Below, piece after piece: positions 1 through 64,000 of a stretch of DNA of 64,000 nucleotides (its first letter is position 1; each line of letters starts with the position of its first letter). The stretch is taken from positions 8,703-72,702 of the forward strand of contig CAJTNL010000010.1 of the NCBI GenBank assembly GCA_910577755.1. The letters run 5' to 3'. The position numbers and the translations under genes were made by a program. The notes under the pieces are model-generated. The model worked only from the letters and a program-made list of their open reading frames with translations, was not told the DNA's origin and ran no database searches. The stretch is from an uncultured Eubacteriales bacterium (lineage in GTDB: Bacteria > Bacillota > Clostridia > Oscillospirales > Acutalibacteraceae).

Positions 1-1812
1 ATCGAACACGCGCTGAACGCCGGTTTGCATTTTATCGTCATTGTGGACGAAAACCATCAGAACAATACGCTGAAAGCGGATGAAATCATCCAGTATTTCC
101 ATATGGACAAGATTATCCGTTGTTCCGCTACGCCGAAAGGTATCAAAAATGCGGAAATCATAGAAATTCCTGAAGCGGATGTTATTGCTGAAGGGCTTAT
201 CAAAAAAATGCTCATTATCAATGAGAATTTTCCGCAGCAGGTGGAAATGGAGAACGCAACCAGCTATCTGTTAGAACAGGCTTATACCAAGCAGCGTGAA
301 ATCCGTGCAGAATTCCTTTCCGCCGGAAAGGACATTAATCCTTTGATCGTGGTGCAGATTCCAAACAAATCGGAGAAATTGCAGGACGATGTGGAACGCT
401 GGTTTGAAACGCAGAGCGTAACCTATGAAAACGGTCAGCTTGCGGTGTGGCTCTCTGATATGCACGAAAACTTAGAGGGCATTGAAGAAATCAATGCTCC
501 CTCTGTTGCTGTTATTATCAAGCAAGCTGTTGCCACGGGTTGGGACTGTCCGAGAGCTGCCATTTTGGTGAAGCTCCGTGATAATATGGATGAAACCTTT
601 GAAATTCAGACCATTGGGCGTATTCGCCGTATGCCGGAGGCACGCCACTACGGCAAAGATTTGCTGGATAGCTGTTATCTCTACACTTTCGATGAAAAAT
701 TCACCGCCGGTGTCAAGCTGAGCCTCGGTAAAGGGGCTTTGAAAGCAGATACCTTGTTCCTTAAAAATGAGTATAAAGGCATTACCCTGACCTCCGAACA
801 GAGAACGATGGTGACGGATCACCGTAATCCGAAAAAGGCTCTGCTTTCTGTAGCAAAGTATTTTGAAGAAAAATTCAAGACCGGCTCGAATAAGGCGGAG
901 AACAAGAGACGCTTGCAGACGGCGGGATTTGAATTTAGAGCCGATATTCTGCGTCACACCCTTTCGGGTGAAACTGCAACCTTGAATTTTGCTTCGGCAG
1001 ATATGAATACGGTCGTCATTACCGAAAAGCTGAATACCCACGATCACGGTCATATGTACCATCAGAAGGTGGGTAAAATCGGTATGGAGATCGGAATGGA
1101 ATACAGCTATATGAATACGATCATTCGTAAGCTGTTTGATCGCAATTTTACATACAGCCGTAAAATCCTCGCAATGGAGCCGAGAGAAGTCTACGCCTTT
1201 GTAATTAATAACGCCGATCTGCTGCGCCATACGGTGCGTGAATCAATGGCAGCGGAACTGGAACAGCTTACCCTTGATATTGATCAAGTATCCAAGGTGC
1301 CGTTTCGAATCCCACAGTCCTGCCTATTTACTTATGACGGTACAGCAAAAACGCAGTTGGAAATGAAGAAAAATGTATATCAGGGCTACCTTTCCTCTGC
1401 GGAAATCCGTTCCTCCTCGGAACGCAAATTCGAGAAATTCTGCGAAAAGTGCGATGCTGTGGAATGGGTATATAAAAATGGTGATAAAGGCAATGAGTAT
1501 TTGTCCATCGTATATGCGGATAATTCGGACAAGCAGAAGAATTTCTATCCTGACTATATAATCAGCGTGAACGGTGAAGTTTGGATCGTGGAGACTAAGG
1601 GTGGCTTTGACCGCAGTGGCAATAGCCAAGATATTGACATTTTCACGCCGAAAAAATTCGCTGTGCTGAAAGATTATTTGGAACGCTACAGCTTAAAGGG
1701 TGGTATTGTCCGTTATGACGAAAAAAGTGAAGAACTATGCATTTGTATGGACAGCTATTCCGAGGATATTAACAGCGATAGCTGGGTTGTGCTGAGTGAT
1801 ATTTTGAAGTGA
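1..1812 (+). CDS. SF2 DExH-type helicase with C-terminal PD-(D/E)xK nuclease signature, type III restriction Res-like; 5' end lies outside the window
   Basis: Frame 1 is open from nt 1, and FIVIVDENHQ (helicase motif II) precedes the first Met of the ORF track. Later motifs are SATP (motif III), GWDCPRA and QTIGRIRR (motif VI). The C-terminus has YPDYII...WIVETKG, a D...ExK nuclease pattern. Assignment is by motif recognition only. Confidence 0.7.
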   Translation: MEHALNAGLHFIVIVDENHQNNTLKADEIIQYFHMDKIIRCSATPKGIKNAEIIEIPEADVIAEGLIKKMLIINENFPQQVEMENATSYLLEQAYTKQREIRAEFLSAGKDINPLIVVQIPNKSEKLQDDVERWFETQSVTYENGQLAVWLSDMHENLEGIEEINAPSVAVIIKQAVATGWDCPRAAILVKLRDNMDETFEIQTIGRIRRMPEARHYGKDLLDSCYLYTFDEKFTAGVKLSLGKGALKADTLFLKNEYKGITLTSEQRTMVTDHRNPKKALLSVAKYFEEKFKTGSNKAENKRRLQTAGFEFRADILRHTLSGETATLNFASADMNTVVITEKLNTHDHGHMYHQKVGKIGMEIGMEYSYMNTIIRKLFDRNFTYSRKILAMEPREVYAFVINNADLLRHTVRESMAAELEQLTLDIDQVSKVPFRIPQSCLFTYDGTAKTQLEMKKNVYQGYLSSAEIRSSSERKFEKFCEKCDAVEWVYKNGDKGNEYLSIVYADNSDKQKNFYPDYIISVNGEVWIVETKGGFDRSGNSQDIDIFTPKKFAVLKDYLERYSLKGGIVRYDEKSEELCICMDSYSEDINSDSWVVLSDILK

Positions 1813-1813
1813 G

Positions 1814-2512
1814 GTGAAAGTCTTGAAGATAACTGACCACAAGGTGTTAACCGAGTTTTCTCCTGCAAAAGTTCAATTTTTCAGAATAGATCCTGAAGAT
1901 ATTTCAGTAACATTATCAGATATTTTGCGTACTCTTATGGACTTGTCTTGGCTCAGTAAATTCGATCAAGACTTTGAACAGAAAGCATTTGCCTCCCGTG
2001 CAAAAAAAACTATTGATGATATTAAAGAAAAGTTTGACAAATGCGTTGATGACAATATCAGCAAAGATGCTGGTGAGTATGTGGTATCTGAATTAGCCAG
2101 AGAAACTATGGTATCAAAACTGGACTATTTAGATATTCCTCTTGATGAAATTGTTGGTAAAAAGCGTTCTGGAAATCCTGGGTTTGATTTTCATTCACAA
2201 AACAAAATTACGGATACGGTTATTTTCGGTGAAGCAAAGTATATTGCCGCTACTACGGCGTATTCATCGGCATTGCCACAAATTGTCGATTTTATCAGAG
2301 ATGGAAAAGATGTTGAGGATCTTCCTGAATTAAAACCGTTCTGTACAACATCGGCTTTGCAAAGAGCAGCCGATGGAAAAAAGGGATTTTCCGCTGCGTT
2401 TTCAGCAAAAACTACAAGTACAGATAGAATAATCGCTAACATTACGAAGCGCCCGGACTTTCAATCGTTACTTCAATATGAAGAACTCATTTTGGTGGCG
2501 GTGGACTTATGA
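1814..2512 (+). CDS. hamA: HamA-like (DUF1837-type) PD-(D/E)xK nuclease, Hachiman component
   Basis: 232 aa. Carries an E...D...ExK pattern (GEYVVSELARE, GNPGFDF, FGEAKY). Sits directly upstream of an SF2 helicase and overlaps it by ATGA. Start is GTG 1814, or TTG 1823 behind GAGGTG. Not HMM-verified. Confidence 0.6.
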   Translation: MKVLKITDHKVLTEFSPAKVQFFRIDPEDISVTLSDILRTLMDLSWLSKFDQDFEQKAFASRAKKTIDDIKEKFDKCVDDNISKDAGEYVVSELARETMVSKLDYLDIPLDEIVGKKRSGNPGFDFHSQNKITDTVIFGEAKYIAATTAYSSALPQIVDFIRDGKDVEDLPELKPFCTTSALQRAADGKKGFSAAFSAKTTSTDRIIANITKRPDFQSLLQYEELILVAVDL

Positions 2513-4830
2513 ATACTGTTTTAGAAAAGGGCAATATCATTGCCAAAATCAGAAAAGGGGAAGATTTGGATCAGATTATCGATTGTGTCAAATCCGAGAT
2601 TTATCAAAATGGTCCCAACAGCTCTGTAGTTTTGGAAATAGTGTCATATTTTAAATTATTCCAACCAGAGTTTTTCAAAAAGGACGAGCAAGAGATCATT
2701 GCCACGATGGGGCTGTTTTTCAAACAGCCCAAAATCGAAAGCCTTACAGGATCAGTCTTTGAGATATATCATCAGCAACTCAAGGACGAATTTGGCAATG
2801 ACTATACACCAATGCAGGCAGATATTCTTAAGAAGATTCGAGATTTACAGTACTTCAGTTTTTCAGCACCAACAAGTACAGGGAAATCATTTGTATTTCG
2901 ACATCTTATTACTGATTGTTCTAATGATGTGGTTGTCGTCGTCCCCTCAAGAGCACTCATTAACGAGTACTACGACCGATTGAACAGTCTTGTAGACGGA
3001 AAAGCTGTGAATGTCCTAACTTTTGTTGATAGGATTAATACAAAACATATTTACAGGAATATTTTTATACTGACACCTGAGCGTGCAAAAGAGCTGTTCA
3101 AAAATAAAGATTGGCTAAAAATTGATTTGATTTTGTTTGATGAAGCTCAACTTAGCGATGAACACTCGGTGCGAGGTCTCTATTTTGATAGTATTGTAAG
3201 GCGAGCACTAAAGTATTTTCCTGATGCAAAATTCGTTTTTGCACATCCTTTCATTGAAAATCCTGAAGCGCAATTGCAGAAGAATGGCATTGAAACCATT
3301 GATACAACGGCAACATACAGCAATTATGAATTAAAAAATGTAGGACAGATTTTTTATACCCATGACACCAAAAACCAAGGATTCTATCATTTTGGTAGTG
3401 ACCCTGCAACACTTGGAAAACGCAAGCTGGAAGCAAACTTTGATCCTATTGAGTCCGTACTGAAAAAGGGTGGTAGCGTACTGATCTATGTGCCAAAGTC
3501 ACATATTTATAGTAAGCAAATATACAGTCAATTCGAAAAGTATATTTCTATGTGCCAACCAATTAATGATCCTATTGCAATAAAAATGATAGATGAGCTA
3601 AAGGAGTATATTGGTGCTTCAACAACCGATAAGTTATTTTATAACTCTGATATGCTGGAAAAACTGAGATGCGGAATTGTTGTTCATCACGGTTCAATGC
3701 CATTGACAGCCCGTTTGATATTAGAGCATTTTACGCAGCAGCGCTTCTGTAAAATCTGCTTTGCTACTTCTACACTGGAGCAGGGAATCAATATGCCATT
3801 CGATGTGGTTTATCTTGACCGCTTCGAGGAAAGTAAAACACTTTCTGTAAAAAATTTGATTGGTAGAGCCGGTCGCTCTACCAACAAACCCGTATTTGAT
3901 TTTGGTAGCGTCATTTTGCGACCAAATGCAATGAGTAGATTCCGAAAAGTGTACCGCAAGAAAAATACTCTTTCGTCAAAATCTCGATTAGATACGACAG
4001 ATGATAAAATGGATGAGAAATATGAGGAGTACAAAGAAGCAATCAAAACAGGGGAATTCTCTGACGAGTATAATCTTACAAATAAAGATCTTGAGAAATT
4101 AAAGTCAGATAGTGTTACTACGGTAGTTCCTACATTGTTGGATATGATGTTTACTGATGCAGGCTTTGTGTTGCCTAATGCAGTAGCAAAAGAGGTGTAT
4201 GAGGACTTCCAGTGCTTATACAAGCAGTACTTAGGCCGAGAACTAACCGCAGCAGAAAAATTTGTTTTTGATTCCGCCATTAAAATAATGATCTGGAAAG
4301 TGCACGGTAAAACATTTAGTAAGATTTGTCAAGAGAGATATGCTTATGTTTCCAATGTTGCCCAACGGCGATTATTGTCACGAGCAGGTCAACGAGATCG
4401 TGCTGATAGCCTGACAGTTCGATACATTGCAGGTTATAGTGATATTCCGGATAAAGAATTGCGTACTTTCCCCTTATTCCCCGCTGAAACAAAAGGTAAA
4501 GATGTCGATTACGACCGTGTTGTCTATGATACATATGATTTTCTCGATAAACTTATAGGATTTAAGCTGAGTGATTTGTTCTATGCGATTTTCCATCAGT
4601 ATTATCTTGCGTATCAAGACGATCGTGCTGAGAGGTTGGCAAAGTACATCAAATATGGAACGGAAGACTCAACTGAGATATGGATGTTACGATATGGGTT
4701 TTCTTTTGAGGAAATTGAATGGTTAAAGCCTTGTGTTGAAAGCATTGATCAAATGGAAATTAAATTTAACGAAAAAATTGAAAATCTCAGCGATGCTCAG
4801 AAAAGTAGTATTTTAAAATTTATTTTTTAA
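2509..4830 (+). CDS. hamB: HamB-like SF2 (Ski2/DExH-like) helicase, Hachiman component
   Basis: 773 aa with Walker A APTSTGKS, motif II DEAQ, motif V TSTLEQGINMP and motif VI GRAGRS. ATGA start/stop overlap with the upstream small nuclease gene. Confidence 0.65.
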   Translation: MNTVLEKGNIIAKIRKGEDLDQIIDCVKSEIYQNGPNSSVVLEIVSYFKLFQPEFFKKDEQEIIATMGLFFKQPKIESLTGSVFEIYHQQLKDEFGNDYTPMQADILKKIRDLQYFSFSAPTSTGKSFVFRHLITDCSNDVVVVVPSRALINEYYDRLNSLVDGKAVNVLTFVDRINTKHIYRNIFILTPERAKELFKNKDWLKIDLILFDEAQLSDEHSVRGLYFDSIVRRALKYFPDAKFVFAHPFIENPEAQLQKNGIETIDTTATYSNYELKNVGQIFYTHDTKNQGFYHFGSDPATLGKRKLEANFDPIESVLKKGGSVLIYVPKSHIYSKQIYSQFEKYISMCQPINDPIAIKMIDELKEYIGASTTDKLFYNSDMLEKLRCGIVVHHGSMPLTARLILEHFTQQRFCKICFATSTLEQGINMPFDVVYLDRFEESKTLSVKNLIGRAGRSTNKPVFDFGSVILRPNAMSRFRKVYRKKNTLSSKSRLDTTDDKMDEKYEEYKEAIKTGEFSDEYNLTNKDLEKLKSDSVTTVVPTLLDMMFTDAGFVLPNAVAKEVYEDFQCLYKQYLGRELTAAEKFVFDSAIKIMIWKVHGKTFSKICQERYAYVSNVAQRRLLSRAGQRDRADSLTVRYIAGYSDIPDKELRTFPLFPAETKGKDVDYDRVVYDTYDFLDKLIGFKLSDLFYAIFHQYYLAYQDDRAERLAKYIKYGTEDSTEIWMLRYGFSFEEIEWLKPCVESIDQMEIKFNEKIENLSDAQKSSILKFIF

Positions 4831-4880
4831 AATTACATAAGTTTTGAGAAATTCTCACAATGTGTATTTGAATTTAACAC

Positions 4881-4912
4881 AACGGCGGCAAGGATTTCTT
4901 CCTGCCGCCGTT
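4881..4912. terminator. Hairpin between convergent hamB-like and tnpV genes (bidirectional terminator)
   Basis: aacggcggcagg (4881-4892) pairs perfectly with cctgccgccgtt (4901-4912), a 12-bp GC-rich stem. Confidence 0.6.
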
Positions 4913-4917
4913 CTAAG

Positions 4918-5307
4918 TTAGTTGTAAATTATATTGTGATTCACGATTTCTGTTGCTCTGCTTTGGATGTTATTCATTTGCACAACCCACTTCATTTGAT
5001 TATCCGATTTGAGTCGTTTAGTCACACTTTCACGCTCTGCCATCTGATTTATCAGTCTGATAAACATACCTTCTGCTTGCTCGTTAATATCAGCAAGATA
5101 ACTGTTGAGTTTACCGCTTGTGAGCAAATTCATATACAACACTCTATGATTTTGCTTTAGGTAGTGGCGGTGTCGTTGTCCCCATAAACTGACAGGCTTA
5201 TTTTCTTTTTCGGATAGTAAGGTAAAGCAGGGAATAAGATAATCACCTTGCTGTTCGTATGTACAGCCCATCTGTTCAAATATTGTCTTTTCCATAAACT
5301 TAAACAT
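4918..5307 (-). CDS. tnpV: Transposon-encoded protein TnpV family
   Basis: 129 aa. GDYLIP...WGQRH..YLKQNH...LLTSGKLNSYLADINEQAE...MKWVVQMNNIQSRATEIV matches the TnpV family of clostridial transposons and ICEs as I remember it. Confidence 0.8.
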   Translation of the reverse strand: MFKFMEKTIFEQMGCTYEQQGDYLIPCFTLLSEKENKPVSLWGQRHRHYLKQNHRVLYMNLLTSGKLNSYLADINEQAEGMFIRLINQMAERESVTKRLKSDNQMKWVVQMNNIQSRATEIVNHNIIYN

Positions 5308-5479
5308 CCATTATCTTAATTCTAAATTTCTTAATCGTTGCGTGAGCAAATTTGATAATGAGTTCATCAACTGCATCTGTATATCCTCCGTCTGCAATGA
5401 GTTTATTTTTCAAATTGTTCAGACTCTCGATAATAATGCTGTACTCATAATCATCAATCGCTATGTAGTATTTTGACAT
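5300..5479 (-). CDS. Small hypothetical protein (59 aa), co-transcribed with tnpV; below the ORF-track size cutoff
   Basis: ATG at 5479 and TAA at 5300-5302. Translation is MSKYYIAIDDYEYSIIIESLNNLKNKLIADGGYTDAVDELIIKFAHATIKKFRIKIMDV. AGGAGG lies upstream (5493-5498). There is an 8-nt overlap (ATGTTTAA) with the tnpV start. Confidence 0.5.
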   Translation of the reverse strand: MSKYYIAIDDYEYSIIIESLNNLKNKLIADGGYTDAVDELIIKFAHATIKKFRIKIMDV

Positions 5480-5931
5480 CGCATATTTCTTGACCTCCTT
5501 TGCCTAAAGTGTAACAAAGAAATTCTTCCTTTGCGAATGTGCGATTTTTTTTTGAACATAGAGAAAGACAGCGTAAAAAGCATTTCTGCCTTCTACGCTG
5601 TCTTTTCGCCTTTGCAACGCCCATAAAGTTTTGTTTTGATGTGTTTTTCAAATTACTGCCTTATGCGGCGTTGGCATTTGACTATACCTTTTTTTTACCG
5701 ATTATCGCACATATAGCAAAAGATTTTTTGTATGGTTATGGACGGATTATGTTTTGCTATGTCGTGCTTAAGTATGGGTGTTTTCATTTTTTGAGTAAAT
5801 ATATTTTTACTCTGGATATATGATATGTCCTATTTGAAACTTTTAAATGTTTTAAAATTTAACTTTTCTTTATATATGGTTTTTGCTGTACGTTGATTAA
5901 CTTTTTTAAACCAATTGTGTTTTTTGTTATA

Positions 5932-5986
5932 AAAACAGCACCCTTTTGGTTTAAGTGTATTGCATAATTCGAAAAAGGTGCTGTTT
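5932..5986 (-). terminator. Hairpin downstream of the MATE gene
   Basis: aaaacagcaccctttt (5932-5947) pairs with aaaaggtgctgtttt (5972-5986), directly after the stop at 5990 on the minus strand. Confidence 0.5.
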
Positions 5987-5989
5987 TAA

Positions 5990-7336
5990 TTATGTTGTTG
6001 TAAAAGCTTTAGATTTTTTAATTTTGTGAAAGTATAAAAATGCCATAGCAACCAGAAATGTGAGAAGTTCAGCAACAGGAACTGCATACCAAATTGCGTC
6101 TGTACCAAACATAAGAGGGAACGTAGCTACCAGTATGGAGCTTAATACAAGACCTCTTAGCAAACAAACGACGATTGCTGCAACCGGACGAAGAGTGGAT
6201 TGAAAATATCCACTGAAAAAAATATTAAAGTTCATAAACAGATAAGAAAAGAAGTAAATACGCAGAGCACTGGAAGCCAGAGCCAAAATTTCGTCTGATG
6301 GGTGGTTCATAAAGGCATAGGTTAATATATTGGGGAAAAAGAAGCCGAAAATGAATAGCACTAAGGCAATAATACTGGAGGTAATTGTACCAATATGGCG
6401 TACCTGTAATACTCGCTTATGATGACCAGCACCGTGGTTGGTAGCTATAATAGGTTGTGCTGTCTGTGCCACACCGTTAAATAAAGACATACATACAATA
6501 GAAATGTTTGCAATCATACTGTATACGCTTAATCCAATACTACCGATGTATTTTAATAATGTAATATTAAAGACAAATACAAGTACAGCATTGGCGCACT
6601 CTATTAAGAAGCTGGAAAAACCGCATTTTATAATTTCCCATAAGGTCTTAAAGGAAAAGCAGCGGAAAGAAAAGTGCATGGTATTTTTTTTAGAGAAAAA
6701 GTGAAGCACCAGAATACCTATGGTGATAATAGTTCCAATAACAGTTGCTAAAGCACCGCCAAACATACCCATGTCCAGCGGAAAAATAAATAAATAATCC
6801 AGTCCAATATTGATGGCCGAGCCTACTAAAACACCAATCATTGCCAGTTTGGGAGCTTTATCGTTACGCAAAAAACATTGAAGACTAGCAGAAAAAATAA
6901 ATGCAGGAGCAATGAGTGTATAACAAATGCCATAACTACGGACTAACTCAATATTTGTTTCGTTAGCTCCCAATGTGTACATAATAGGATCGAAAAATAT
7001 GATGCAAAAAGCGGAGAGACATATGCTGACTGCGGCTGCAACCATCATAACGGTGGAAAAATATTTATGAGCTAATTGCTGGTTACCGCTGCCCTTTGCA
7101 ACAGACATTAAAACACCACCTCCAACACCAAGCAATAACCCTATGGCAAAAAAGGATGCGATGATTGGCATAAAAATATTAATTGCAGAGAGACCTGTAT
7201 CTCCAACACCTTGACCTATCATAATGGTATCTACTAGCACATATATGGACGTAACAAGAGATGAACCAATAGATGGTCCTAAATAGTGAAAAAATAATCG
7301 ACGTGGAGAATCTGTAAATAGATTGACTTGTTTCAT
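5990..7336 (-). CDS. MATE family efflux transporter
   Basis: 448 aa, polytopic membrane protein. The N-terminus (RRLFFHYLGPSIGSSLVTSIYVLVDTIMIGQGVG) is typical of MATE/NorM-like proteins. Confidence 0.85.
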   Translation of the reverse strand: MKQVNLFTDSPRRLFFHYLGPSIGSSLVTSIYVLVDTIMIGQGVGDTGLSAINIFMPIIASFFAIGLLLGVGGGVLMSVAKGSGNQQLAHKYFSTVMMVAAAVSICLSAFCIIFFDPIMYTLGANETNIELVRSYGICYTLIAPAFIFSASLQCFLRNDKAPKLAMIGVLVGSAINIGLDYLFIFPLDMGMFGGALATVIGTIITIGILVLHFFSKKNTMHFSFRCFSFKTLWEIIKCGFSSFLIECANAVLVFVFNITLLKYIGSIGLSVYSMIANISIVCMSLFNGVAQTAQPIIATNHGAGHHKRVLQVRHIGTITSSIIALVLFIFGFFFPNILTYAFMNHPSDEILALASSALRIYFFSYLFMNFNIFFSGYFQSTLRPVAAIVVCLLRGLVLSSILVATFPLMFGTDAIWYAVPVAELLTFLVAMAFLYFHKIKKSKAFTTT

Positions 7337-7416
7337 GAAAACCTCTTAAATATTGAAATAAAAAGTGAATAAGTCAGCTCAATTGATGCTGCGCCTACCC
7401 ACTGTCTGTAATACTC

Positions 7417-8436
7417 TTAATATGTTTTTGGAATGAATCCAATCTTTTTCATAACTTTGCGTAAGGTTCGATTGGATATAGAAAGTGCTTTTTCAGCGCT
7501 TTCTATATAGCATTTTTCCAAATACGCTTTATCTGTCATATAATGAGAAAATTTTTCTTGTATAGGTTGTAAATGTGCGATGACTGCGTCGGCAACGGCA
7601 GTTTTAAAATCCCCGTAGCCTTTGCCGCTGAACTCTGTTTCAATTTGCTCATTGGTTTTACCTGTAACGCAAGCGTAAATCCCCATCAAATTATTGATAC
7701 CATCTTTTTCTTCACCGTAGGCTATGAGGCCGTCGCTGTCGGTTATGGCGCGTTTAAATTTCCGCATAATATCTTCTGGTTTATCTAATACCGCCACGCA
7801 GCTATTTGCATTTTCATCGGATTTAGACATTTTTTTGGTAGGGTCTTGCAATGACATAACTCTTGCGCCTGTTTTAGAAATATAAGGCTGTGGTACTACA
7901 AAAGTCGGACTGTAAATTCTGTTAAATCTTTCTGCAATATCCCTTGCAAGCTCTAAATGTTGTTTTTGGTCTGCACCAACTGGAATCAGATCTGCTTGAT
8001 ACAGTAAAATATCAGCAGCCATTAAGCTTGGATAGGTGAACAGACCTACATTGATATTATCTGCATGTTTTGTAGATTTATCCTTAAACTGCGTCATTCT
8101 GGAAAGCTCTCCAAATTGTGTATAGCAATTTAAAATCCACGCTAGTTCAGCATGAGTATGCACATGGCTTTGAATAAAAAATAGGCTTTTTTCAACGTTA
8201 ATGCCACATGCCAACAATAGGGCATAGGCTTCTAAAGCGTTGTGGCGGAATTTAGTAGGTTCCTGGCGAACGGTAATTGTATGTAAATCTGCTAGTGCAA
8301 ATATACATTGATAATCGTCCTGTAAAGCGGTCCAGTTACGCAGTGCGCCCAAATAGTTTCCTAATGTAATTGTGCCGCTAGGTTGAATGGCGCTGAATAT
8401 TACTTTTTTTTTCTCAGCTTCGTTGGTTACAGACAT
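7417..8436 (-). CDS. trpS: Tryptophan--tRNA ligase
   Basis: 339 aa. Class I signature region IQPSGTITLGNYLGA, and KMSKSD. Confidence 0.95.
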   Translation of the reverse strand: MSVTNEAEKKKVIFSAIQPSGTITLGNYLGALRNWTALQDDYQCIFALADLHTITVRQEPTKFRHNALEAYALLLACGINVEKSLFFIQSHVHTHAELAWILNCYTQFGELSRMTQFKDKSTKHADNINVGLFTYPSLMAADILLYQADLIPVGADQKQHLELARDIAERFNRIYSPTFVVPQPYISKTGARVMSLQDPTKKMSKSDENANSCVAVLDKPEDIMRKFKRAITDSDGLIAYGEEKDGINNLMGIYACVTGKTNEQIETEFSGKGYGDFKTAVADAVIAHLQPIQEKFSHYMTDKAYLEKCYIESAEKALSISNRTLRKVMKKIGFIPKTY

Positions 8437-8468
8437 GCGCTAATTCTCCTTAATCGTTGATAATAGAG

Positions 8469-9668
8469 TTAATTGCTCATTTGTTTTGCAATTTTGCCCA
8501 ACGTGGCAATACCTTTTACAATTTGCTCATCGGTTGGTGTAGAAAAATTGATACGAAAAGATTGGCAAGAGGCATTTTCGTCTACTAAAAAGGCGTTGCC
8601 GGGTACAACGCATACTTTTTGGTTTGCGCTTTTTTTACAAAACTCAAGCATATTGATATTAGCCGGCAGCGTACACCATACAAACAGACCGCCGTTTGCT
8701 TTGTGGTAGGAGATACCGTGCGGTACTAAATGCTCTTCAATCAGGCTAATGGTAAGTTCCAGTTTTTTGCGGTAAATGGAACGTAAGTGTTGGAGGTGGT
8801 TTTCATAGTGGTACTCTGTAATTAAGATATGGCAGATCATTTGTGCCAAAATATTACTGTGTACATCGTCAGCTTGTTTACACACAACCATTTTTTGAGA
8901 AATTGGCTTAGGTGCAATAGAAAATCCTATACGCATTCCGGGAGAAATGACTTTTGAAAATGAGCCGGCATAAATTACAATGCCGTCTTTATCAAAGGAT
9001 TTAATAGAAGGAATTGTATCACCGTTTATACGTAAATCGCCGTAGGGATTATCCTCTAAAATGATTACATGATATTGTTTTGCCAATTGGTACAACTGTT
9101 TGCGTTTTTCAAGGCTCATAGTAATGCCCGATGGATTTTGGAAATTTGGTATCGTGTATATCATCCGCACTTTTGTATTTTGTTTTAAAGTTTTCTCTAA
9201 TTCTAAAAGATTCATACCATCGTGTTCCATAGAAATACCGTGCAGTTTTGTTTTTATCGAGCGGAAAGTATTTAAAGAACCAATAAAACTGGGAGATTCA
9301 CAGATAATCACATCGTCTTCATTGCATAGTACCTTACTGGCTAAATTCATAACCTGCTGTGCTCCTGAGGTGATAATAGTGTCGTCAAAATCTTTGCCAA
9401 TTTGATGATGCGTTTGCATGTGATTTGTAATCGTGTTCCGCAAAGGCGTATACCCTTCTGTAATGCTGTATTGTAAAGCTTGAATGGGTTGCTCACGCAA
9501 AATTTTTTGAGAAATTTCTAAGATTTCCTTTGCTGGAAATGCTTCAGGCGCTGGATTGCCTGCCGAAAAGGGGATTACGCCCGGCTCGGAAGAGTTTTTT
9601 AATATTTCTCTTATAATTGAAGGTTTAAGTTCTGAAACGCGGTCTGCAAATTGATAGTTCATCATCAA
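8469..9668 (-). CDS. PLP-dependent aminotransferase (class I/II fold)
   Basis: 399 aa. SFSK lysine motif and NPxG-type motifs (NFQNPSG). Lies immediately upstream of trpS in the same orientation. Confidence 0.85.
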   Translation of the reverse strand: MMMNYQFADRVSELKPSIIREILKNSSEPGVIPFSAGNPAPEAFPAKEILEISQKILREQPIQALQYSITEGYTPLRNTITNHMQTHHQIGKDFDDTIITSGAQQVMNLASKVLCNEDDVIICESPSFIGSLNTFRSIKTKLHGISMEHDGMNLLELEKTLKQNTKVRMIYTIPNFQNPSGITMSLEKRKQLYQLAKQYHVIILEDNPYGDLRINGDTIPSIKSFDKDGIVIYAGSFSKVISPGMRIGFSIAPKPISQKMVVCKQADDVHSNILAQMICHILITEYHYENHLQHLRSIYRKKLELTISLIEEHLVPHGISYHKANGGLFVWCTLPANINMLEFCKKSANQKVCVVPGNAFLVDENASCQSFRINFSTPTDEQIVKGIATLGKIAKQMSN

Positions 9669-9954
9669 ATATACGCACCTTTCGGAATAAAATATCTAAA
9701 AATTTTAGAATGTTGCAAGGTTTATCTATAATTTATAATTTTATCACAAATTTATCTAACAATCAATCAAAGAGAGGGAGAAAAGACAGGGAAATCATTT
9801 ATTTTTTTACTCTTTCCAACAGAGATTTTTCATTTCTCGTCAAGAAAAAACAGCGTATTGTGACAGAGAATACACGGACCTCCTTGTATAATCATAGCAG
9901 TATCAGAATCAGAATGATAAATTTAATGGAAGTCAAATGACGGAGGTTGTATCG

Positions 9955-12306
9955 ATGAAAGAAAAAACCATGGAGAATGGGCAAAACAAGAGACTATCTC
10001 TTAAAAGAATGCTAACTTCTCCGCGAATAAAGCGCATTGCGCTTTATGGACTGTACTTTTTAACAGGTCTATTAAGTGCTCGCGGTATTGTGTTTGTGCG
10101 GTATGCGCCTTTTGGCGCAGCGGCGGTAGCGGCCGTACCTGTTAGAAGTATGTGGGTAGTAATTGCAGGCAGTATAATAGGGTATATTTGGCCGTCGGCT
10201 GCTATGCACCCAATTCGGTACATAGCAGCTATGGTTGCCATAGTCCTGATTCGTTATATTTTAAACGACCTAATAAAAATACGTTCTCATCCTTTGTTTA
10301 CTCCTTTGGTATGTTTTGTTCCTATGCTTGTAACAGGTATTGCCATGGCGGTTATCAATGGTGTCACGATTAACAGTATTACCATGTATAGCGCAGAGGC
10401 GGTACTTTCCGGAGGTGGTGCGTACTTTTTCCAGCGTACATCTTCTCTGCTTACCAGTAAACGCGGCGTAGGTACCCTAAACACAGGCGAACTTGCTTGT
10501 GTGGTGCTGTCCTTAGGGGTTGTAATTCTTTCGTTGAATCAGGTTGGTATTTACGATATTTCTTTGGGAAGAATTGCGGCGGTTATCGTCATTTTGTTTG
10601 CAGCGCAACACGGTGGTGTTATGGGTGGCTCTATTGCTGGTATTGCAACAGGCGTTATGTTGGGGCTTACTACATCAGGGTTAAACTACATTTCAGGGGC
10701 TTATGCGTTTGCGGGTTTAATGGCAGGTTTGTTTACTCCACTTGGTAAGGTTGCAATGATTTTGGTATTTATTTTAAGTAATGCTATAGGTTCGTTGCAA
10801 ATTGGTAATCAGATGTATATGATAAACGGTCTGTATGAAGTATTAGCGGCTACCTTAATCTATGTAATATGGCCTACAAAAATAGGAGGAAAATTGGTTG
10901 CAGTATTCCGGCAGCCGGTAAATTTACTGCATACTGATGGATTGCGGCGTACCATGATTATGCGTTTGGGATTTGCGGCCAAAGCACTCGATGATGTATC
11001 ACATTCAGTAGAGGAGGTTTCCAAACGGTTGGCATCGGTTTGTGAAGAAGGCTCGGATAACGTATATGCTCATGCGGTGGAAGCATGCTGTGAAAACTGT
11101 GGTATGCGTATTTATTGCTGGGACAAAAATCAAGTAGAAACACAGAAAGCGTTTCATGAAGCTGCAAGTAATCTACCCAAGAAAAGTAGTATCGGCATAG
11201 AGGATTTTCCAGGTTTTTTTGTAAATCGATGTAGTAGAGTACCAGAGTTGGCACAGCATATGAACCGTAAGTTTAGAGAATTAAAAATGAGAGAAGCAGC
11301 TGAACAGCGTGTTGCACAAGTGCGTTCTATGGTACTCCATCAATTTGAAACCACAGGTGAAATGATGAGAAACCTTGCACAAGAGCTAGAGCTGTATGAA
11401 CGCTTTGATTATGATGCAACCCGCCGAATTAGTCAAGTACTGCACGAAGCAGCTGTTGTACCAATTGATATCAGCTGTCGTATAGATCGTTATCAACGTA
11501 TGTCGGTGGAGATTGAAGTACCAAAGCTAGATCAAAAGAAAATAGGTAAAACAAAATTGGTGAAAGAAATTTCAAAGGTATGTGGTAGAAATTTTGAAGC
11601 ACCCATGATAACGATGGTAGGGGATCGGTACAGGATACAAATGACGGAGAAACCTGTGTACCGTGTGCAATTTGGAGTTGCTCAGCATGTTTGCGGCAAT
11701 GCACAGCTTTGCGGAGATAGCTATGATTGTTTTACGGATGGAAAGGGGCGCTTTATTTCAATTATCAGCGATGGTATGGGAACAGGCGGACGTGCCGCGG
11801 TAGACGGAGCGATGGCATCAAGTATTATGGCGAATTTGATTAAGGCTGGTCTTGGATTTGACTGCGCACTCAAAATTGTAAATTCTGCCATGCAGGTAAA
11901 ATCAGGAGAAGAATCTTTAGCCACATTAGACGTTGCAGTGTTGGATATGTTTGACGGTTGTTTGACTGTTATGAAAGCAGGTGCGCCACTGAGTTTTATC
12001 AAAAGAGGGAGAAAAGTCGAACGTCTTGACGGTGTGTCTGTTCCCATAGGCATTTTGGATGAAGCAAAATTTACTTATACTAAAAGTGCCTTGGAAGAAA
12101 ATGATTGGCTGATTATGTTGTCTGATGGCGTAATTTCAGCTGGAGATACATGGATTATGGAATGTATAGAAAGTTGGAATGAAAATTCTCCACAGAGCTT
12201 GGCGGAAGCCATTGTAGAAAAAGCACAGGCTCATCGTACGGATCATCATGATGACGATACTACGGTAGTGGCAGTGCAGTTACGGTTACCTAGCATAGAT
12301 ATATAA
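9955..12306 (+). CDS. spoIIE: Stage II sporulation protein E (PP2C phosphatase with N-terminal multi-pass membrane domain)
   Basis: About 10 hydrophobic segments followed by a C-terminal PP2C-like domain (GDSYD...ISDGMGTG...LSDGV...DDDTTVV). ATG 9955 follows GGAGG; the ORF track starts at 9937. Confidence 0.85.
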   Translation: MKEKTMENGQNKRLSLKRMLTSPRIKRIALYGLYFLTGLLSARGIVFVRYAPFGAAAVAAVPVRSMWVVIAGSIIGYIWPSAAMHPIRYIAAMVAIVLIRYILNDLIKIRSHPLFTPLVCFVPMLVTGIAMAVINGVTINSITMYSAEAVLSGGGAYFFQRTSSLLTSKRGVGTLNTGELACVVLSLGVVILSLNQVGIYDISLGRIAAVIVILFAAQHGGVMGGSIAGIATGVMLGLTTSGLNYISGAYAFAGLMAGLFTPLGKVAMILVFILSNAIGSLQIGNQMYMINGLYEVLAATLIYVIWPTKIGGKLVAVFRQPVNLLHTDGLRRTMIMRLGFAAKALDDVSHSVEEVSKRLASVCEEGSDNVYAHAVEACCENCGMRIYCWDKNQVETQKAFHEAASNLPKKSSIGIEDFPGFFVNRCSRVPELAQHMNRKFRELKMREAAEQRVAQVRSMVLHQFETTGEMMRNLAQELELYERFDYDATRRISQVLHEAAVVPIDISCRIDRYQRMSVEIEVPKLDQKKIGKTKLVKEISKVCGRNFEAPMITMVGDRYRIQMTEKPVYRVQFGVAQHVCGNAQLCGDSYDCFTDGKGRFISIISDGMGTGGRAAVDGAMASSIMANLIKAGLGFDCALKIVNSAMQVKSGEESLATLDVAVLDMFDGCLTVMKAGAPLSFIKRGRKVERLDGVSVPIGILDEAKFTYTKSALEENDWLIMLSDGVISAGDTWIMECIESWNENSPQSLAEAIVEKAQAHRTDHHDDDTTVVAVQLRLPSIDI

Positions 12307-12380
12307 CAACAGAATAACAGAGATAAATTGTACAAATTTAGTTTATAGGTTTGTGATAGTGTCCTTTTGTAAAAATATGG

Positions 12381-12420
12381 AAAGAGCAGAGAAATTATTT
12401 CTCTGCTCTTTTGTGTTTTT
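12381..12420 (+). terminator. Rho-independent terminator after spoIIE
   Basis: aaagagcagagaaa pairs with tttctctgctcttt and is followed by tgtgttttt. Confidence 0.6.
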
Positions 12421-12520
12421 AGCAAAACCGAGATATTCATAAACGCCATTATAGTACAATTTATGACTATGCATGTAGCTCAAAGATTGGTTTTTGCGAA
12501 AATATACAAATTTTCAGCCA

Positions 12521-13138
12521 TTAGTTTTCGTTTGTCCAATTTTCACTGTATGTTCTAACGAGGAATTCAGCTCCCACAGATTTACATAATTTACAGCAAG
12601 CTTCTAATTCTTCGGAGGACATGGTATCTACCACGGTCATAATCACTTTCGGTACATAATTTTTCACATGAACGGCAAAATTTAAAAGGGAAGGCAATGC
12701 TTGCAGACCAAATTGCGAATGACAGATTGAGTCATATTTCTCAGGTGTGGAGGCGTTGAGGCTAATAGAAATGATGTCTACAACGCCGGCAAAATCGGGC
12801 GCAGTGTCTCTGCCAAATATTAAGTCGGACAATCCGTTTGTATTGATACGCATTGGAATTTTACTTATATTACGTACTTTTTCAGAAATCCATTTAATAT
12901 CTTCCAGTCGGTAGGTAGGTTCGCCATAACCGCAGAATACCAGTTGCTCATAACAGGATAAATTCCGTTTTTTTAGTTCTTCTACAATCTCCTCTTTTGC
13001 TGGTTCACGTTCCAGCCATAGACTACTGGAATCACCTACTCGATCACCGGTAGAGCGCAGACAAAATTCACAGGCATTGGGACAACGATTGGTTATATTG
13101 ATATATAAGTTTTTACCGTACACGTACGTTATTGTCAT
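12521..13138 (-). CDS. Radical SAM protein, TatD-associated family
   Basis: 205 aa with CPNACEFC (CxxxCxxC). Overlaps the 3' end of the tatD-family gene by 26 nt. Confidence 0.8.
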   Translation of the reverse strand: MTITYVYGKNLYINITNRCPNACEFCLRSTGDRVGDSSSLWLEREPAKEEIVEELKKRNLSCYEQLVFCGYGEPTYRLEDIKWISEKVRNISKIPMRINTNGLSDLIFGRDTAPDFAGVVDIISISLNASTPEKYDSICHSQFGLQALPSLLNFAVHVKNYVPKVIMTVVDTMSSEELEACCKLCKSVGAEFLVRTYSENWTNEN

Positions 13139-13934
13139 ATGAATCCTCCAATGGTACTTTAAATAATTTGGTGGCGTTGTTGCGGGTAATATCTAACAGT
13201 TCCTGCGTATTAATATGATTGCCTTGTTCGCTGCGTGCGTTGGCAATGTGTTCTGCGGTGTGTATAATCATAGCAGAGTTACAGCGTTTACCACGGAAGG
13301 GGACAGGAGTCATATAGGGTGCGTCGGTTTCTAATACCATGTATTCTACTGGAATAGCAGTGGCCACTGCTATGGGTGTTCTGGCGTTTTTAAAGGTAAC
13401 TGCACCACCTAGACCGATGTACATACCTAGCTTAATGATTTCATTTGCCATTTCAACACTACCTGAAAAACAATGTACAACCCCTGTGGGTTTATGCTTT
13501 TTTAGCAAGTCTAATGTATCACCGTGAGCTTCGCGATCGTGAATAATTACAGGCAGCTTATATTGTTTGGCAAGCTGCAATTGTGCTTCAAAAAAAGTCA
13601 TTTGTACTTCTCGAGGCGCGTTGTCTTCATAATGATAGTCAAGTCCAATTTCTCCAACAGCTACAACTTTTGGCTGTTTTACTAACAATTCCAGTTGTTG
13701 AATATAGTCACAGGGGGCATCTTTTACGTCGCATGGATGAATACCGACTGATGCGTAAATAAACGGATACTGCGCTGCTAGTGCAATGGATTCTTTAGAA
13801 CGCACAATATTTGCGCCTACGTTGATTAGTCTGCATACGCCCTGTTTGTGCATTTGTTTAATAATCTCATGACGATCCTGTGTAAATGCTTCATCGTCAT
13901 AATGTGCATGAGAGTCAAATATATGATTTAGCAT
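13113..13934 (-). CDS. tatD: TatD family metal-dependent hydrolase/DNase
   Basis: 273 aa with FDSHAHY, GEIGLDY, IHDREAH and ETDAPY motifs. Lies downstream of metG, as in Bacillus metS-yabD. Confidence 0.9.
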   Translation of the reverse strand: MLNHIFDSHAHYDDEAFTQDRHEIIKQMHKQGVCRLINVGANIVRSKESIALAAQYPFIYASVGIHPCDVKDAPCDYIQQLELLVKQPKVVAVGEIGLDYHYEDNAPREVQMTFFEAQLQLAKQYKLPVIIHDREAHGDTLDLLKKHKPTGVVHCFSGSVEMANEIIKLGMYIGLGGAVTFKNARTPIAVATAIPVEYMVLETDAPYMTPVPFRGKRCNSAMIIHTAEHIANARSEQGNHINTQELLDITRNNATKLFKVPLEDSYDNNVRVR

Positions 13935-14001
13935 GAAAGTTCCTCCGAATAAAAACAGACTGACAGAAAAATTTCTTTTCCCGTAGCCTGTATCAAATCA
14001 A

Positions 14002-15969
14002 TCAGTGTATACTGCTGCCTGCAGGTATACCGTCAATAAATATGACTTTTACGGTATTTTCGTCGCAGTCGGCTGCCAAAATCATACCTTGACTTTCGAC
14101 ACCGCAAAGCTTTGCCGGTTTTAAGTTAGCGACTAATATGATATGGCGGCCAATTAAATCCTGCGGTTTATACCATTGAGAAATACCGGAAACAACGGTA
14201 CGTTGTCCAAGACCATCGTTGATGGTTAATTGTAACAGCTTTTTTGACTTTTTAATGGGTTCACAGGCGAGTATTTCACCAACACGTAACTCTATTTTTG
14301 CAAAATCCTCAAAAGTGATTTCGTCGTATTTGGCTATGCCGGGAATCATTTTATTTTTTGGTTTCTCTTGTTTTTGAGCAACGGGGTTCGGAATCAATTT
14401 GTTCAGTTCTTCAATTTCAGCATCAACATCAATACGAGGGAATAGTGTTTCGCCCTTTATAATAGTAGTGTTTTCAGGAAGAATACCCCATTTGTCGGCT
14501 GATTCATAAGAAACGGCATAGCCAAATGCGCCAATCTGCTCTTGAATTTTAGGAGAGGTAGACGGCATGAACGGTGTAAGTAAAATAGAGATAATGCGTA
14601 ATATCTCGCATAAATTATAAATAACAGCGGCGAGTCTTGCTTGTTTTGTTTCGTCTTTACCAAGCGTCCATGGCATAGTTTCGTCAATGTATTTGTTTGT
14701 ACGTGCAATTAACTTCCAAATTTCTGCCAATGCATTGGAAAATTGATAGCCGGCAATATGATTGTCACATTTAGCCCGCAGTTTTGCTGCGGATTGTATC
14801 AATTCTTCATCTATTAAATCGGACTCGCGTTCTATGGGTATTACTCCCCCAAAATACTTTTGCGCCATAGCTGTTGTACGAGAGAGCAGATTCCCCAGGT
14901 CATTTGCAAGATCAGAGTTAATTCGATTGATCAACGCTTCGTTTGTAAATGTGCCGTCTGCGCCAAAGGGAATTTCACGCAGCAGAAAATAGCGAATTGC
15001 ATCTACGCCATAACGCTCACAAAGAATCATAGGATCAACCACGTTGCCTTTTGATTTAGACATTTTTGTTCCATCACCGAATAGCAGCCAACCGTGACCG
15101 TACACTTGTTTTGGCAAAGGTAAATCAAGCGCCATAAGCATGGCCGGCCATATGATGGTGTGAAAGCGTACAATTTCTTTACCCACAAAATGAACGTCTG
15201 CCGGCCAGTATTTTTGATAGTTGGAATCATTAGGAGAATCATAGCCTAAAGCGGTAATATAATTGGTTAACGCATCCAGCCAAACGTAGACAACATGTTT
15301 TGGGTCAAAATCCACAGGAATTCCCCATGAAAAACTGGTACGGGAGACACAAAGGTCATCGAGACCATTTTTAATAAAGTTAATCATTTCATTTTTACGG
15401 CTTTCAGGCTGAATAAATTCAGGATGAGCTTCATATAGCTTTAATAGTTTATCACCATAGTTTGAAAGTCGAAAAAAGTAGGCTTCTTCTTCCTCCCATT
15501 TTACTTCACGGGCACAGTCAGGACATTTGCCGTTCTTAAGTTGTGTTTCGGTCCAAAAGGATTCACAAGGGGTGCAGTACCAGCCTTTATAAGCGCCTTT
15601 GTAAATTTCACCTTTGTTATAAAGTGCTTTAAAAATTTTTTGTACGCATTTTACGTGTATCTCATCGGTGGTTCGAATAAATTTATCATTTGAAATATTT
15701 AGTAGCTTCCATAGCTTTTGAAAGTTATGCACAATCTTATCTACATACTCTTGTGGAGTAACGCCTTCTTTTGCCGCATTGAGCTCAATTTTTTGTCCGT
15801 GTTCGTCTGTACCGGTTAAAAACATTACCTCAAAACCTTGCATTCTCTTATAACGGGCAATGGCGTCGCTGCCAACGGTGCAATAGCTGTGACCGATGTG
15901 TGCGTTACCGGATGGATAATAAATTGGTGTTGTAATATAAAATGTTTTTTTGTTTTCCATAATTCTCAC
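14002..15969 (-). CDS. metG: Methionine--tRNA ligase (with C-terminal tRNA-binding domain)
   Basis: 655 aa with PSGNAHIGH (HIGH), KMSKSKGN (KMSKS) and a CPDC zinc knuckle. Confidence 0.95.
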   Translation of the reverse strand: MRIMENKKTFYITTPIYYPSGNAHIGHSYCTVGSDAIARYKRMQGFEVMFLTGTDEHGQKIELNAAKEGVTPQEYVDKIVHNFQKLWKLLNISNDKFIRTTDEIHVKCVQKIFKALYNKGEIYKGAYKGWYCTPCESFWTETQLKNGKCPDCAREVKWEEEEAYFFRLSNYGDKLLKLYEAHPEFIQPESRKNEMINFIKNGLDDLCVSRTSFSWGIPVDFDPKHVVYVWLDALTNYITALGYDSPNDSNYQKYWPADVHFVGKEIVRFHTIIWPAMLMALDLPLPKQVYGHGWLLFGDGTKMSKSKGNVVDPMILCERYGVDAIRYFLLREIPFGADGTFTNEALINRINSDLANDLGNLLSRTTAMAQKYFGGVIPIERESDLIDEELIQSAAKLRAKCDNHIAGYQFSNALAEIWKLIARTNKYIDETMPWTLGKDETKQARLAAVIYNLCEILRIISILLTPFMPSTSPKIQEQIGAFGYAVSYESADKWGILPENTTIIKGETLFPRIDVDAEIEELNKLIPNPVAQKQEKPKNKMIPGIAKYDEITFEDFAKIELRVGEILACEPIKKSKKLLQLTINDGLGQRTVVSGISQWYKPQDLIGRHIILVANLKPAKLCGVESQGMILAADCDENTVKVIFIDGIPAGSSIH

Positions 15970-16003
15970 ATCTATCTTCCATATAAATTTTTAGCAAGTA
16001 TAT

Positions 16004-17266
16004 TTAATTGGCAGTATTGTTTGTACCATATATAAATTCTCGCAGTTTTGCTGATGTTGCGGGTAAATCCGGGATAAGGTTATAGTCGATTTCGGTATAT
16101 AGACCCTCTATAGGAATATGAAATGTATGAACCTGGTATCCAAGAATCTTAGAGGCTTGTGTGGAAAGTGATAAAATATTTCCACTAGATAAATCAGTGG
16201 TGATGTATTGTCCATAGCCGTAAAATACAGAGGCCATGTGTATTGGATTCAGTGTTTTGAATTTATCAAAAATTGCAATCATAACCTGTCTTTGACGACC
16301 TGTTCTACCAAAATCACTGTCCAGTTTACGTATACGAGCAAAAGTTAAAGCCGCTTTACCATTCATATGGTTCATGCCTTCCCGCAGGTTGATATTTTCA
16401 CCGTACTCACCCCGATACCAGAGACTCATATAATTTGCCTCAGCTTGTGTCATTTCAATTTCAATACCACCCATTGCATCAATTAAGTTCGTAAAATTCT
16501 CAAAATCAATTTCTATATAATGATCTATGTTTACACGAAAATTATTTTCAATGGTTTGCATGGTTAATCCTGCTCCGCCTTGACCATAAGCAGCATTTAG
16601 CTTTGTTTTTCCAATAGTCGGCACTTCTACAAACAAATCACGAAGGAAAGAGGTCATACGCAGATTTTTGGACTTATGGTCTATAGATAAAAGCATCATT
16701 GTGTCTGATCTACGCACGGTACCGTCTTCGCTGCGGTCTACACCGAGTAACAGAATATTGGTAATATCTTGATCCGATATTACATCCCATGTTGGTGCGT
16801 CGGCAGGTTGCTGTACGTAGCTTGCAGTATCTACAGGCTGATAATTGATACGGGAAATCATAACGGCAATAAAAATTGCAATTGCAACGAGAATAGTGAA
16901 TATGAGACACACAATTGCCAATATAATTTTTTTACCTTTATGTTTCTTTTTTGAAGGAGGTACAATACTCCTGCCACGGTTTGCCTTAGATTTACGGGAG
17001 GAACTGTAAAGATCACGGTCGACATAGTTGTAACGGTCAATTTCCTCTATTTTTGGATGATAAGCTGTGGATCGTTTATTCTGAGGAGAGGTATTAGTTG
17101 TATGTTTTACAGCGGATTTTCGGTTAGGGGGTATACCGCTATTGGCATCTGTATGGTTGGAGTTAGAATGAGGGGGTCTGCGTAAATTGCGCTGTCGTTC
17201 TCTTGAAGTGGAAGAGTAAATATCTCTATCGTTATTAGGAGAACGTCTGTGATGATTGTCTGCCAT
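16004..17266 (-). CDS. LCP (LytR-CpsA-Psr) family protein with a basic N-terminal tail and one TM segment
   Basis: 420 aa. ILLLGVDRSEDG..RSDTMMLLSID is typical of the LCP domain. Confidence 0.85.
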   Translation of the reverse strand: MADNHHRRSPNNDRDIYSSTSRERQRNLRRPPHSNSNHTDANSGIPPNRKSAVKHTTNTSPQNKRSTAYHPKIEEIDRYNYVDRDLYSSSRKSKANRGRSIVPPSKKKHKGKKIILAIVCLIFTILVAIAIFIAVMISRINYQPVDTASYVQQPADAPTWDVISDQDITNILLLGVDRSEDGTVRRSDTMMLLSIDHKSKNLRMTSFLRDLFVEVPTIGKTKLNAAYGQGGAGLTMQTIENNFRVNIDHYIEIDFENFTNLIDAMGGIEIEMTQAEANYMSLWYRGEYGENINLREGMNHMNGKAALTFARIRKLDSDFGRTGRQRQVMIAIFDKFKTLNPIHMASVFYGYGQYITTDLSSGNILSLSTQASKILGYQVHTFHIPIEGLYTEIDYNLIPDLPATSAKLREFIYGTNNTAN

Positions 17267-17456
17267 AGTTTTCTCCTTTAGGATTGCTGTACATTACTAT
17301 TAAAATTTATCTATATGCATATCATAATATAATCTATTTTATTTTATTGTATTATAATACTTATGTCAACTATTCAGGCAGACGCAATCTTCATTTTATA
17401 GCAATTTTAATGGTTATTATTTTATATGACGAATTACGAAAAGAGGAAACAGCAAT

Positions 17457-17576
17457 ATGGCTCAGAAAAAGAGAAGCAGATGGGATAAACGGATATGGTT
17501 GATTCGATTCACAGCGCTGGGGTGTGCGTTACTGATGTTAGCTACCGTTATTATTGCCGCAATTTTTTCTTTTTAA
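17457..17576 (+). CDS. Possible small membrane peptide (39 aa)
   Basis: ATG follows AAGAGGAAAC. Translation is MAQKKRSRWDKRIWLIRFTALGCALLMLATVIIAAIFSF, a basic head plus one TM segment. No homology support. Confidence 0.25.
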   Translation: MAQKKRSRWDKRIWLIRFTALGCALLMLATVIIAAIFSF

Positions 17577-17808
17577 TAGATCATGATAAATTTTAAAATT
17601 GACTAGAGAATTTTTGATTAATCCCATTTTCAATAGGATGTTTATAAAAAGGATTCTAGCAGCATGCTTTAATTTGTAAATCTGATAAAGTAAAACGGAT
17701 TATTAAAAATGAGAGGGAAAGATTGAAAATTTGTAATAATCTGTTTTTGTTGCGTTGCTACTTTGATGGAAACAAATGATTGAAAAGTGACCTTTGTTTA
17801 GTTAAACT

Positions 17809-17840
17809 AAAAACGGAGACGTATATACGTCTCCGTTTTT
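17809..17840. terminator. Bidirectional hairpin downstream of metH
   Basis: Palindrome acggagacgtatatacgtctccgt flanked by A-run and T-run. Confidence 0.6.
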
Positions 17841-17846
17841 AAGCTT

Positions 17847-20222
17847 TTATTCTTTTCCAAAAAAGGTTTGAGCAAAATATACAGAGCGCATGGCGTCTTT
17901 GGCGTAAAAATCAGCATCTATCATATCGGCATATTCTTGTGTTAGTACAGCTCCGCCAACCATTATGGTAACACCAGGCGCTTTTTCTTTTAATAAGCGA
18001 ATAGTCTTTTCCATATTTACAACAGTGGTAGTCATTAAAGCGCTTAGTCCTACCAATTGCACGTTTTGTTTCAGTGCAGTTTCTAAAATTAAGTTAGGGT
18101 CTACATCTTTACCTAAATCAATTACGTCATAGCTATAGTTTTCTAGTAAAACCTTTACAATGTTTTTGCCGATATCGTGGATATCTCCTTTCACTGTAGC
18201 TAGTATAATTTTTTCACCCTTTTCTTGTGTTTGTCCTTTTTTTTCAAAATGAACCTTAATAACTTCGAACGCAGCTTTGGCTGCTTCGGCGCTCATTAGT
18301 AGCTGTGGCAAAAACAAAGTGCCCTGTTCAAATTCTTTCCCTACAACATCCAGAGCAGGAACCAACATTTGATTAATAATATCCAGCGGTTCTGTGGTTT
18401 GTATTAGCTTTTGTGTTGCTGCATGTGCGCTTTCCTTTAAGCCTTTGATAACAGCTTCATCCAGAGGAACATCAGCACCGGCAGCTACAGTTTCTACTGT
18501 TTGACCTGAATATACAGAGATATACTCCATACATTGTTTGTCAATACCGCTCAGTGCACAATAAGCATAATAGGCATTCATCATACTTTTGGAGCCGGGA
18601 TTGATAATAGCCGCGCTTAAACCGTTCTGCATAGCCATAGTAAAGAAAGCAGAGGTTATATTTTCACGTTGCGGTAAGCCAAATGAAATATTAGATACAC
18701 CCAAAGAGGTATAGGCCCCTAATTGATCGCGTATCAGTTCTAATGCTTTTAATGTAACGGAAGCAGCTTTTTGATCCGCGCTAATGGTCATAGCCAGTAC
18801 GTCGAAAATGAGATCTGTTTTTGGAATGCCATAGGTTTTAGCAACATCAATAATCTTTTTGGCGATTTCCAATCTTCCTTCAGCTGTCTCAGGAATTCCA
18901 TTTTCATCTAATGTTAAAGCGATAACAACACCGCCGTACTTTTTAACCAGCGGGAATATTTCGTGCATACAATGCTCTTTACCGTTTACCGAGTTAATCA
19001 GCGGTTTTCCGTTGTAAATGCGCATGGCTTTTTCCATGGCTACGGTATCTGAGGTATCAATTTGCAAGGGTAAATCAATCACGCTTTGAATTTCCATGAT
19101 AGCGTCTTGCATCAATTGTACTTCGTCGATTTCAGGTAAACCAACGTTAACGTCTAAAACATGGGCTCCGTTTTGTTGCTGTGTAATACCCTCTCGCAAA
19201 ATATAATCCATGTCGTGTTCCCGAAGTGCTTGCTTGAAGCGTGATTTACCAGTAGGATTGATACGCTCGCCGATAATAATCGGATGTTTACCAAATTGAA
19301 CGGCCTGAGTATAAGATGAAATTACGGTCAGATGTTTTTGTTCAATAGGTACTGGTATAATGCCATGGCAGACTTTTACTGTTTCTGCTAAGTGAGCGGG
19401 AGTTGTACCGCAGCAGCCGCCAATGATCCAAGCGCCCTCCATAACGATGTCCAGCATTTCTTTTGCAAACTCCTCTGGTTCCACATCGTAAATAGTCTGT
19501 CCGTTAACGTTTTTGGGTAGTCCCGCATTGGGATTTACCACAATGGGAATAGAACAACATGCGGTCAGTTCTTTCATAAAGGCTTTCATTTGAGTGGGTC
19601 CAAGACCGCAGTTGAAGCCAAGACCGTCGACGCCTAATCCCTCCAGTAATGCAACTGCTGCAGGAATATCGCCTCCTGTAAGCAACTTGGCCTTTTCATC
19701 AAAAGTCATGGTTACAAATACTGGAAGCGTTGTGTTTTCTTTTATCGCAAGTACGGCGGCCTTTACTTCGTGAGTATCGCTCATGGTTTCGATTAAAGCT
19801 ACATCAGCCCCTGCTTGCTGCCCGGTAACGGCCATTTCCTTAAAAGCTTCGTAGGCGTCTTTAAATGAAAGGTCACCAAGCGGGCGCAGCAACTTACCGG
19901 TAGGACCGATGTCTATGGCTATAAGACCATGACCGTTTTCGGTTACAGCTTGTTTTGCGATGGTGACGGCGCTTTCAATCAATTCTTTGGCAGTATAATG
20001 TTCACCATGCATTTTAATAGAATTGGCACCAAAGGTATTGGTTTTTATAATATCACACCCTGCGTTTAAATATGCTCGGTGGACGTTTAAAATAAAATCC
20101 CGGTTTTCAATGTTCCATACTTCAGGAGAACCCCCGGGTGGAAGTCCGTTTTGCTGTAAAATAGAACCCATACCGCCTTCAAAAAAAATGATACGTTTTC
20201 CCAGTTGGTCCAATATATTCAT
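17847..20222 (-). CDS. metH: Methionine synthase (homocysteine S-methyltransferase + pterin-binding + B12-binding domains; no activation domain)
   Basis: 791 aa with a GGCCGTTP Hcy-binding region, a pterin-binding barrel, and the DIHDIGKNIV cobalamin-binding DxHxxG motif. Confidence 0.9.
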   Translation of the reverse strand: MNILDQLGKRIIFFEGGMGSILQQNGLPPGGSPEVWNIENRDFILNVHRAYLNAGCDIIKTNTFGANSIKMHGEHYTAKELIESAVTIAKQAVTENGHGLIAIDIGPTGKLLRPLGDLSFKDAYEAFKEMAVTGQQAGADVALIETMSDTHEVKAAVLAIKENTTLPVFVTMTFDEKAKLLTGGDIPAAVALLEGLGVDGLGFNCGLGPTQMKAFMKELTACCSIPIVVNPNAGLPKNVNGQTIYDVEPEEFAKEMLDIVMEGAWIIGGCCGTTPAHLAETVKVCHGIIPVPIEQKHLTVISSYTQAVQFGKHPIIIGERINPTGKSRFKQALREHDMDYILREGITQQQNGAHVLDVNVGLPEIDEVQLMQDAIMEIQSVIDLPLQIDTSDTVAMEKAMRIYNGKPLINSVNGKEHCMHEIFPLVKKYGGVVIALTLDENGIPETAEGRLEIAKKIIDVAKTYGIPKTDLIFDVLAMTISADQKAASVTLKALELIRDQLGAYTSLGVSNISFGLPQRENITSAFFTMAMQNGLSAAIINPGSKSMMNAYYAYCALSGIDKQCMEYISVYSGQTVETVAAGADVPLDEAVIKGLKESAHAATQKLIQTTEPLDIINQMLVPALDVVGKEFEQGTLFLPQLLMSAEAAKAAFEVIKVHFEKKGQTQEKGEKIILATVKGDIHDIGKNIVKVLLENYSYDVIDLGKDVDPNLILETALKQNVQLVGLSALMTTTVVNMEKTIRLLKEKAPGVTIMVGGAVLTQEYADMIDADFYAKDAMRSVYFAQTFFGKE

Positions 20223-20224
20223 AA

Positions 20225-20872
20225 TTACTCTTCCTTTCTAAACGGACAATTTTTTGCCTGACAAGTCATACATCTGTTGATATGGCAGGTAGTGGCTTCC
20301 TCTGTCAATCCGATGACAGCTGTGACAGATTTGCTGGGCGCTAAAATAAGGCTGTCCATAACTGTTAGTCCAATACGTTTTTGACAGTCTAGAACGGCAA
20401 GCAATTCTTTTTGATAGGTTAGTGGGAAGTCACCATAGCCGGGACTGAAACGAGGACGCAAATAAAGATTCTGATTTTCAGCTTGTGCTTGAATCGCGTC
20501 TTGTTGTTCATCGCAGTAGGCTTCAATTACAGTTGCAGCACAGGATTGCAGAATTACAGCTTTGCTCATATCAAGTTTGTTATATTTTTGAATCAATAAG
20601 TCGGCTCGTGGACCTAGTGTTGCCGCAAAAATTGCTGCTTGCCGACAACCGTTGATATGCTGAGACAAATTTTTGCTTTTAATAGTAATGGTACCGATCG
20701 TAACAGTGTTGCTATCTCCGAATGTAACAGGAAAAATTTGATAAATACATTTTGGCGAAATGGTTCTGAGCAGTTCATTAAGACAATCTTCTATGGTGTT
20801 TGTTACTACTTCATCTGCCGCTTTGCCGCGATAGCCTAAATAGCGTAAAATTTCTTTGCGATTGATATTCAT
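20225..20872 (-). CDS. Methionine synthase activation (AdoMet-binding) domain protein, stand-alone
   Basis: About 215 aa, immediately upstream of metH (2-nt gap). RFSPGYGD-type motif. Start chosen at MNINRKEIL, behind AAGGAGA. Confidence 0.75.
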   Translation of the reverse strand: MNINRKEILRYLGYRGKAADEVVTNTIEDCLNELLRTISPKCIYQIFPVTFGDSNTVTIGTITIKSKNLSQHINGCRQAAIFAATLGPRADLLIQKYNKLDMSKAVILQSCAATVIEAYCDEQQDAIQAQAENQNLYLRPRFSPGYGDFPLTYQKELLAVLDCQKRIGLTVMDSLILAPSKSVTAVIGLTEEATTCHINRCMTCQAKNCPFRKEE

Positions 20873-21364
20873 ACAATTCATATTCTCCTTAAGAAAATAT
20901 AGTAGCACCCTGTGTATGTATCATTTCTGATAGATTGCAGGAAGTTGTTGCAGCTATATTTGGTTTTCTTCATAGTATACAAGTCAATGGTTTTGGTGCC
21001 TTTTAGGGTTAAATCAACGTTTTTATGATACGATATTGAAAATATTATATTAGGATAGAGAATCAAATAAAATTTAAATTCATATCCTGTTCAGATTTTT
21101 ATCGTGTGATAGAGAATTTCCTCAAATAATGAGCAAAATTTAATATAAGCCCAAAAATATGTCTTTGAAAGAAATATTTATATGCGCTCCTTTTTCTTCC
21201 TTTATGACAGCAACCCAAATGTTTATTTAAATAATGATTTAAAATATATTGTACAATATATTTTAAATTTCGTCCACTACTATATGATAAAGTTCCTGCT
21301 GTCAATGAATAGCGATGTACATGAGAAGATTAAAAATAACTGGGCATGAAAAAACGGTTTTCCC

Positions 21365-21393
21365 TTGACAAAATTATCGAAACAGCATATTAT
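21365..21393 (+). promoter_or_regulatory. Sigma-A-type promoter for the ilv leader
   Basis: TTGACA (21365-21370), a 17-nt spacer, then TATTAT (21388-21393). Confidence 0.5.
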
Positions 21394-21399
21394 TGATAC

Positions 21400-21666
21400 T
21401 ATATAATAAATGCGTTGACAGGGACATCATGCAGAAAAACTGTTTCAGAGAGTTGCCGGTGGGTGCAAGGCAGTACAGATTCTGTTTGGAATCACCCTTG
21501 AGCAGGCAGCTGAACCTTTTTGCAAGTAAGCGCAGCCCGGTTTCTTACCGTTACGAAAGCATGTATTGTTAGATACAGTGAGTGATTGTCTTACGACGAT
21601 AAAATGAGTGGTACCGCGGAGCATAAGTCTTCGTCTCTGTTTGTAATAGAGACGGAGACTTTTTTA
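21400..21666 (+). promoter_or_regulatory. T-box leader (tRNA-sensing riboswitch) with terminator/antiterminator, upstream of ilvB
   Basis: AGAGAG bulge plus distal loop (ttgccGGTGGGTGCAAggcag). T-box sequence AATGAGTGGTACCGCGG (21603-21619). Terminator agtcttcgtctct/agagacggagact plus TTTTT (21626-21665). Confidence 0.8.
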
Positions 21667-21731
21667 TACCTAAAATTTGTTTGTAGATTATGAAACGATA
21701 GATAGAATAAATAGATTGAAGGAGAATTACC

Positions 21732-23438
21732 ATGAAATTAACAGGTGCACAAATTATAATGGAATGTTTATTGGAGCAGCAGGTAGATACCGTATTCGGT
21801 TATCCTGGCGGCGCTGTTTTAAACATATATGATGCGCTTTATGAGTATAAAGATCGTATCCGTCATATATGTACTGCTCATGAACAGGGGGCTTCCCATG
21901 CGGCTGACGGCTATGCGCGTTCAAGCGGAAGAACCGGTGTTTGTATCGCAACATCTGGTCCTGGTGCTACTAATCTTGTAACCGGTATTGCTACAGCATA
22001 TATGGATTCAATTCCTATGGTAGCCATAACCGGTAATGTAAATTTAAATCTGTTGGGTTTAGATAGCTTTCAAGAGGTTGATATTACTGGTGTGACCATG
22101 CCTGTTACAAAACACAATTTTATTGTAAAAAAAATTGAATATTTGGCCGATACTATTCGACAGGCGTTTCGAATTGCGCAGGAAGGCAGAAAGGGTCCTG
22201 TATTGGTAGATGTGCCAAAGGATATTACAGCGCAAATGTATGAGTTTATACCAGCAACACAATCGCTAAATGAAGAGCAGCAGGCGGCTATGCAATTGCC
22301 TATCAGTAAAAAACCGGTACAACTGCAAGCTTCTAAACTTGAGTATGCGCTGGAGCTAATTGCAAACAGCAAACGTCCGTTTATTTATGCAGGAGGAGGC
22401 GTGCTTGCTGCAGAAGCTTCTGCTCAACTGAAAAAACTGGTCGAGAAAATAGATGCTCCCGTTGCCTGTTCTTTAATGTGTCAGGGTGGTTTTGATCAGG
22501 CAGACGACCGTTATATGGGTATGCTGGGTATGCACGGTACAAAAACGTCTGCACAGGCACTAAAAAATTGCGATTTGTTTTTAGCGGTTGGTACACGTTT
22601 TTCTGACCGCATTATTTGTAACGCCAAATCATTTGCACGGCATTGTCCTGTGATTCAAATTGACATTGATCCTGCTGAATTTAACAAGAATATTGATGTA
22701 ACTTTAAAGCTTTGCGGAGATGCAAACGAAATTTTATCTATTTTAAATGCACGTTTGCATCAAGATGACCATGCACAATGGCTTGCACAAATCAGACAGT
22801 GGAAGCAGGAATATCCGTTGGTGCAAAAATCTATAGACTCACAGGATATTACGCCTCAAATGCTCTTTCAGACGCTCAATGAGCTGACACAATCAGAAGC
22901 GATACTAACAACCGATGTGGGTCAACATCAAATGTGGGCGGCGCAATTTTATCAGTTCCGCCATCCTCGCCAGTTTATTACATCCGGCGGTTTAGGAACC
23001 ATGGGTTTTGGTCTTGGGGCTGCTATGGGCGCTAAGCTTGCCAATCCGGATAAAAAAGTTATCAATATCACGGGCGACGGCAGTTTTCATATGAATTGTA
23101 ATGAACTTTCTACTTTGGCAAAATATCAGATTCCTATTGTGGAGCTAGTATTGGATAACTCTGTGTTAGGTATGGTGCGGCAATGGCAGAAATTGTTCTA
23201 TGAATATCGTTTTTCTCATACCGATCAAGATAAGAAAACGGATTTTGTGAAATTGGGAGAAGCTTTTGGGGTTAAATCCTTTGATATCCGCAGCAAGGAC
23301 GATGTAATGCCGGTACTGAAACAGGCGTTTAGTTTGAATGAACCTGTTTTGGTGGCTTGCCATATAAACCGTGATTTTAACGTGTTGCCGATGGTGCCTG
23401 CCGGTGCGTCTGCTGAAGAGCCGATTCTTGAAATGTAA
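21732..23438 (+). CDS. ilvB: Acetolactate synthase, large (catalytic) subunit
   Basis: 568 aa. ThDP enzyme motifs (GYPGGAVL, GPGATNL, GDGSFHMN). Confidence 0.95.
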   Translation: MKLTGAQIIMECLLEQQVDTVFGYPGGAVLNIYDALYEYKDRIRHICTAHEQGASHAADGYARSSGRTGVCIATSGPGATNLVTGIATAYMDSIPMVAITGNVNLNLLGLDSFQEVDITGVTMPVTKHNFIVKKIEYLADTIRQAFRIAQEGRKGPVLVDVPKDITAQMYEFIPATQSLNEEQQAAMQLPISKKPVQLQASKLEYALELIANSKRPFIYAGGGVLAAEASAQLKKLVEKIDAPVACSLMCQGGFDQADDRYMGMLGMHGTKTSAQALKNCDLFLAVGTRFSDRIICNAKSFARHCPVIQIDIDPAEFNKNIDVTLKLCGDANEILSILNARLHQDDHAQWLAQIRQWKQEYPLVQKSIDSQDITPQMLFQTLNELTQSEAILTTDVGQHQMWAAQFYQFRHPRQFITSGGLGTMGFGLGAAMGAKLANPDKKVINITGDGSFHMNCNELSTLAKYQIPIVELVLDNSVLGMVRQWQKLFYEYRFSHTDQDKKTDFVKLGEAFGVKSFDIRSKDDVMPVLKQAFSLNEPVLVACHINRDFNVLPMVPAGASAEEPILEM

Positions 23439-23457
23439 ATAAAGTGAGGTTGCTGTT

Positions 23458-23949
23458 ATGAATCATCAGAATGAAGAAAAAGAATATATTTTATCGGTGC
23501 TGGCGCAAAATCATACCGGAGTACTGCTGCGTATTTCCGGTTTGTTTAGTCGGCGTTGTTATAATATTAAAAGCATTGTAGCTGCACAAACCGAAGACGT
23601 AAACAGATCGCAAATTTTAATTGTGGTGCAGGGAGACGACCGTATTGTACGACAGGTAGATAAACAATTGAATAAATTGATTGAGGTAGAGCAGGTAACG
23701 GTATTGAACGATCATGAGGCTGTAGTTAGAGAGCATTTATTACTCAAGGTCATGCGTAGTGACGAAACATCAAATCAATTGATGGCTATTGCGAATGTGT
23801 TCCATGCCAATGTTTTAAATGTTTCCGCCGATGATATGATTGTAGAACTGACGGGTACGCCGTCTACTCTCAATTCTTTTATTGAATGTTACAAACCGTA
23901 TCACATATTAAAAAGCTTACGTACAGGCACAATGGCAATGGAAAAATAA
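23458..23949 (+). CDS. ilvN: Acetolactate synthase, small (regulatory) subunit
   Basis: 163 aa with an ACT domain (ILSVLAQNHTGVLLRISGLFSRRCYNI). Follows ilvB. Confidence 0.9.
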   Translation: MNHQNEEKEYILSVLAQNHTGVLLRISGLFSRRCYNIKSIVAAQTEDVNRSQILIVVQGDDRIVRQVDKQLNKLIEVEQVTVLNDHEAVVREHLLLKVMRSDETSNQLMAIANVFHANVLNVSADDMIVELTGTPSTLNSFIECYKPYHILKSLRTGTMAMEK

Positions 23950-23992
23950 TAACTTTTAAGTTACTTGAATATTGCAAAGGAAGAATTATAAT

Positions 23993-25210
23993 ATGCTTAC
24001 ATTAGATAAAATCTATCATGCGTCTTATGCGCTGCGAGATGTAGTGCGTAAAACAAATTTGACACTTGCACCTCATATTAATCAAGAAAGTGAAGTGTAT
24101 TTAAAAACTGAAAATTTGCAAATAACCGGTTCTTTTAAAGTACGGGGCGCCTATTATAAAATTTCGCAGCTTTCAGAAGAAGAAAAGGCAAAGGGGGTAA
24201 TTGCTTGTTCTGCAGGGAATCATGCGCAAGGCGTTGCCCTGGCTGCCGCCAAAAACAAGATTGCATCTCTCATTTGTATTCCAAATAATGCGCCAATTTC
24301 AAAAGTTGAAGCAACCAAGCGTTACAATGCAGAGATTGAGCTGGTCAATGGTGTATATGATGATGCTTTTCAAAGAGCTTGCGAAATTCAAAGAGAGAGC
24401 GGTAGAACCTTTATTCATCCATTTGATGATGTAGATGTGATTGCCGGTCAAGGCAGTATTGGGCTAGAGTTGCTCGATCAATTACCGGAATTGGATGCAG
24501 TTATTGTACCAGTAGGAGGCGGAGGTTTGATTAGCGGTATTGCGTTTGCTATTAAATCCTTGCGTCCCCAATGTAAAGTATATGGTGTACAAGCGGTAGG
24601 AGCGCCCTCCATGTATAATTCGGTTAAGCATCATCATGTAGAAGCCTTGGATTATGTTTCAACTATTGCAGACGGTATTGCTGTTAAACAGCCTGGAAAT
24701 CTTACATACGATTTATGTGAAAAATATGTGGATAAAATTGTAACAGTAACGGACGACGAAATTTCCACCGCAATTTTAATGCTGATTGAACAGCAAAAGC
24801 TGATTGCAGAAGGTGCGGGGGCCGTTGCGGTTGCCGCCGCTTTATTTAATAAAGTAGATATTAAAGGGAAGAAGACAGCGTGTATTGTTTCCGGCGGCAA
24901 TATAGACGTGACTATTCTATCTCGTGTCATTTCTCGCGGTTTGCTGAAAACGGGTCGCTCTGCCGACATTACGCTTGAACTGGTAGACAAACCAGGTGAG
25001 TTAAGGGATGTTTCACGGATTATAGCGCAATTAGGCGGTAATGTAGTAGCGGTACATCATGATCGCAGTGGTGAAAATACAAATGTAAATGGGTGTTATT
25101 TACACTTGGTGATGGAAACAAAGAACCATGCGCATATTTTAGAAATTGAGAAGGCTTTAATGGATCAAGGTTATAAAATTGTAGGAAGAGAGAGGACATG
25201 TGTATGTTAA
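23993..25210 (+). CDS. ilvA: Threonine ammonia-lyase (threonine dehydratase)
   Basis: PLP lysine motif TGSFKVRGA, and a GGGGL loop. ATG 23993 follows AAGGAAG; the ORF track starts at 23972. Confidence 0.9.
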   Translation: MLTLDKIYHASYALRDVVRKTNLTLAPHINQESEVYLKTENLQITGSFKVRGAYYKISQLSEEEKAKGVIACSAGNHAQGVALAAAKNKIASLICIPNNAPISKVEATKRYNAEIELVNGVYDDAFQRACEIQRESGRTFIHPFDDVDVIAGQGSIGLELLDQLPELDAVIVPVGGGGLISGIAFAIKSLRPQCKVYGVQAVGAPSMYNSVKHHHVEALDYVSTIADGIAVKQPGNLTYDLCEKYVDKIVTVTDDEISTAILMLIEQQKLIAEGAGAVAVAAALFNKVDIKGKKTACIVSGGNIDVTILSRVISRGLLKTGRSADITLELVDKPGELRDVSRIIAQLGGNVVAVHHDRSGENTNVNGCYLHLVMETKNHAHILEIEKALMDQGYKIVGRERTCVC

Positions 25211-25596
25211 AAAAAGTAAATACAGAAAAGGCCCCTGCAGCAATCGGACCATATTCTCAAGCGGTGATTACAGGTAATTTGTTATATACCAGCGGTCAGA
25301 TTCCATTAGATCCGGCAACCGGTGAAATAATACAGGGTGATATTACAGCGCAGGCAGAACAGGTGATGAAAAACCTTGGTGCCGTTCTGGAGGCAGCAGG
25401 TACAACTTATGCCCATGTTATAAAAACTACATGCTTTTTAGCAGATATGAATGATTTTACAGCTTTTAATAAAGTGTACGAACAGTATTTTACTGAAAAA
25501 CCGGCGCGTTCCTGTGTCGCTGTGAAGCAATTGCCGAAAAATGCGTTGGTAGAAGTTGAATTGATTGCTGCTGTACAAGTAGTTGAAAATTCATAG
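25204..25596 (+). CDS. ridA: RidA family reactive enamine/imine deaminase
   Basis: APAAIGPYSQA, and the C-terminal ARSCVAV..LPK..VEVE pattern. Classic pairing with ilvA. Confidence 0.9.
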   Translation: MLKKVNTEKAPAAIGPYSQAVITGNLLYTSGQIPLDPATGEIIQGDITAQAEQVMKNLGAVLEAAGTTYAHVIKTTCFLADMNDFTAFNKVYEQYFTEKPARSCVAVKQLPKNALVEVELIAAVQVVENS

Positions 25597-25764
25597 AGTG
25601 CATAATGTATCAACTCTTTATATGTCAGAATATAGGTAAATATATTATGATTCAGAATGAGGAGTCTTGACTTATTGATTTGATGTAGCTTGTATGTAGT
25701 CACGTGTATTTTATTGGCACAGTTGTATAAAAAATAACAAAGTTTGTCTAAATTTTATCTATTA

Positions 25765-25792
25765 TTGACAACGGGGATGGTTATGCTATACT
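25765..25792 (+). promoter_or_regulatory. Promoter for the alcohol dehydrogenase gene
   Basis: TTGACA (25765-25770), a 16-nt spacer ending in TGC, then TATACT (25787-25792). Confidence 0.45.
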
Positions 25793-25858
25793 GAATATAC
25801 AGAAACATTATGCAAATACTGTACTGAATAAGTCAAGCAGAATCAGGAGGAATTGATT

Positions 25859-27007
25859 ATGTCAGAGAGATTTTTTATGCCATCAATGAGTTTAATGGGA
25901 GCGGGCTGCATTGAAGAAGTTCCTAGTGAAATAAAAGAGTTGGGATTAAAAAAAGGTTTGATTGTTACAGATAAATTTTTAAATCAAAGCGGTCTGGTAA
26001 AAAATTTAACTAGTCTTTTGGAGAAAGAGAATATTGAATATGCGATTTACGATGAAGTGCAACCAAACCCGACGGTGACAAATGTAAACAGAGGTTTGGC
26101 AATGCTTAAAAAAGAAAGCTGTGATTTTATTGTTTCTTTTGGCGGCGGTTCTTCTCATGATTGTTGTAAAGGTATTGCGTTGCTTGCAACCAATGGGGGA
26201 GAAATTGGTGATTATGAAGGTGTCAATCGCTCTAAAAAGCCACAATTACCAATGATTGCAATTAACACCACAGCAGGTACAGCCAGTGAAATGACAATCT
26301 TTTGTATTATTACCGATGAAGAACGTCATGTTAAAATGGCGTTAGTAGATAAAAATATGACGCCTCTTATTGCAGTGAATGATGCAAACCTGATGCTGGA
26401 TATGCCAAAAAGTTTGACAGCTGCAACTGGTATGGATGCTTTGACCCATGCGATAGAAGCTTATGTATCTACTGCTGCGACACCTGTAACAGACGCCTGT
26501 GCACAAAAGGCAATTGAGCTCATTGTAAAATATTTGAGAACTGCTGTAGATGACGGCAAAAATGTGGAAGCAAGAGAGAATATGGCTTATGCTGAATATT
26601 TAGCGGGTATGGCATTTAATAATGCTTCTTTGGGTTATGTGCATGCAATGGCACACCAATTGGGTGGTATGTTTGATTTACCTCATGGTGTTTGTAATGC
26701 AATTTTACTTCCACATGTACAAGCATATAATGCACAGGTAGCGGCAAAGAGATTAAAAGAAATTGCAAAATATATGGGCGCAGATGTTTCAGGTTTAAGT
26801 GATCAAGACGGTGCGCAAAAAGCGATTGATTTAATTAAGGAACTTTCTAAGGATGTAGGTATTCCATCGGGTCTAAAAGAACTGAACGTTTCTCCAGATT
26901 CTTTTGATGAACTGACAAAAAATGCGTTAAAAGACGCTTGTGGCGCAACAAATCCAAAGCAGGCCACACATGAAGAAATTGTGGCTATTTTCCAAGCTGC
27001 TCTATAA
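25859..27007 (+). CDS. Iron-containing (group III) alcohol dehydrogenase
   Basis: About 382 aa with GGGSSHD and histidine-rich metal-site motifs ([11 protein letters not shown]). ATG 25859 follows AGGAGGA. Confidence 0.85.
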
Positions 27008-27018
27008 TTTCTATATTA

Positions 27019-27053
27019 AAAAACCGTTTGTTTTAATGACAAGCGGTTTTTTT
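27019..27053 (+). terminator. Terminator after the ADH gene
   Basis: aaaaaccgtttg...caagcggtttttttt, an imperfect stem followed by a T-run. Confidence 0.5.
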
Positions 27054-27440
27054 TAATTAACTGATTCAATTTTAAATCATGAAAACAAATAAATTTAATA
27101 ATATCATTATTTTGAGAAAAATCATGTTAAACAATAGTTAGTGTAAAGGACAAAGGAAATCGCAATTCGCAATTGATTGCAGTACTAATTTTAGTATTTT
27201 TTATATGGTTATGTTTTACAGATGCATTTCATATGTTTGTTGGTCATTATTTTTGTTAACGACTTTAGTGATGTCTCCAGATGTATCCCCTAGTGTATCA
27301 GATGCTTTTTCTAAATATATGTTTGGAGACGATGTGATGTATCATAATAAACTTTTGTATTGCAAACTTAGGGTTACGTATTGATTTAGGATTATGTGCC
27401 TGTTTTATATAAAAATTTTTATTTATGCGAATTGTAATGG

Positions 27441-27492
27441 TTGACAAAAAGACAAAAATAGTATATATTATATATACACCCCACCCGGGGTA
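27441..27492 (+). promoter_or_regulatory. copA promoter with candidate CsoR operator
   Basis: TTGACA (27441-27446), a 17-nt spacer, then TATATT (27464-27469). This is followed by the G/C-tract pseudo-palindrome TACACCCCACCCGGGGTA (27475-27492), which resembles CsoR operators (TACCC...GGGGTA). Confidence 0.5.
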
Positions 27493-27504
27493 GGAGGTGA
27501 TATT

Positions 27505-30063
27505 GTGGATCAAAAGAAGTTTCAAGTAACCGGTATGACTTGTTCGTCATGTTCTTCTACAGTTGAAAGACATGTGAAAAAAATGGACGGCGTACAGGAT
27601 GTAACAGTTAATCTGTTATCTAATACTATGACGGTTTCTTATGATGAAACACAAGTGGATGATCAAAAAATTATAAATACTGTTGTAAAAGCCGGTTATC
27701 AAGCAGCGTTGATTCAAAAAGAAAAGCAGAAAAGAGTAAGTGCATCAGCAGAAACAACTCCCATTGAGCAAGATATGAAAAATATGAAGATGCGGTTAAT
27801 TGTTTCTTTTGTTTGTCTAGTTCCACTGATGTATATTTCTATGGGACATATGTTTGGTGTGCCAATACCCAGTTTTTTTACGGGTAATGAAAATGCGTTG
27901 TCATTTTCCATGATGCAATTTTTGCTCACTTTACCAGTGGTTTATGTCAACCGTAAATATTTTCAGGTAGGTTTTAAAAATCTTGTTAAGATGCACCCTA
28001 ACATGGACTCTTTAATTGCGCTTGGGTCTTCGGCCGCACTGGTTTATGGTGTATTTTCTATTTTTCAAATTGGTGTTGGTTTAGGGCATCAGAATATGGA
28101 AATGGTGCATCACTATACCATGGACTTATATTTTGAGTCTGCCGCTATGATTTTAGCGCTTATTACGCTAGGTAAGTTTTTGGAAACCAAATCTAAAGGA
28201 AAAACATCTGAAGCTATTACAAAGCTGTTGAATTTAGCGCCTAAAACAGCTACGGTCATACGCAGTGGAATAGAACAGGAGATTCCTGTTGAAGAGATTG
28301 TGGTTGGCGATTGTATTGTTATTCGGCCTGGGCAAAGTATTCCGGTAGACGGCGTGATTATGGAAGGCAGTTCTTCTGTTGATCAGTCTGCGTTGACAGG
28401 TGAAAGTATTCCTGTAGAGAAACAGCCAGGCGATCAGGTAATTGCGGCCTCGGTTAACAAAACAGGTTCTTTTCAAATGCGGGCGCAGAAAGTTGGCGAT
28501 GATACCACTTTAGCGCAGATCATCAGTTTGGTTGAGGATGCGAGCGCTTCTAAAGCGCCGATTGCCAAACTTGCTGATAAAATTAGCGGTGTATTTGTAC
28601 CTATTGTTATCGGAATTGCCGTAATTGCAACTGTAGTATGGCTGGCTTTGGGATATTCCTTTGCCTTTGCGCTATCAATTGGTATTGCAGTGCTAGTGAT
28701 TTCTTGTCCCTGTGCCCTCGGATTAGCAACGCCGGTGGCTATTATGGTAGGTACAGGCAAAGGCGCTGAAAATGGTATTTTGATTAAATCGGCAGAAGCG
28801 CTGGAGGTTGCGCATAGCGTGAAAACCGTAGTGCTTGATAAAACAGGCACGATTACGGAGGGGAAACCTGCGGTAACCGATGTTATTACAGCCGACGGTA
28901 TTAGCGAACAACAATTGTTGTCTGTGGCGGCATCTATTGAAAAACCATCAGAGCATCCTTTAGCTGAATCTATCGTAACGTATGCAGCAGAGAAAGGTAT
29001 TTCTTTGCTGACAGCGGAGCAATTTTCCGCAATTTCAGGCAGAGGTGTAAAAGCGTCTATCGATGGTACGGCTTACTATGCAGGTAACATTGCTTTTATG
29101 GAGGAGCAGCAAATTTCTACTAAGGAATTTGCTGCTATGGGTGATACTTTTGCAGAGCAGGGAAAAACACCGCTTTTCTTTGCAAGTAATCAATGTATAA
29201 TAGGCGTTATTGCGGTGGCGGATATTGTAAAACCAACAAGTGCAGAAGCAATCACCCAACTAAAAAATATGCAAATTGATGTGGTAATGCTCACCGGTGA
29301 TCATAAAAAAACTGCTGCTGCTATTCAAAATCAATTGGGCATTGACCGTGTGGTAGCTGAAGTTTTACCACAGGATAAAGAGAGGGAAATTCGTTTATTG
29401 CAGGAAAGTGGACAAAAAGTGTGTATGGTAGGCGATGGCATCAATGACGCCCCCGCTTTGGCAAGGGCAGACGTGGGTATTGCTATTGGAGCAGGTACTG
29501 ATATAGCAATTGAATCTGCAGATATTGTACTGATGAAAAGCAGTTTATTAGATGTGGTAACAGCCATTCGCTTAAGCAAATCTGTGCTTCGTAACATTAA
29601 GGAAAATTTATTTTGGGCGTTTTTTTATAACACGATAGGCATACCGTTGGCAGCGGGTATATTTTTCCCCTTGCTTGGATGGAAGTTAAATCCAATGTTT
29701 GGCGCTGCCGCTATGAGTTTAAGTTCTGTATGTGTAGTATTAAATGCTCTTAGACTTAAATTTTTTAAACCACTTCCAACGAAACAGACGGTTGCAGCAC
29801 CTTCTGTTTTAGAAGAAAAAAACAATGAAATAATGGGTCAAGGAGGACCAACAAAGATGAAAAAAATAATGAAAATTGAAGGTATGAGCTGCGGTCACTG
29901 TAAAGCGACTGTAGAAAAAACGCTGAATGGTTTTGAAGGCGTATATGCAACGGTAGATTTAGCGGAAAAATGCGCAGTGTTGGAAATAAGCGGTTCTATA
30001 GATGAACAGGCAATGATGGATGCTGTGAATGAAGCTGGTTTTCAGGCAATCTCAATAGAATAG
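27505..30063 (+). CDS. copA: Copper-translocating P1B-type ATPase with N-terminal and C-terminal HMA domains
   Basis: 852 aa, GTG start behind AGGAGG. Motifs are GMTCSSC (N-terminal HMA), [16 protein letters not shown] and a C-terminal GMSCGHC HMA domain. Confidence 0.95.
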
Positions 30064-30074
30064 GCGGTTGAGAG

Positions 30075-30338
30075 ATGAAAGCGGATCAGGAAAAGGTTAT
30101 TCGTCTGCTAAAAACAGCCAGAGGACAATTAGACGGTTTATTAAGAATGGTAGAAGACGACCGTTATTGTATGGATATTTCAAATCAGTTACTGGCAACG
30201 CAGGCCATTTTAAAAAAAGTTAATAAAGAAGTGGTGCAGGCACACTTAGGCGACTGTGTGCGGGAAGCTTTTCAAAGAGGGAACGAAGAAGAAAAAATTG
30301 TTGAAATTATGGAGCTTTTGGATAAAATGGCAAAATAA
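30075..30338 (+). CDS. csoR: CsoR/RcnR family metal-sensing repressor
   Basis: 87 aa with RGQLDGL..M, YCMDI and H..DC (the C-H-C ligand pattern). Confidence 0.85.
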   Translation: MKADQEKVIRLLKTARGQLDGLLRMVEDDRYCMDISNQLLATQAILKKVNKEVVQAHLGDCVREAFQRGNEEEKIVEIMELLDKMAK

Positions 30339-30341
30339 AAA

Positions 30342-30376
30342 AATCAGGTATTTCTTAATCAGAATACCTGATTTTT
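30342..30376 (+). terminator. Terminator after csoR
   Basis: aatcaggtatt pairs with aatacctgatt (11 bp) and is followed by a T-run. Confidence 0.7.
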
Positions 30377-30515
30377 CTGTTAATAGGATAAAGGTATACG
30401 CAGTTGTTGCAAATAGACTATACAAATGATTTTTTTAGAGATTCGGCTTGACTTTTTATTGAGAATACTTTATGATTTACCTCGAAAATATGAATAGATA
30501 GAGAGGAGAATAGGT

Positions 30516-31367
30516 ATGGAATTAAAAAGAATTGCGGCTATTCATGATCTTTCTGGATTTGGAAAATGTTCGTTGACAGTTGCGCTTCCAATTCTTTCGT
30601 CTGCCGGCATTGAGACTAGTGTAATTCCCACGGCAGTCTTGTCAACCCATACAGGCGGATTTACAGGTTTTACATACAAAGATTTAACAGAAGATATCAT
30701 GGCAATTGCAGATCATTGGAATACATTGGAGATTGTGTTTGATGGTATTTACACCGGATTTTTAGGTTCGTTTGAGCAAGTGCATTTGATTGAAAATGTG
30801 ATTGAAAAGCTAAAAATGAATAAAACTTTGGTAGTGATTGATCCTGTTATGGCCGATAATGGAGAACTTTACGCCATTTTTTCAAAAGAGTTTCCGAAGG
30901 AAATGAAAAGGCTGTGTCAAAAAGCAGATTTATTGATTCCAAATTTAACGGAAGCCTCTTTGTTGGTAGATGAACCGTTTATGCAGGAGGGTACCTATAA
31001 ACCAGAGGACATTGAGCGTTTATTGCAGCGTTTGGCTACGCTATGTCAGGGTAATGTTGTGCTGACTGGGGTTTCCTTTGAGACAGGTAGAATTGGAGCT
31101 GCTATTTATGATAAAAGGAGCGCAGAAACCCAATATGCCTTTACACAGAAGATTGACGGTTATTATCATGGTACTGGAGATGTATTTGCAAGTACGGTGA
31201 CCGCTGGTATATTCAACGGGTTTACATTACTGCGGGCAACTCAAATTGCTGTAGATTTTACGGCTGCGGCTATCGCACGGTCAAAAACTGCTGGTACAGA
31301 TGTTCGTTTTGGTGTGAATTTTGAGCAAGAAATTCCTTCTTTGCTCAAAGCACTTAAATTAGTATAA
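30516..31367 (+). CDS. pdxK: Pyridoxamine/pyridoxal kinase
   Basis: 283 aa, ribokinase-like fold. N-terminus is RIAAIHDLSGFGKCSL, and GTGDVFAS is present. Confidence 0.85.
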   Translation: MELKRIAAIHDLSGFGKCSLTVALPILSSAGIETSVIPTAVLSTHTGGFTGFTYKDLTEDIMAIADHWNTLEIVFDGIYTGFLGSFEQVHLIENVIEKLKMNKTLVVIDPVMADNGELYAIFSKEFPKEMKRLCQKADLLIPNLTEASLLVDEPFMQEGTYKPEDIERLLQRLATLCQGNVVLTGVSFETGRIGAAIYDKRSAETQYAFTQKIDGYYHGTGDVFASTVTAGIFNGFTLLRATQIAVDFTAAAIARSKTAGTDVRFGVNFEQEIPSLLKALKLV

Positions 31368-31480
31368 ATTTTACTATTTTTGCGTAATTTTTTTTCATCT
31401 GTTCTAAAAAATTTCATATTCTTCTGCTTGAGTTTTATTATAATAGTATTATATTAAATAAAATGAGGGTAAAGTTTATT

Positions 31481-31873
31481 ATGATGAATCGAATCGCAAA
31501 ATTTATGTATGGCAGGTATGGTACGGATCAGCTCAATATTGCAATTATTCTTTTATCATTACTTATATCTATTATACTCCGGTTTACACCAGTTTGGTAT
31601 TTGGGGTATCTTAGTTATATTTTGTTAGGTGTTGCTATTTGGAGGATGTTTTCAAGGCATATTGAGGCAAGAAGGAAAGAAAATGCAGTGTTTTTAAAAT
31701 TTATTCGTCCTGTTAAGGGTAGAATGCAATATGCAAATAGAAACTTAAGGGATAAAACTCATAAGTATTATAAATGTCCGAAGTGCAAAGCTGTTTTGCG
31801 TGTTCCCAAAGGACGCGGTAAAATTCAAATTACCTGTACAAGGTGCAAATATGAGTTTATTAAGAAAACTTAA
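31481..31873 (+). CDS. Membrane protein with C-terminal zinc-ribbon (CPKC...CTRC)
   Basis: Two hydrophobic segments followed by CPKCKAVLRVPKGRGKIQITCTRC. No functional assignment. Confidence 0.55.
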   Translation: MMNRIAKFMYGRYGTDQLNIAIILLSLLISIILRFTPVWYLGYLSYILLGVAIWRMFSRHIEARRKENAVFLKFIRPVKGRMQYANRNLRDKTHKYYKCPKCKAVLRVPKGRGKIQITCTRCKYEFIKKT

Positions 31874-32106
31874 ACCGAGTAGAAGCGATAAATGCGGGTT
31901 TAAAGTTTAACGACAATTTAATATATTATTTGTTACAGAAGATAGGCAAACCGTTTTTTTAAGTGAAAGGTTTGCTTTTTGTATTGTGTAAAAGTCTGAA
32001 ATTGGTACAGCACGTATTGGAAAATATAACGTTCTTATTTACAATTAATTGTCACATAACATATAATAAGTACATGGAATCGTAAAAAAGGAGAATCGAT
32101 GTACAA

Positions 32107-33120
32107 ATGCTAAAAGGGAAAAAATTATTGATTACCGGTGGTACAGGTTCTTTCGGCAATGCTGTTCTAAATCGTTTTTTAAACACGGATATAGAAGAAA
32201 TTCGTGTTTTTTCCAGAGATGAAAAAAAGCAGGATGATATGCGCCGTATTTACCAAAATAATAAAATACAATATTACATAGGAGATGTGCGGGATTTAAA
32301 TAGTATCAGGCAGGCCATGTATGATGTAGATTATGTGTTTCATGCTGCGGCATTGAAACAAGTGCCAAACTGTGAATTTTTTCCGTTGGAAGCAGTAAAA
32401 ACTAATGTAATAGGCACCGATCACGTATTAACTGCCGCAATAGATGCAGGTGTAAAAAAAGTGATTTGCCTGTCTACCGATAAAGCGGCTTATCCGGTAA
32501 ATGCCATGGGAGCGTCTAAAGCGCTGATGGAAAAAGTATTTGTAGCTAGAGCGCGAACAGTTTCTCCTGAGCGTACATTGATTTGTGGTACTCGTTATGG
32601 AAATGTGATAGGCTCCAGAGGCTCAGTGATTCCATTATTTATAGAGCAAATAAAAACCGGAAAAGCCTTGACCGTAACCAATGAGCGGATGACCCGTTTT
32701 ATGATGAGTTTGGAGGAGGCGGTAGATTTGGTGCTTTTTGCTTTTGCACATGCACAATCTGGTGATATTATCGTGCAAAAAGCTCCGGCATGTACCATTG
32801 GAATTTTAGTAAGGGCATTACAGGAACTGTTTGGTACGGAACAAAAGGTGGATATCATTGGTGTGCGTCATGGTGAAAAATTATACGAAACTTTGCTAAC
32901 AAAAGAAGAATGTGTCCGTGCGATTGATATGGGGCATTTTTACCGTGTACCTATGGATAAGCGTAAGTTAAATTACAGTCGATACCAAATGGAGGAAAGA
33001 GGAGAAGGGACAGCTGTAATTGAGGAATTTAACTCTAATAATACTATACAGTTGAGTGTTGATCAAGTAAAAGAACGCTTGTTAAAACTGCCGATTATAT
33101 TGAAAGAGCTAAAGTGTTGA
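32107..33120 (+). CDS. CapE/FnlA-like UDP-N-acetylglucosamine 4,6-dehydratase/5-epimerase (SDR, polysaccharide biosynthesis)
   Basis: 337 aa. LITGGTGSFGNAVLNRFL...IRVFSRDEKKQDDMR...YYIGDVRD matches my recollection of CapE/FnlA/WbjB. Confidence 0.75.
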   Translation: MLKGKKLLITGGTGSFGNAVLNRFLNTDIEEIRVFSRDEKKQDDMRRIYQNNKIQYYIGDVRDLNSIRQAMYDVDYVFHAAALKQVPNCEFFPLEAVKTNVIGTDHVLTAAIDAGVKKVICLSTDKAAYPVNAMGASKALMEKVFVARARTVSPERTLICGTRYGNVIGSRGSVIPLFIEQIKTGKALTVTNERMTRFMMSLEEAVDLVLFAFAHAQSGDIIVQKAPACTIGILVRALQELFGTEQKVDIIGVRHGEKLYETLLTKEECVRAIDMGHFYRVPMDKRKLNYSRYQMEERGEGTAVIEEFNSNNTIQLSVDQVKERLLKLPIILKELKC

Positions 33121-33396
33121 GTGTAAAGGTGGAACAATTGTTAGTTTGAGATTTTATAATAAGTTTATTTTTACCAATTATAAATAGGCGTTATATTGTA
33201 CGAGTTTTAAAAGATTAAAAGTGCCTTTATGATATCTGTCAGGCATAATGAGAAACATAAAAGTGATATATGAGAGAATTGTTTTTGTTACAGTTATAGG
33301 ACAGATATTAAACTATGTATAATATTTTTAGGGGTCAATATCATAATTTGATTTATACAAATACTATATACACTCCAATTCGTAAGTCTGGTTATG

Positions 33397-33440
33397 AAAA
33401 GATGCCGCATAAAATATTAATATTTTATGCGGCATCTTTT
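33397..33440. terminator. Perfect palindromic hairpin between convergent capE-like and cobO genes
   Basis: aaaagatgccgcataaaatatt pairs with aatattttatgcggcatctttt. Confidence 0.55.
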
Positions 33441-33521
33441 CATTGTATTTATAAACAATAAAATAGTTTTTATTGAATTGCTTTCATTGTGCCATGCTGT
33501 TAAATATCAGATTTGTACGTA

Positions 33522-34046
33522 TTACCATTCTACACCGAGGCGTGCGGGAATCCCTCTGTCAAAAGGATGTTTGATTTTTTTCATTTCGGTAACGTAATCA
33601 GCAGCTTGTATCATATATTCGTCAGGATCGCGACCGGTCAGTACTAATTCTAATTTTTCCGGTTTGTTAGCTATAAACTGTTTTAGCTTTTCCTTGTTAA
33701 TTAGATTGTTATTATATACTGCCATAATTTCATCTAAAATTAATAAATCACAATGACCGTTTGCGGCATGATGAATTGCTTGCTCAAGCTGGCGGTTTTG
33801 GTAAACGGTGATTTCTCGCTTTTGTTCCTCGGTCATGTGAAAAATAAAAGGTGTTCCTTCTTTACTGCGAAGAATCGTTACGTTAGGCTGTTGCAGCAGT
33901 ACTTTTAGTTCACCAGTAGGACCGCCTTTGATAAATTGTATAATAAAAACTCGTTTTCCATTGCCGATGGCGCGTATTGCCAATCCCATGGCAGCTGTGG
34001 TTTTTCCTTTTCCCTCTCCACAATAAATATGTATTAAGCCTTTCAT
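33522..34046 (-). CDS. cobO: Cob(I)yrinic acid a,c-diamide adenosyltransferase
   Basis: 174 aa with GEGKGKTTAAMG (P-loop). CobO/BtuR family. Confidence 0.9.
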   Translation of the reverse strand: MKGLIHIYCGEGKGKTTAAMGLAIRAIGNGKRVFIIQFIKGGPTGELKVLLQQPNVTILRSKEGTPFIFHMTEEQKREITVYQNRQLEQAIHHAANGHCDLLILDEIMAVYNNNLINKEKLKQFIANKPEKLELVLTGRDPDEYMIQAADYVTEMKKIKHPFDRGIPARLGVEW

Positions 34047-34292
34047 CTGTTTCCTCCGATACTTATCAATGATTTTCGATAATTTAGTTTTTATTTATCA
34101 TATCATATTTTACAACAAAAGTATTAAATATTTTATCATTATTTATTGCTTTACTGAATGCATTTTCATTTACTTTGTTATTTATAATTATTTTGCCGTT
34201 CTATTTGATTTTTCGCTTATAAAGAAGTATAATAAAGTAAATTTGAACCGTATAGATGCGAAAAATAGGTACGGCGGCAGGGAGGAATCATT

Positions 34293-35312
34293 GTGCAGTT
34301 AAGTGTAAATCTACAGCAAAAAAGTTACGATATTATCATAGAGCGGGGGATTTTAAATCGTATTGCTACATATGCGAACCTTAACCGTAAAATATTGATT
34401 ATTAGTGACGCTGGTGTGCCAAAGCGATATGTAGATACAGTTATGGCACAATGTCCGCAGGGAGCGTACCATATTGTACAGCAAGGAGAGGGCGCAAAAT
34501 CTTTTCCGGTATATAAAGTGTTATGCCGTAAACTGCTGGAGCTTGGTTTTACCAGAACAGATTGCATTATTGCTTTAGGCGGCGGCGTTATCGGGGATTT
34601 ATGCGGTTTTGTGGCTGCTACCTATTTACGCGGCATAGAGTTTATTGGTATTCCTACTACAACTCTTTCTCAAATCGACAGCAGTATTGGAGGTAAGGTT
34701 GCCATCAATCTGGAAGATGTGAAAAATATCATTGGAGGATTTCATCATCCTTCTGTTGTGCTGATTGATCCAGATACATTACAAACTCTGCCAAAACGTC
34801 ATTTTATGAACGGTTTAGTCGAGGCGGTCAAAGCAGGTTTAATTTATGACAGTTCAATTTTGGAGCTGTTTGAAACATTTGACCCAATAGAGCAGATAGA
34901 GGAAATTATTTATCGTTCTTTACTGGTAAAAAAAGCAGTAGTGGAGCAGGATGAAAAAGAACAGAATTTGCGTAAAATTTTAAACTTCGGTCATACATTG
35001 GGGCATGGTATTGAAAGTGTATATGGACTTTCAGAGTTGCTGCACGGTGAATGTGTAGCCATTGGTATGATTCCTATGTTGGAGAATGCAGACTTAAAGG
35101 AGCGCGTTTTACGCATTTACGATAAATTACATTTAAAGAGTGATGTTGACTATAACGCAGACGAAGTATTTGCTGTAATGAAGAAAGATAAAAAGGCGCA
35201 GGGAGATACCATTACCGTTGTGAAAGTAAAAGAAGCAGGTATGGCAAGACTTGAAAACATCTCTATGGAAAGTCTGTATCAATTTTTAACGGAAATAAAA
35301 CCACAATCCTAA
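34293..35312 (+). CDS. aroB: 3-dehydroquinate synthase
   Basis: 339 aa, GTG start behind GGGAGGA. GGGVIGD, and an HGH..G metal site. Confidence 0.9.
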   Translation: MQLSVNLQQKSYDIIIERGILNRIATYANLNRKILIISDAGVPKRYVDTVMAQCPQGAYHIVQQGEGAKSFPVYKVLCRKLLELGFTRTDCIIALGGGVIGDLCGFVAATYLRGIEFIGIPTTTLSQIDSSIGGKVAINLEDVKNIIGGFHHPSVVLIDPDTLQTLPKRHFMNGLVEAVKAGLIYDSSILELFETFDPIEQIEEIIYRSLLVKKAVVEQDEKEQNLRKILNFGHTLGHGIESVYGLSELLHGECVAIGMIPMLENADLKERVLRIYDKLHLKSDVDYNADEVFAVMKKDKKAQGDTITVVKVKEAGMARLENISMESLYQFLTEIKPQS

Positions 35313-35334
35313 ATAGGAACGAGGTAAACTGTCA

Positions 35335-36435
35335 ATGAAAAGCACATTTGGAGAACATATTCAAATCAGTTTATTTGGAGAATCTCACGGTGCGGCGATT
35401 GGTGTGAATATCAATGGTTTAGCATCTGGAATTCCGTTGGACTTGAATTTTATACAAGAGCAACTAAATAAACGCAAGCCACAAGGCAAAATTTCTACTC
35501 AGCGTAGAGAAGCGGACGAATTTGAAATAGTAAGCGGTTTTTTTAACGGCTATACAACGGGCACGCCGTTATGTATTTTGATCCGTAATCAGAGCCAGCA
35601 TAGCAAAGATTATGAAGCGACGAAATATTTAATGCGTCCGTCTCACGCTGATTTTACAGCTTTTGAAAAATATAAAGGTTTTCATGATTATCGTGGCGGC
35701 GGACATTTTTCCGGGAGAATTACAACGCCGATTGTTGCGGCAGGCGCTATTTGTCTGCAAATTTTAAAGCAAAAAGGCATTGTTGTAACCACCCATATTG
35801 CGTCCTGTAAAGGTGTAAAGGATGTACCGTTTGGTAACACAGAGACAGAATTATTAGAGCAAGCTGAAATAATTAATAGCAGTTATTTTCCGGTTATCAG
35901 CGACACGGCAGGCCGGAAAATGGTTCAGGTGATTGAACAGGCACATAGCAACGGAGACTCTGTAGGAGGTGTGTTGGAGACAGCTGTCATTCATATGCCG
36001 TCAGGCATCGGAGAGCCGTTTTTCGGCTCTGTTGAGAGTGTGTTAGCACAATTGTTGTTCAGTGTACCGGGTATAAAAGGTGTAGAATTTGGTCTAGGAT
36101 TTAATTTTGCCGATTGCTTTGGTAGTCAGGCTAATGATCCGTTTGTTATGAAAGATAAGGTACGCACGGTAACCAATCATAATGGTGGTATTAACGGAGG
36201 CATTAGCAACGGAATGCCTATTATCATAAAAACAGTGGTGAAACCAACACCATCTATTTATCAGGTACAGCAAACAGTTGATATTGAGAAACTGGAAAAT
36301 GCACAGTTACAAATTCATGGACGTCATGATCCTGCCATTATTCACCGTGCAAGAGTCGTAGTGGACAGCATGGTTGCTATCGGATTGGTAGATTTATTTG
36401 CAGATCGTTACGGTTATATATGGATGGAACCGTAA
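35335..36435 (+). CDS. aroC: Chorismate synthase
   Basis: 366 aa. GESHG at the N-terminus, and RPSHAD. Confidence 0.95.
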   Translation: MKSTFGEHIQISLFGESHGAAIGVNINGLASGIPLDLNFIQEQLNKRKPQGKISTQRREADEFEIVSGFFNGYTTGTPLCILIRNQSQHSKDYEATKYLMRPSHADFTAFEKYKGFHDYRGGGHFSGRITTPIVAAGAICLQILKQKGIVVTTHIASCKGVKDVPFGNTETELLEQAEIINSSYFPVISDTAGRKMVQVIEQAHSNGDSVGGVLETAVIHMPSGIGEPFFGSVESVLAQLLFSVPGIKGVEFGLGFNFADCFGSQANDPFVMKDKVRTVTNHNGGINGGISNGMPIIIKTVVKPTPSIYQVQQTVDIEKLENAQLQIHGRHDPAIIHRARVVVDSMVAIGLVDLFADRYGYIWMEP

Positions 36436-36467
36436 TACTTACCAAAAGAAAGGAATGGTTTGAATAT

Positions 36468-37745
36468 ATGGAATATGGATTGATAGGAGAAAAGTTGGGA
36501 CATAGCTTTTCCAAAATTATGCACGAAAAACTAGCAGATTATACCTATGAGCTTTGTCCGTTGGCAAAAGATCAATTGGATATTTTTATGCAAGAAAAGC
36601 GGTTTAAAGCCATCAATGTGACGATTCCATATAAACAGACTGTCCTTCCTTATTGCGATGAATTGGATGAAGCGGCGAAGTGTATTGGGGTTGTAAATAC
36701 GATTGTAAACAGAAATGGAAAGCTTTGGGGTTATAACACAGATTTGGCAGGGTTTCTATATAATTTAAAATCTCATGGAATTGATCTGAAAGATAAAAAA
36801 TTGATGATATGCGGTAGTGGAGGTACATGTAAAACCGTAATGGCGGCGGCGCAGCATATGGGTGCGAAAGAAATTGTAGTAGTAAGCCGTACAAAACAAA
36901 CTCACACTGTTACGTATGAAGAATGCTTGCATCATAAAGATGTAAATGTAATTGTCAATGCGTCTCCGAAAGGTATGTATCCGGATACTGATGGAGCGCC
37001 TCTTAATTTAACAGCATTTCCGGTATGTACCGCAGTGGTAGATGTGATTTATAATCCACTGAAAACAAAATTGTTGCAGCAGGCGGAAGCTCTGGGTATG
37101 AAAGCGGTAAACGGGTTGGGAATGCTAGTGGCACAAGCTAAGTTTGCAGTCGAGCATTTTTTGTCAGTTGAATTTTCAGACGATAAAATTGGTGAAATTA
37201 CATTAGAATTACTTGAACAGCTTACGAATATTGTGTTGATTGGTATGCCAAGCTGTGGTAAAACCTTAACGGGACAGGCTTTAAGCAGATACATTGATAA
37301 AAACTGTGTAGATACGGATGCAGTGATTGAAGAACGTACTGGTATGCATATTAAAGAAATTTTTGCTCGGCATGGAGAAGATTATTTTCGTCAATTGGAA
37401 TATGATGTTATTACAGAGTTGTCTAAGCAGAACGGCTTAATTATTGCAACAGGCGGAGGAGCGGTGAAAAATGAAGAGAATATACAACATTTAAAACAAA
37501 ATGGTATTGTATTGTTTATCGACAGAGAATTAGAGATGCTTATGGCGACAGATGACCGCCCTCTTTCTAAAGATGTTGATGCAATTGCAAAGCTGTATCA
37601 GGAGCGTTATCCTCTTTACACAAAGTTTGGAGATTTGCGTATTTCTAATCATTATCCAATGGAAATATCACAGCAAGAGACTAAGGAGCTAGTCAATACA
37701 ATTTTGGAGGGCTATCATGAAATTCTCTATCATCAATGGGCCTAA
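36468..37745 (+). CDS. Bifunctional shikimate dehydrogenase / shikimate kinase (AroE-AroK fusion)
   Basis: The N-terminal part (YGLIGEKLGHSFS...NVTIPYK...GSGGTCK) is AroE-like. The C-terminal part (IVLIGMPSCGKTLTG P-loop...ATGGG) is AroK-like. Confidence 0.85.
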   Translation: MEYGLIGEKLGHSFSKIMHEKLADYTYELCPLAKDQLDIFMQEKRFKAINVTIPYKQTVLPYCDELDEAAKCIGVVNTIVNRNGKLWGYNTDLAGFLYNLKSHGIDLKDKKLMICGSGGTCKTVMAAAQHMGAKEIVVVSRTKQTHTVTYEECLHHKDVNVIVNASPKGMYPDTDGAPLNLTAFPVCTAVVDVIYNPLKTKLLQQAEALGMKAVNGLGMLVAQAKFAVEHFLSVEFSDDKIGEITLELLEQLTNIVLIGMPSCGKTLTGQALSRYIDKNCVDTDAVIEERTGMHIKEIFARHGEDYFRQLEYDVITELSKQNGLIIATGGGAVKNEENIQHLKQNGIVLFIDRELEMLMATDDRPLSKDVDAIAKLYQERYPLYTKFGDLRISNHYPMEISQQETKELVNTILEGYHEILYHQWA

Positions 37746-38151
37746 TTTAAATATGTTGGGGATTCGCGAGCCTGCTATTTATGGTAATACTACGTATGCT
37801 GATTTGGTAGCGCTGATTCACCAGGCGGCAAAGGAAGAAGAAGTACAGGTGGAGATATTACAAAGTAATCATGAAGGTATGCTTGTCGATGAAATTCAAC
37901 GTGCTTATGATAAAGCTGACGGCATTATCATTAATCCTGCCGCCTATACCCATACTAGTATTGCTATTTTAGATGCGTTGAAAGCAGTAGCTTTGCCTGC
38001 AGTGGAGGTGCATATTTCCAACCTAAATGAGCGGGAGTCATTCCGTCAAATCTCATATGCAGGGCAGGCTTGCTTTCACACCGTAATGGGACAGGGTATT
38101 GAAGGTTATCGTACTGCCATAAAAATATTAAAACAAAAGTTGCTCGGTTAA
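37717..38151 (+). CDS. aroQ: Type II 3-dehydroquinate dehydratase
   Basis: 144 aa with INGPNLNMLG, QSNHEG and HISN. Confidence 0.9.
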   Translation: MKFSIINGPNLNMLGIREPAIYGNTTYADLVALIHQAAKEEEVQVEILQSNHEGMLVDEIQRAYDKADGIIINPAAYTHTSIAILDALKAVALPAVEVHISNLNERESFRQISYAGQACFHTVMGQGIEGYRTAIKILKQKLLG

Positions 38152-38190
38152 ACGATTATAGAAATATTGAGCTGGAAAGGGTTCTGTATA

Positions 38191-39207
38191 ATGATTATTA
38201 CAATGAAAAAAAATGCTCCTGAACAGGAGATTCAAAATTTAGTACAGTCTATTGAGGATAAAGGCGTTAAAGTTACCATGATTCAAGGCGCTAATTATAA
38301 TGTTTTTGGGATTGTGGGAGATACCACTGTCGTTGACGACAGACTAATTACAGCAAATCCTTATGTAGATAATGTAAAACGCATTGCCGCACCATATAAA
38401 AAGGCAAACCGATTGTTTCATCCATTGGATTCTGTTATAGATGTAGACGGGGTGAAAGTAGGCGGTAATGAAAAAATAGTTATAATAGGCGGACCATGTT
38501 CTGTAGAGGGCGAGGAATCCACGATGCAAATTGCCAAGGAAGTAAAGGAAGCTGGTGCAATGATGCTACGCGGAGGCGCTTATAAGCCGAGAACTTCACC
38601 GTATTCTTTCCAAGGGATGGGTATAGAGGGCCTAAAATGTCTTTATAAAGCCAAGCTCGCTTATAATATGCCTATTGTAAGCGAGCTGATGAGTGAAAAT
38701 AAGGTGGATGAGTTTGAAGAATATGTAGATTTGATTCAAGTGGGCGCACGTAATATGCAAAATTTTGATCTACTCAAAGCTTTAGGCAAATGCTCAAAAC
38801 CGATTTTGCTTAAACGGGGACTTTCTAATACTATGGAAGAGTGGATTATGGCGGCGGAATATATTATGGCAGGCGGCAATGAAAACGTAATTATGTGTGA
38901 GCGCGGTATACGCACTTTTGAAACATATACCAGAAATACATTAGATTTAAGTGTAATACCCATTATTAAATCAAAAACACACTTGCCGATTGTGATTGAT
39001 CCGTCGCATGCTACGGGTAAAAGAGATTTGGTTGAATCTATGGCGTTGGCTGCCATTGCAGCAGGGGCTGACGGATTAATGCTGGAAGTGCATGAAAATC
39101 CAGAATGTGCATGGTCGGACGGCGCTCAAACTATAACGCCGGCTGCATTGAAAACCTTAATTGAAAAGGGCAGAAAAATTGCAAATGTTATTGGCAGAGA
39201 AATGTAA
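38191..39207 (+). CDS. 3-deoxy-7-phosphoheptulonate (DAHP) synthase, type I-beta with N-terminal ferredoxin-like regulatory domain
   Basis: KDO8PS-like core (GPCSVE, KPRTSPY, DPSH), preceded by an about 70-aa ACT/FL-like domain. Confidence 0.9.
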   Translation: MIITMKKNAPEQEIQNLVQSIEDKGVKVTMIQGANYNVFGIVGDTTVVDDRLITANPYVDNVKRIAAPYKKANRLFHPLDSVIDVDGVKVGGNEKIVIIGGPCSVEGEESTMQIAKEVKEAGAMMLRGGAYKPRTSPYSFQGMGIEGLKCLYKAKLAYNMPIVSELMSENKVDEFEEYVDLIQVGARNMQNFDLLKALGKCSKPILLKRGLSNTMEEWIMAAEYIMAGGNENVIMCERGIRTFETYTRNTLDLSVIPIIKSKTHLPIVIDPSHATGKRDLVESMALAAIAAGADGLMLEVHENPECAWSDGAQTITPAALKTLIEKGRKIANVIGREM

Positions 39208-39278
39208 TTTTAGAAATCAGGGTAAAGCTCATTTCCTTTTGCTGAAATGAGCTTTTTTAACGAAGTGAGTGTGTAATT

Positions 39279-40547
39279 ATGAAAGTAAAAGTATATCCGT
39301 CTGTTTGCAGTGGTGAAATTCAAATCCCACCTTCAAAAAGTATAGCGCATCGTGCTATTATATGCGCTTCTTTGGCAAAGGGTAAAAGTGTAATTTCTAA
39401 TATTGCATATTCCGATGATATTTTAGCTACTATTTACGGTATGCAGCAGCTAGGTGCAACTATCATTATGGAGCAGAATAATGTAATTATCGAAGGTATT
39501 CATTCTTTTCCACAGCATCCCATAAAGGTAGATTGTAATGAATCCGGTTCAACCCTGCGTTTTTTTGTACCGCTATTCACACTTTCCAATCAATCGGTTA
39601 TTTTTTTGGGGAAAAACCGGTTATTTAACCGCCCCCAAACGGTGTATCGAACTTTGTTTCAAGAGCGTGGATGCTGTTTTGAGCAACAGGATCACCAGCT
39701 TTTGATACAAGGCGCTCTGACAGCCGGCACTTATTGCATTGACGGAAGTATTAGCTCTCAGTTTATTTCCGGTCTTTTATTCGCACTGCCTCTTTTGCAA
39801 GGGGATTCTGTAATTATTATTCGTCCGCCCTTTGAATCACGCTCGTATATAGAACTGACCATACAAGTTTTACAGACTTTTGGTATAACTGTGAGTTTTC
39901 AGGATGATTATACTTTATTGGTTCGTGGCAACCAAACTTATCAGGCCTGTAATTATACGGTTGAGGGTGATTACTCTCAAATGGCATTTTACGCAGTACT
40001 TGCGGCGGTTCAAAATGATTTGTATTGTAAGGGCATTAGTCACCAGTCAAAACAGGGCGATCAAGCAATTCTTTCGATCTTAAAAGCATGTAATTGTAAG
40101 ATTGAACCTCAAAAAGATGGTTATATGATTTATAAAAGCGCTTTACGTGGTATCGAAATTGATTTAGCAGATTGCCCTGATTTGGGACCTATTTTAAATG
40201 TTTTGGGCATGTATGCAAAAGGTAAAACACGTATTTATCATGCGGCGCGTCTGCGCTATAAAGAGTCGGACCGAATTGCTGCGATGAAGGAAGAATTGCA
40301 GAAATTTAATGTGGATATTACCACAAAAGAAGATGAGATTGTTATAATAGGACAGGATTCTTATAGTTGTACGGAAGAAATAGCGGGACATACCGATCAC
40401 CGTATTGTGATGAGTATGACTGTTGCGGCATTATGCAGTTCAAAACCTGTTGTAATAAATGGCGCTCAGTGTATTGATAAATCTTACCCGGACTTTTTTA
40501 AAGATATGCAGTCTATAGGCGCCAGAATAGAGGTGTTGGAATCATGA
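39279..40547 (+). CDS. aroA: 3-phosphoshikimate 1-carboxyvinyltransferase (EPSP synthase)
   Basis: 422 aa with PPSKSIAHR and ESDR. Confidence 0.9.
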   Translation: MKVKVYPSVCSGEIQIPPSKSIAHRAIICASLAKGKSVISNIAYSDDILATIYGMQQLGATIIMEQNNVIIEGIHSFPQHPIKVDCNESGSTLRFFVPLFTLSNQSVIFLGKNRLFNRPQTVYRTLFQERGCCFEQQDHQLLIQGALTAGTYCIDGSISSQFISGLLFALPLLQGDSVIIIRPPFESRSYIELTIQVLQTFGITVSFQDDYTLLVRGNQTYQACNYTVEGDYSQMAFYAVLAAVQNDLYCKGISHQSKQGDQAILSILKACNCKIEPQKDGYMIYKSALRGIEIDLADCPDLGPILNVLGMYAKGKTRIYHAARLRYKESDRIAAMKEELQKFNVDITTKEDEIVIIGQDSYSCTEEIAGHTDHRIVMSMTVAALCSSKPVVINGAQCIDKSYPDFFKDMQSIGARIEVLES

Positions 40548-41395
40548 TAGATAAAGACAAAGTTATATTAATTATCGGATTGGGTCTGATTGGAGGCAGC
40601 TACGCAAAAGGGTTAAAAAAACACGGTTATATGGTTTATGCCATTAGCAGGGGGCAGAAAACCATTGATTATGCGCTGGAGAACGGTATCATTGATCAAG
40701 GTTCTATCCAAGAAGATACGGAGTTAATTGGCCAGGCAGATTTTATTATTTTTGGCCTTTATCCTCACACCATGATAGACTGGATTTTTCGTAACCAACA
40801 GTATTTTAAACCGGGGGCTGTAATAACAGATGTTTGCGGTGTAAAATGCGGTGTGATTGATGTGGTGCAAGAGAAACTGCGTAAAGATGTGGAGTTGATT
40901 GGTTCCCATCCTATGGCGGGTAAAGAGGTAAGTGGTGTTGAGCACAGTGATGATGCAATCTTTCATTCGGCTAATTTTATCATTACGCCCACAAAGTACA
41001 ATACTGAGCGGGGCATTTCCTTTATTCGTGACCTGGCAAACCTTTTGGGTTTTCGTCACATTGCAGTGCTTACCCCACAGCAACACGACGAAATGATTGG
41101 GTATGTATCTCAATTAACTCATGCTGTAGCGGTTAGTCTGATGAATGCCAATGATAATGCATATTTAAAGGAATACACAGGAGATTCCTTTCGGGATTTA
41201 ACTCGAATTGCTAAAATTAATGAAACATTGTGGTGTGAGTTGTTCTTTTTAAATAAACAAAACCTAGTCAGAGAGATTGATGATTTAATTGCAGAGCTTG
41301 AAAATTTAAAACAAAAAATTGAGGACGAAGACGAGGATGGTATTAAGCAATTATTTATCCAATCTACTGAGCGTAGAAAACAGTTTGATAAATAG
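40544..41395 (+). CDS. tyrA: Prephenate dehydrogenase
   Basis: 283 aa with a Rossmann GLGLIGGS motif and GSHPMAG. Confidence 0.85.
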   Translation: MIDKDKVILIIGLGLIGGSYAKGLKKHGYMVYAISRGQKTIDYALENGIIDQGSIQEDTELIGQADFIIFGLYPHTMIDWIFRNQQYFKPGAVITDVCGVKCGVIDVVQEKLRKDVELIGSHPMAGKEVSGVEHSDDAIFHSANFIITPTKYNTERGISFIRDLANLLGFRHIAVLTPQQHDEMIGYVSQLTHAVAVSLMNANDNAYLKEYTGDSFRDLTRIAKINETLWCELFFLNKQNLVREIDDLIAELENLKQKIEDEDEDGIKQLFIQSTERRKQFDK

Positions 41396-41902
41396 ATTTA
41401 AGTAACAGGAAGCAAAAAGCTTTTGGATATCCATCGTAAGGAAAGCGGCTATGTTTGTTCTATTGGTTTAAAGGGAATCCGATTTTGATGTTTAAATCTA
41501 TAATTTCCAAAATAATGTGATAGATGAGAATATTGGTATGTAGCTATTAGTCAATAATTTGTAATTTATATAGCATCAATAATCTATTGTGAAAGCATGC
41601 ATATATTTGTACCTATACGAAAATGGCAATACTTTACAGTCTGCCTTACTTGAAAGATACAAGAAAATGTATTTCTCTATTTTCGTTGTTATTAAAACTG
41701 TACCAGTAAATGCATGTTTTCTATGCTTGCAGGACTTATATAAATAGGTGCAAATAGGATGTTTGTAATTTATGAATGCTATGAGAAAGCCATTGATAAT
41801 AGTATTAAGGTATTTACCGCTATTACAAGTTTGCGATGAATATGGATAGAGAACACAAGGAAGAATAGACGTAATTATAAAGTAAATGGAAGGTTAGTGA
41901 TT

Positions 41903-41949
41903 GAGAGCTATACTCAATATTTTGTTATAAAATATTGAGTATAGCTCTC
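41903..41949 (+). terminator. Strong orphan hairpin (21-bp perfect stem) plus T-rich tail
   Basis: gagagctatactcaatatttt, loop gttat, aaaatattgagtatagctctc, followed by attttatttgt. The nearest upstream annotated gene ends at 41395. Confidence 0.6.
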
Positions 41950-42098
41950 ATTTTATTTGTATGATTGGGTAGATTTGTCGGCAGTTTTTTGTGTTTTTTC
42001 TTTTACATTTTGGTTTTTTACGATTTGTTTGCAAATACTATAAAGATTTATGCTACAATATGGAATAAATTTATTAGAACATTAGGAGTGACAGATTT

Positions 42099-43796
42099 AT
42101 GAAGTTTTCTCAAATGGAATATAAACGTCCTAATATAGACGAAATGATCGAAAAATATAAGCATATAACGGAGCAATTTCCCAATTGTAAAAGTGCAAAG
42201 GAGCAAATGCAGTGCATTTTGGAGCATGAATCTTTGATGAAATCTTATCAAACCATGAGTACCCTTGCGCATATTTATAACAGCGTTAACACGGCGGATA
42301 CATTCTTTGAAAAAGAAAAAGCATTTTATAACGAAAAATCTCCGGAAATACAGGAGTATGAGCAAGCTTTTCTACAGGTGGTGTACGACTCTAAATTTAG
42401 AAGCGAGTTGGAAAAACAGTTGGGTCGCCTATTTTTTGAAAATATCAAGGTTGCTTTACGCTCTTTTTCTCCGGATATTATCCCGCTTTTACAGGAGGAG
42501 AATGAGTTGACTACTACTTATCAGAAGCTATTGGCGGCTGCTGAAATTCATTTTGACGGCAAGGTTCTGAACCTTTCTAGCATTACACCGTATTTACAAG
42601 ACCTTGACAGAAGCGTTAGAAAGCAGGCGTGGGAGAAAAGCGCAGCTTTTTTTGAAGAAAATGCGGAAAAGCTTGATGAGATTTATGATAAGCTCATTAA
42701 AAATAGAGATGAACAGGCACGCAAATTGGGATATTCCAATTATATACAGCTGGGATATGATCGCTTGGGAAGAAATTGTTACCGTGCTGAAGATGTAAAG
42801 GTGTTTCGCGACCAAATTATACGTGATTTAGTTCCAATTACTGTTACCATTCGTAAAATGCAGGCAGAGCGTATAGGTATTGATACCGTTAAATTTCATG
42901 ATACGGCAGTTTCGTTTGCAGATGGTAATCCAATTCCAAAAGGAGGTACACAGGAGCTGGTTAACGCTGCACAAAAAATGTATGATGAAATGAGCGCTGA
43001 TACAGCTGAATTTTTTACGTTTATGCGTGAAAATGAACTGTTTGATTTGGAGAGTAAAGCTGGTAAAGCAGGGGGCGGTTATTGCACTGAGCTTCCGGAT
43101 TATCAATCGCCGTTTATTTTTTCTAATTTCAATGGAACCTCGGGTGATGTAGATGTTCTGACACATGAGGCAGGACACGCTTTTGCTGCATATCAGGCAC
43201 GCAATATGGAGATTAGAGAAAACGCAAGTACTACCATGGAAACCGCCGAAGTGCACTCTATGACAATGGAGTTTATGGCACGCCCGTGGGCAGAGTTGTT
43301 TTTTGGTGATGATGCGGCAAAATTTCGTGTATTTCAGTTGGAATCTGCACTTAATTTTATCCCATATGGTTGTTTGGTAGACGAATTTCAGCATGGTGTA
43401 TATGAAAATCCAAAATTAACACCACAGGAACGAAAAAAATTGTGGCTGAAATTAGAAAAAAAATATCGGCCATGGCTGGAGTTTGATCATTTGCCGTTTT
43501 TCAAAGATGGCGGAGGCTATCAGAAACAGCTTCATATTTACTGTTATCCGTTTTACTATATCGATTATTGCCTCGCGCAAACAGTTGCATTGGAGTTCTG
43601 GAGCCAATCAAATAAGGATTGGCAAAAAGCATTTGAATCGTATTTGAAATTTGTTAGTGCTGCGGGCACGAAAAGTTTTGTGGAACTGATTGAAGATTCG
43701 CACTTAAATTCTCCTTTTAAAGATGGTTGTGTGAAAGAGTTAAGTGCAGAGGTAGTGAATTGGATGGAGCAACATCGAATTACACGGCAGGTTTAG
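42099..43796 (+). CDS. pepF: M3 family oligoendopeptidase (PepF-like)
   Basis: 565 aa with the HEAGHAF zinc motif. Confidence 0.85.
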   Translation: MKFSQMEYKRPNIDEMIEKYKHITEQFPNCKSAKEQMQCILEHESLMKSYQTMSTLAHIYNSVNTADTFFEKEKAFYNEKSPEIQEYEQAFLQVVYDSKFRSELEKQLGRLFFENIKVALRSFSPDIIPLLQEENELTTTYQKLLAAAEIHFDGKVLNLSSITPYLQDLDRSVRKQAWEKSAAFFEENAEKLDEIYDKLIKNRDEQARKLGYSNYIQLGYDRLGRNCYRAEDVKVFRDQIIRDLVPITVTIRKMQAERIGIDTVKFHDTAVSFADGNPIPKGGTQELVNAAQKMYDEMSADTAEFFTFMRENELFDLESKAGKAGGGYCTELPDYQSPFIFSNFNGTSGDVDVLTHEAGHAFAAYQARNMEIRENASTTMETAEVHSMTMEFMARPWAELFFGDDAAKFRVFQLESALNFIPYGCLVDEFQHGVYENPKLTPQERKKLWLKLEKKYRPWLEFDHLPFFKDGGGYQKQLHIYCYPFYYIDYCLAQTVALEFWSQSNKDWQKAFESYLKFVSAAGTKSFVELIEDSHLNSPFKDGCVKELSAEVVNWMEQHRITRQV

Positions 43797-45339
43797 AGCG
43801 AAAAATTTCTTTTATACACATTACGTCTTCTTTTTGTAAGCTGCCGGTTAAACGCAATAAAACGTAGTATCCAATTGTTGAAGTCATAAACTCTAATATC
43901 ATACAACTCCAGGCGGGGCATATGCTCATAAACGGTAACTGTCTGCAAAATAAGACGAACAGTACTGAGACGCTGCCGCATAAAATAGGCTTTATGATCC
44001 ACTCTGTTACGTTAACCTCCACACAGGAAACCTTTAATAGACGTTGAATGCTAAGGGTTGCATTGAAAATAGTACTAAAAAATATAATGGCTAAATAGCC
44101 GTTAGTGCCGGTGAGGGGTACAAGAAAATATACCAAAACAACACGTAAGCCGGAATCGGCAAAATTATATTGCATAGAAGCAATTTGTTGGTCTAAGCCT
44201 TTTAATATGCCGTCTACCACACTATCTAAATACATTAGTGGAACCAGCGGTGCTAAAAAACGAATCAGGCGGCTGGCTTCTTCGCTTTGGTAAAAGACAT
44301 GCCCAAAGTCGCTGGCAAAGGCAATTAAACAGGCAGAAATAAAAAATGAAAACAGTAGGGTCAACTGCATAGAGCGTGCAGTGATTCTACTGATTGTTCT
44401 TTTGTGACCTGCTGCATATGCTTCGGCCATTTCAGGTACAAGCAATGAAGAAAAGGCTATTAAAAAGGCGGAGGGAAAATAAATAAGGGGGAACACCATA
44501 CCATGAATCATTCCATAATTACTTAGGGAGCGTTCTGTGCTGGCGCCGTGTTTTTTAAAGCCAATGGGAATTAACATATTTTCTAAGGTAACAAGTCCGT
44601 TGCGTAGTGTGGAGCCCAACATAATAGGTAGTTCTATATGTAGCATATCTTGTAAGGCTTTGCGGAACGTGTATTGAAAGGTATTGTCTGTTCTGTCTTT
44701 TGTTTTTATTTTGTCTTTTGTGAAGAAGAGAAAGGTGTAAAAGCAAGAGGCGGCTTCTCCTAATGTAGAGCCAAACATAACAGAAGCGCAGGCATATTCC
44801 AGTCCTTCGGGTGCAGCTAGAGAAAATAATGCTATGACCGCTATAATTGTTACAAATTGTTCTAATAATTCTGCTGAAGCAGTTTTTGTAATACCGCGCA
44901 TGGCGATAAAATATCCCTTTATGCAAGAACAGGTCGCCATAAGAGGCAGACCAGGTGCCAAAATTTTTAATGAGAGAGCAACACGTCCGTCACCAAGCCA
45001 TGCGACTGCAATGTAGTTTGAAGTAAAGTACAGTATAGTCATTGCACTGAGGCTGATACAGAGCGCAAACACGATGCATTTTCGTACAGCACGTTTTGCT
45101 TGTGATGGCGCTCCTTTTGCAATGGTGTCCGTTACAATACGTGTGACAGCTAAGCTTATTCCTGAGGTGGAAACCGTAATAGCCAATATAAATACAGACA
45201 TCACTAACTGATATAATCCCATACCGGCAGTACCGATTTTTGAGGATAAATACATGCGGTATCCGATACTGCCGGTACGCATTACCAGTGAAGATGCCGT
45301 TAATATGATTGCATTAAAGAAAAATATCCGCTTTTTCAT
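43780..45339 (-). CDS. spoVB: Stage V sporulation protein B-like MOP/MurJ-type flippase
   Basis: 519 aa, about 14 TM segments. N-terminal architecture and size resemble SpoVB. Confidence 0.7.
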   Translation of the reverse strand: MKKRIFFFNAIILTASSLVMRTGSIGYRMYLSSKIGTAGMGLYQLVMSVFILAITVSTSGISLAVTRIVTDTIAKGAPSQAKRAVRKCIVFALCISLSAMTILYFTSNYIAVAWLGDGRVALSLKILAPGLPLMATCSCIKGYFIAMRGITKTASAELLEQFVTIIAVIALFSLAAPEGLEYACASVMFGSTLGEAASCFYTFLFFTKDKIKTKDRTDNTFQYTFRKALQDMLHIELPIMLGSTLRNGLVTLENMLIPIGFKKHGASTERSLSNYGMIHGMVFPLIYFPSAFLIAFSSLLVPEMAEAYAAGHKRTISRITARSMQLTLLFSFFISACLIAFASDFGHVFYQSEEASRLIRFLAPLVPLMYLDSVVDGILKGLDQQIASMQYNFADSGLRVVLVYFLVPLTGTNGYLAIIFFSTIFNATLSIQRLLKVSCVEVNVTEWIIKPILCGSVSVLFVLFCRQLPFMSICPAWSCMILEFMTSTIGYYVLLRLTGSLQKEDVMCIKEIFRSKPAV

Positions 45340-45505
45340 AGTATAGCCCCATTTAGAATTGAAATCTTTTTAATATATGCCTGTGATAGCCAGAACATGA
45401 AACAAGCTGGTATATTTCTATGAAAGTTTGCTAAAAAACAAAATTTTTAGTATAGAACATAACTTGCAATGTGGGAAACATTATTGCATAATATTAACAT
45501 TTAAG

Positions 45506-45544
45506 GCGGGAAACCCTGAAAAATCAGGATTTCCCGCTTTTTTT
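45506..45544 (+). terminator. Orphan rho-independent terminator abutting the prophage attL
   Basis: gcgggaaaccctga, loop aaaa, tcaggatttcccgc, followed by TTTTTTT. No annotated plus-strand gene lies upstream. Confidence 0.6.
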
Positions 45545-45554
45545 GTTACTAATT
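45542..45554 (+). repeat. Candidate attL core (direct repeat TTTGTTACTAATT)
   Basis: Exact 13-mer shared with 57880-57892. Overlaps the integrase stop codon (45549-45551). Confidence 0.55.
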
Positions 45555-46661
45555 TGTTATTAGTTCAATATTCATTTTTAGTTCCTCCATATTTTTATGG
45601 GTATAAATCCGTTCACCCGTACCTTTCGATTTATGCCCCATGATCCTATCAATACAAACCTTGTTTGCCCCGGCAGAATCAAGGCGGCTTCTGAATGTGT
45701 GGCGGCATTCGTGAGGGGTGTGCTGCATTTCCAATCTTTCCATGATTTTAGCCCAAAAAGTAAGTCTATATTGGTTTTGGTTCAACTTCTTTCCATTGTG
45801 CTCAAACAAATAACCGCTTTTGGACTGTTTAACCCGTTTTTGAAATATGTGTTGAATTTTTGAATGAATGGGTATAACTCTGTTCTTTCCTGCTGCTGTT
45901 TTCGTTCCCCCAATTATAGTTTGGATTTTAAGGTCAACGCTAGAAGTTTTTAAGTCAATCATTTCTGAAATCCTAAACCCCGTGTAAAGGAAGAACAAAA
46001 CGGAATCAACCCATTCCAATTTTTCATTTTCCCAAAGTCGTGAAACTTCTTCATTTGTGAAAATTTCCTTGCTTGTTTCTGGTATGGGTTCAGAGGTAAG
46101 CAGATCAGAATAGCATTTTGAAACTATATCAAGTTCCATTGCGAAACGGTCAAGATGTCCAAAAAGGTTTTTAATCGCCCCTTGTGTAGAATAACCGCAA
46201 CCGCAGCTATCAATGCAATCTTGCATTTGATATGATTTGATTTGTTTATATTTCAGATTTTTTAATTTGGAACAATGCTTGTATGCTGCTTTCAAGGAAG
46301 TTTGATTTGCTTTTCCCAATTTAGCAGCTCGCTTTTCAAGCCATAGTTCATAGAGTTCTTGAAAGGTGATTTTATCCGTTTCAATATCCCACGGATCATT
46401 GTTGTAATTGGCAAGCATTATCAAACCTTCTTCCCGTGTTGCAGCGTAACCTATGGGCTTTTGCTTTCCTGATACACCTTCCTTAACAATCCACGGTTTT
46501 CTTCTATTGCCTGACAGCTTAGTAACTGTTCCATATCTGTTTGGATTCTTAATAGGGAACACCTTCTTTCTTACAACGGGTTTGATTATGCCGCTGTTCC
46601 TTAGCTGTAGCCCATCTACAATTTGAAGGTTCATATTTCCCGTTAGGATCAATTCTATCAA
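45549..46661 (-). CDS. int: Tyrosine-type phage integrase
   Basis: C-terminal HECRHTFRS...GH....ERIYTH (the R-H-R-Y catalytic set) and an N-terminal arm-binding-like NRRKPWIV...GYAATREE. Start is uncertain: TTG 46661, or GTG 46562 (14-nt overlap with the upstream gene). Confidence 0.9.
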   Translation of the reverse strand: MIELILTGNMNLQIVDGLQLRNSGIIKPVVRKKVFPIKNPNRYGTVTKLSGNRRKPWIVKEGVSGKQKPIGYAATREEGLIMLANYNNDPWDIETDKITFQELYELWLEKRAAKLGKANQTSLKAAYKHCSKLKNLKYKQIKSYQMQDCIDSCGCGYSTQGAIKNLFGHLDRFAMELDIVSKCYSDLLTSEPIPETSKEIFTNEEVSRLWENEKLEWVDSVLFFLYTGFRISEMIDLKTSSVDLKIQTIIGGTKTAAGKNRVIPIHSKIQHIFQKRVKQSKSGYLFEHNGKKLNQNQYRLTFWAKIMERLEMQHTPHECRHTFRSRLDSAGANKVCIDRIMGHKSKGTGERIYTHKNMEELKMNIELITN

Positions 46662-47058
46662 TACTCAAATTCTCTTTATATCCGTGTAGAACCGCCCAAT
46701 TTCTAAAAGTCCAATAGTTGTACTTCCAATTATCACATATTGTTACGCCTTTACCGCCATAATATCTTTTGTAATCTGGCGAATTGGGGTTACTACAGCG
46801 GTTTTTCATTGCTTGCCAAATACGATATAATCTTGTGCCACATTCCCCATGTGTAGTTCTGTTTGGACTTGAAATGTGTTTTTCTTTGTCAAGGCAACCA
46901 CATGATTTTGTATGCCCTTGTTGTAATGAGTTACTGGAAATAATTTTAGAATTTCCACATTCACATTTGTAAAGCCACATTGAACGATTATATTTATTTT
47001 TTTCGCTATAAGATATAACCGTCAATCTACCATAAGTTTTTCCTATTAGATTTTTCAT
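46549..47058 (-). CDS. Phage-associated zinc-ribbon / degenerate HNH-like DNA-binding protein
   Basis: 169 aa with GRLTVI...CECG-x17-SCGC, then RLYRIW..MK.RC.NP...Y..YGG.G...C..W and IDRID..G.YEPSNCRWAT..EQ. This is HNH_3-like, but with Arg in place of the catalytic His. Confidence 0.6.
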   Translation of the reverse strand: MKNLIGKTYGRLTVISYSEKNKYNRSMWLYKCECGNSKIISSNSLQQGHTKSCGCLDKEKHISSPNRTTHGECGTRLYRIWQAMKNRCSNPNSPDYKRYYGGKGVTICDNWKYNYWTFRNWAVLHGYKENLSIDRIDPNGKYEPSNCRWATAKEQRHNQTRCKKEGVPY

Positions 47059-47190
47059 AACTTCACCGCCTATTTACTTGTGAAATCAGGCGTGAAGTGC
47101 TATAATATCAGTTGACCGCTGAAAATCACTTCATCCTGATTTTTGGTCGCTTCCCCCTGTTGGTGTTGCAGCACTGACGGGGGAATTTTT

Positions 47191-47730
47191 TTAATCAAAA
47201 TAATTCAAATTATAAGTAACATATATGGTATTAAAAGTTTTGTTCTCCTTGTCGTAATTATAGAATTCAACTTCCGCTACATTATCTGACACCGGGGAAA
47301 ATTTATATGTTGTTCCAGTATCAACAGTTTTCTTTGCGTTTTCACCGGGAACAATCCCAAACATAGCAAAGATATTATCCGAATTTGATCCTTCAACTTT
47401 CCAGTGTGTATTAGAAAACAAACGAAGCTTTATAACTGTATCTTCATAAAGAATAAATTCCCCATAAAAACCTTCAAAATTATAGGTATAAATCTGCATT
47501 TGAAATTCACCTTTAGATGTTTGATTATTCCAATTTTCTATATTCGTGGGTTCGCCTAATTCATTTTTTAGTTCATCTGTTGAAATACGACTGAGTTTTG
47601 AACAATCAAACACCACTGAAATATTTTCTTGTTTTTGGTACTGTTCGGGATTTTGAATAATTCGGTATATTCCAAACCCTAAAGCACCGATCAGGATCAC
47701 ACCTATAATTAAACCAACCTTTTTCTTCAT
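47191..47730 (-). CDS. Membrane-anchored extracytoplasmic protein of unknown function (prophage accessory gene)
   Basis: Start chosen at MKKKVGLIIGVILIGALGFG behind AGAAGGAAG. One N-terminal TM segment followed by a beta-rich soluble domain. No homology recognised. Confidence 0.55.
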   Translation of the reverse strand: MKKKVGLIIGVILIGALGFGIYRIIQNPEQYQKQENISVVFDCSKLSRISTDELKNELGEPTNIENWNNQTSKGEFQMQIYTYNFEGFYGEFILYEDTVIKLRLFSNTHWKVEGSNSDNIFAMFGIVPGENAKKTVDTGTTYKFSPVSDNVAEVEFYNYDKENKTFNTIYVTYNLNYFD

Positions 47731-47769
47731 AGTAAACTTCCTTCTTGTTTGAAAGGTTAATTTCAAACA

Positions 47770-47977
47770 TTCAACTTATTCAACTTCAACTTGTTATTTT
47801 CTTTATAATTATTTTTAGAGAAACACTGTAAATTAGCGTTGCAAAAATCCTATTTATAAAGAACTTAAAATCAACTTGAAGAAGTTGAATGAAAACACGA
47901 AAAACCGCATAATATCAAGGTTTTTCGCCATTCAACTTACACAACTACAACTTGAATGTATCTTGAATTTAAGTTGT
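47770..47977. repeat. Array of TTCAACTT / AAGTTGAA 8-mers in the intergenic region between repressor and accessory gene
   Basis: Exact copies at 47770, 47779, 47785 and 47931 (plus orientation) and 47882 (inverted). Near-copies at 47870, 47946 and 47971. Includes the palindrome tcaacttgaagaagttga and the 11-bp inverted repeat aactacaactt/aagttgtagtt. Confidence 0.6.
47898..47927 (-). terminator. Terminator downstream of the XRE repressor gene
   Basis: cgaaaaacc pairs with ggtttttcg. On the minus strand it is followed by tgttttc. Confidence 0.45.
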
Positions 47978-47997
47978 AGTTTTGAAATCTACATAGA

Positions 47998-48528
47998 TCA
48001 CATTGCCTTTCCGCCTGATGATTCTTTTTGAATGGAATATTTTTCTTGTTCAAGTAAAGATTCAACCATATTATAAATTGCCCCGCGAATACCAGCGCGA
48101 TCCGGCTCATCCAGCTTTGAATATTGGGAAAGAAGATGCGTTATTTCTTTCCGTTCTTTTGGTTTAACAGATAAAAGTTGGGAAAATAATTGGAATGTAT
48201 CATTTCCGTATTTTTGTTCAATTAGTTTAGCAATTTCTTCTTCCGATTCACTCTTTGTAAGTTTTTTATCCCAACCAACAATATCTTCTTCCGTTGCTTT
48301 TTCGCTTCCAGACAGCCAATATCCTAATTCTTCAACTGAAACTTGCAATGTGGATGCTAACTTGTAAAGTTTGTCACCTCTGATGGTTTTAATATTTCCG
48401 CTTTCCCATCTCTGCACAGTGGCTTCTGTAACACCAACACGGGTTGCTACTTCTATTAGCGTAAGTTTTAATTCTTTGCGTCGATTCTTGAGCTTATTAC
48501 CGAAATTCAGGACTACCACCTCCCTCAA
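47998..48528 (-). CDS. XRE-family HTH regulator, CI-like prophage repressor
   Basis: 176 aa. HTH is LTLIEVATRVGVTEATVQRWESG. Divergent from the structural genes. The exact start is uncertain (non-ATG). Confidence 0.8.
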   Translation of the reverse strand: MREVVVLNFGNKLKNRRKELKLTLIEVATRVGVTEATVQRWESGNIKTIRGDKLYKLASTLQVSVEELGYWLSGSEKATEEDIVGWDKKLTKSESEEEIAKLIEQKYGNDTFQLFSQLLSVKPKERKEITHLLSQYSKLDEPDRAGIRGAIYNMVESLLEQEKYSIQKESSGGKAM

Positions 48529-48580
48529 TGTAAATTTTACTGTACACTTTCGCTAAAGTCAATGCGTTTACGAAAGAATT

Positions 48581-49885
48581 TTGAAAAATATTAAAAAACT
48601 TTCTTATACGTATTTGATGGCGTTTCAGCCCGTTCTTCAAAGAATGAATGAAATTGCCAACAGTGAAGCTTTCCAAAGTTTTGTGAATGGTGCGATTGAA
48701 ACCCTTTCAATGGTGGCGGGAATTACCCTTGAAATCTTTGATTTGCTTGTGAGTGTTGCGAGTGCTGTTGCTGATAACTGGTCGTGGTTATCCCCTATCA
48801 TCTACGGTGTAGTCGGGGCTTTAGCAGTTTATTATGGCTGGCAGCTTGCAGTAAATACAATTAGTGCAATCAGCAAAGGAATTAAGATTGCCTTGTGTAT
48901 AGCTTCTTATGCGCACGCAGCGGCTACGGGTGCAGAAGTAAGCGCAACAGCAGCGGCTACAGCGGCACAATATGGACTAAACACAGCAATGTACGCTTGT
49001 CCTCTTGTGTGGATAATCATTCTTATAATCGCCCTGATCGCTCTTTTCTATGCAGCGGTTGCAGCGGTAAATCACTTTGCCGGAACTTCCGTTTCCGCAA
49101 CGGGTGTAATTTGCGATGCGTTTATGGTTGCCCTTGCCTTTATCGGCAATATCTTCATTGCCTTGTGGAACTTGGCTGTAGATGTATTTGTACTGATTTA
49201 TAACCTTGTAGCGGAAGTTGCAAATTTCATAGGTAATGTGTTTGTTGATCCGATTGGATCAGTTTGTCGACTTTTCTCTAGCATGGCTGATTTTGTTTTA
49301 GGTATTCTTCAAGCGTTGGCTTCAGCTATCGACTGGATTTTCGGCTCAAACCTTGCTGGCGCAGTTCAGGGTTGGCGTGATTCTCTTGGCGGTTGGGTAG
49401 ATGATACCTTTGGCAAGGGTGATGAAGTCATGGCAAAAATGAACGCTGATGATATGAAGCTTGATCGTTTTGACTATGGTGAAGCTTGGAATGCAGGATA
49501 TTCTTTTGGTCAATGGATAGATGAAAGCGTTGCAAACTTCGATCCTTCCAGCCTGTTTAGCACCAATGTTCCTAATCTGGGTGATTACGCTGATTTGAGT
49601 AATTACGGAGCAGGACTTGATGGAATAGGGGGTAGTGTTGACGATATTGCTGGAAATACTGGAAAAATCGCTGACAGTATGGCTATTACAGAAGAAGAAT
49701 TGAAGTATTTGCGTGATATTGCCGAACAGGAAGCTATCAACAGATACACAACCGCAGAAATTACCATTCAACAGACGAACCACAACAATGTTTCTAGCAA
49801 AATGGATTTGGATGGTGTGATTTCAGGGCTTACCGATGCTACAAATGAAGCGGCTGATATTATAGCGGAAGGGGTGCATGAATGA
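48581..49885 (+). pseudogene. Tail tape-measure protein, C-terminal portion only (5'-truncated remnant; first ATG at 48617)
   Basis: Ala/Gly-rich hydrophobic repeats typical of Firmicute tape-measure proteins. Lies immediately upstream of an XkdP-like LysM gene. No sheath, tube or chaperone genes precede it, and it abuts the repressor gene with only about 50 bp between. Confidence 0.6.
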
Positions 49886-50574
49886 TGAGTAAAGCCGGAT
49901 ATGATTTCTACTTAAAAAAATGCTTGTTACCAATCGCCCCAGAAAAGTTGGAATTAAAAATTAACAACGCAAACAGTACGCTTACCCTGATAAATGAAGG
50001 GGAAATAAACATTCTAAAAACCTCTGAACTAACAGATGTTGAATTTGAGTGTAGAATTCCACAAGTGAAATATCCGTTTGCAACCTATAAATCCGGGTTT
50101 AAGGGGGCTTCTTATTTCCTTGATTACTTTGAAAGATTGAAAGTAGACAAGAAACCCTTTCAATTTATCGTTTCCCGGACAATGCCGAATGGGAAGGTTC
50201 TGTTTTCAACTAATATGAAGGTATCATTGGAAGATTACAAAATTACGGAACAGGCGAAAGACGGCTTTGATTTAAAAGTGAAAATCAAGTTGAAGCAATA
50301 TCGGGATTACGGAACAAAAACCGTAAGTATAAAAATTGCCGCTTCCAAACCGAAAGTAACAGTTGAAAAACCACGGGCAGCGGAAACAAACCCCATTCCG
50401 CACACAACCCAAACCTATACAGTCGTTCGGGGAGACTGTCTTTGGAACATTGCCAAACGATTTTACGGGAATGGGGCAAAATACACAATTATCTACAACG
50501 CTAACAGAGGGATAATTGGTGGAAATCCAAACTTGATATATCCCGGTCAAGTGTTGACGATTCCAACTGCTTAA
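49882..50574 (+). CDS. XkdP-like tail protein with C-terminal LysM domain
   Basis: 230 aa. The LysM domain is [30 protein letters not shown]...[10 protein letters not shown]. Confidence 0.8.
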
Positions 50575-50587
50575 AGAGGGTGTTTTA

Positions 50588-51568
50588 ATGAATGTTGAAC
50601 TTTTGATTTCTGATCCTTCCAGTACAAAGGCATATATCCCGATTGTGGAAGAAGGGATTGAATGGAGTACAGAAAGAAGAAGCACTCCCGGCAAGCTGAC
50701 TTTCAAACTTGTAAAAGATTCCATTATCAATTTTCAGGAAGGTGCGGCGGTTCGCTTGAAAGTGGACGGGAAACCCGTTTTCTTTGGATTTGTGTTCACT
50801 AAAAAGCGGGATAAAAATCAGATTATAGAAGTAACCGCTTACGATCAATTACGATACTTGAACAACAAAGATACCTATGTTTACGAGAACAAAACGGCTT
50901 CACAGTTTATTCAGATGATTGCAGCGGATTTTTCTTTGAACACCGGAACGCTGGAGGATACCGGATATGTGATTACTTCACGGGTGGAAGATAACACTTC
51001 TCTATTTGACATGATAGAAAATGCCCTTGATTTAACTTTGCAGAACAGCAAGGAAATGTTTGTTTTATATGACGATTTCGGCAAGCTGACATTAAAAAAT
51101 ATTTCTTCAATGTATGTTGGTGAACTGGGGGCATACCTGATGATTGATGAAGAAGCCGGGGAAAATTTTGAATATACTTCCAGTATTGACAGCGACACCT
51201 ACAACAAAGTGAAATTGACCTATGACAATGAGGGAACAGGAAAGCGGGAAGTTTACATTGCACAGGATTCAAGCCACATGAACGCATGGGGTGTATTGCA
51301 GTATTTTGACACGCTGCAAAAGGGTGAAAACGGGCAAGCAAAAGAGGATGCCCTGTTGAAGCTATACAACAGCAAAACAAGAAATCTGAAAATCATGAAC
51401 GTTTTGGGAGATACACGGGTAAGAGCCGGAAGCATGGTCGTGATAAATCTTGCTTTGGGTGATGTGAATGTAAAAAATTTTATGCTGGTTGAAAAGGTGA
51501 AACACACTTTTAAGCTGGATGCACATTTTATGGATTTAACACTTCGAGGGGGTGAATTTATTGCCTGA
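50588..51568 (+). CDS. XkdQ/YqbQ-like tail/baseplate hub protein
   Basis: 326 aa. Position and size match the PBSX xkdQ slot, and the N-terminus resembles that family. Confidence 0.7.
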   Translation: MNVELLISDPSSTKAYIPIVEEGIEWSTERRSTPGKLTFKLVKDSIINFQEGAAVRLKVDGKPVFFGFVFTKKRDKNQIIEVTAYDQLRYLNNKDTYVYENKTASQFIQMIAADFSLNTGTLEDTGYVITSRVEDNTSLFDMIENALDLTLQNSKEMFVLYDDFGKLTLKNISSMYVGELGAYLMIDEEAGENFEYTSSIDSDTYNKVKLTYDNEGTGKREVYIAQDSSHMNAWGVLQYFDTLQKGENGQAKEDALLKLYNSKTRNLKIMNVLGDTRVRAGSMVVINLALGDVNVKNFMLVEKVKHTFKLDAHFMDLTLRGGEFIA

Positions 51569-51956
51569 TGCAGTAGAATTAGTGAAAACAATTAAGCGGG
51601 CAGCGTTGGATGCTGTAAATGCTTCAAAGCCGGTTGAAGTCTGTTTCGGAAAGGTAACAAGTGCTTCCCCCTTGAAAATCCTTGTGGAACAGAAAATGAC
51701 ATTAGGAGAAGCACAGCTTATTCTTTGCCGGAATGTCACAAACTATAAAACTTCAATTACCGGGGGCAATATTCACAATTATTACTATACGGGATCAACA
51801 ACGGATTTAGGAAAAGCCCCCGTTTCCCCTTCCCGTGTTCACGCTATGGGTAAAATTCAAGTCACCGTTCATAATGGGTTGGTTGTCGGTGATGAAGTTA
51901 TCCTTTTAAGGCAGCAGGGCGGGCAAAAATATATTGTGGTGGATAGAATCGGATGA
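51552..51956 (+). CDS. XkdR-like (DUF2577) baseplate protein
   Basis: 134 aa. KPVEVCFGKVTSASPLKILVEQKMTL is typical of DUF2577. Confidence 0.65.
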   Translation: MNLLPDAVELVKTIKRAALDAVNASKPVEVCFGKVTSASPLKILVEQKMTLGEAQLILCRNVTNYKTSITGGNIHNYYYTGSTTDLGKAPVSPSRVHAMGKIQVTVHNGLVVGDEVILLRQQGGQKYIVVDRIG

Positions 51957-52357
51957 TACCTTCAACCACAGCCTTTCTTGAACAGGATTTTGAGATTGAG
52001 GAACAGCCAACCCATACCTACAAAATGAATCTTGAAAGCAATCTGATCCGGGGTTATACAGACGGACAGGAAGCAATGATTCAAGCAATATATAAAATCC
52101 TTTCTACGGAACGATACCAATATATCATGTATTCGTGGAATTACGGGATTGAATTGCTTGATTTGTACGGTGAACCCGTTTCTTATGTTTGTCCTGAATT
52201 AGAACGCCGGATCACAGAAGCCCTTACATGGGATGATAGAATTCAAAGCGTGGATAATTTTGAATTTAACATTTCAAAAAAGGGTGAAATCCATGTAACT
52301 TTTATTGCACATACCGTTTTCGGTGATGTGGTTGTTGAAAAGGTGGTGAATTTTTAA
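51953..52357 (+). CDS. XkdS-like (DUF2634, gp25/W-like) baseplate wedge protein
   Basis: 134 aa. ATGA overlap with the upstream gene. Assigned from the synteny slot. Confidence 0.6.
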   Translation: MIPSTTAFLEQDFEIEEQPTHTYKMNLESNLIRGYTDGQEAMIQAIYKILSTERYQYIMYSWNYGIELLDLYGEPVSYVCPELERRITEALTWDDRIQSVDNFEFNISKKGEIHVTFIAHTVFGDVVVEKVVNF

Positions 52358-53556
52358 TGTATGAAGATGTAACCTATGAAGTTATCCTTGAACGTATGTT
52401 GAACCGAGTATCAGATAAGTTTGATAAGAGGGAAGGTTCGATTATCTTTGATACTCATTCCCCAACAGCTATTGAATTTCAAATTTTATATATTGAACTT
52501 GATGTTATTCTACGGGAAGCCTACGGTGATACAGCTTCAAGGGAATTTCTTATTAGGCATTGCAAGGACAGAGGAATTACACCGTATGAAGCAACCCACG
52601 CTGTTTTGAAAGGTGAGTTCACTCCGACGAACATTGATGTTTCCGGGCGGAGGTTCAATATAGGTTCAATGAATTTTATTGTGACTGAAAAAATCGCAGA
52701 TGGTGAATATCAGGTGCAATGTGAAACCCCCGGTATTGTCGGCAACCAGCAGTTGGGAACTATGATTCCGATAGAATATATTGAAGGGCTTGAAACGGCT
52801 GAACTTACGGAAATTCTGATTCCCGGCGAGGATGAAGAAGAAACGGAAGATTTGCGAACCCGCTATTTTAAAAGCTTCAATGAAAAAGCTTTCGGGGGCA
52901 ATGTTCGTGATTACCTTGAAAAAACAAACGCCATTCCGGGCGTTGGAAGTACCAAAGTAACAAGAGCTTGGAATGATAACCTTCGCCCCGCTGAAATGAT
53001 ACCTTCCGCATCGGTCAAAGCGTGGTATAACACGATCAAGTCTACTTTAAGCGGCGAACCCGCAACATGGTTTGAAACTGTGTTCAATGCGGCGGCTGAT
53101 AAGAAGCTGACAACCGGGGGAACGGTGCTTTTAACAATCCTAAATTCTGATTTTGGGGTTGCTTCTGATACCCTGATTCAGACGGTGCAGCAAACTATTG
53201 ATCCTGACGAATACGCCGGGGAAGGTTACGGTGTAGCACCTATCGGGCATATTGTGAAGGTTGAAAGTGCGAAAACCCAGAATGTGATTGTGAAAACCAA
53301 CATTACCTTTGATATGGGTTATGGTTGGTCGAACCTTCAAAGTTCAATCAATGATGTAATTTCAAATTATTTACTTGAACTTCGTAAATCGTGGGCTGAC
53401 AGCCCTTATTTGGTGGTTCGTATCAGTCAAATTGAAACCCGCCTTTTAGGTATCAAGGGCATTGTGGATATTGGCAACACCAAAATAAACGGGGCTTCTG
53501 ATAACCTGACTTTGGGAAAATATGAAATTCCGGTGTTTGGGGGTGCGAGTGCATGA
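52357..53556 (+). CDS. Baseplate J-like protein (XkdT-like)
   Basis: 399 aa. Size, synteny and N-terminus (YEVILERML..V....DKREGSIIFD) are typical of baseplate J. Confidence 0.75.
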   Translation: MYEDVTYEVILERMLNRVSDKFDKREGSIIFDTHSPTAIEFQILYIELDVILREAYGDTASREFLIRHCKDRGITPYEATHAVLKGEFTPTNIDVSGRRFNIGSMNFIVTEKIADGEYQVQCETPGIVGNQQLGTMIPIEYIEGLETAELTEILIPGEDEEETEDLRTRYFKSFNEKAFGGNVRDYLEKTNAIPGVGSTKVTRAWNDNLRPAEMIPSASVKAWYNTIKSTLSGEPATWFETVFNAAADKKLTTGGTVLLTILNSDFGVASDTLIQTVQQTIDPDEYAGEGYGVAPIGHIVKVESAKTQNVIVKTNITFDMGYGWSNLQSSINDVISNYLLELRKSWADSPYLVVRISQIETRLLGIKGIVDIGNTKINGASDNLTLGKYEIPVFGGASA

Positions 53557-54173
53557 CAAGAGAAGTTGACCTTGTTTCATACTTGCCTCCGTTCATGGCA
53601 GAGTTCAAAGAAATTGCCGTTACTTTGGAAGCGGAAAACCCTGAATTTGTGCTTGTATGGAACGCCGCTGAAAGGGTTCTGAAAAATGAATTCATTGAAA
53701 CGGCTGACGAATACGGAATTTCAAGGTTTGAAAAAATTTTGGACATTTTACCTTCAAATGAAGATACCCTTGAAAGCCGTCGTGTAAGAGTTCAAGCCCG
53801 GTGGTTTAATTCTATCCCCTATACAATGAAATCTTTCCTTGCAAAGCTGATTGCCTTGTGTGGGGACTCTGATTTTAAGGTTACAAAGGAATATCAGAAT
53901 TACAAAGTTGAAATCCTGACAAACCTTGAACTATTCGGACAAGTGGAAGAACTAGAACATATCATTAAAAGCATAATACCATGTAACATAATTGTAAGCT
54001 CTGAAAATGAAATTCCTTGTCATGCGGATGGCTTTGCATTTATTACTGGGGGAGTATGTGCGGTAGAACACTTCTTTATTACTAATGATGAAACGACAAA
54101 TTGCATAATTAGCGGTAAACATTCAGTTGGTTCGGGTGTAATTTCTTGTGAAATCATTGAGATCAAACAATAA
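53553..54173 (+). CDS. XkdU/YmfQ-like (DUF2313) tail protein
   Basis: 206 aa, in the synteny slot after baseplate J. LPPFM...E motif at the N-terminus. Confidence 0.65.
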   Translation: MTREVDLVSYLPPFMAEFKEIAVTLEAENPEFVLVWNAAERVLKNEFIETADEYGISRFEKILDILPSNEDTLESRRVRVQARWFNSIPYTMKSFLAKLIALCGDSDFKVTKEYQNYKVEILTNLELFGQVEELEHIIKSIIPCNIIVSSENEIPCHADGFAFITGGVCAVEHFFITNDETTNCIISGKHSVGSGVISCEIIEIKQ

Positions 54174-54189
54174 GAAAGGGTTGAAATAC

Positions 54190-55821
54190 ATGGCAGAATT
54201 TTCAAAGTTGGTTATCACCAGCAAAGGGCAAGCGTTGCTTGCAAAAATGATTGCAGGAAGCGGCGACATTGAATTTACCAAAGTATCAGCTTCCAGCACC
54301 GCATACACGGATGCACAGCTTGAAGGGCTGGCTTCCCTTTCCAATGTGAAACAAACAAGTCTGATTTCCAAAGTTACCCGTACAAACGAGGTTGCAATCA
54401 AGGTTGAAACCTCCTTCACCAACACTGAATTGACAGAGGGGTATTACATGAAGGCTTTAGGCTTATATGCCGTTGATCCTGATGTGGGAGAAATTCTTTA
54501 TGCCATAACAAGGGAAACTTCTGGTAATTGCTATATGCCTGCATATAACGGGATAACTGTTTCCGGTGCTTATGTACAACTTGTAACCACAGTTGGAAAC
54601 GCTGAAAATGTTTCTCTTGAAGTGGATCAGGCGGCAGTTGCTACAATTGGAGATATTCAGGATTTACAAAAGCAGATTGAAAACAAGGTCGATCTTGTAG
54701 ATGGGAAAATTGACCCATCTCAAATTCCTGTAAATGTAGTACCTATTGTGAATACTTCGGGTTCTGGAACTATGTACACTGCAACGGTAGATGGCGTAAC
54801 TACTTTAAAAACAGGTATGCTTTTGGTGATAATTCCTCATGTGGCTAGCACAAGCACATCACCGACTTTAACTATTAACAATTTAGGGGCAAGAACGATT
54901 TCCAGACGAACCAGTACAACCACTACCGCAGGAAGTGTTGGATGCTCGTCCAATTGGATTGCTGCAAATAAACCACTGCTAATTCAGTATGACGGGAGCT
55001 ATTGGGTTGCTATTGGGCAGGCTAAACCTAACGCCGCAGATTTAATTGGTACAACCCCTGTAAATCGGGGCGGTACAGGGAAAACATCTTGGACAGCCTA
55101 TCAGCTAATTTATCCATCATCAAGTACAACTCTTGCGCAATTAAGTTTTCCAACCATCGCAGGCTCTTTTTTGCGACAAAATACTAGCGGTGCACCTTAT
55201 TGGACTACCCCTACCCAAACACTGGAAGCTATAGGTGCAGTAGCTAAAACAGATATAGGAAAACTTAACGGAGTGGCAGGACTGAACAGTAACGGTAAAT
55301 TATCCAATATGCCAAACGCTGCCGATGTAGGAGCGGTTCCCACTACGCGTACGGTGAATGGTAAAGCGTTATCAAGCGATATTACTTTGTCAGTGAATGA
55401 TATAGGTGTAGGTAATCTATTTTTAGCTGTGTACCCGGTAGGTTCTATTTATATGACAACGGTGGGGACAAATCCGGGTACACTGTTTGGGGGTACGTGG
55501 GTTGCGTGGGGCAGTGGTCGTGTGCCGGTAGGTGTGAATACTGCCGATACAGACTTTAATGCAGTAGAAAAAACAGGCGGTGAGAAAACACATACGCTAA
55601 CAGTGGCGGAGTTACCGCTACATGACCATACAATTCCTCTATATTGGGGAACTGGCTCTACTGAGGGAGAAAGAGCACTTACACAAGGTCTTGATAATAG
55701 TAACCCGAAAATGTATCAAGGTGAAGCTAACCGTCCTCATACAACTGTAACGGGCAACGAACAAGCGCACAACAACTTACAACCATATATCACATGTTAC
55801 ATGTGGAGAAGAACAGCGTAG
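54190..55821 (+). CDS. Tail fibre protein with C-terminal phage tail-collar domain
   Basis: The N-terminus (MAEFSKLVITSKGQALLAKMIAG) is fibre-like. The C-terminus (GSIYMT...GGTWVAWGSGRVPVGV...GGEKTHTLTVAELPLHDH) is tail-collar-like. Confidence 0.8.
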   Translation: MAEFSKLVITSKGQALLAKMIAGSGDIEFTKVSASSTAYTDAQLEGLASLSNVKQTSLISKVTRTNEVAIKVETSFTNTELTEGYYMKALGLYAVDPDVGEILYAITRETSGNCYMPAYNGITVSGAYVQLVTTVGNAENVSLEVDQAAVATIGDIQDLQKQIENKVDLVDGKIDPSQIPVNVVPIVNTSGSGTMYTATVDGVTTLKTGMLLVIIPHVASTSTSPTLTINNLGARTISRRTSTTTTAGSVGCSSNWIAANKPLLIQYDGSYWVAIGQAKPNAADLIGTTPVNRGGTGKTSWTAYQLIYPSSSTTLAQLSFPTIAGSFLRQNTSGAPYWTTPTQTLEAIGAVAKTDIGKLNGVAGLNSNGKLSNMPNAADVGAVPTTRTVNGKALSSDITLSVNDIGVGNLFLAVYPVGSIYMTTVGTNPGTLFGGTWVAWGSGRVPVGVNTADTDFNAVEKTGGEKTHTLTVAELPLHDHTIPLYWGTGSTEGERALTQGLDNSNPKMYQGEANRPHTTVTGNEQAHNNLQPYITCYMWRRTA

Positions 55822-55833
55822 AAGGAAAGATAT

Positions 55834-56061
55834 ATGTTTGATACTGAATTATTTAAAGCTTGCTATCCCATTGAAAGTTTTGCATACTTTTCTAAAAATA
55901 AGAATCCAAATGAATATGGCGGTGTATGGGAACTTTTTTGGGAAGGTGATACAGAAGTTAGTGAAAAAGTTGCAAATAGAGAACCAATACCGTACTTCTA
56001 CAATGATAAAAACGATAAAAAAGTAAAAGTGCCTGTTTGTTTGTGGAAACGAATAGCATAA
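55834..56061 (+). CDS. Small hypothetical protein after the fibre gene (possible fibre chaperone)
   Basis: 75 aa. Positional inference only. Confidence 0.35.
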   Translation: MFDTELFKACYPIESFAYFSKNKNPNEYGGVWELFWEGDTEVSEKVANREPIPYFYNDKNDKKVKVPVCLWKRIA

Positions 56062-56081
56062 AGAAAAATGGAGGAATACAT

Positions 56082-57038
56082 ATGCAATTATCAGTAATAG
56101 ATGTCAGCGAACATCAGGGAAATATTGATTGGAACAAAGTAAAAAATGCGGGGATTGCAGGGGCAATGATTCGCAGTGGTTATGGAGTGAAAAATCCAAA
56201 CCAGATTGATAAGCAATTTCACAATAACTTAGCAGGGTGTAAAGCGGTAGGTATGCCCTATGGCTTCTACCACTATTCCTACGCTATGAATGCAGCGGAA
56301 GCAGAGAGTGAAGCGGATTTCTGTCTGGAGATCATTGCAGGTTCTAACCCACAATTTCCGGTAGCCTTTGATATGGAAGAAAGCAGACAAGCGGCATTGG
56401 GTAAATCGGTATGCGCTGATATTGCGATTGCTTTCTGCAATAAAATTCGTGCCGCAGGGTATCGGCCAATGCTGTATACCAATTTGAATTGGTCACGCAA
56501 TTACATAGACATGGCGAAAATAGATGCGGCAGGGATAGATGTATGGATGGCACAGTACAACACGCAGTGCGACTATACAGGTCATTATGCGATGTGGCAG
56601 TATACGTCAAAAGGCGTGGTAGACGGCATTACGGCAAATACGGTCGATATGAACTGGTGCTACAAGGAGTATACAAACGGAACAATCCCAGAACCAACGC
56701 CAGAGCCTACGCCGCAAGAACCACAACCACACTACGATACATATACTGTTATGCCAGGGGATACGTTAAGCGGCATTGCGGCTAAGTTTGGTACAACCTA
56801 TCAGGAATTAGCGGCAATCAACGGAATAGAAAATCCAAATATCATTCATGTAGGACAAATTCTTAGATTAACAGGCAATGCAGTATCTAACCGCACTTAT
56901 ACGGTACAATCAGGCGATACCTTATGGGGAATTGCACAGGCGCAGTTAGGTGATGGCTCAAGATACGGTGAAATTAAAAGTCTGAATGGATTGTCATCTG
57001 ATACGATTTACCCTAATCAAGTCTTGCGGCTGCCGTAA
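56082..57038 (+). CDS. Endolysin: GH25 muramidase + Pro/Thr/Glu linker + two LysM domains
   Basis: VIDVSEHQGNIDW...FYHY is GH25-like. PEPTPEPTPQEPQP is the linker. There are two LysM repeats (YTVMPGDTLSGIA..., YTVQSGDTLWGIA...). ATG 56082 follows GGAGGA. Confidence 0.9.
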   Translation: MQLSVIDVSEHQGNIDWNKVKNAGIAGAMIRSGYGVKNPNQIDKQFHNNLAGCKAVGMPYGFYHYSYAMNAAEAESEADFCLEIIAGSNPQFPVAFDMEESRQAALGKSVCADIAIAFCNKIRAAGYRPMLYTNLNWSRNYIDMAKIDAAGIDVWMAQYNTQCDYTGHYAMWQYTSKGVVDGITANTVDMNWCYKEYTNGTIPEPTPEPTPQEPQPHYDTYTVMPGDTLSGIAAKFGTTYQELAAINGIENPNIIHVGQILRLTGNAVSNRTYTVQSGDTLWGIAQAQLGDGSRYGEIKSLNGLSSDTIYPNQVLRLP

Positions 57039-57049
57039 GGGGTGATGGT

Positions 57050-57373
57050 ATGGGTGAGAATGATGTAACATTAGGCAGGGTAGATGATTCCGTAAAATCT
57101 GCTCATAAACGTATTGATGAGTTAGATAAACGATTAAATAGCAAAATTGACAGTGTTAGCCAAAAGGTTGATAATCTCACAACGCTTACAACGGCTGTAG
57201 CAACGCTGCAATTAGAAACAAAAGACATTAAGTTAGATGTCAGTGAAATCAAAACAGACTTAAAGCAAGTTACTGCCCGTCCTGCGAAATGGTGGGACAA
57301 ACTGATAGCCGCCGCTATCGGTGCGTGTGCATCGGGTATTATAGCGGCAATTTTAACACAAATATTAAAATAA
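57050..57373 (+). CDS. XhlA-like membrane protein of the lysis cassette
   Basis: 107 aa with an N-terminal coiled-coil and a C-terminal TM segment (LIAAAIGACASGIIAAILTQIL). Confidence 0.55.
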   Translation: MGENDVTLGRVDDSVKSAHKRIDELDKRLNSKIDSVSQKVDNLTTLTTAVATLQLETKDIKLDVSEIKTDLKQVTARPAKWWDKLIAAAIGACASGIIAAILTQILK

Positions 57374-57388
57374 TGAGGGAGTGGAATC

Positions 57389-57703
57389 ATGGATATTTTA
57401 GAATATATCAAGCCTGAACTGCTGATTTTAATACCTGTTCTATATATCATTGGTATGGGAATCAAAAAGGCAAGCTTCATAGCAAATAAGTGGATACCTT
57501 TGATACTTGGAGGGTGCGGCATTGTACTGTCAATTATTTATGTGATGTCAACGTCTCCTTTCAACAGTGTGCAGACTGTTTTCATGGCAATCTTTACAGC
57601 CTTGACACAAGGTATACTGGTAAGCGGTGTAAGTGTATACGCTAATCAGATTTTTAAGCAGTTTATGAACAAAGATAAAGCTGATAGTACGGATACAGAG
57701 TAG
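57389..57703 (+). CDS. Phage holin
   Basis: 104 aa with multiple TM segments and a charged C-terminus (KDKADSTDTE). Confidence 0.7.
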   Translation: MDILEYIKPELLILIPVLYIIGMGIKKASFIANKWIPLILGGCGIVLSIIYVMSTSPFNSVQTVFMAIFTALTQGILVSGVSVYANQIFKQFMNKDKADSTDTE

Positions 57704-57718
57704 CAATAATACAAATTA

Positions 57719-57756
57719 AAAAGCCCTCTCTTACGATCGTAAGAGAGGGCTTTTTT
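57719..57756 (+). terminator. Terminator after the lysis cassette
   Basis: gccctctcttacg pairs with cgtaagagagggc (13 bp), followed by TTTTTT. Confidence 0.75.
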
Positions 57757-57879
57757 GTTCTTATGAGAACTGTGTTTCCTTGTGGTATTCAATACAAAAC
57801 AGAAATAAGTTAGTAGCGGTAATCTTTAGAACAATATGAGAATGATAGAGGGAATGAAATAATGGGTATTTGTTATTGA

Positions 57880-57892
57880 TTTGTTACTAATT
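57880..57892 (+). repeat. Candidate attR core (direct repeat TTTGTTACTAATT)
   Basis: Exact copy of 45542-45554. Lies 130 bp upstream of the Rrf2 gene start. Confidence 0.55.
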
Positions 57893-58021
57893 ACTGTATT
57901 TTTTCAAGGTTTTACATCGCATTATATTTTAAAATTTGTTGAAAATATCGCATTTTTAAGGCTATACAAAACACAAAATTTATTGCATAATAAGCTTATA
58001 TCAACTGGGGAGGAACGTATT

Positions 58022-58450
58022 ATGTGGATTTCAACAAGAGGAAGATATGCTTTGAGAGTCATGATTGATCTAGCCGAACATAATAACGGATTATATATTC
58101 CATTAAAAGATATTGCAAAAAGACAAGAGATTTCTGAAAAATACTTAGAAAGTATTATGGTTACCATGGGTAAAACGGGCATTATAAAAGGAATGCGGGG
58201 AAAAGGAGGGGGGTATCAGCTGGCACTGAATCCAGTTGATATTACTGTGGGACATGTGCTTAAGGCAACCGAAAAATCGCTTGATCCTACGACGTGTTTT
58301 GAAGAAGTAAATCGTTACCAGCATTCTCCTGATTGTAAGACATTACGCATTTGGAAGGAGATGTATAAACTGATTGATGAATATATAGAAAGTGTAACAA
58401 TTGCCGATTTGGCAGAGGAGATTGATGGAAGTGATTTTTATGTTATTTAA
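58022..58450 (+). CDS. Rrf2 family transcriptional regulator
   Basis: MWISTRGRYALRVMIDLA...GGGYQL. ATG 58022 follows GGGGAGGA. The TTG at 57881 in the ORF track is unlikely to be the start. Confidence 0.85.
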   Translation: MWISTRGRYALRVMIDLAEHNNGLYIPLKDIAKRQEISEKYLESIMVTMGKTGIIKGMRGKGGGYQLALNPVDITVGHVLKATEKSLDPTTCFEEVNRYQHSPDCKTLRIWKEMYKLIDEYIESVTIADLAEEIDGSDFYVI

Positions 58451-58727
58451 AAAAGAGTAAAGAAAATAAAAGTTTCATTATTAGACAGCGTAAAAAATAA
58501 TTTAAATGACTGTATTTTGGATAGAACCGAATACAGTCCATTTTGTTAAGTTTTAATTAAGGTAAAACTGGAGCTATACCTCATCTTTTTCTACTTTTTT
58601 GTTTGTATGAATTTGTGAATTTTATGAATATGTGCATTGTAAATGCACGGAAAATTCTCATGTTGTTGTATTATTGAGAAGATTATTGTATAATAAACTA
58701 TTATATTCAATAAATATGGAGGATAGT

Positions 58728-59645
58728 ATGGATTGGACCGAAATTGCCGTTACAGTACAGTCAGAAGATATAGACCGTGCAGGTAATATTGCGCATATGG
58801 TGGTGCCATATGGTATCTATATTGAGGATTATTCTAACCTGGAGCAAGAAGCTTGGGAAGTTGCTCATATTAATTTGATATCTGAAGAACTGCTGAAAAA
58901 AGACCGTACCAAAGGAATTATTCATATTTATATCAGTCCGGAGGAAAATCCGGCTGAAGCAATTTCTTTTTTGCAGGAGCGTTATCAAGCAGAGGAAATT
59001 CCGTTTACCATTTCTACATCGGATTGTGCGTTGGAAGACTGGCTGAATCATTGGAAAAGATATTTTAAGCCGATTCCGGTAGGGCAATCCTTACTCATTC
59101 GCCCTGCGTGGGAAGATGAATATGAGGCGGGCAACCGTAAGGTGCTTCATTTAGAACCGGGACTGGCATTTGGCACAGGTACTCATGAGACCACTCGTTT
59201 GTGCATGGAACTATTAGAGCGGTATATGAAACCGGGTATGGACGTTTTAGATGTAGGTTGTGGAAGCGGGATTTTGTCTGTGGCAGCGTTGTTGTTGGGA
59301 GCACAATCCGCAACAGGAGTAGATATTGATGAGCTTGCAGTAAAAACAGCTGCGGAAAATGCTGAAATTAACGGTGTAGCATGTCAATTTACGTCTATAG
59401 CAGGCAGTTTAACAGAGCGTATTAGTGGTAAATTTCATATTGTGCTTGCCAATATTGTGGCAGATACCATTATGGTTTTAACGGAAGATATTGAACCGTA
59501 TTTATATCCGGATTCAGTTTATATTATGAGCGGTATTATTGACACCAGAGAGCAAGATGTGTTAGAGGTAATTGGGCGTAAATTTGAATTGCTGGAGCGC
59601 AGAGAGGAAAAAGGCTGGATAGCCTTGGCAGCAAAACCAAGATAG
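58728..59645 (+). CDS. prmA: Ribosomal protein L11 methyltransferase
   Basis: MDWTEIAV..., AFGTGTHETT, and DVGCGSGIL (SAM motif). ATG 58728 follows GGAGGA. Confidence 0.9.
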   Translation: MDWTEIAVTVQSEDIDRAGNIAHMVVPYGIYIEDYSNLEQEAWEVAHINLISEELLKKDRTKGIIHIYISPEENPAEAISFLQERYQAEEIPFTISTSDCALEDWLNHWKRYFKPIPVGQSLLIRPAWEDEYEAGNRKVLHLEPGLAFGTGTHETTRLCMELLERYMKPGMDVLDVGCGSGILSVAALLLGAQSATGVDIDELAVKTAAENAEINGVACQFTSIAGSLTERISGKFHIVLANIVADTIMVLTEDIEPYLYPDSVYIMSGIIDTREQDVLEVIGRKFELLERREEKGWIALAAKPR

Positions 59646-59659
59646 AAGGAGAATAGCTT

Positions 59660-60187
59660 ATGATTTTATCGGGCAGAGAAATAGAGCGAGCCATTGGTAC
59701 TGACATTATCATAGAACCTTTTGACAGCAGCAAAATCAACCCAAACAGCTATAATTTAACACTGCATAACGAACTTTTGATATACGAACATGATGTACTG
59801 GACATGAAGAGACCAAACCCGACAAAAAAATTGGTGATACCTGAGGAAGGTTTGTTATTGGAACCCAATAAGCTTTATTTGGGTAGAACGAAAGAATATA
59901 CTACAACGAGCAAATATGTTCCAATGTTGGAGGGGCGTTCTTCTACAGGACGTTTGGGACTTTGTATACATGTAACGGCAGGTTTTGGAGATATTGGTTT
60001 TGCGGGTTACTGGACATTGGAGATTTATTGTATTCATCCGTTGATGATTTATCCGGATATTGAAATTTGCCAGATTTATTACCATACGATTCAAGGGGAT
60101 TATGACTTGTACAACAGTGGTAAATATCAGAATAATACAGGAATTCAGCCTAGCTTAATGTATCGGGATTTTGAAAAACAGAAATAA
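59660..60187 (+). CDS. dcd: dCTP deaminase
   Basis: 175 aa with MILSGREI, GRSS.GRLG, and G..G.WTLE. Confidence 0.9.
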   Translation: MILSGREIERAIGTDIIIEPFDSSKINPNSYNLTLHNELLIYEHDVLDMKRPNPTKKLVIPEEGLLLEPNKLYLGRTKEYTTTSKYVPMLEGRSSTGRLGLCIHVTAGFGDIGFAGYWTLEIYCIHPLMIYPDIEICQIYYHTIQGDYDLYNSGKYQNNTGIQPSLMYRDFEKQK

Positions 60188-60341
60188 TAGAAAAGAGCAA
60201 AAAAGGAAGCCTATTTAAGGCTTCCTTTTTTATAAGTGAAAGTAGGTAGAAACAGTATATCTTTTGTACTTTTCATGTATATAAATATAGAAAGAGCGAA
60301 GCGCATAGGGCTCATGTCTTTTATACACACGACATTTCTTT

Positions 60342-60524
60342 CTACAAATAGCTTGAGGAGATCACTGTGGGTGTAAGATAAGGCCTTTCAATCCATGCGC
60401 CAAAACTTTTTTGGTAATGATTTAACATGGAATAGGGACGTTGTGCAATGCTAAAAACATAGATTGGATCAAAAGACTTTTCAATCTGGGGGAAAATTTC
60501 TTCCAGAGCACGGAATAATTCCAT
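60342..60524 (-). CDS. Hypothetical 60-aa ORF divergent from an XRE gene (possibly a gene fragment)
   Basis: ORF only. No recognisable family and no clear RBS. Confidence 0.3.
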   Translation of the reverse strand: MELFRALEEIFPQIEKSFDPIYVFSIAQRPYSMLNHYQKSFGAWIERPYLTPTVISSSYL

Positions 60525-60546
60525 TTTTATCGCCTTACCTTATACT

Positions 60547-60590
60547 AAATCTGAAAATAAGATAAAGTGCAATATCTTATTTTCAGATTT
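60547..60590. promoter_or_regulatory. 17-bp perfect inverted repeat (candidate operator) overlapping the XRE gene promoter
   Basis: aaatctgaaaataagat (60547-60563), a 10-nt spacer, atcttattttcagattt (60574-60590), immediately followed by TATAAT (60592-60597). Confidence 0.5.
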
Positions 60591-60612
60591 TTATAATGAT
60601 ATTGGTGATACT

Positions 60613-60852
60613 ATGAGAACAGAAATACTCAAGTATGAAAGAATTAGAAATTTGCGAATTGACAAAGGTTTAACACAACAAGAGGTGGCAAAGATTCTAA
60701 ATGTAAAGCAGAATACTTATTCTCAGTACGAAATTGGTGTTTTAAATTATCCTCTTGATGTCATAATTCAATTAGCCGTATTTTATAAAACAAGTATAGA
60801 TTATTTGGTTGGGCTTACAGACAATCCTGTTCCGTATGAGAACAAACAATAA
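60613..60852 (+). CDS. Small XRE-family HTH transcriptional regulator
   Basis: 79 aa. HTH is LTQQEVAKILNVKQNTYSQYE. Confidence 0.8.
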   Translation: MRTEILKYERIRNLRIDKGLTQQEVAKILNVKQNTYSQYEIGVLNYPLDVIIQLAVFYKTSIDYLVGLTDNPVPYENKQ

Positions 60853-61138
60853 AAACAGATATGCCTAAAAAGGCATATCTGTTTTTTTCTTACCTACTTT
60901 CCCGATTTTTATTGTGCATGAAGTGTTTCGCTCGTTGCGACGAGCGCCCAAGAGCGCTACCTTTGTCATGCTCAATTTTTTGAAAAAAAATTGAGTAAAA
61001 CTTCTATGTTTATTATAAGTTTTATGTTTTGCTTACGAAACCTTAAGAGTAAATTTTTATTGTCCTATTCGAAATAAATGATAGTTCTAAAGCGCTTGCT
61101 CCAAACGAGTAAGCAAATTGAATCTGCTTTGATGTTTT

Positions 61139-61708
61139 TTATGTGGTTAAGTGTAGCTCTTCCAGTTTTGCACGCAGCTTTAAAAAGTCATCAAAGGCTG
61201 CTGGTTTGTTATTGGGGTTGCGTAATAAAGCGGCGGGATGAAGGGTTGCCATCATCAGTACGCCGTTTTTTTCAAAAAAAATTCCGTGTTCTTTTGTAAT
61301 TTTCATATCCGGCTTAATGAGTTTTGTGGCGGCAATACGACCTAAACAGACAATAATTTTCGGTTTCATAATCATGACTTGATTGCGCAGCCAATTGATA
61401 CACGCTTCCTGTTCTTCTGGAAAAGGGTCACGGTTTTGAGGCGGACGGCATTTTACAATATTAGCAATATATATATTTTCTTCCCGGTTCAGGTCTACTG
61501 CCGCAAGCATTTTATCCAGCAGCTTTCCGCTTCTTCCTACAAAGGGCAAACCTTCTAAATCCTCATTTTCACCGGGGCCTTCTCCAATAAATAAAATATC
61601 TGCTTTGGGGTTGCCCATGCCAAAGACGACGTTGGTTCTGGTGTGACAAAGATTACATTTTTCACAGCTTTTACAGGCTTGTTCAAGCTCTGTCCAATTT
61701 GTATACAT
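61139..61708 (-). CDS. Uracil-DNA glycosylase, family 4
   Basis: 189 aa with a C.KC.LC Fe-S cluster region, GEGPGENED, and GLPFVGRSGKLL. Confidence 0.9.
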   Translation of the reverse strand: MYTNWTELEQACKSCEKCNLCHTRTNVVFGMGNPKADILFIGEGPGENEDLEGLPFVGRSGKLLDKMLAAVDLNREENIYIANIVKCRPPQNRDPFPEEQEACINWLRNQVMIMKPKIIVCLGRIAATKLIKPDMKITKEHGIFFEKNGVLMMATLHPAALLRNPNNKPAAFDDFLKLRAKLEELHLTT

Positions 61709-61917
61709 TTATCATTTTGCCTTTCTCTTAATACATATTATTATGGTGAAATTCTGTTTTTTAGTATAGCATACAAGCGGTTTTATTGCAATTTTCCCTT
61801 TTTTTTTTTGCAAATATACAGTAGTAGAAGTTTAGGTACTGATGGATAATTTTATGTTGCATTATCTACCAAAATCGTGTAAAATAATATTATATAAATA
61901 ACAGTAAATAGGAGTGT

Positions 61918-62493
61918 ATGAATTTGAATATTATTGTAGAAACATCGGCAAGACATGTACATCTAACTGAAGAGCATTTGGTCGCTTTGTTTGGTGAAGG
62001 CGCTGAATTAACCAGAAAAAAAGACTTATCTCAGCCGGGGCAATTTGCGGCAGTTGAGCGTGTAACCGTTGTAGGACCGAAAGGCGAAATGGCAAACGTT
62101 TCAATTTTGGGACCAGTACGCGGAAGAACACAGATTGAGCTTGCTCGTACAGATGCAAGAAAAATTGGTATTGACGCTCCAATTCGTTATTCCGGTGATT
62201 TGGATGGTACGCCGGGTTGTAAGTTGATTGGACCTGCAGGAGAGATTGATTTGACCGAAGGTGTAATGGTTGCAAAACGTCATGCACATATTCCGCCGGC
62301 TACTGCTGAGGAATGGGGCATTAAAGACGGACAAATTCTTTCACTAAAAGTTGGTGATAACGAGCGTTCTTTGGTTTTTGGTGATGTTGTAGCACGTGTC
62401 AGTTCGACAGCGGGTTTGGCAGTACATATTGATACCGATGAAGCCAATGCAGCAGGATTAAACGGTTCAATAGAAGGGGAAATTATTCTGTAA
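61918..62493 (+). CDS. pduL: Phosphate propanoyltransferase PduL
   Basis: 191 aa. Two-repeat PduL pattern (ETSARHVHL..., AKRHAHI...). Confidence 0.9.
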   Translation: MNLNIIVETSARHVHLTEEHLVALFGEGAELTRKKDLSQPGQFAAVERVTVVGPKGEMANVSILGPVRGRTQIELARTDARKIGIDAPIRYSGDLDGTPGCKLIGPAGEIDLTEGVMVAKRHAHIPPATAEEWGIKDGQILSLKVGDNERSLVFGDVVARVSSTAGLAVHIDTDEANAAGLNGSIEGEIIL

Positions 62494-62684
62494 AGATAAT
62501 TACCGCTTTAGTGGTAATTATGTAAGGTTTTTACTACCAAATCGGTTTTATTATAATTTTCTATTGACGAATTTCTGCATTTGTGGAAATATTTTATTAA
62601 TGGATTCCTATTGCTTTTTTGTATATAATACGATATAATATACAAGTTAGCTTATTTTATTTTTAAAAAGCAAGGCAGAAATGC

Positions 62685-62820
62685 GTGCAATAGGATATGC
62701 GGGCGAGTGGGCTCTGCGCGACGGAGCATCGTGAACCATGTCAGGCGGGGAACCGAGCAGCATTAAGCGAGGATCTCTGTGCGATGCAGGTGGTCTGTTC
62801 GTTCGTATATCCTATTGCAT
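62685..62820 (+). ncRNA. ffs: Signal recognition particle RNA (small bacterial type)
   Basis: Domain IV-like GTCAGGCGG-GGAA-CCGAGCAGC with a GGAA tetraloop. A terminal helix pairs gtgcaataggatat with atatcctattgcat. Lies directly upstream of dnaX, as is usual in Firmicutes. Outer pairing may extend to 62667-62841. Confidence 0.75.
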
Positions 62821-62859
62821 AGACGATTCTCCTTGCTTTTATTGTATTCAAAGGCTGGT

Positions 62860-64000
62860 ATGAAAGGCGGTGACAGTTTGTATCGCGTTCTTTATCGCAA
62901 ATGGCGTCCTCAAAAATTTATAGATGTTACAGGACAGCGGCAGGTAACGGTTACCTTGAAACAAGAACTACTAACTGGAAGAATTGCACATGCATATTTA
63001 TTTACCGGCTCTCGGGGTACAGGAAAAACTACTTGTGCGAAAATACTGGCAAAAGCAATCAATTGTTTGCAACCGGATGATGGTGAACCATGTGGTCGCT
63101 GCGATATTTGCACAGGTATTGATGAAGGAACGGTAACGGATGTTGTAGAAATAGACGCAGCCAGTAACAACGGAGTCGATCATATTCGTATGCTTCGTGA
63201 AGAAGCGGGTTTTACGCCGGTTTTAGCAAAATATCGCGTATATATTATTGATGAAGTGCATATGCTTTCCATCGGTGCGTTTAATGCCCTGCTGAAAACA
63301 TTAGAGGAGCCGCCGTCTCATGTGGTATTTATATTAGCAACAACCGAAGCGCATAAAATACCTGCTACCATTTTATCCCGTTGTCAGCGTTTTGAATTTA
63401 GAAGAATTGCGTCTGCAGACAGTGTCAATCGTTTAATTTATATTGCAAATCAAGAAGGTGCACAATTGGATGAAGAAGCGGCTTTGTTAATTGCAGGTTT
63501 AGCAGACGGCGCTTTGCGTGATGCTCTTTCGATACTGGATCAGTGTATTAGCGCAGATAATCATGTGACCGCTGAAATTGTTTGTAAAACTGTTGGCATT
63601 GTAGGCAGAGAATATCTGTATCAATTAACACAAGCTATTTCTAAACAGGATAGTGCACAGGTAATAGAATTGATTGATCAGTTATATCAACATTCTAAAG
63701 ACATGGCGCGTTTATGTGAAGAGCTTTGTGCGCATTTACGCAATATGATGCTAATTAAAACTGTAAAAGATGCAAGCGCCATGATTTCTTTACCTGCACA
63801 GGAATACGAAATGCTGATAAAACAAACATTACCGATTCCTCTTACTATAATTTTGCATGGTCTTGATACGATGCAAAAGGCTTTAGAAAAAATGTATCGC
63901 GGTGCAAACCCAAGAATTACATTTGAGATGGCAATGATTCAGCTTTGCTCTCCACAGCTTGATAGCAATGCAGAAGCACTACTGAGAAGAATAGAGGCAT
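62860..64000 (+). CDS. dnaX: DNA polymerase III subunit gamma/tau, 3' end outside the window
   Basis: Open frame to the window end, and absent from the ORF track because no stop is reached. LYRKWRPQKF, GSRGTGKTT (P-loop), IIDEVHML, and SRCQRF. Start is ATG 62860 or TTG 62878. Confidence 0.9.
   Translation, partial: MKGGDSLYRVLYRKWRPQKFIDVTGQRQVTVTLKQELLTGRIAHAYLFTGSRGTGKTTCAKILAKAINCLQPDDGEPCGRCDICTGIDEGTVTDVVEIDAASNNGVDHIRMLREEAGFTPVLAKYRVYIIDEVHMLSIGAFNALLKTLEEPPSHVVFILATTEAHKIPATILSRCQRFEFRRIASADSVNRLIYIANQEGAQLDEEAALLIAGLADGALRDALSILDQCISADNHVTAEIVCKTVGIVGREYLYQLTQAISKQDSAQVIELIDQLYQHSKDMARLCEELCAHLRNMMLIKTVKDASAMISLPAQEYEMLIKQTLPIPLTIILHGLDTMQKALEKMYRGANPRITFEMAMIQLCSPQLDSNAEALLRRIEA

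Follow-up and report, generated by a model that had tools for sequence, protein, structure and literature searches.

Related defence systems

The Hachiman system consists of HamA, a DUF1837 nuclease, and HamB, a Ski2-like helicase (Tuck et al., 2024, PMC12278908). Active-site residues are E138/K140 in HamA of Escherichia coli ECOR31 (PMC12278908) and D127/E147/K149 in HamA of S. thermophilus (PMC13064477). In the 'extended Hachiman' of the Pez-Ham type, an upstream module represses Hachiman and is dispensable for defence (Tian et al., 2025, PMC13064477).

The locus described here opens a window of 64,000 nucleotides, the whole stretch of DNA that was analysed, and covers the 3′ three-quarters of an operon of four genes, mod-res-g2-g3. 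As in HamAB of ECOR31 (PDB 8VX9; Tuck et al., 2024, PMC12278908), a gene for a small nuclease precedes one for a helicase in overlapping frames, and more distant relatives of g2-g3 are found as standalone pairs. The two proteins are compact, 229 and 773 aa against 259 and 1174 aa for ECOR31 HamA and HamB, and in the g2-g3 clade, unlike in Hachiman, the pair is joined to the 3′ end of a type III restriction-modification (R-M) operon. The Streptococcus Pez-Ham and AbiJ-Ham loci (PMC13064477) likewise have an unrelated upstream module in one operon, with a gap of 18 bp compared with 1-10 nt here, and in both cases pairs of the same subgroup also stand alone. The upstream module, dispensable for defence there, would be dispensable here as well. 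The partners differ: the extended Hachiman of one genus has a toxin-antitoxin pair upstream, and the present association, which spans several phyla, has an entire type III R-M system, a defence that targets DNA in its own right.

Gene organization

The features of the locus are as follows.

1..1812, + strand: res (gene 1), 3′ part (603 codons) of the gene for a type III restriction subunit of 728 aa, with its 5′ end outside the window
1811..1816, + strand: Shine-Dalgarno-like GAGGTG, overlapping the res stop, 6 nt 5′ of TTG 1823
1823..2512, + strand: g2, 229 aa (232 aa counted from GTG 1814)
2509..4830, + strand: g3, a 773-aa HamB-like helicase of the Ski2/Hel308-type SF2 class
4881..4912, no strand assigned: GC-rich hairpin between the convergent g3 and TnpV-like gene
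4918..5307, − strand: TnpV-like gene, a mobile-element gene outside the defence operon, given for context

The junctions, the motifs of genes 1 to 3 and the hairpin that a first-pass annotation of this DNA had reported are all present. The stop codon of res, TGA at 1810-1812, is followed by GTG at 1814, and g2 (end 2512) overlaps the ATG of g3 (2509) by ATGA. The annotation had placed the g2 start at this GTG, 1 nt after the res stop. Database gene calls, including those of the 613-member cluster P0002, begin at the equivalent of TTG 1823, which is probably the true start; GTG 1814 then becomes part of the Shine-Dalgarno sequence and is not a start codon. With the TTG start the two genes remain tightly spaced (10 nt), and translation of g2 is likely coupled to that of res at GAGGTG.

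The close packing resembles that of a single transcription unit, as the annotation had it, and co-transcription of mod-res-g2-g3 is inferred. Within the operon, promoter-like matches are about as frequent as expected by chance (25 against 26.3), and so are terminator-like matches (8 against 7.6). The hairpin at 4881-4912 folds at −27.5 kcal/mol (z = −5.77), and none of 200 shuffled sequences was as stable. As no T-tract follows directly, the hairpin differs from a textbook intrinsic terminator, although the operon probably ends here.

The type III restriction-modification genes

The locus had been described as a three-gene unit, with the suggestion that a Mod methyltransferase gene be looked for upstream of gene 1. 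Such a gene is found outside the window on identical contigs (L001:5438-7114), where it ends 3 nt before res (L001:7118-9304 at full length, 728 aa, truncated by the window start). It matches PADLOC MTase_III at 2.9e-96 and PF01555 at 1.8e-22, and AbiEi/AbiEii lie directly upstream of it. Gene 1 is therefore part of a canonical mod-res pair and the unit comprises four genes.

By its motifs and similarities, gene 1 is the predicted Res subunit of a type III R-M system, in agreement with its earlier designation. Res matches PADLOC REase_III at about 1e-15 (7e-16, and 1.7e-15 for the part in the window) over the helicase core only, and the full-length protein matches Pfam ResIII (PF04851) at 1.3e-17. 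Within the window it displays the motifs VDENH, SATP, QTIGRIRR and PDY...VETK. Among 12 Res proteins of 55-83% identity, SPTGSGKT, DE(N/S)H, SATP and QTIGRIRR are invariant, as is the C-terminal PDY...E-T-K nuclease pattern. No PDB relative of Res was found by sequence. In Foldseek, the top matches of a model of the C-terminal part (pLDDT 60.6; 60-89 in the domain) are the nucleases Bax1, Can2 and Hjc, all PD-(D/E)xK, with probabilities up to 0.99 and E values of 4e-3 to 1e-2, which lie above the 1e-3 level. Sequence and model together point to an SF2 ATPase core followed by a putative C-terminal PD-(D/E)xK nuclease domain.

The mod-then-res order, and a Res protein that combines a ResIII SF2 ATPase core with a predicted C-terminal nuclease, are as in EcoP15I-like (Mod2Res) type III systems. 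Typical type III Res proteins have roughly 870-1000 aa; with 728 aa the Res described here is compact, and its operon differs in running on into further defence genes.

Linkage and independence of the two halves

The four-gene order is present at 25 genome loci, in Clostridia, Paenibacillus, Gardnerella, Gastranaerophilaceae and Selenomonadaceae, and one further, incomplete locus (L029) has Res-g2-HamB at a contig end. In the genomes, wherever the DNA upstream of a g2 homologue with 52% identity or more can be read, Mod-Res precedes it, except at a locus from which Res is deleted (L019). The identities of Res, g2 and HamB drop together, from 96% to about 55%, a pattern of co-divergence. Where the genes are intact, the gaps between res and g2 range from −31 to +17 nt; g2 and HamB overlap by 4 nt in nearly all homologous loci. 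The deepest branch of the Res tree carries g2-HamB, and the four-gene order looks ancestral on that tree.

The halves are nevertheless separable. Metagenome loci were drawn from the closest 80 of 517 Res relatives; among these, g2 follows Res in 53 of 75 close Mod-Res loci and is absent from 22, and Mod is present at all 68 of 68 Res loci. Conversely, g2-HamB occurs without Mod-Res at all eight of the distant loci examined, as a standalone pair with unrelated neighbours on both sides and an upstream gap of 250-330 nt. At one locus (L075) g2 is truncated and HamB absent, with the R-M genes intact. An obligate co-occurrence of Mod, Res, g2 and HamB was thus not found. The nuclease motifs of Res are kept with or without g2 behind it, g2 retains its D/ExK, and g2 and HamB are of equal length in linked and standalone loci; in linked loci, Res, g2 and HamB show no sign that a redundant domain or an active site has been lost. 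That each half also occurs alone speaks for two stacked immune systems and not for one new machine. The first-pass annotation had considered simple adjacency. The halves do come apart, but chance adjacency understates an order that is held across phyla and over this range of divergence.

A variable cargo slot in a mobile element

The operon is cargo of a mobilisable element with relaxase, NikA, ParB_N, TnpW and TnpV genes. The TnpV-like gene matches phrog_24764 at 7e-47 and, on identical contigs, Pfam TnpV. It forms the conserved right flank of the cargo slot, and its homologues also border loci with other cargo. Behind the same Res family are found DUF6338, DUF4238, an AbiTii/AbiTi fusion, unknown genes (467 aa; 193+416 aa; 159 aa; 388 aa), canonical Hachiman, or nothing. 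This canonical Hachiman, a lineage seen at L122 and L128, gives matches to HamA PF08878 with 40.6 bits and to HamB1 at 4e-100.

In this family of elements, the site directly behind res thus holds variable cargo, which is probably transcribed and translated along with the R-M genes. The slot between res and tnpV, where known defence genes or candidates for such genes replace one another, resembles defence islands and cargo hotspots, as do AbiEi/AbiEii upstream. Two features set the slot apart from these: the cargo lies inside the R-M operon at translational-coupling distance and has no separate transcription unit, and g2-HamB is the prevailing type of cargo and has diverged together with Res.

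Two stacked systems or one pathway

These observations are probably best explained if a mobile element carries, stacked in its cargo slot, two autonomous systems: type III R-M and a divergent pair of genes resembling Hachiman. The first-pass annotation had raised two possibilities, stacking of res onto Hachiman within a defence island and a functionally integrated variant; the evidence favours the former. Mod would methylate the host DNA, and Res, as an ATP-dependent SF2 motor, would cut unmethylated incoming DNA with its own PD-(D/E)xK nuclease. By analogy with characterised HamAB, g3 may keep the g2 nuclease in check; on meeting damaged or free-ended DNA, g3 would allow g2 to become active and to degrade DNA indiscriminately. 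The arrangement was likely retained because co-expression from a tightly controlled R-M promoter would limit Hachiman toxicity, because the two layers may add or synergise, or for both reasons. The R-M/Hachiman pairing is old, recurrent and kept in many lineages, and neither half needs the other.

Two points weigh against stacking. Overlapping or near-overlapping frames kept over about 45% divergence are more than is usual for neighbours in a defence island, and the presence of two Hachiman lineages behind the same Res family hints at a specific affinity between R-M and Hachiman that pure stacking does not predict. An integrated 'restrict-then-shred' pathway has been considered, in which the free or damaged ends that Res makes in unmethylated phage DNA load and activate the HamB-like helicase and the HamA-like nuclease then destroys the invader, so that Mod indirectly gives a self/non-self discrimination absent from Hachiman. 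The apparently ancestral four-gene order at translational-coupling distances is consistent with such a pathway, as is the second, canonical Hachiman lineage in the same position; restriction enzymes make DNA ends, and HamAB is reportedly triggered by DNA damage or ends (PMC12278908). The pathway is unlikely all the same, as both halves are found intact alone, unrelated cargo (AbiT, DUF4238, DUF6338) occupies the slot too, neither half has gained or lost a domain that would mark dependence, and a literature search found no report of such a system. Synergy through DNA ends is also possible without operon linkage, and stacking permits it equally. Improbable, too, is a functionally coupled two-stage unit in which DNA ends from the restriction of unmethylated phage DNA license the otherwise indiscriminate HamAB-like pair, with self/non-self discrimination supplied indirectly by Mod; if real, this coupling would explain why Hachiman of two lineages has been kept behind Res over deep divergence.

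Assignment of g2 and g3

Stacking as favoured here takes g2-g3 to be Hachiman-like. As proposed in the first-pass annotation, g3 is, on sequence similarity, a HamB-type helicase. Its best PADLOC match is HamB1 (PDLC00190) at 6e-56, with about 20 (at least 15) further HamB models. Other matches are to Pfam DEAD, ResIII and Helicase_C, to phrog_6819 (3e-59), and in the PDB to 9wh1_B (1.2e-27) and HamB 8vx9_B (4.4e-8). The motifs APTSTGKS, DEAQ, TSTLEQGINMP and GRAGRS are present, helicase motifs I, II and VI among them.

The small protein g2 is best read as a divergent, predicted HamA-like PD-(D/E)xK nuclease. It displays GEY..SE, GFDFH and FGEAKY. Catalysis is predicted to involve E88, D125, E140 and K142 (numbering from GTG 1814); in 98 relatives of 26-43% identity, D125, E140 and K142 are invariant and E88 is nearly so. 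The D...ExK active site is common to g2 and ECOR31 HamA. Clustered at 50% identity, the family forms 286 clusters, and gut Firmicutes contain it in abundance. The HamA part of the proposed pair has held less well than the HamB part: g2 of the window falls below the threshold of every HamA/DUF1837 model, with no match in Pfam, PADLOC, NCBIfam or PHROGs at E ≤ 0.1 and none to DUF1837/PF08878, a result that the annotation itself had taken to count against its reading. The link to HamA is remote at best and comes from family-level and profile-profile comparison. Seven of the 98 relatives match Pfam HamA (PF08878; best 1.1e-5) and up to eight match PADLOC HamA models, and hhalign aligns the family with canonical HamA (P = 7.5e-4, probability 25%) over 196 collinear columns, pairing the g2 catalytic residues with E96/D130/E152/K154.

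It has also been considered that g2-g3 is not Hachiman at all but an unnamed nuclease-helicase system, in which a Ski2/Hel308 core is shared with HamB and the nuclease arose apart from DUF1837. The failure of g2 to match HamA directly in the four libraries and the low hhalign probability would fit this. Further, searches of the PDB with g2 family profiles do not retrieve HamA, and Foldseek of the AF2 model of g2 (pLDDT 88.8) gives weak PD-(D/E)xK-type matches and no significant match to solved HamA (8zue_A at rank 10, TMq 0.37). HamB models cover only the helicase core of g3 (residues 92-537), and g3 is shorter than the 884-1078 aa of three canonical plasmid HamBs examined. This alternative is quite improbable, however: in PADLOC the top matches of g3 are to HamB in the great majority and not to other helicase families, the relatives of g2 match ten different HamA models plus Pfam HamA and no other family repeatedly, every catalytic position is matched in the collinear alignment, and gene order, 4-nt overlap and size ratio are those of hamAB. 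HamA is, moreover, inherently divergent; the structure of E. coli HamA is retrieved at just 3e-7 by a HamA profile of the Bacillus type, and 4g6u is the best structural match of g2 and of bona fide S. thermophilus HamA alike.

Implications

The g2 family delineated here is a group of HamA-like nucleases overlooked by current Hachiman detectors, and rules of the PADLOC style probably leave g2-g3 loci unannotated. The recurrent, translationally coupled R-M/Hachiman operon is a natural system in which to ask what activates Hachiman in vivo and by what means it avoids autoimmunity, and it also suits the question whether DNA ends made by restriction feed second-line nucleases. In this family of mobile elements the 3′ end of an R-M operon can serve as a plug-in slot for exchangeable defence cargo, and the unknown genes found in it are accordingly candidates for defence genes.

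Organization of the operon

The 5′ end of the window carries three closely spaced genes and a hairpin, mapped from the open reading frames and the raw sequence.

Off the window's 5′ end to TGA 1810-1812, + strand: gene 1 (res), type III restriction subunit
GTG 1814 to 2512, + strand: gene 2 (g2), 232-aa open reading frame
2509-4830, + strand: gene 3 (g3), 773-aa open reading frame, overlapping g2 as ATGA
4881-4912: GC-rich hairpin, -27.5 kcal/mol, z = -5.8 versus shuffled sequence

The junctions, the ATGA overlap, the hairpin and all motifs quoted in the first-pass annotation are found in the sequence. The hairpin is far more stable than its shuffles, and a T-run is absent after it. Consensus promoter and terminator matches within the gene block occur at chance frequency, which is compatible with internal signals being present or absent. 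The tight coupling of res and g2 holds, and is equally tight from TTG 1823; GTG 1814, initially taken as the g2 start, is probably part of the ribosome-binding site instead, because GAGGTG (1811-1816) lies 6 nt 5′ of TTG 1823 as a good Shine-Dalgarno sequence and database gene calls start g2 at this TTG, yielding 229 aa. For this reason an exact-sequence database look-up of the 232-aa product gave no match; that of g3 succeeded. A 252-aa antisense open reading frame (472-1230, - strand) lies wholly within res; nothing else supports it, and most likely it is spurious.

The exact g3 protein is present on 22 public contigs; one of them, L001, has the same sequence as the window throughout this region and extends into the DNA upstream of it. 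The full Res is 728 aa (ResIII, 1.3e-17), and gene 1 matches type III restriction-enzyme models. A three-gene operon had been proposed, together with a search for a methyltransferase ahead of gene 1. Such a gene is found on L001: mod encodes a 558-aa type III methyltransferase (PADLOC MTase_III, 2.9e-96; PF01555) and ends 3 nt before res, which makes the genes four. Upstream of mod are AbiEi/AbiEii and, beyond them, NikA, relaxase, ParB_N and TnpW genes (L001:1-2900); downstream of g3 are TnpV and then housekeeping genes (MatE, TrpRS). As Mod abuts res and these mobility genes flank the block, the unit is, judged by its sequence, a four-gene operon, mod-res-g2-g3, that forms part of the cargo of a mobilisable element.

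The right boundary of the element is placed roughly at 5300-5990, since TnpV and 59-aa genes (4918-5900) flank the operon and housekeeping genes (MatE, TrpRS, aminotransferase) begin at ~5990. On the other flank, next to an intact gene for the AbiEii toxin, the open reading frame of the AbiEi antitoxin (L001:3914-4234) is just 106 aa long and aligns with the AbiEi profiles over their C-terminal half alone (100-196 of 198); truncation or a frameshift of the antitoxin, or a mis-called start, may account for this.

The Walker A, DE(N/S)H, SATP, QTIGRIRR and C-terminal PDY...ETK motifs show no variation among Res proteins with as little as 55% identity. No PDB relative of Res was found by sequence. 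A model of the Res C-terminus, of moderate confidence, has exclusively PD-(D/E)xK nucleases (Bax1, Can2, Hjc) as its top PDB fold-search matches (probability up to 0.99, E 4e-3 to 1e-2). Replacement of the Res nuclease by HamA was considered and is rejected on the invariance of the Res nuclease motifs.

Recurrence of the gene order

A scan with the g2-family alignment A1, taking one genome per species, yielded 37 loci. The full mod-res-g2-hamB order is present in 25, from Clostridia, Paenibacillus, Gardnerella, Gastranaerophilaceae and Selenomonadaceae; a further locus, L029, shows Res-g2-HamB and is cut by the contig end. The four-gene set includes every locus with g2 of at least 52% identity and available upstream DNA except L019, which has lost Res and has Mod immediately before g2-hamB. 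The res-g2 gap is -31 to +17 nt in loci with intact genes and larger in the decaying L010 and L013 (frameshifted res); g2 and hamB overlap by 4 nt. Res, g2 and HamB lose identity in parallel, from 96% to about 55%. Divergence of Mod is more rapid (43-79% identity), in line with its variable target-recognition domain. Eight more distant g2 homologues (33-50% identity, plus one at 65%) form stand-alone g2-hamB pairs, with upstream gaps of 250-330 nt and unrelated genes on both sides (DUF3800, copper ATPase, deaminase, AAA_15 ATPase, pilin, amidase).

Several related loci (L018, L022, L024, L025, L028) have a mod-res gap of 380-1200 nt, compared with 2-3 nt elsewhere, which suggests insertion of a small gene or element between the R-M genes.

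Seen from Res, a metagenome scan with a Res alignment gave 517 relatives, of which the closest 80 (74-96% identity) were kept; a further search counted 5690 Res homologues. Among these 80, Mod lies upstream in all 68 loci with enough DNA, and a three-gene Res-HamA-HamB system devoid of methyltransferase is thereby rejected. Among the same 80, only 53 of 75 loci have g2 after Res; the remaining 22 have other content or nothing directly 3′ of res. Thus the linkage suggested by the first-pass annotation is recurrent (25 genome loci) but not obligate, given these 22 loci and the eight stand-alone pairs.

Occupants of the position immediately after res in related loci
DUF6338 gene: 9 Res loci as mapped on the tree
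DUF4238 + 388-aa gene: the 388-aa gene, at L086:6190-7356, has no Pfam or PADLOC match
AbiTii/AbiTi fusion
467 aa: L092:2650-4053; no Pfam or PADLOC match
193+416 aa: L089:8230-10112; no Pfam or PADLOC match
159 aa: L111:8258-8737; no Pfam or PADLOC match
Different, canonical Hachiman: L122 and L128; HamA PF08878 40.6 bits, above threshold; HamB1 4e-100
Nothing: some of the 22 loci

The unmatched genes of 388, 467, 193+416 and 159 aa are candidate new defence genes by position, since the same slot elsewhere holds Hachiman, AbiT, DUF4238 or DUF6338. TnpV flanks several of the other-cargo loci as well. A neighbour-joining tree built from 100 Res sequences has g2-hamB on its deepest branch and in almost every subclade, with the other cargos dispersed between those leaves. 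Most simply, the four genes were together ancestrally and the cargo was then replaced repeatedly. Some shuffling of alleles has occurred, e.g., in L123, where Res is 75% but g2 92% identical. Decay is also seen: L075 keeps R-M with a truncated g2 and no hamB, and L010 has a frameshifted res with g2-hamB intact. Together with L019, these patterns indicate independence of the two halves.

Relationship of g2 and g3 to Hachiman

The earlier assignment of gene 3 as a Hachiman-type helicase is well founded. The protein matches ~20 PADLOC HamB models, the best being HamB1 (6e-56), has DEAD, ResIII and Helicase_C domains, and finds Ski2/Hel308-type helicases in PDB sequence searches, among them HamB 8vx9_B. 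PADLOC Hachiman type II, PDC-M23, SngC and Hma all score far below HamB1. The best solved-structure match of g3 is 9wh1_B (1.2e-27), much better than ECOR31 HamB; this 853-aa chain carries the title 'DNA polymerase theta (Helicase domain only)' (entries 9wh1, 9whk, 9whu), a name probably given automatically to a HamB-like defence helicase of bacteria. A literature search for the code 9WH1 gave irrelevant matches only.

The assignment of gene 2 to DUF1837/HamA is not borne out directly: the protein has no match in Pfam, PADLOC, NCBIfam or PHROGs, an outcome that the first-pass annotation had itself counted as a refutation. Its family is sizeable (624 matches in 90% clusters; 286 clusters at 50% identity). 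In 98 relatives of 26-43% identity, D125, E140 and K142 are the sole invariant residues and E88 is nearly so. These form a predicted PD-(D/E)xK active site, ordered as are the three conserved motifs of HamA (PMC12278908, PMC13064477). Of the 98 relatives, seven score against Pfam HamA and up to 8 against one of ten PADLOC HamA models; matches to any other family do not repeat. Against a canonical HamA profile, built from annotated plasmid Hachiman loci and their homologues, hhalign aligns the g2 family over 196 collinear columns (P=7.5e-4, calibrated probability only 25%) and pairs E88/D125/E140/K142 with HamA E96/D130/E152/K154. HamA itself is extremely divergent; with a Bacillus-type profile, the solved E. 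coli HamA is recovered at no better than 3e-7 and over a partial region.

The AF2 model of g2 is confident (pLDDT 88.8, pTM 0.87). Foldseek returns nothing for it at E<=1e-3, and structural membership in HamA therefore cannot be claimed. The weak top matches are nucleases of the PD-(D/E)xK type. First among the matches is 4g6u, reported to be the closest structure to a bona fide Streptococcus thermophilus HamA too; 8zue_A, the E. coli Hachiman, comes tenth. PDB sequence searches with A1 and the more diverse profile A2 gave chance matches only (ribosomal uS13, cytochrome c), and tblastn of g2 against plasmids gave none. Motif order, family-level matches, the hhalign alignment and the weak fold matches point to a remote g2-HamA relationship. 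It is concluded that g2 is a putative HamA-like nuclease of a divergent branch missed by present models, one that would act like HamA but whose own sequence matches no DUF1837 model.

In L043 the family turns up, as a remnant, in another R-M neighbourhood: a decayed g2 homologue, split into two ~80-aa open reading frames and without HamB (L043:4539-5091), adjoins the gene for a FokI-like type IIS restriction enzyme (L043:1551-3251).

Functional interpretation

Stacking of systems in defence islands is commonplace, and Hachiman has a background frequency of roughly 5%. The best-supported reading is that two autonomous defence systems are probably stacked here in one operon; of the two possibilities raised initially, res stacked on Hachiman is favoured over a functionally integrated variant, as both halves occur independently. 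The type III system would work in the usual way, Mod protecting the host and the Res motor-nuclease cutting unmodified DNA. If g2-g3 works as characterised HamAB does (PMC12278908), the HamB-like helicase would restrain the HamA-like nuclease and free it on meeting damaged or free-ended DNA.

Functional coupling, whereby DNA ends made by Res trigger the helicase-nuclease, is the main rival and appears rather unlikely: it is attractive in that the same Res family precedes two Hachiman lineages, but no observation requires coupling, and the independence of both halves speaks against obligate dependence. That g2-g3 is an unnamed nuclease-helicase system with a mere resemblance to Hachiman is quite improbable, with the empty library searches for g2 on one side and the HamB1 match of g3 on the other.

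With two stacked systems, the 3′ end of the R-M operon behaves like a slot into which interchangeable defence genes of a TnpV/relaxase element are plugged. That the Hachiman-like cargo has persisted for so long is suggestive of selection, for which two reasons are plausible. One is expression control by the upstream module, by analogy with the Streptococcus Pez-Ham operons, in which that module is dispensable for defence and reduces Hachiman expression and cost (PMC13064477); the other is additive or synergistic protection.

Operons in which an unrelated module precedes hamAB, called extended Hachiman, have already been described (PMC13064477). No report of a Mod-Res-HamAB operon was found in the literature, and in a recent survey nuclease-NTPase systems are said explicitly to lack methyltransferases. 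New here are a putative HamA-like family invisible to current HMMs, a recurrent R-M/Hachiman operon, predicted to be translationally coupled and spanning phyla, and a defined cargo slot behind res. The operon represents a clean natural system in which to test the triggering and regulation of Hachiman.
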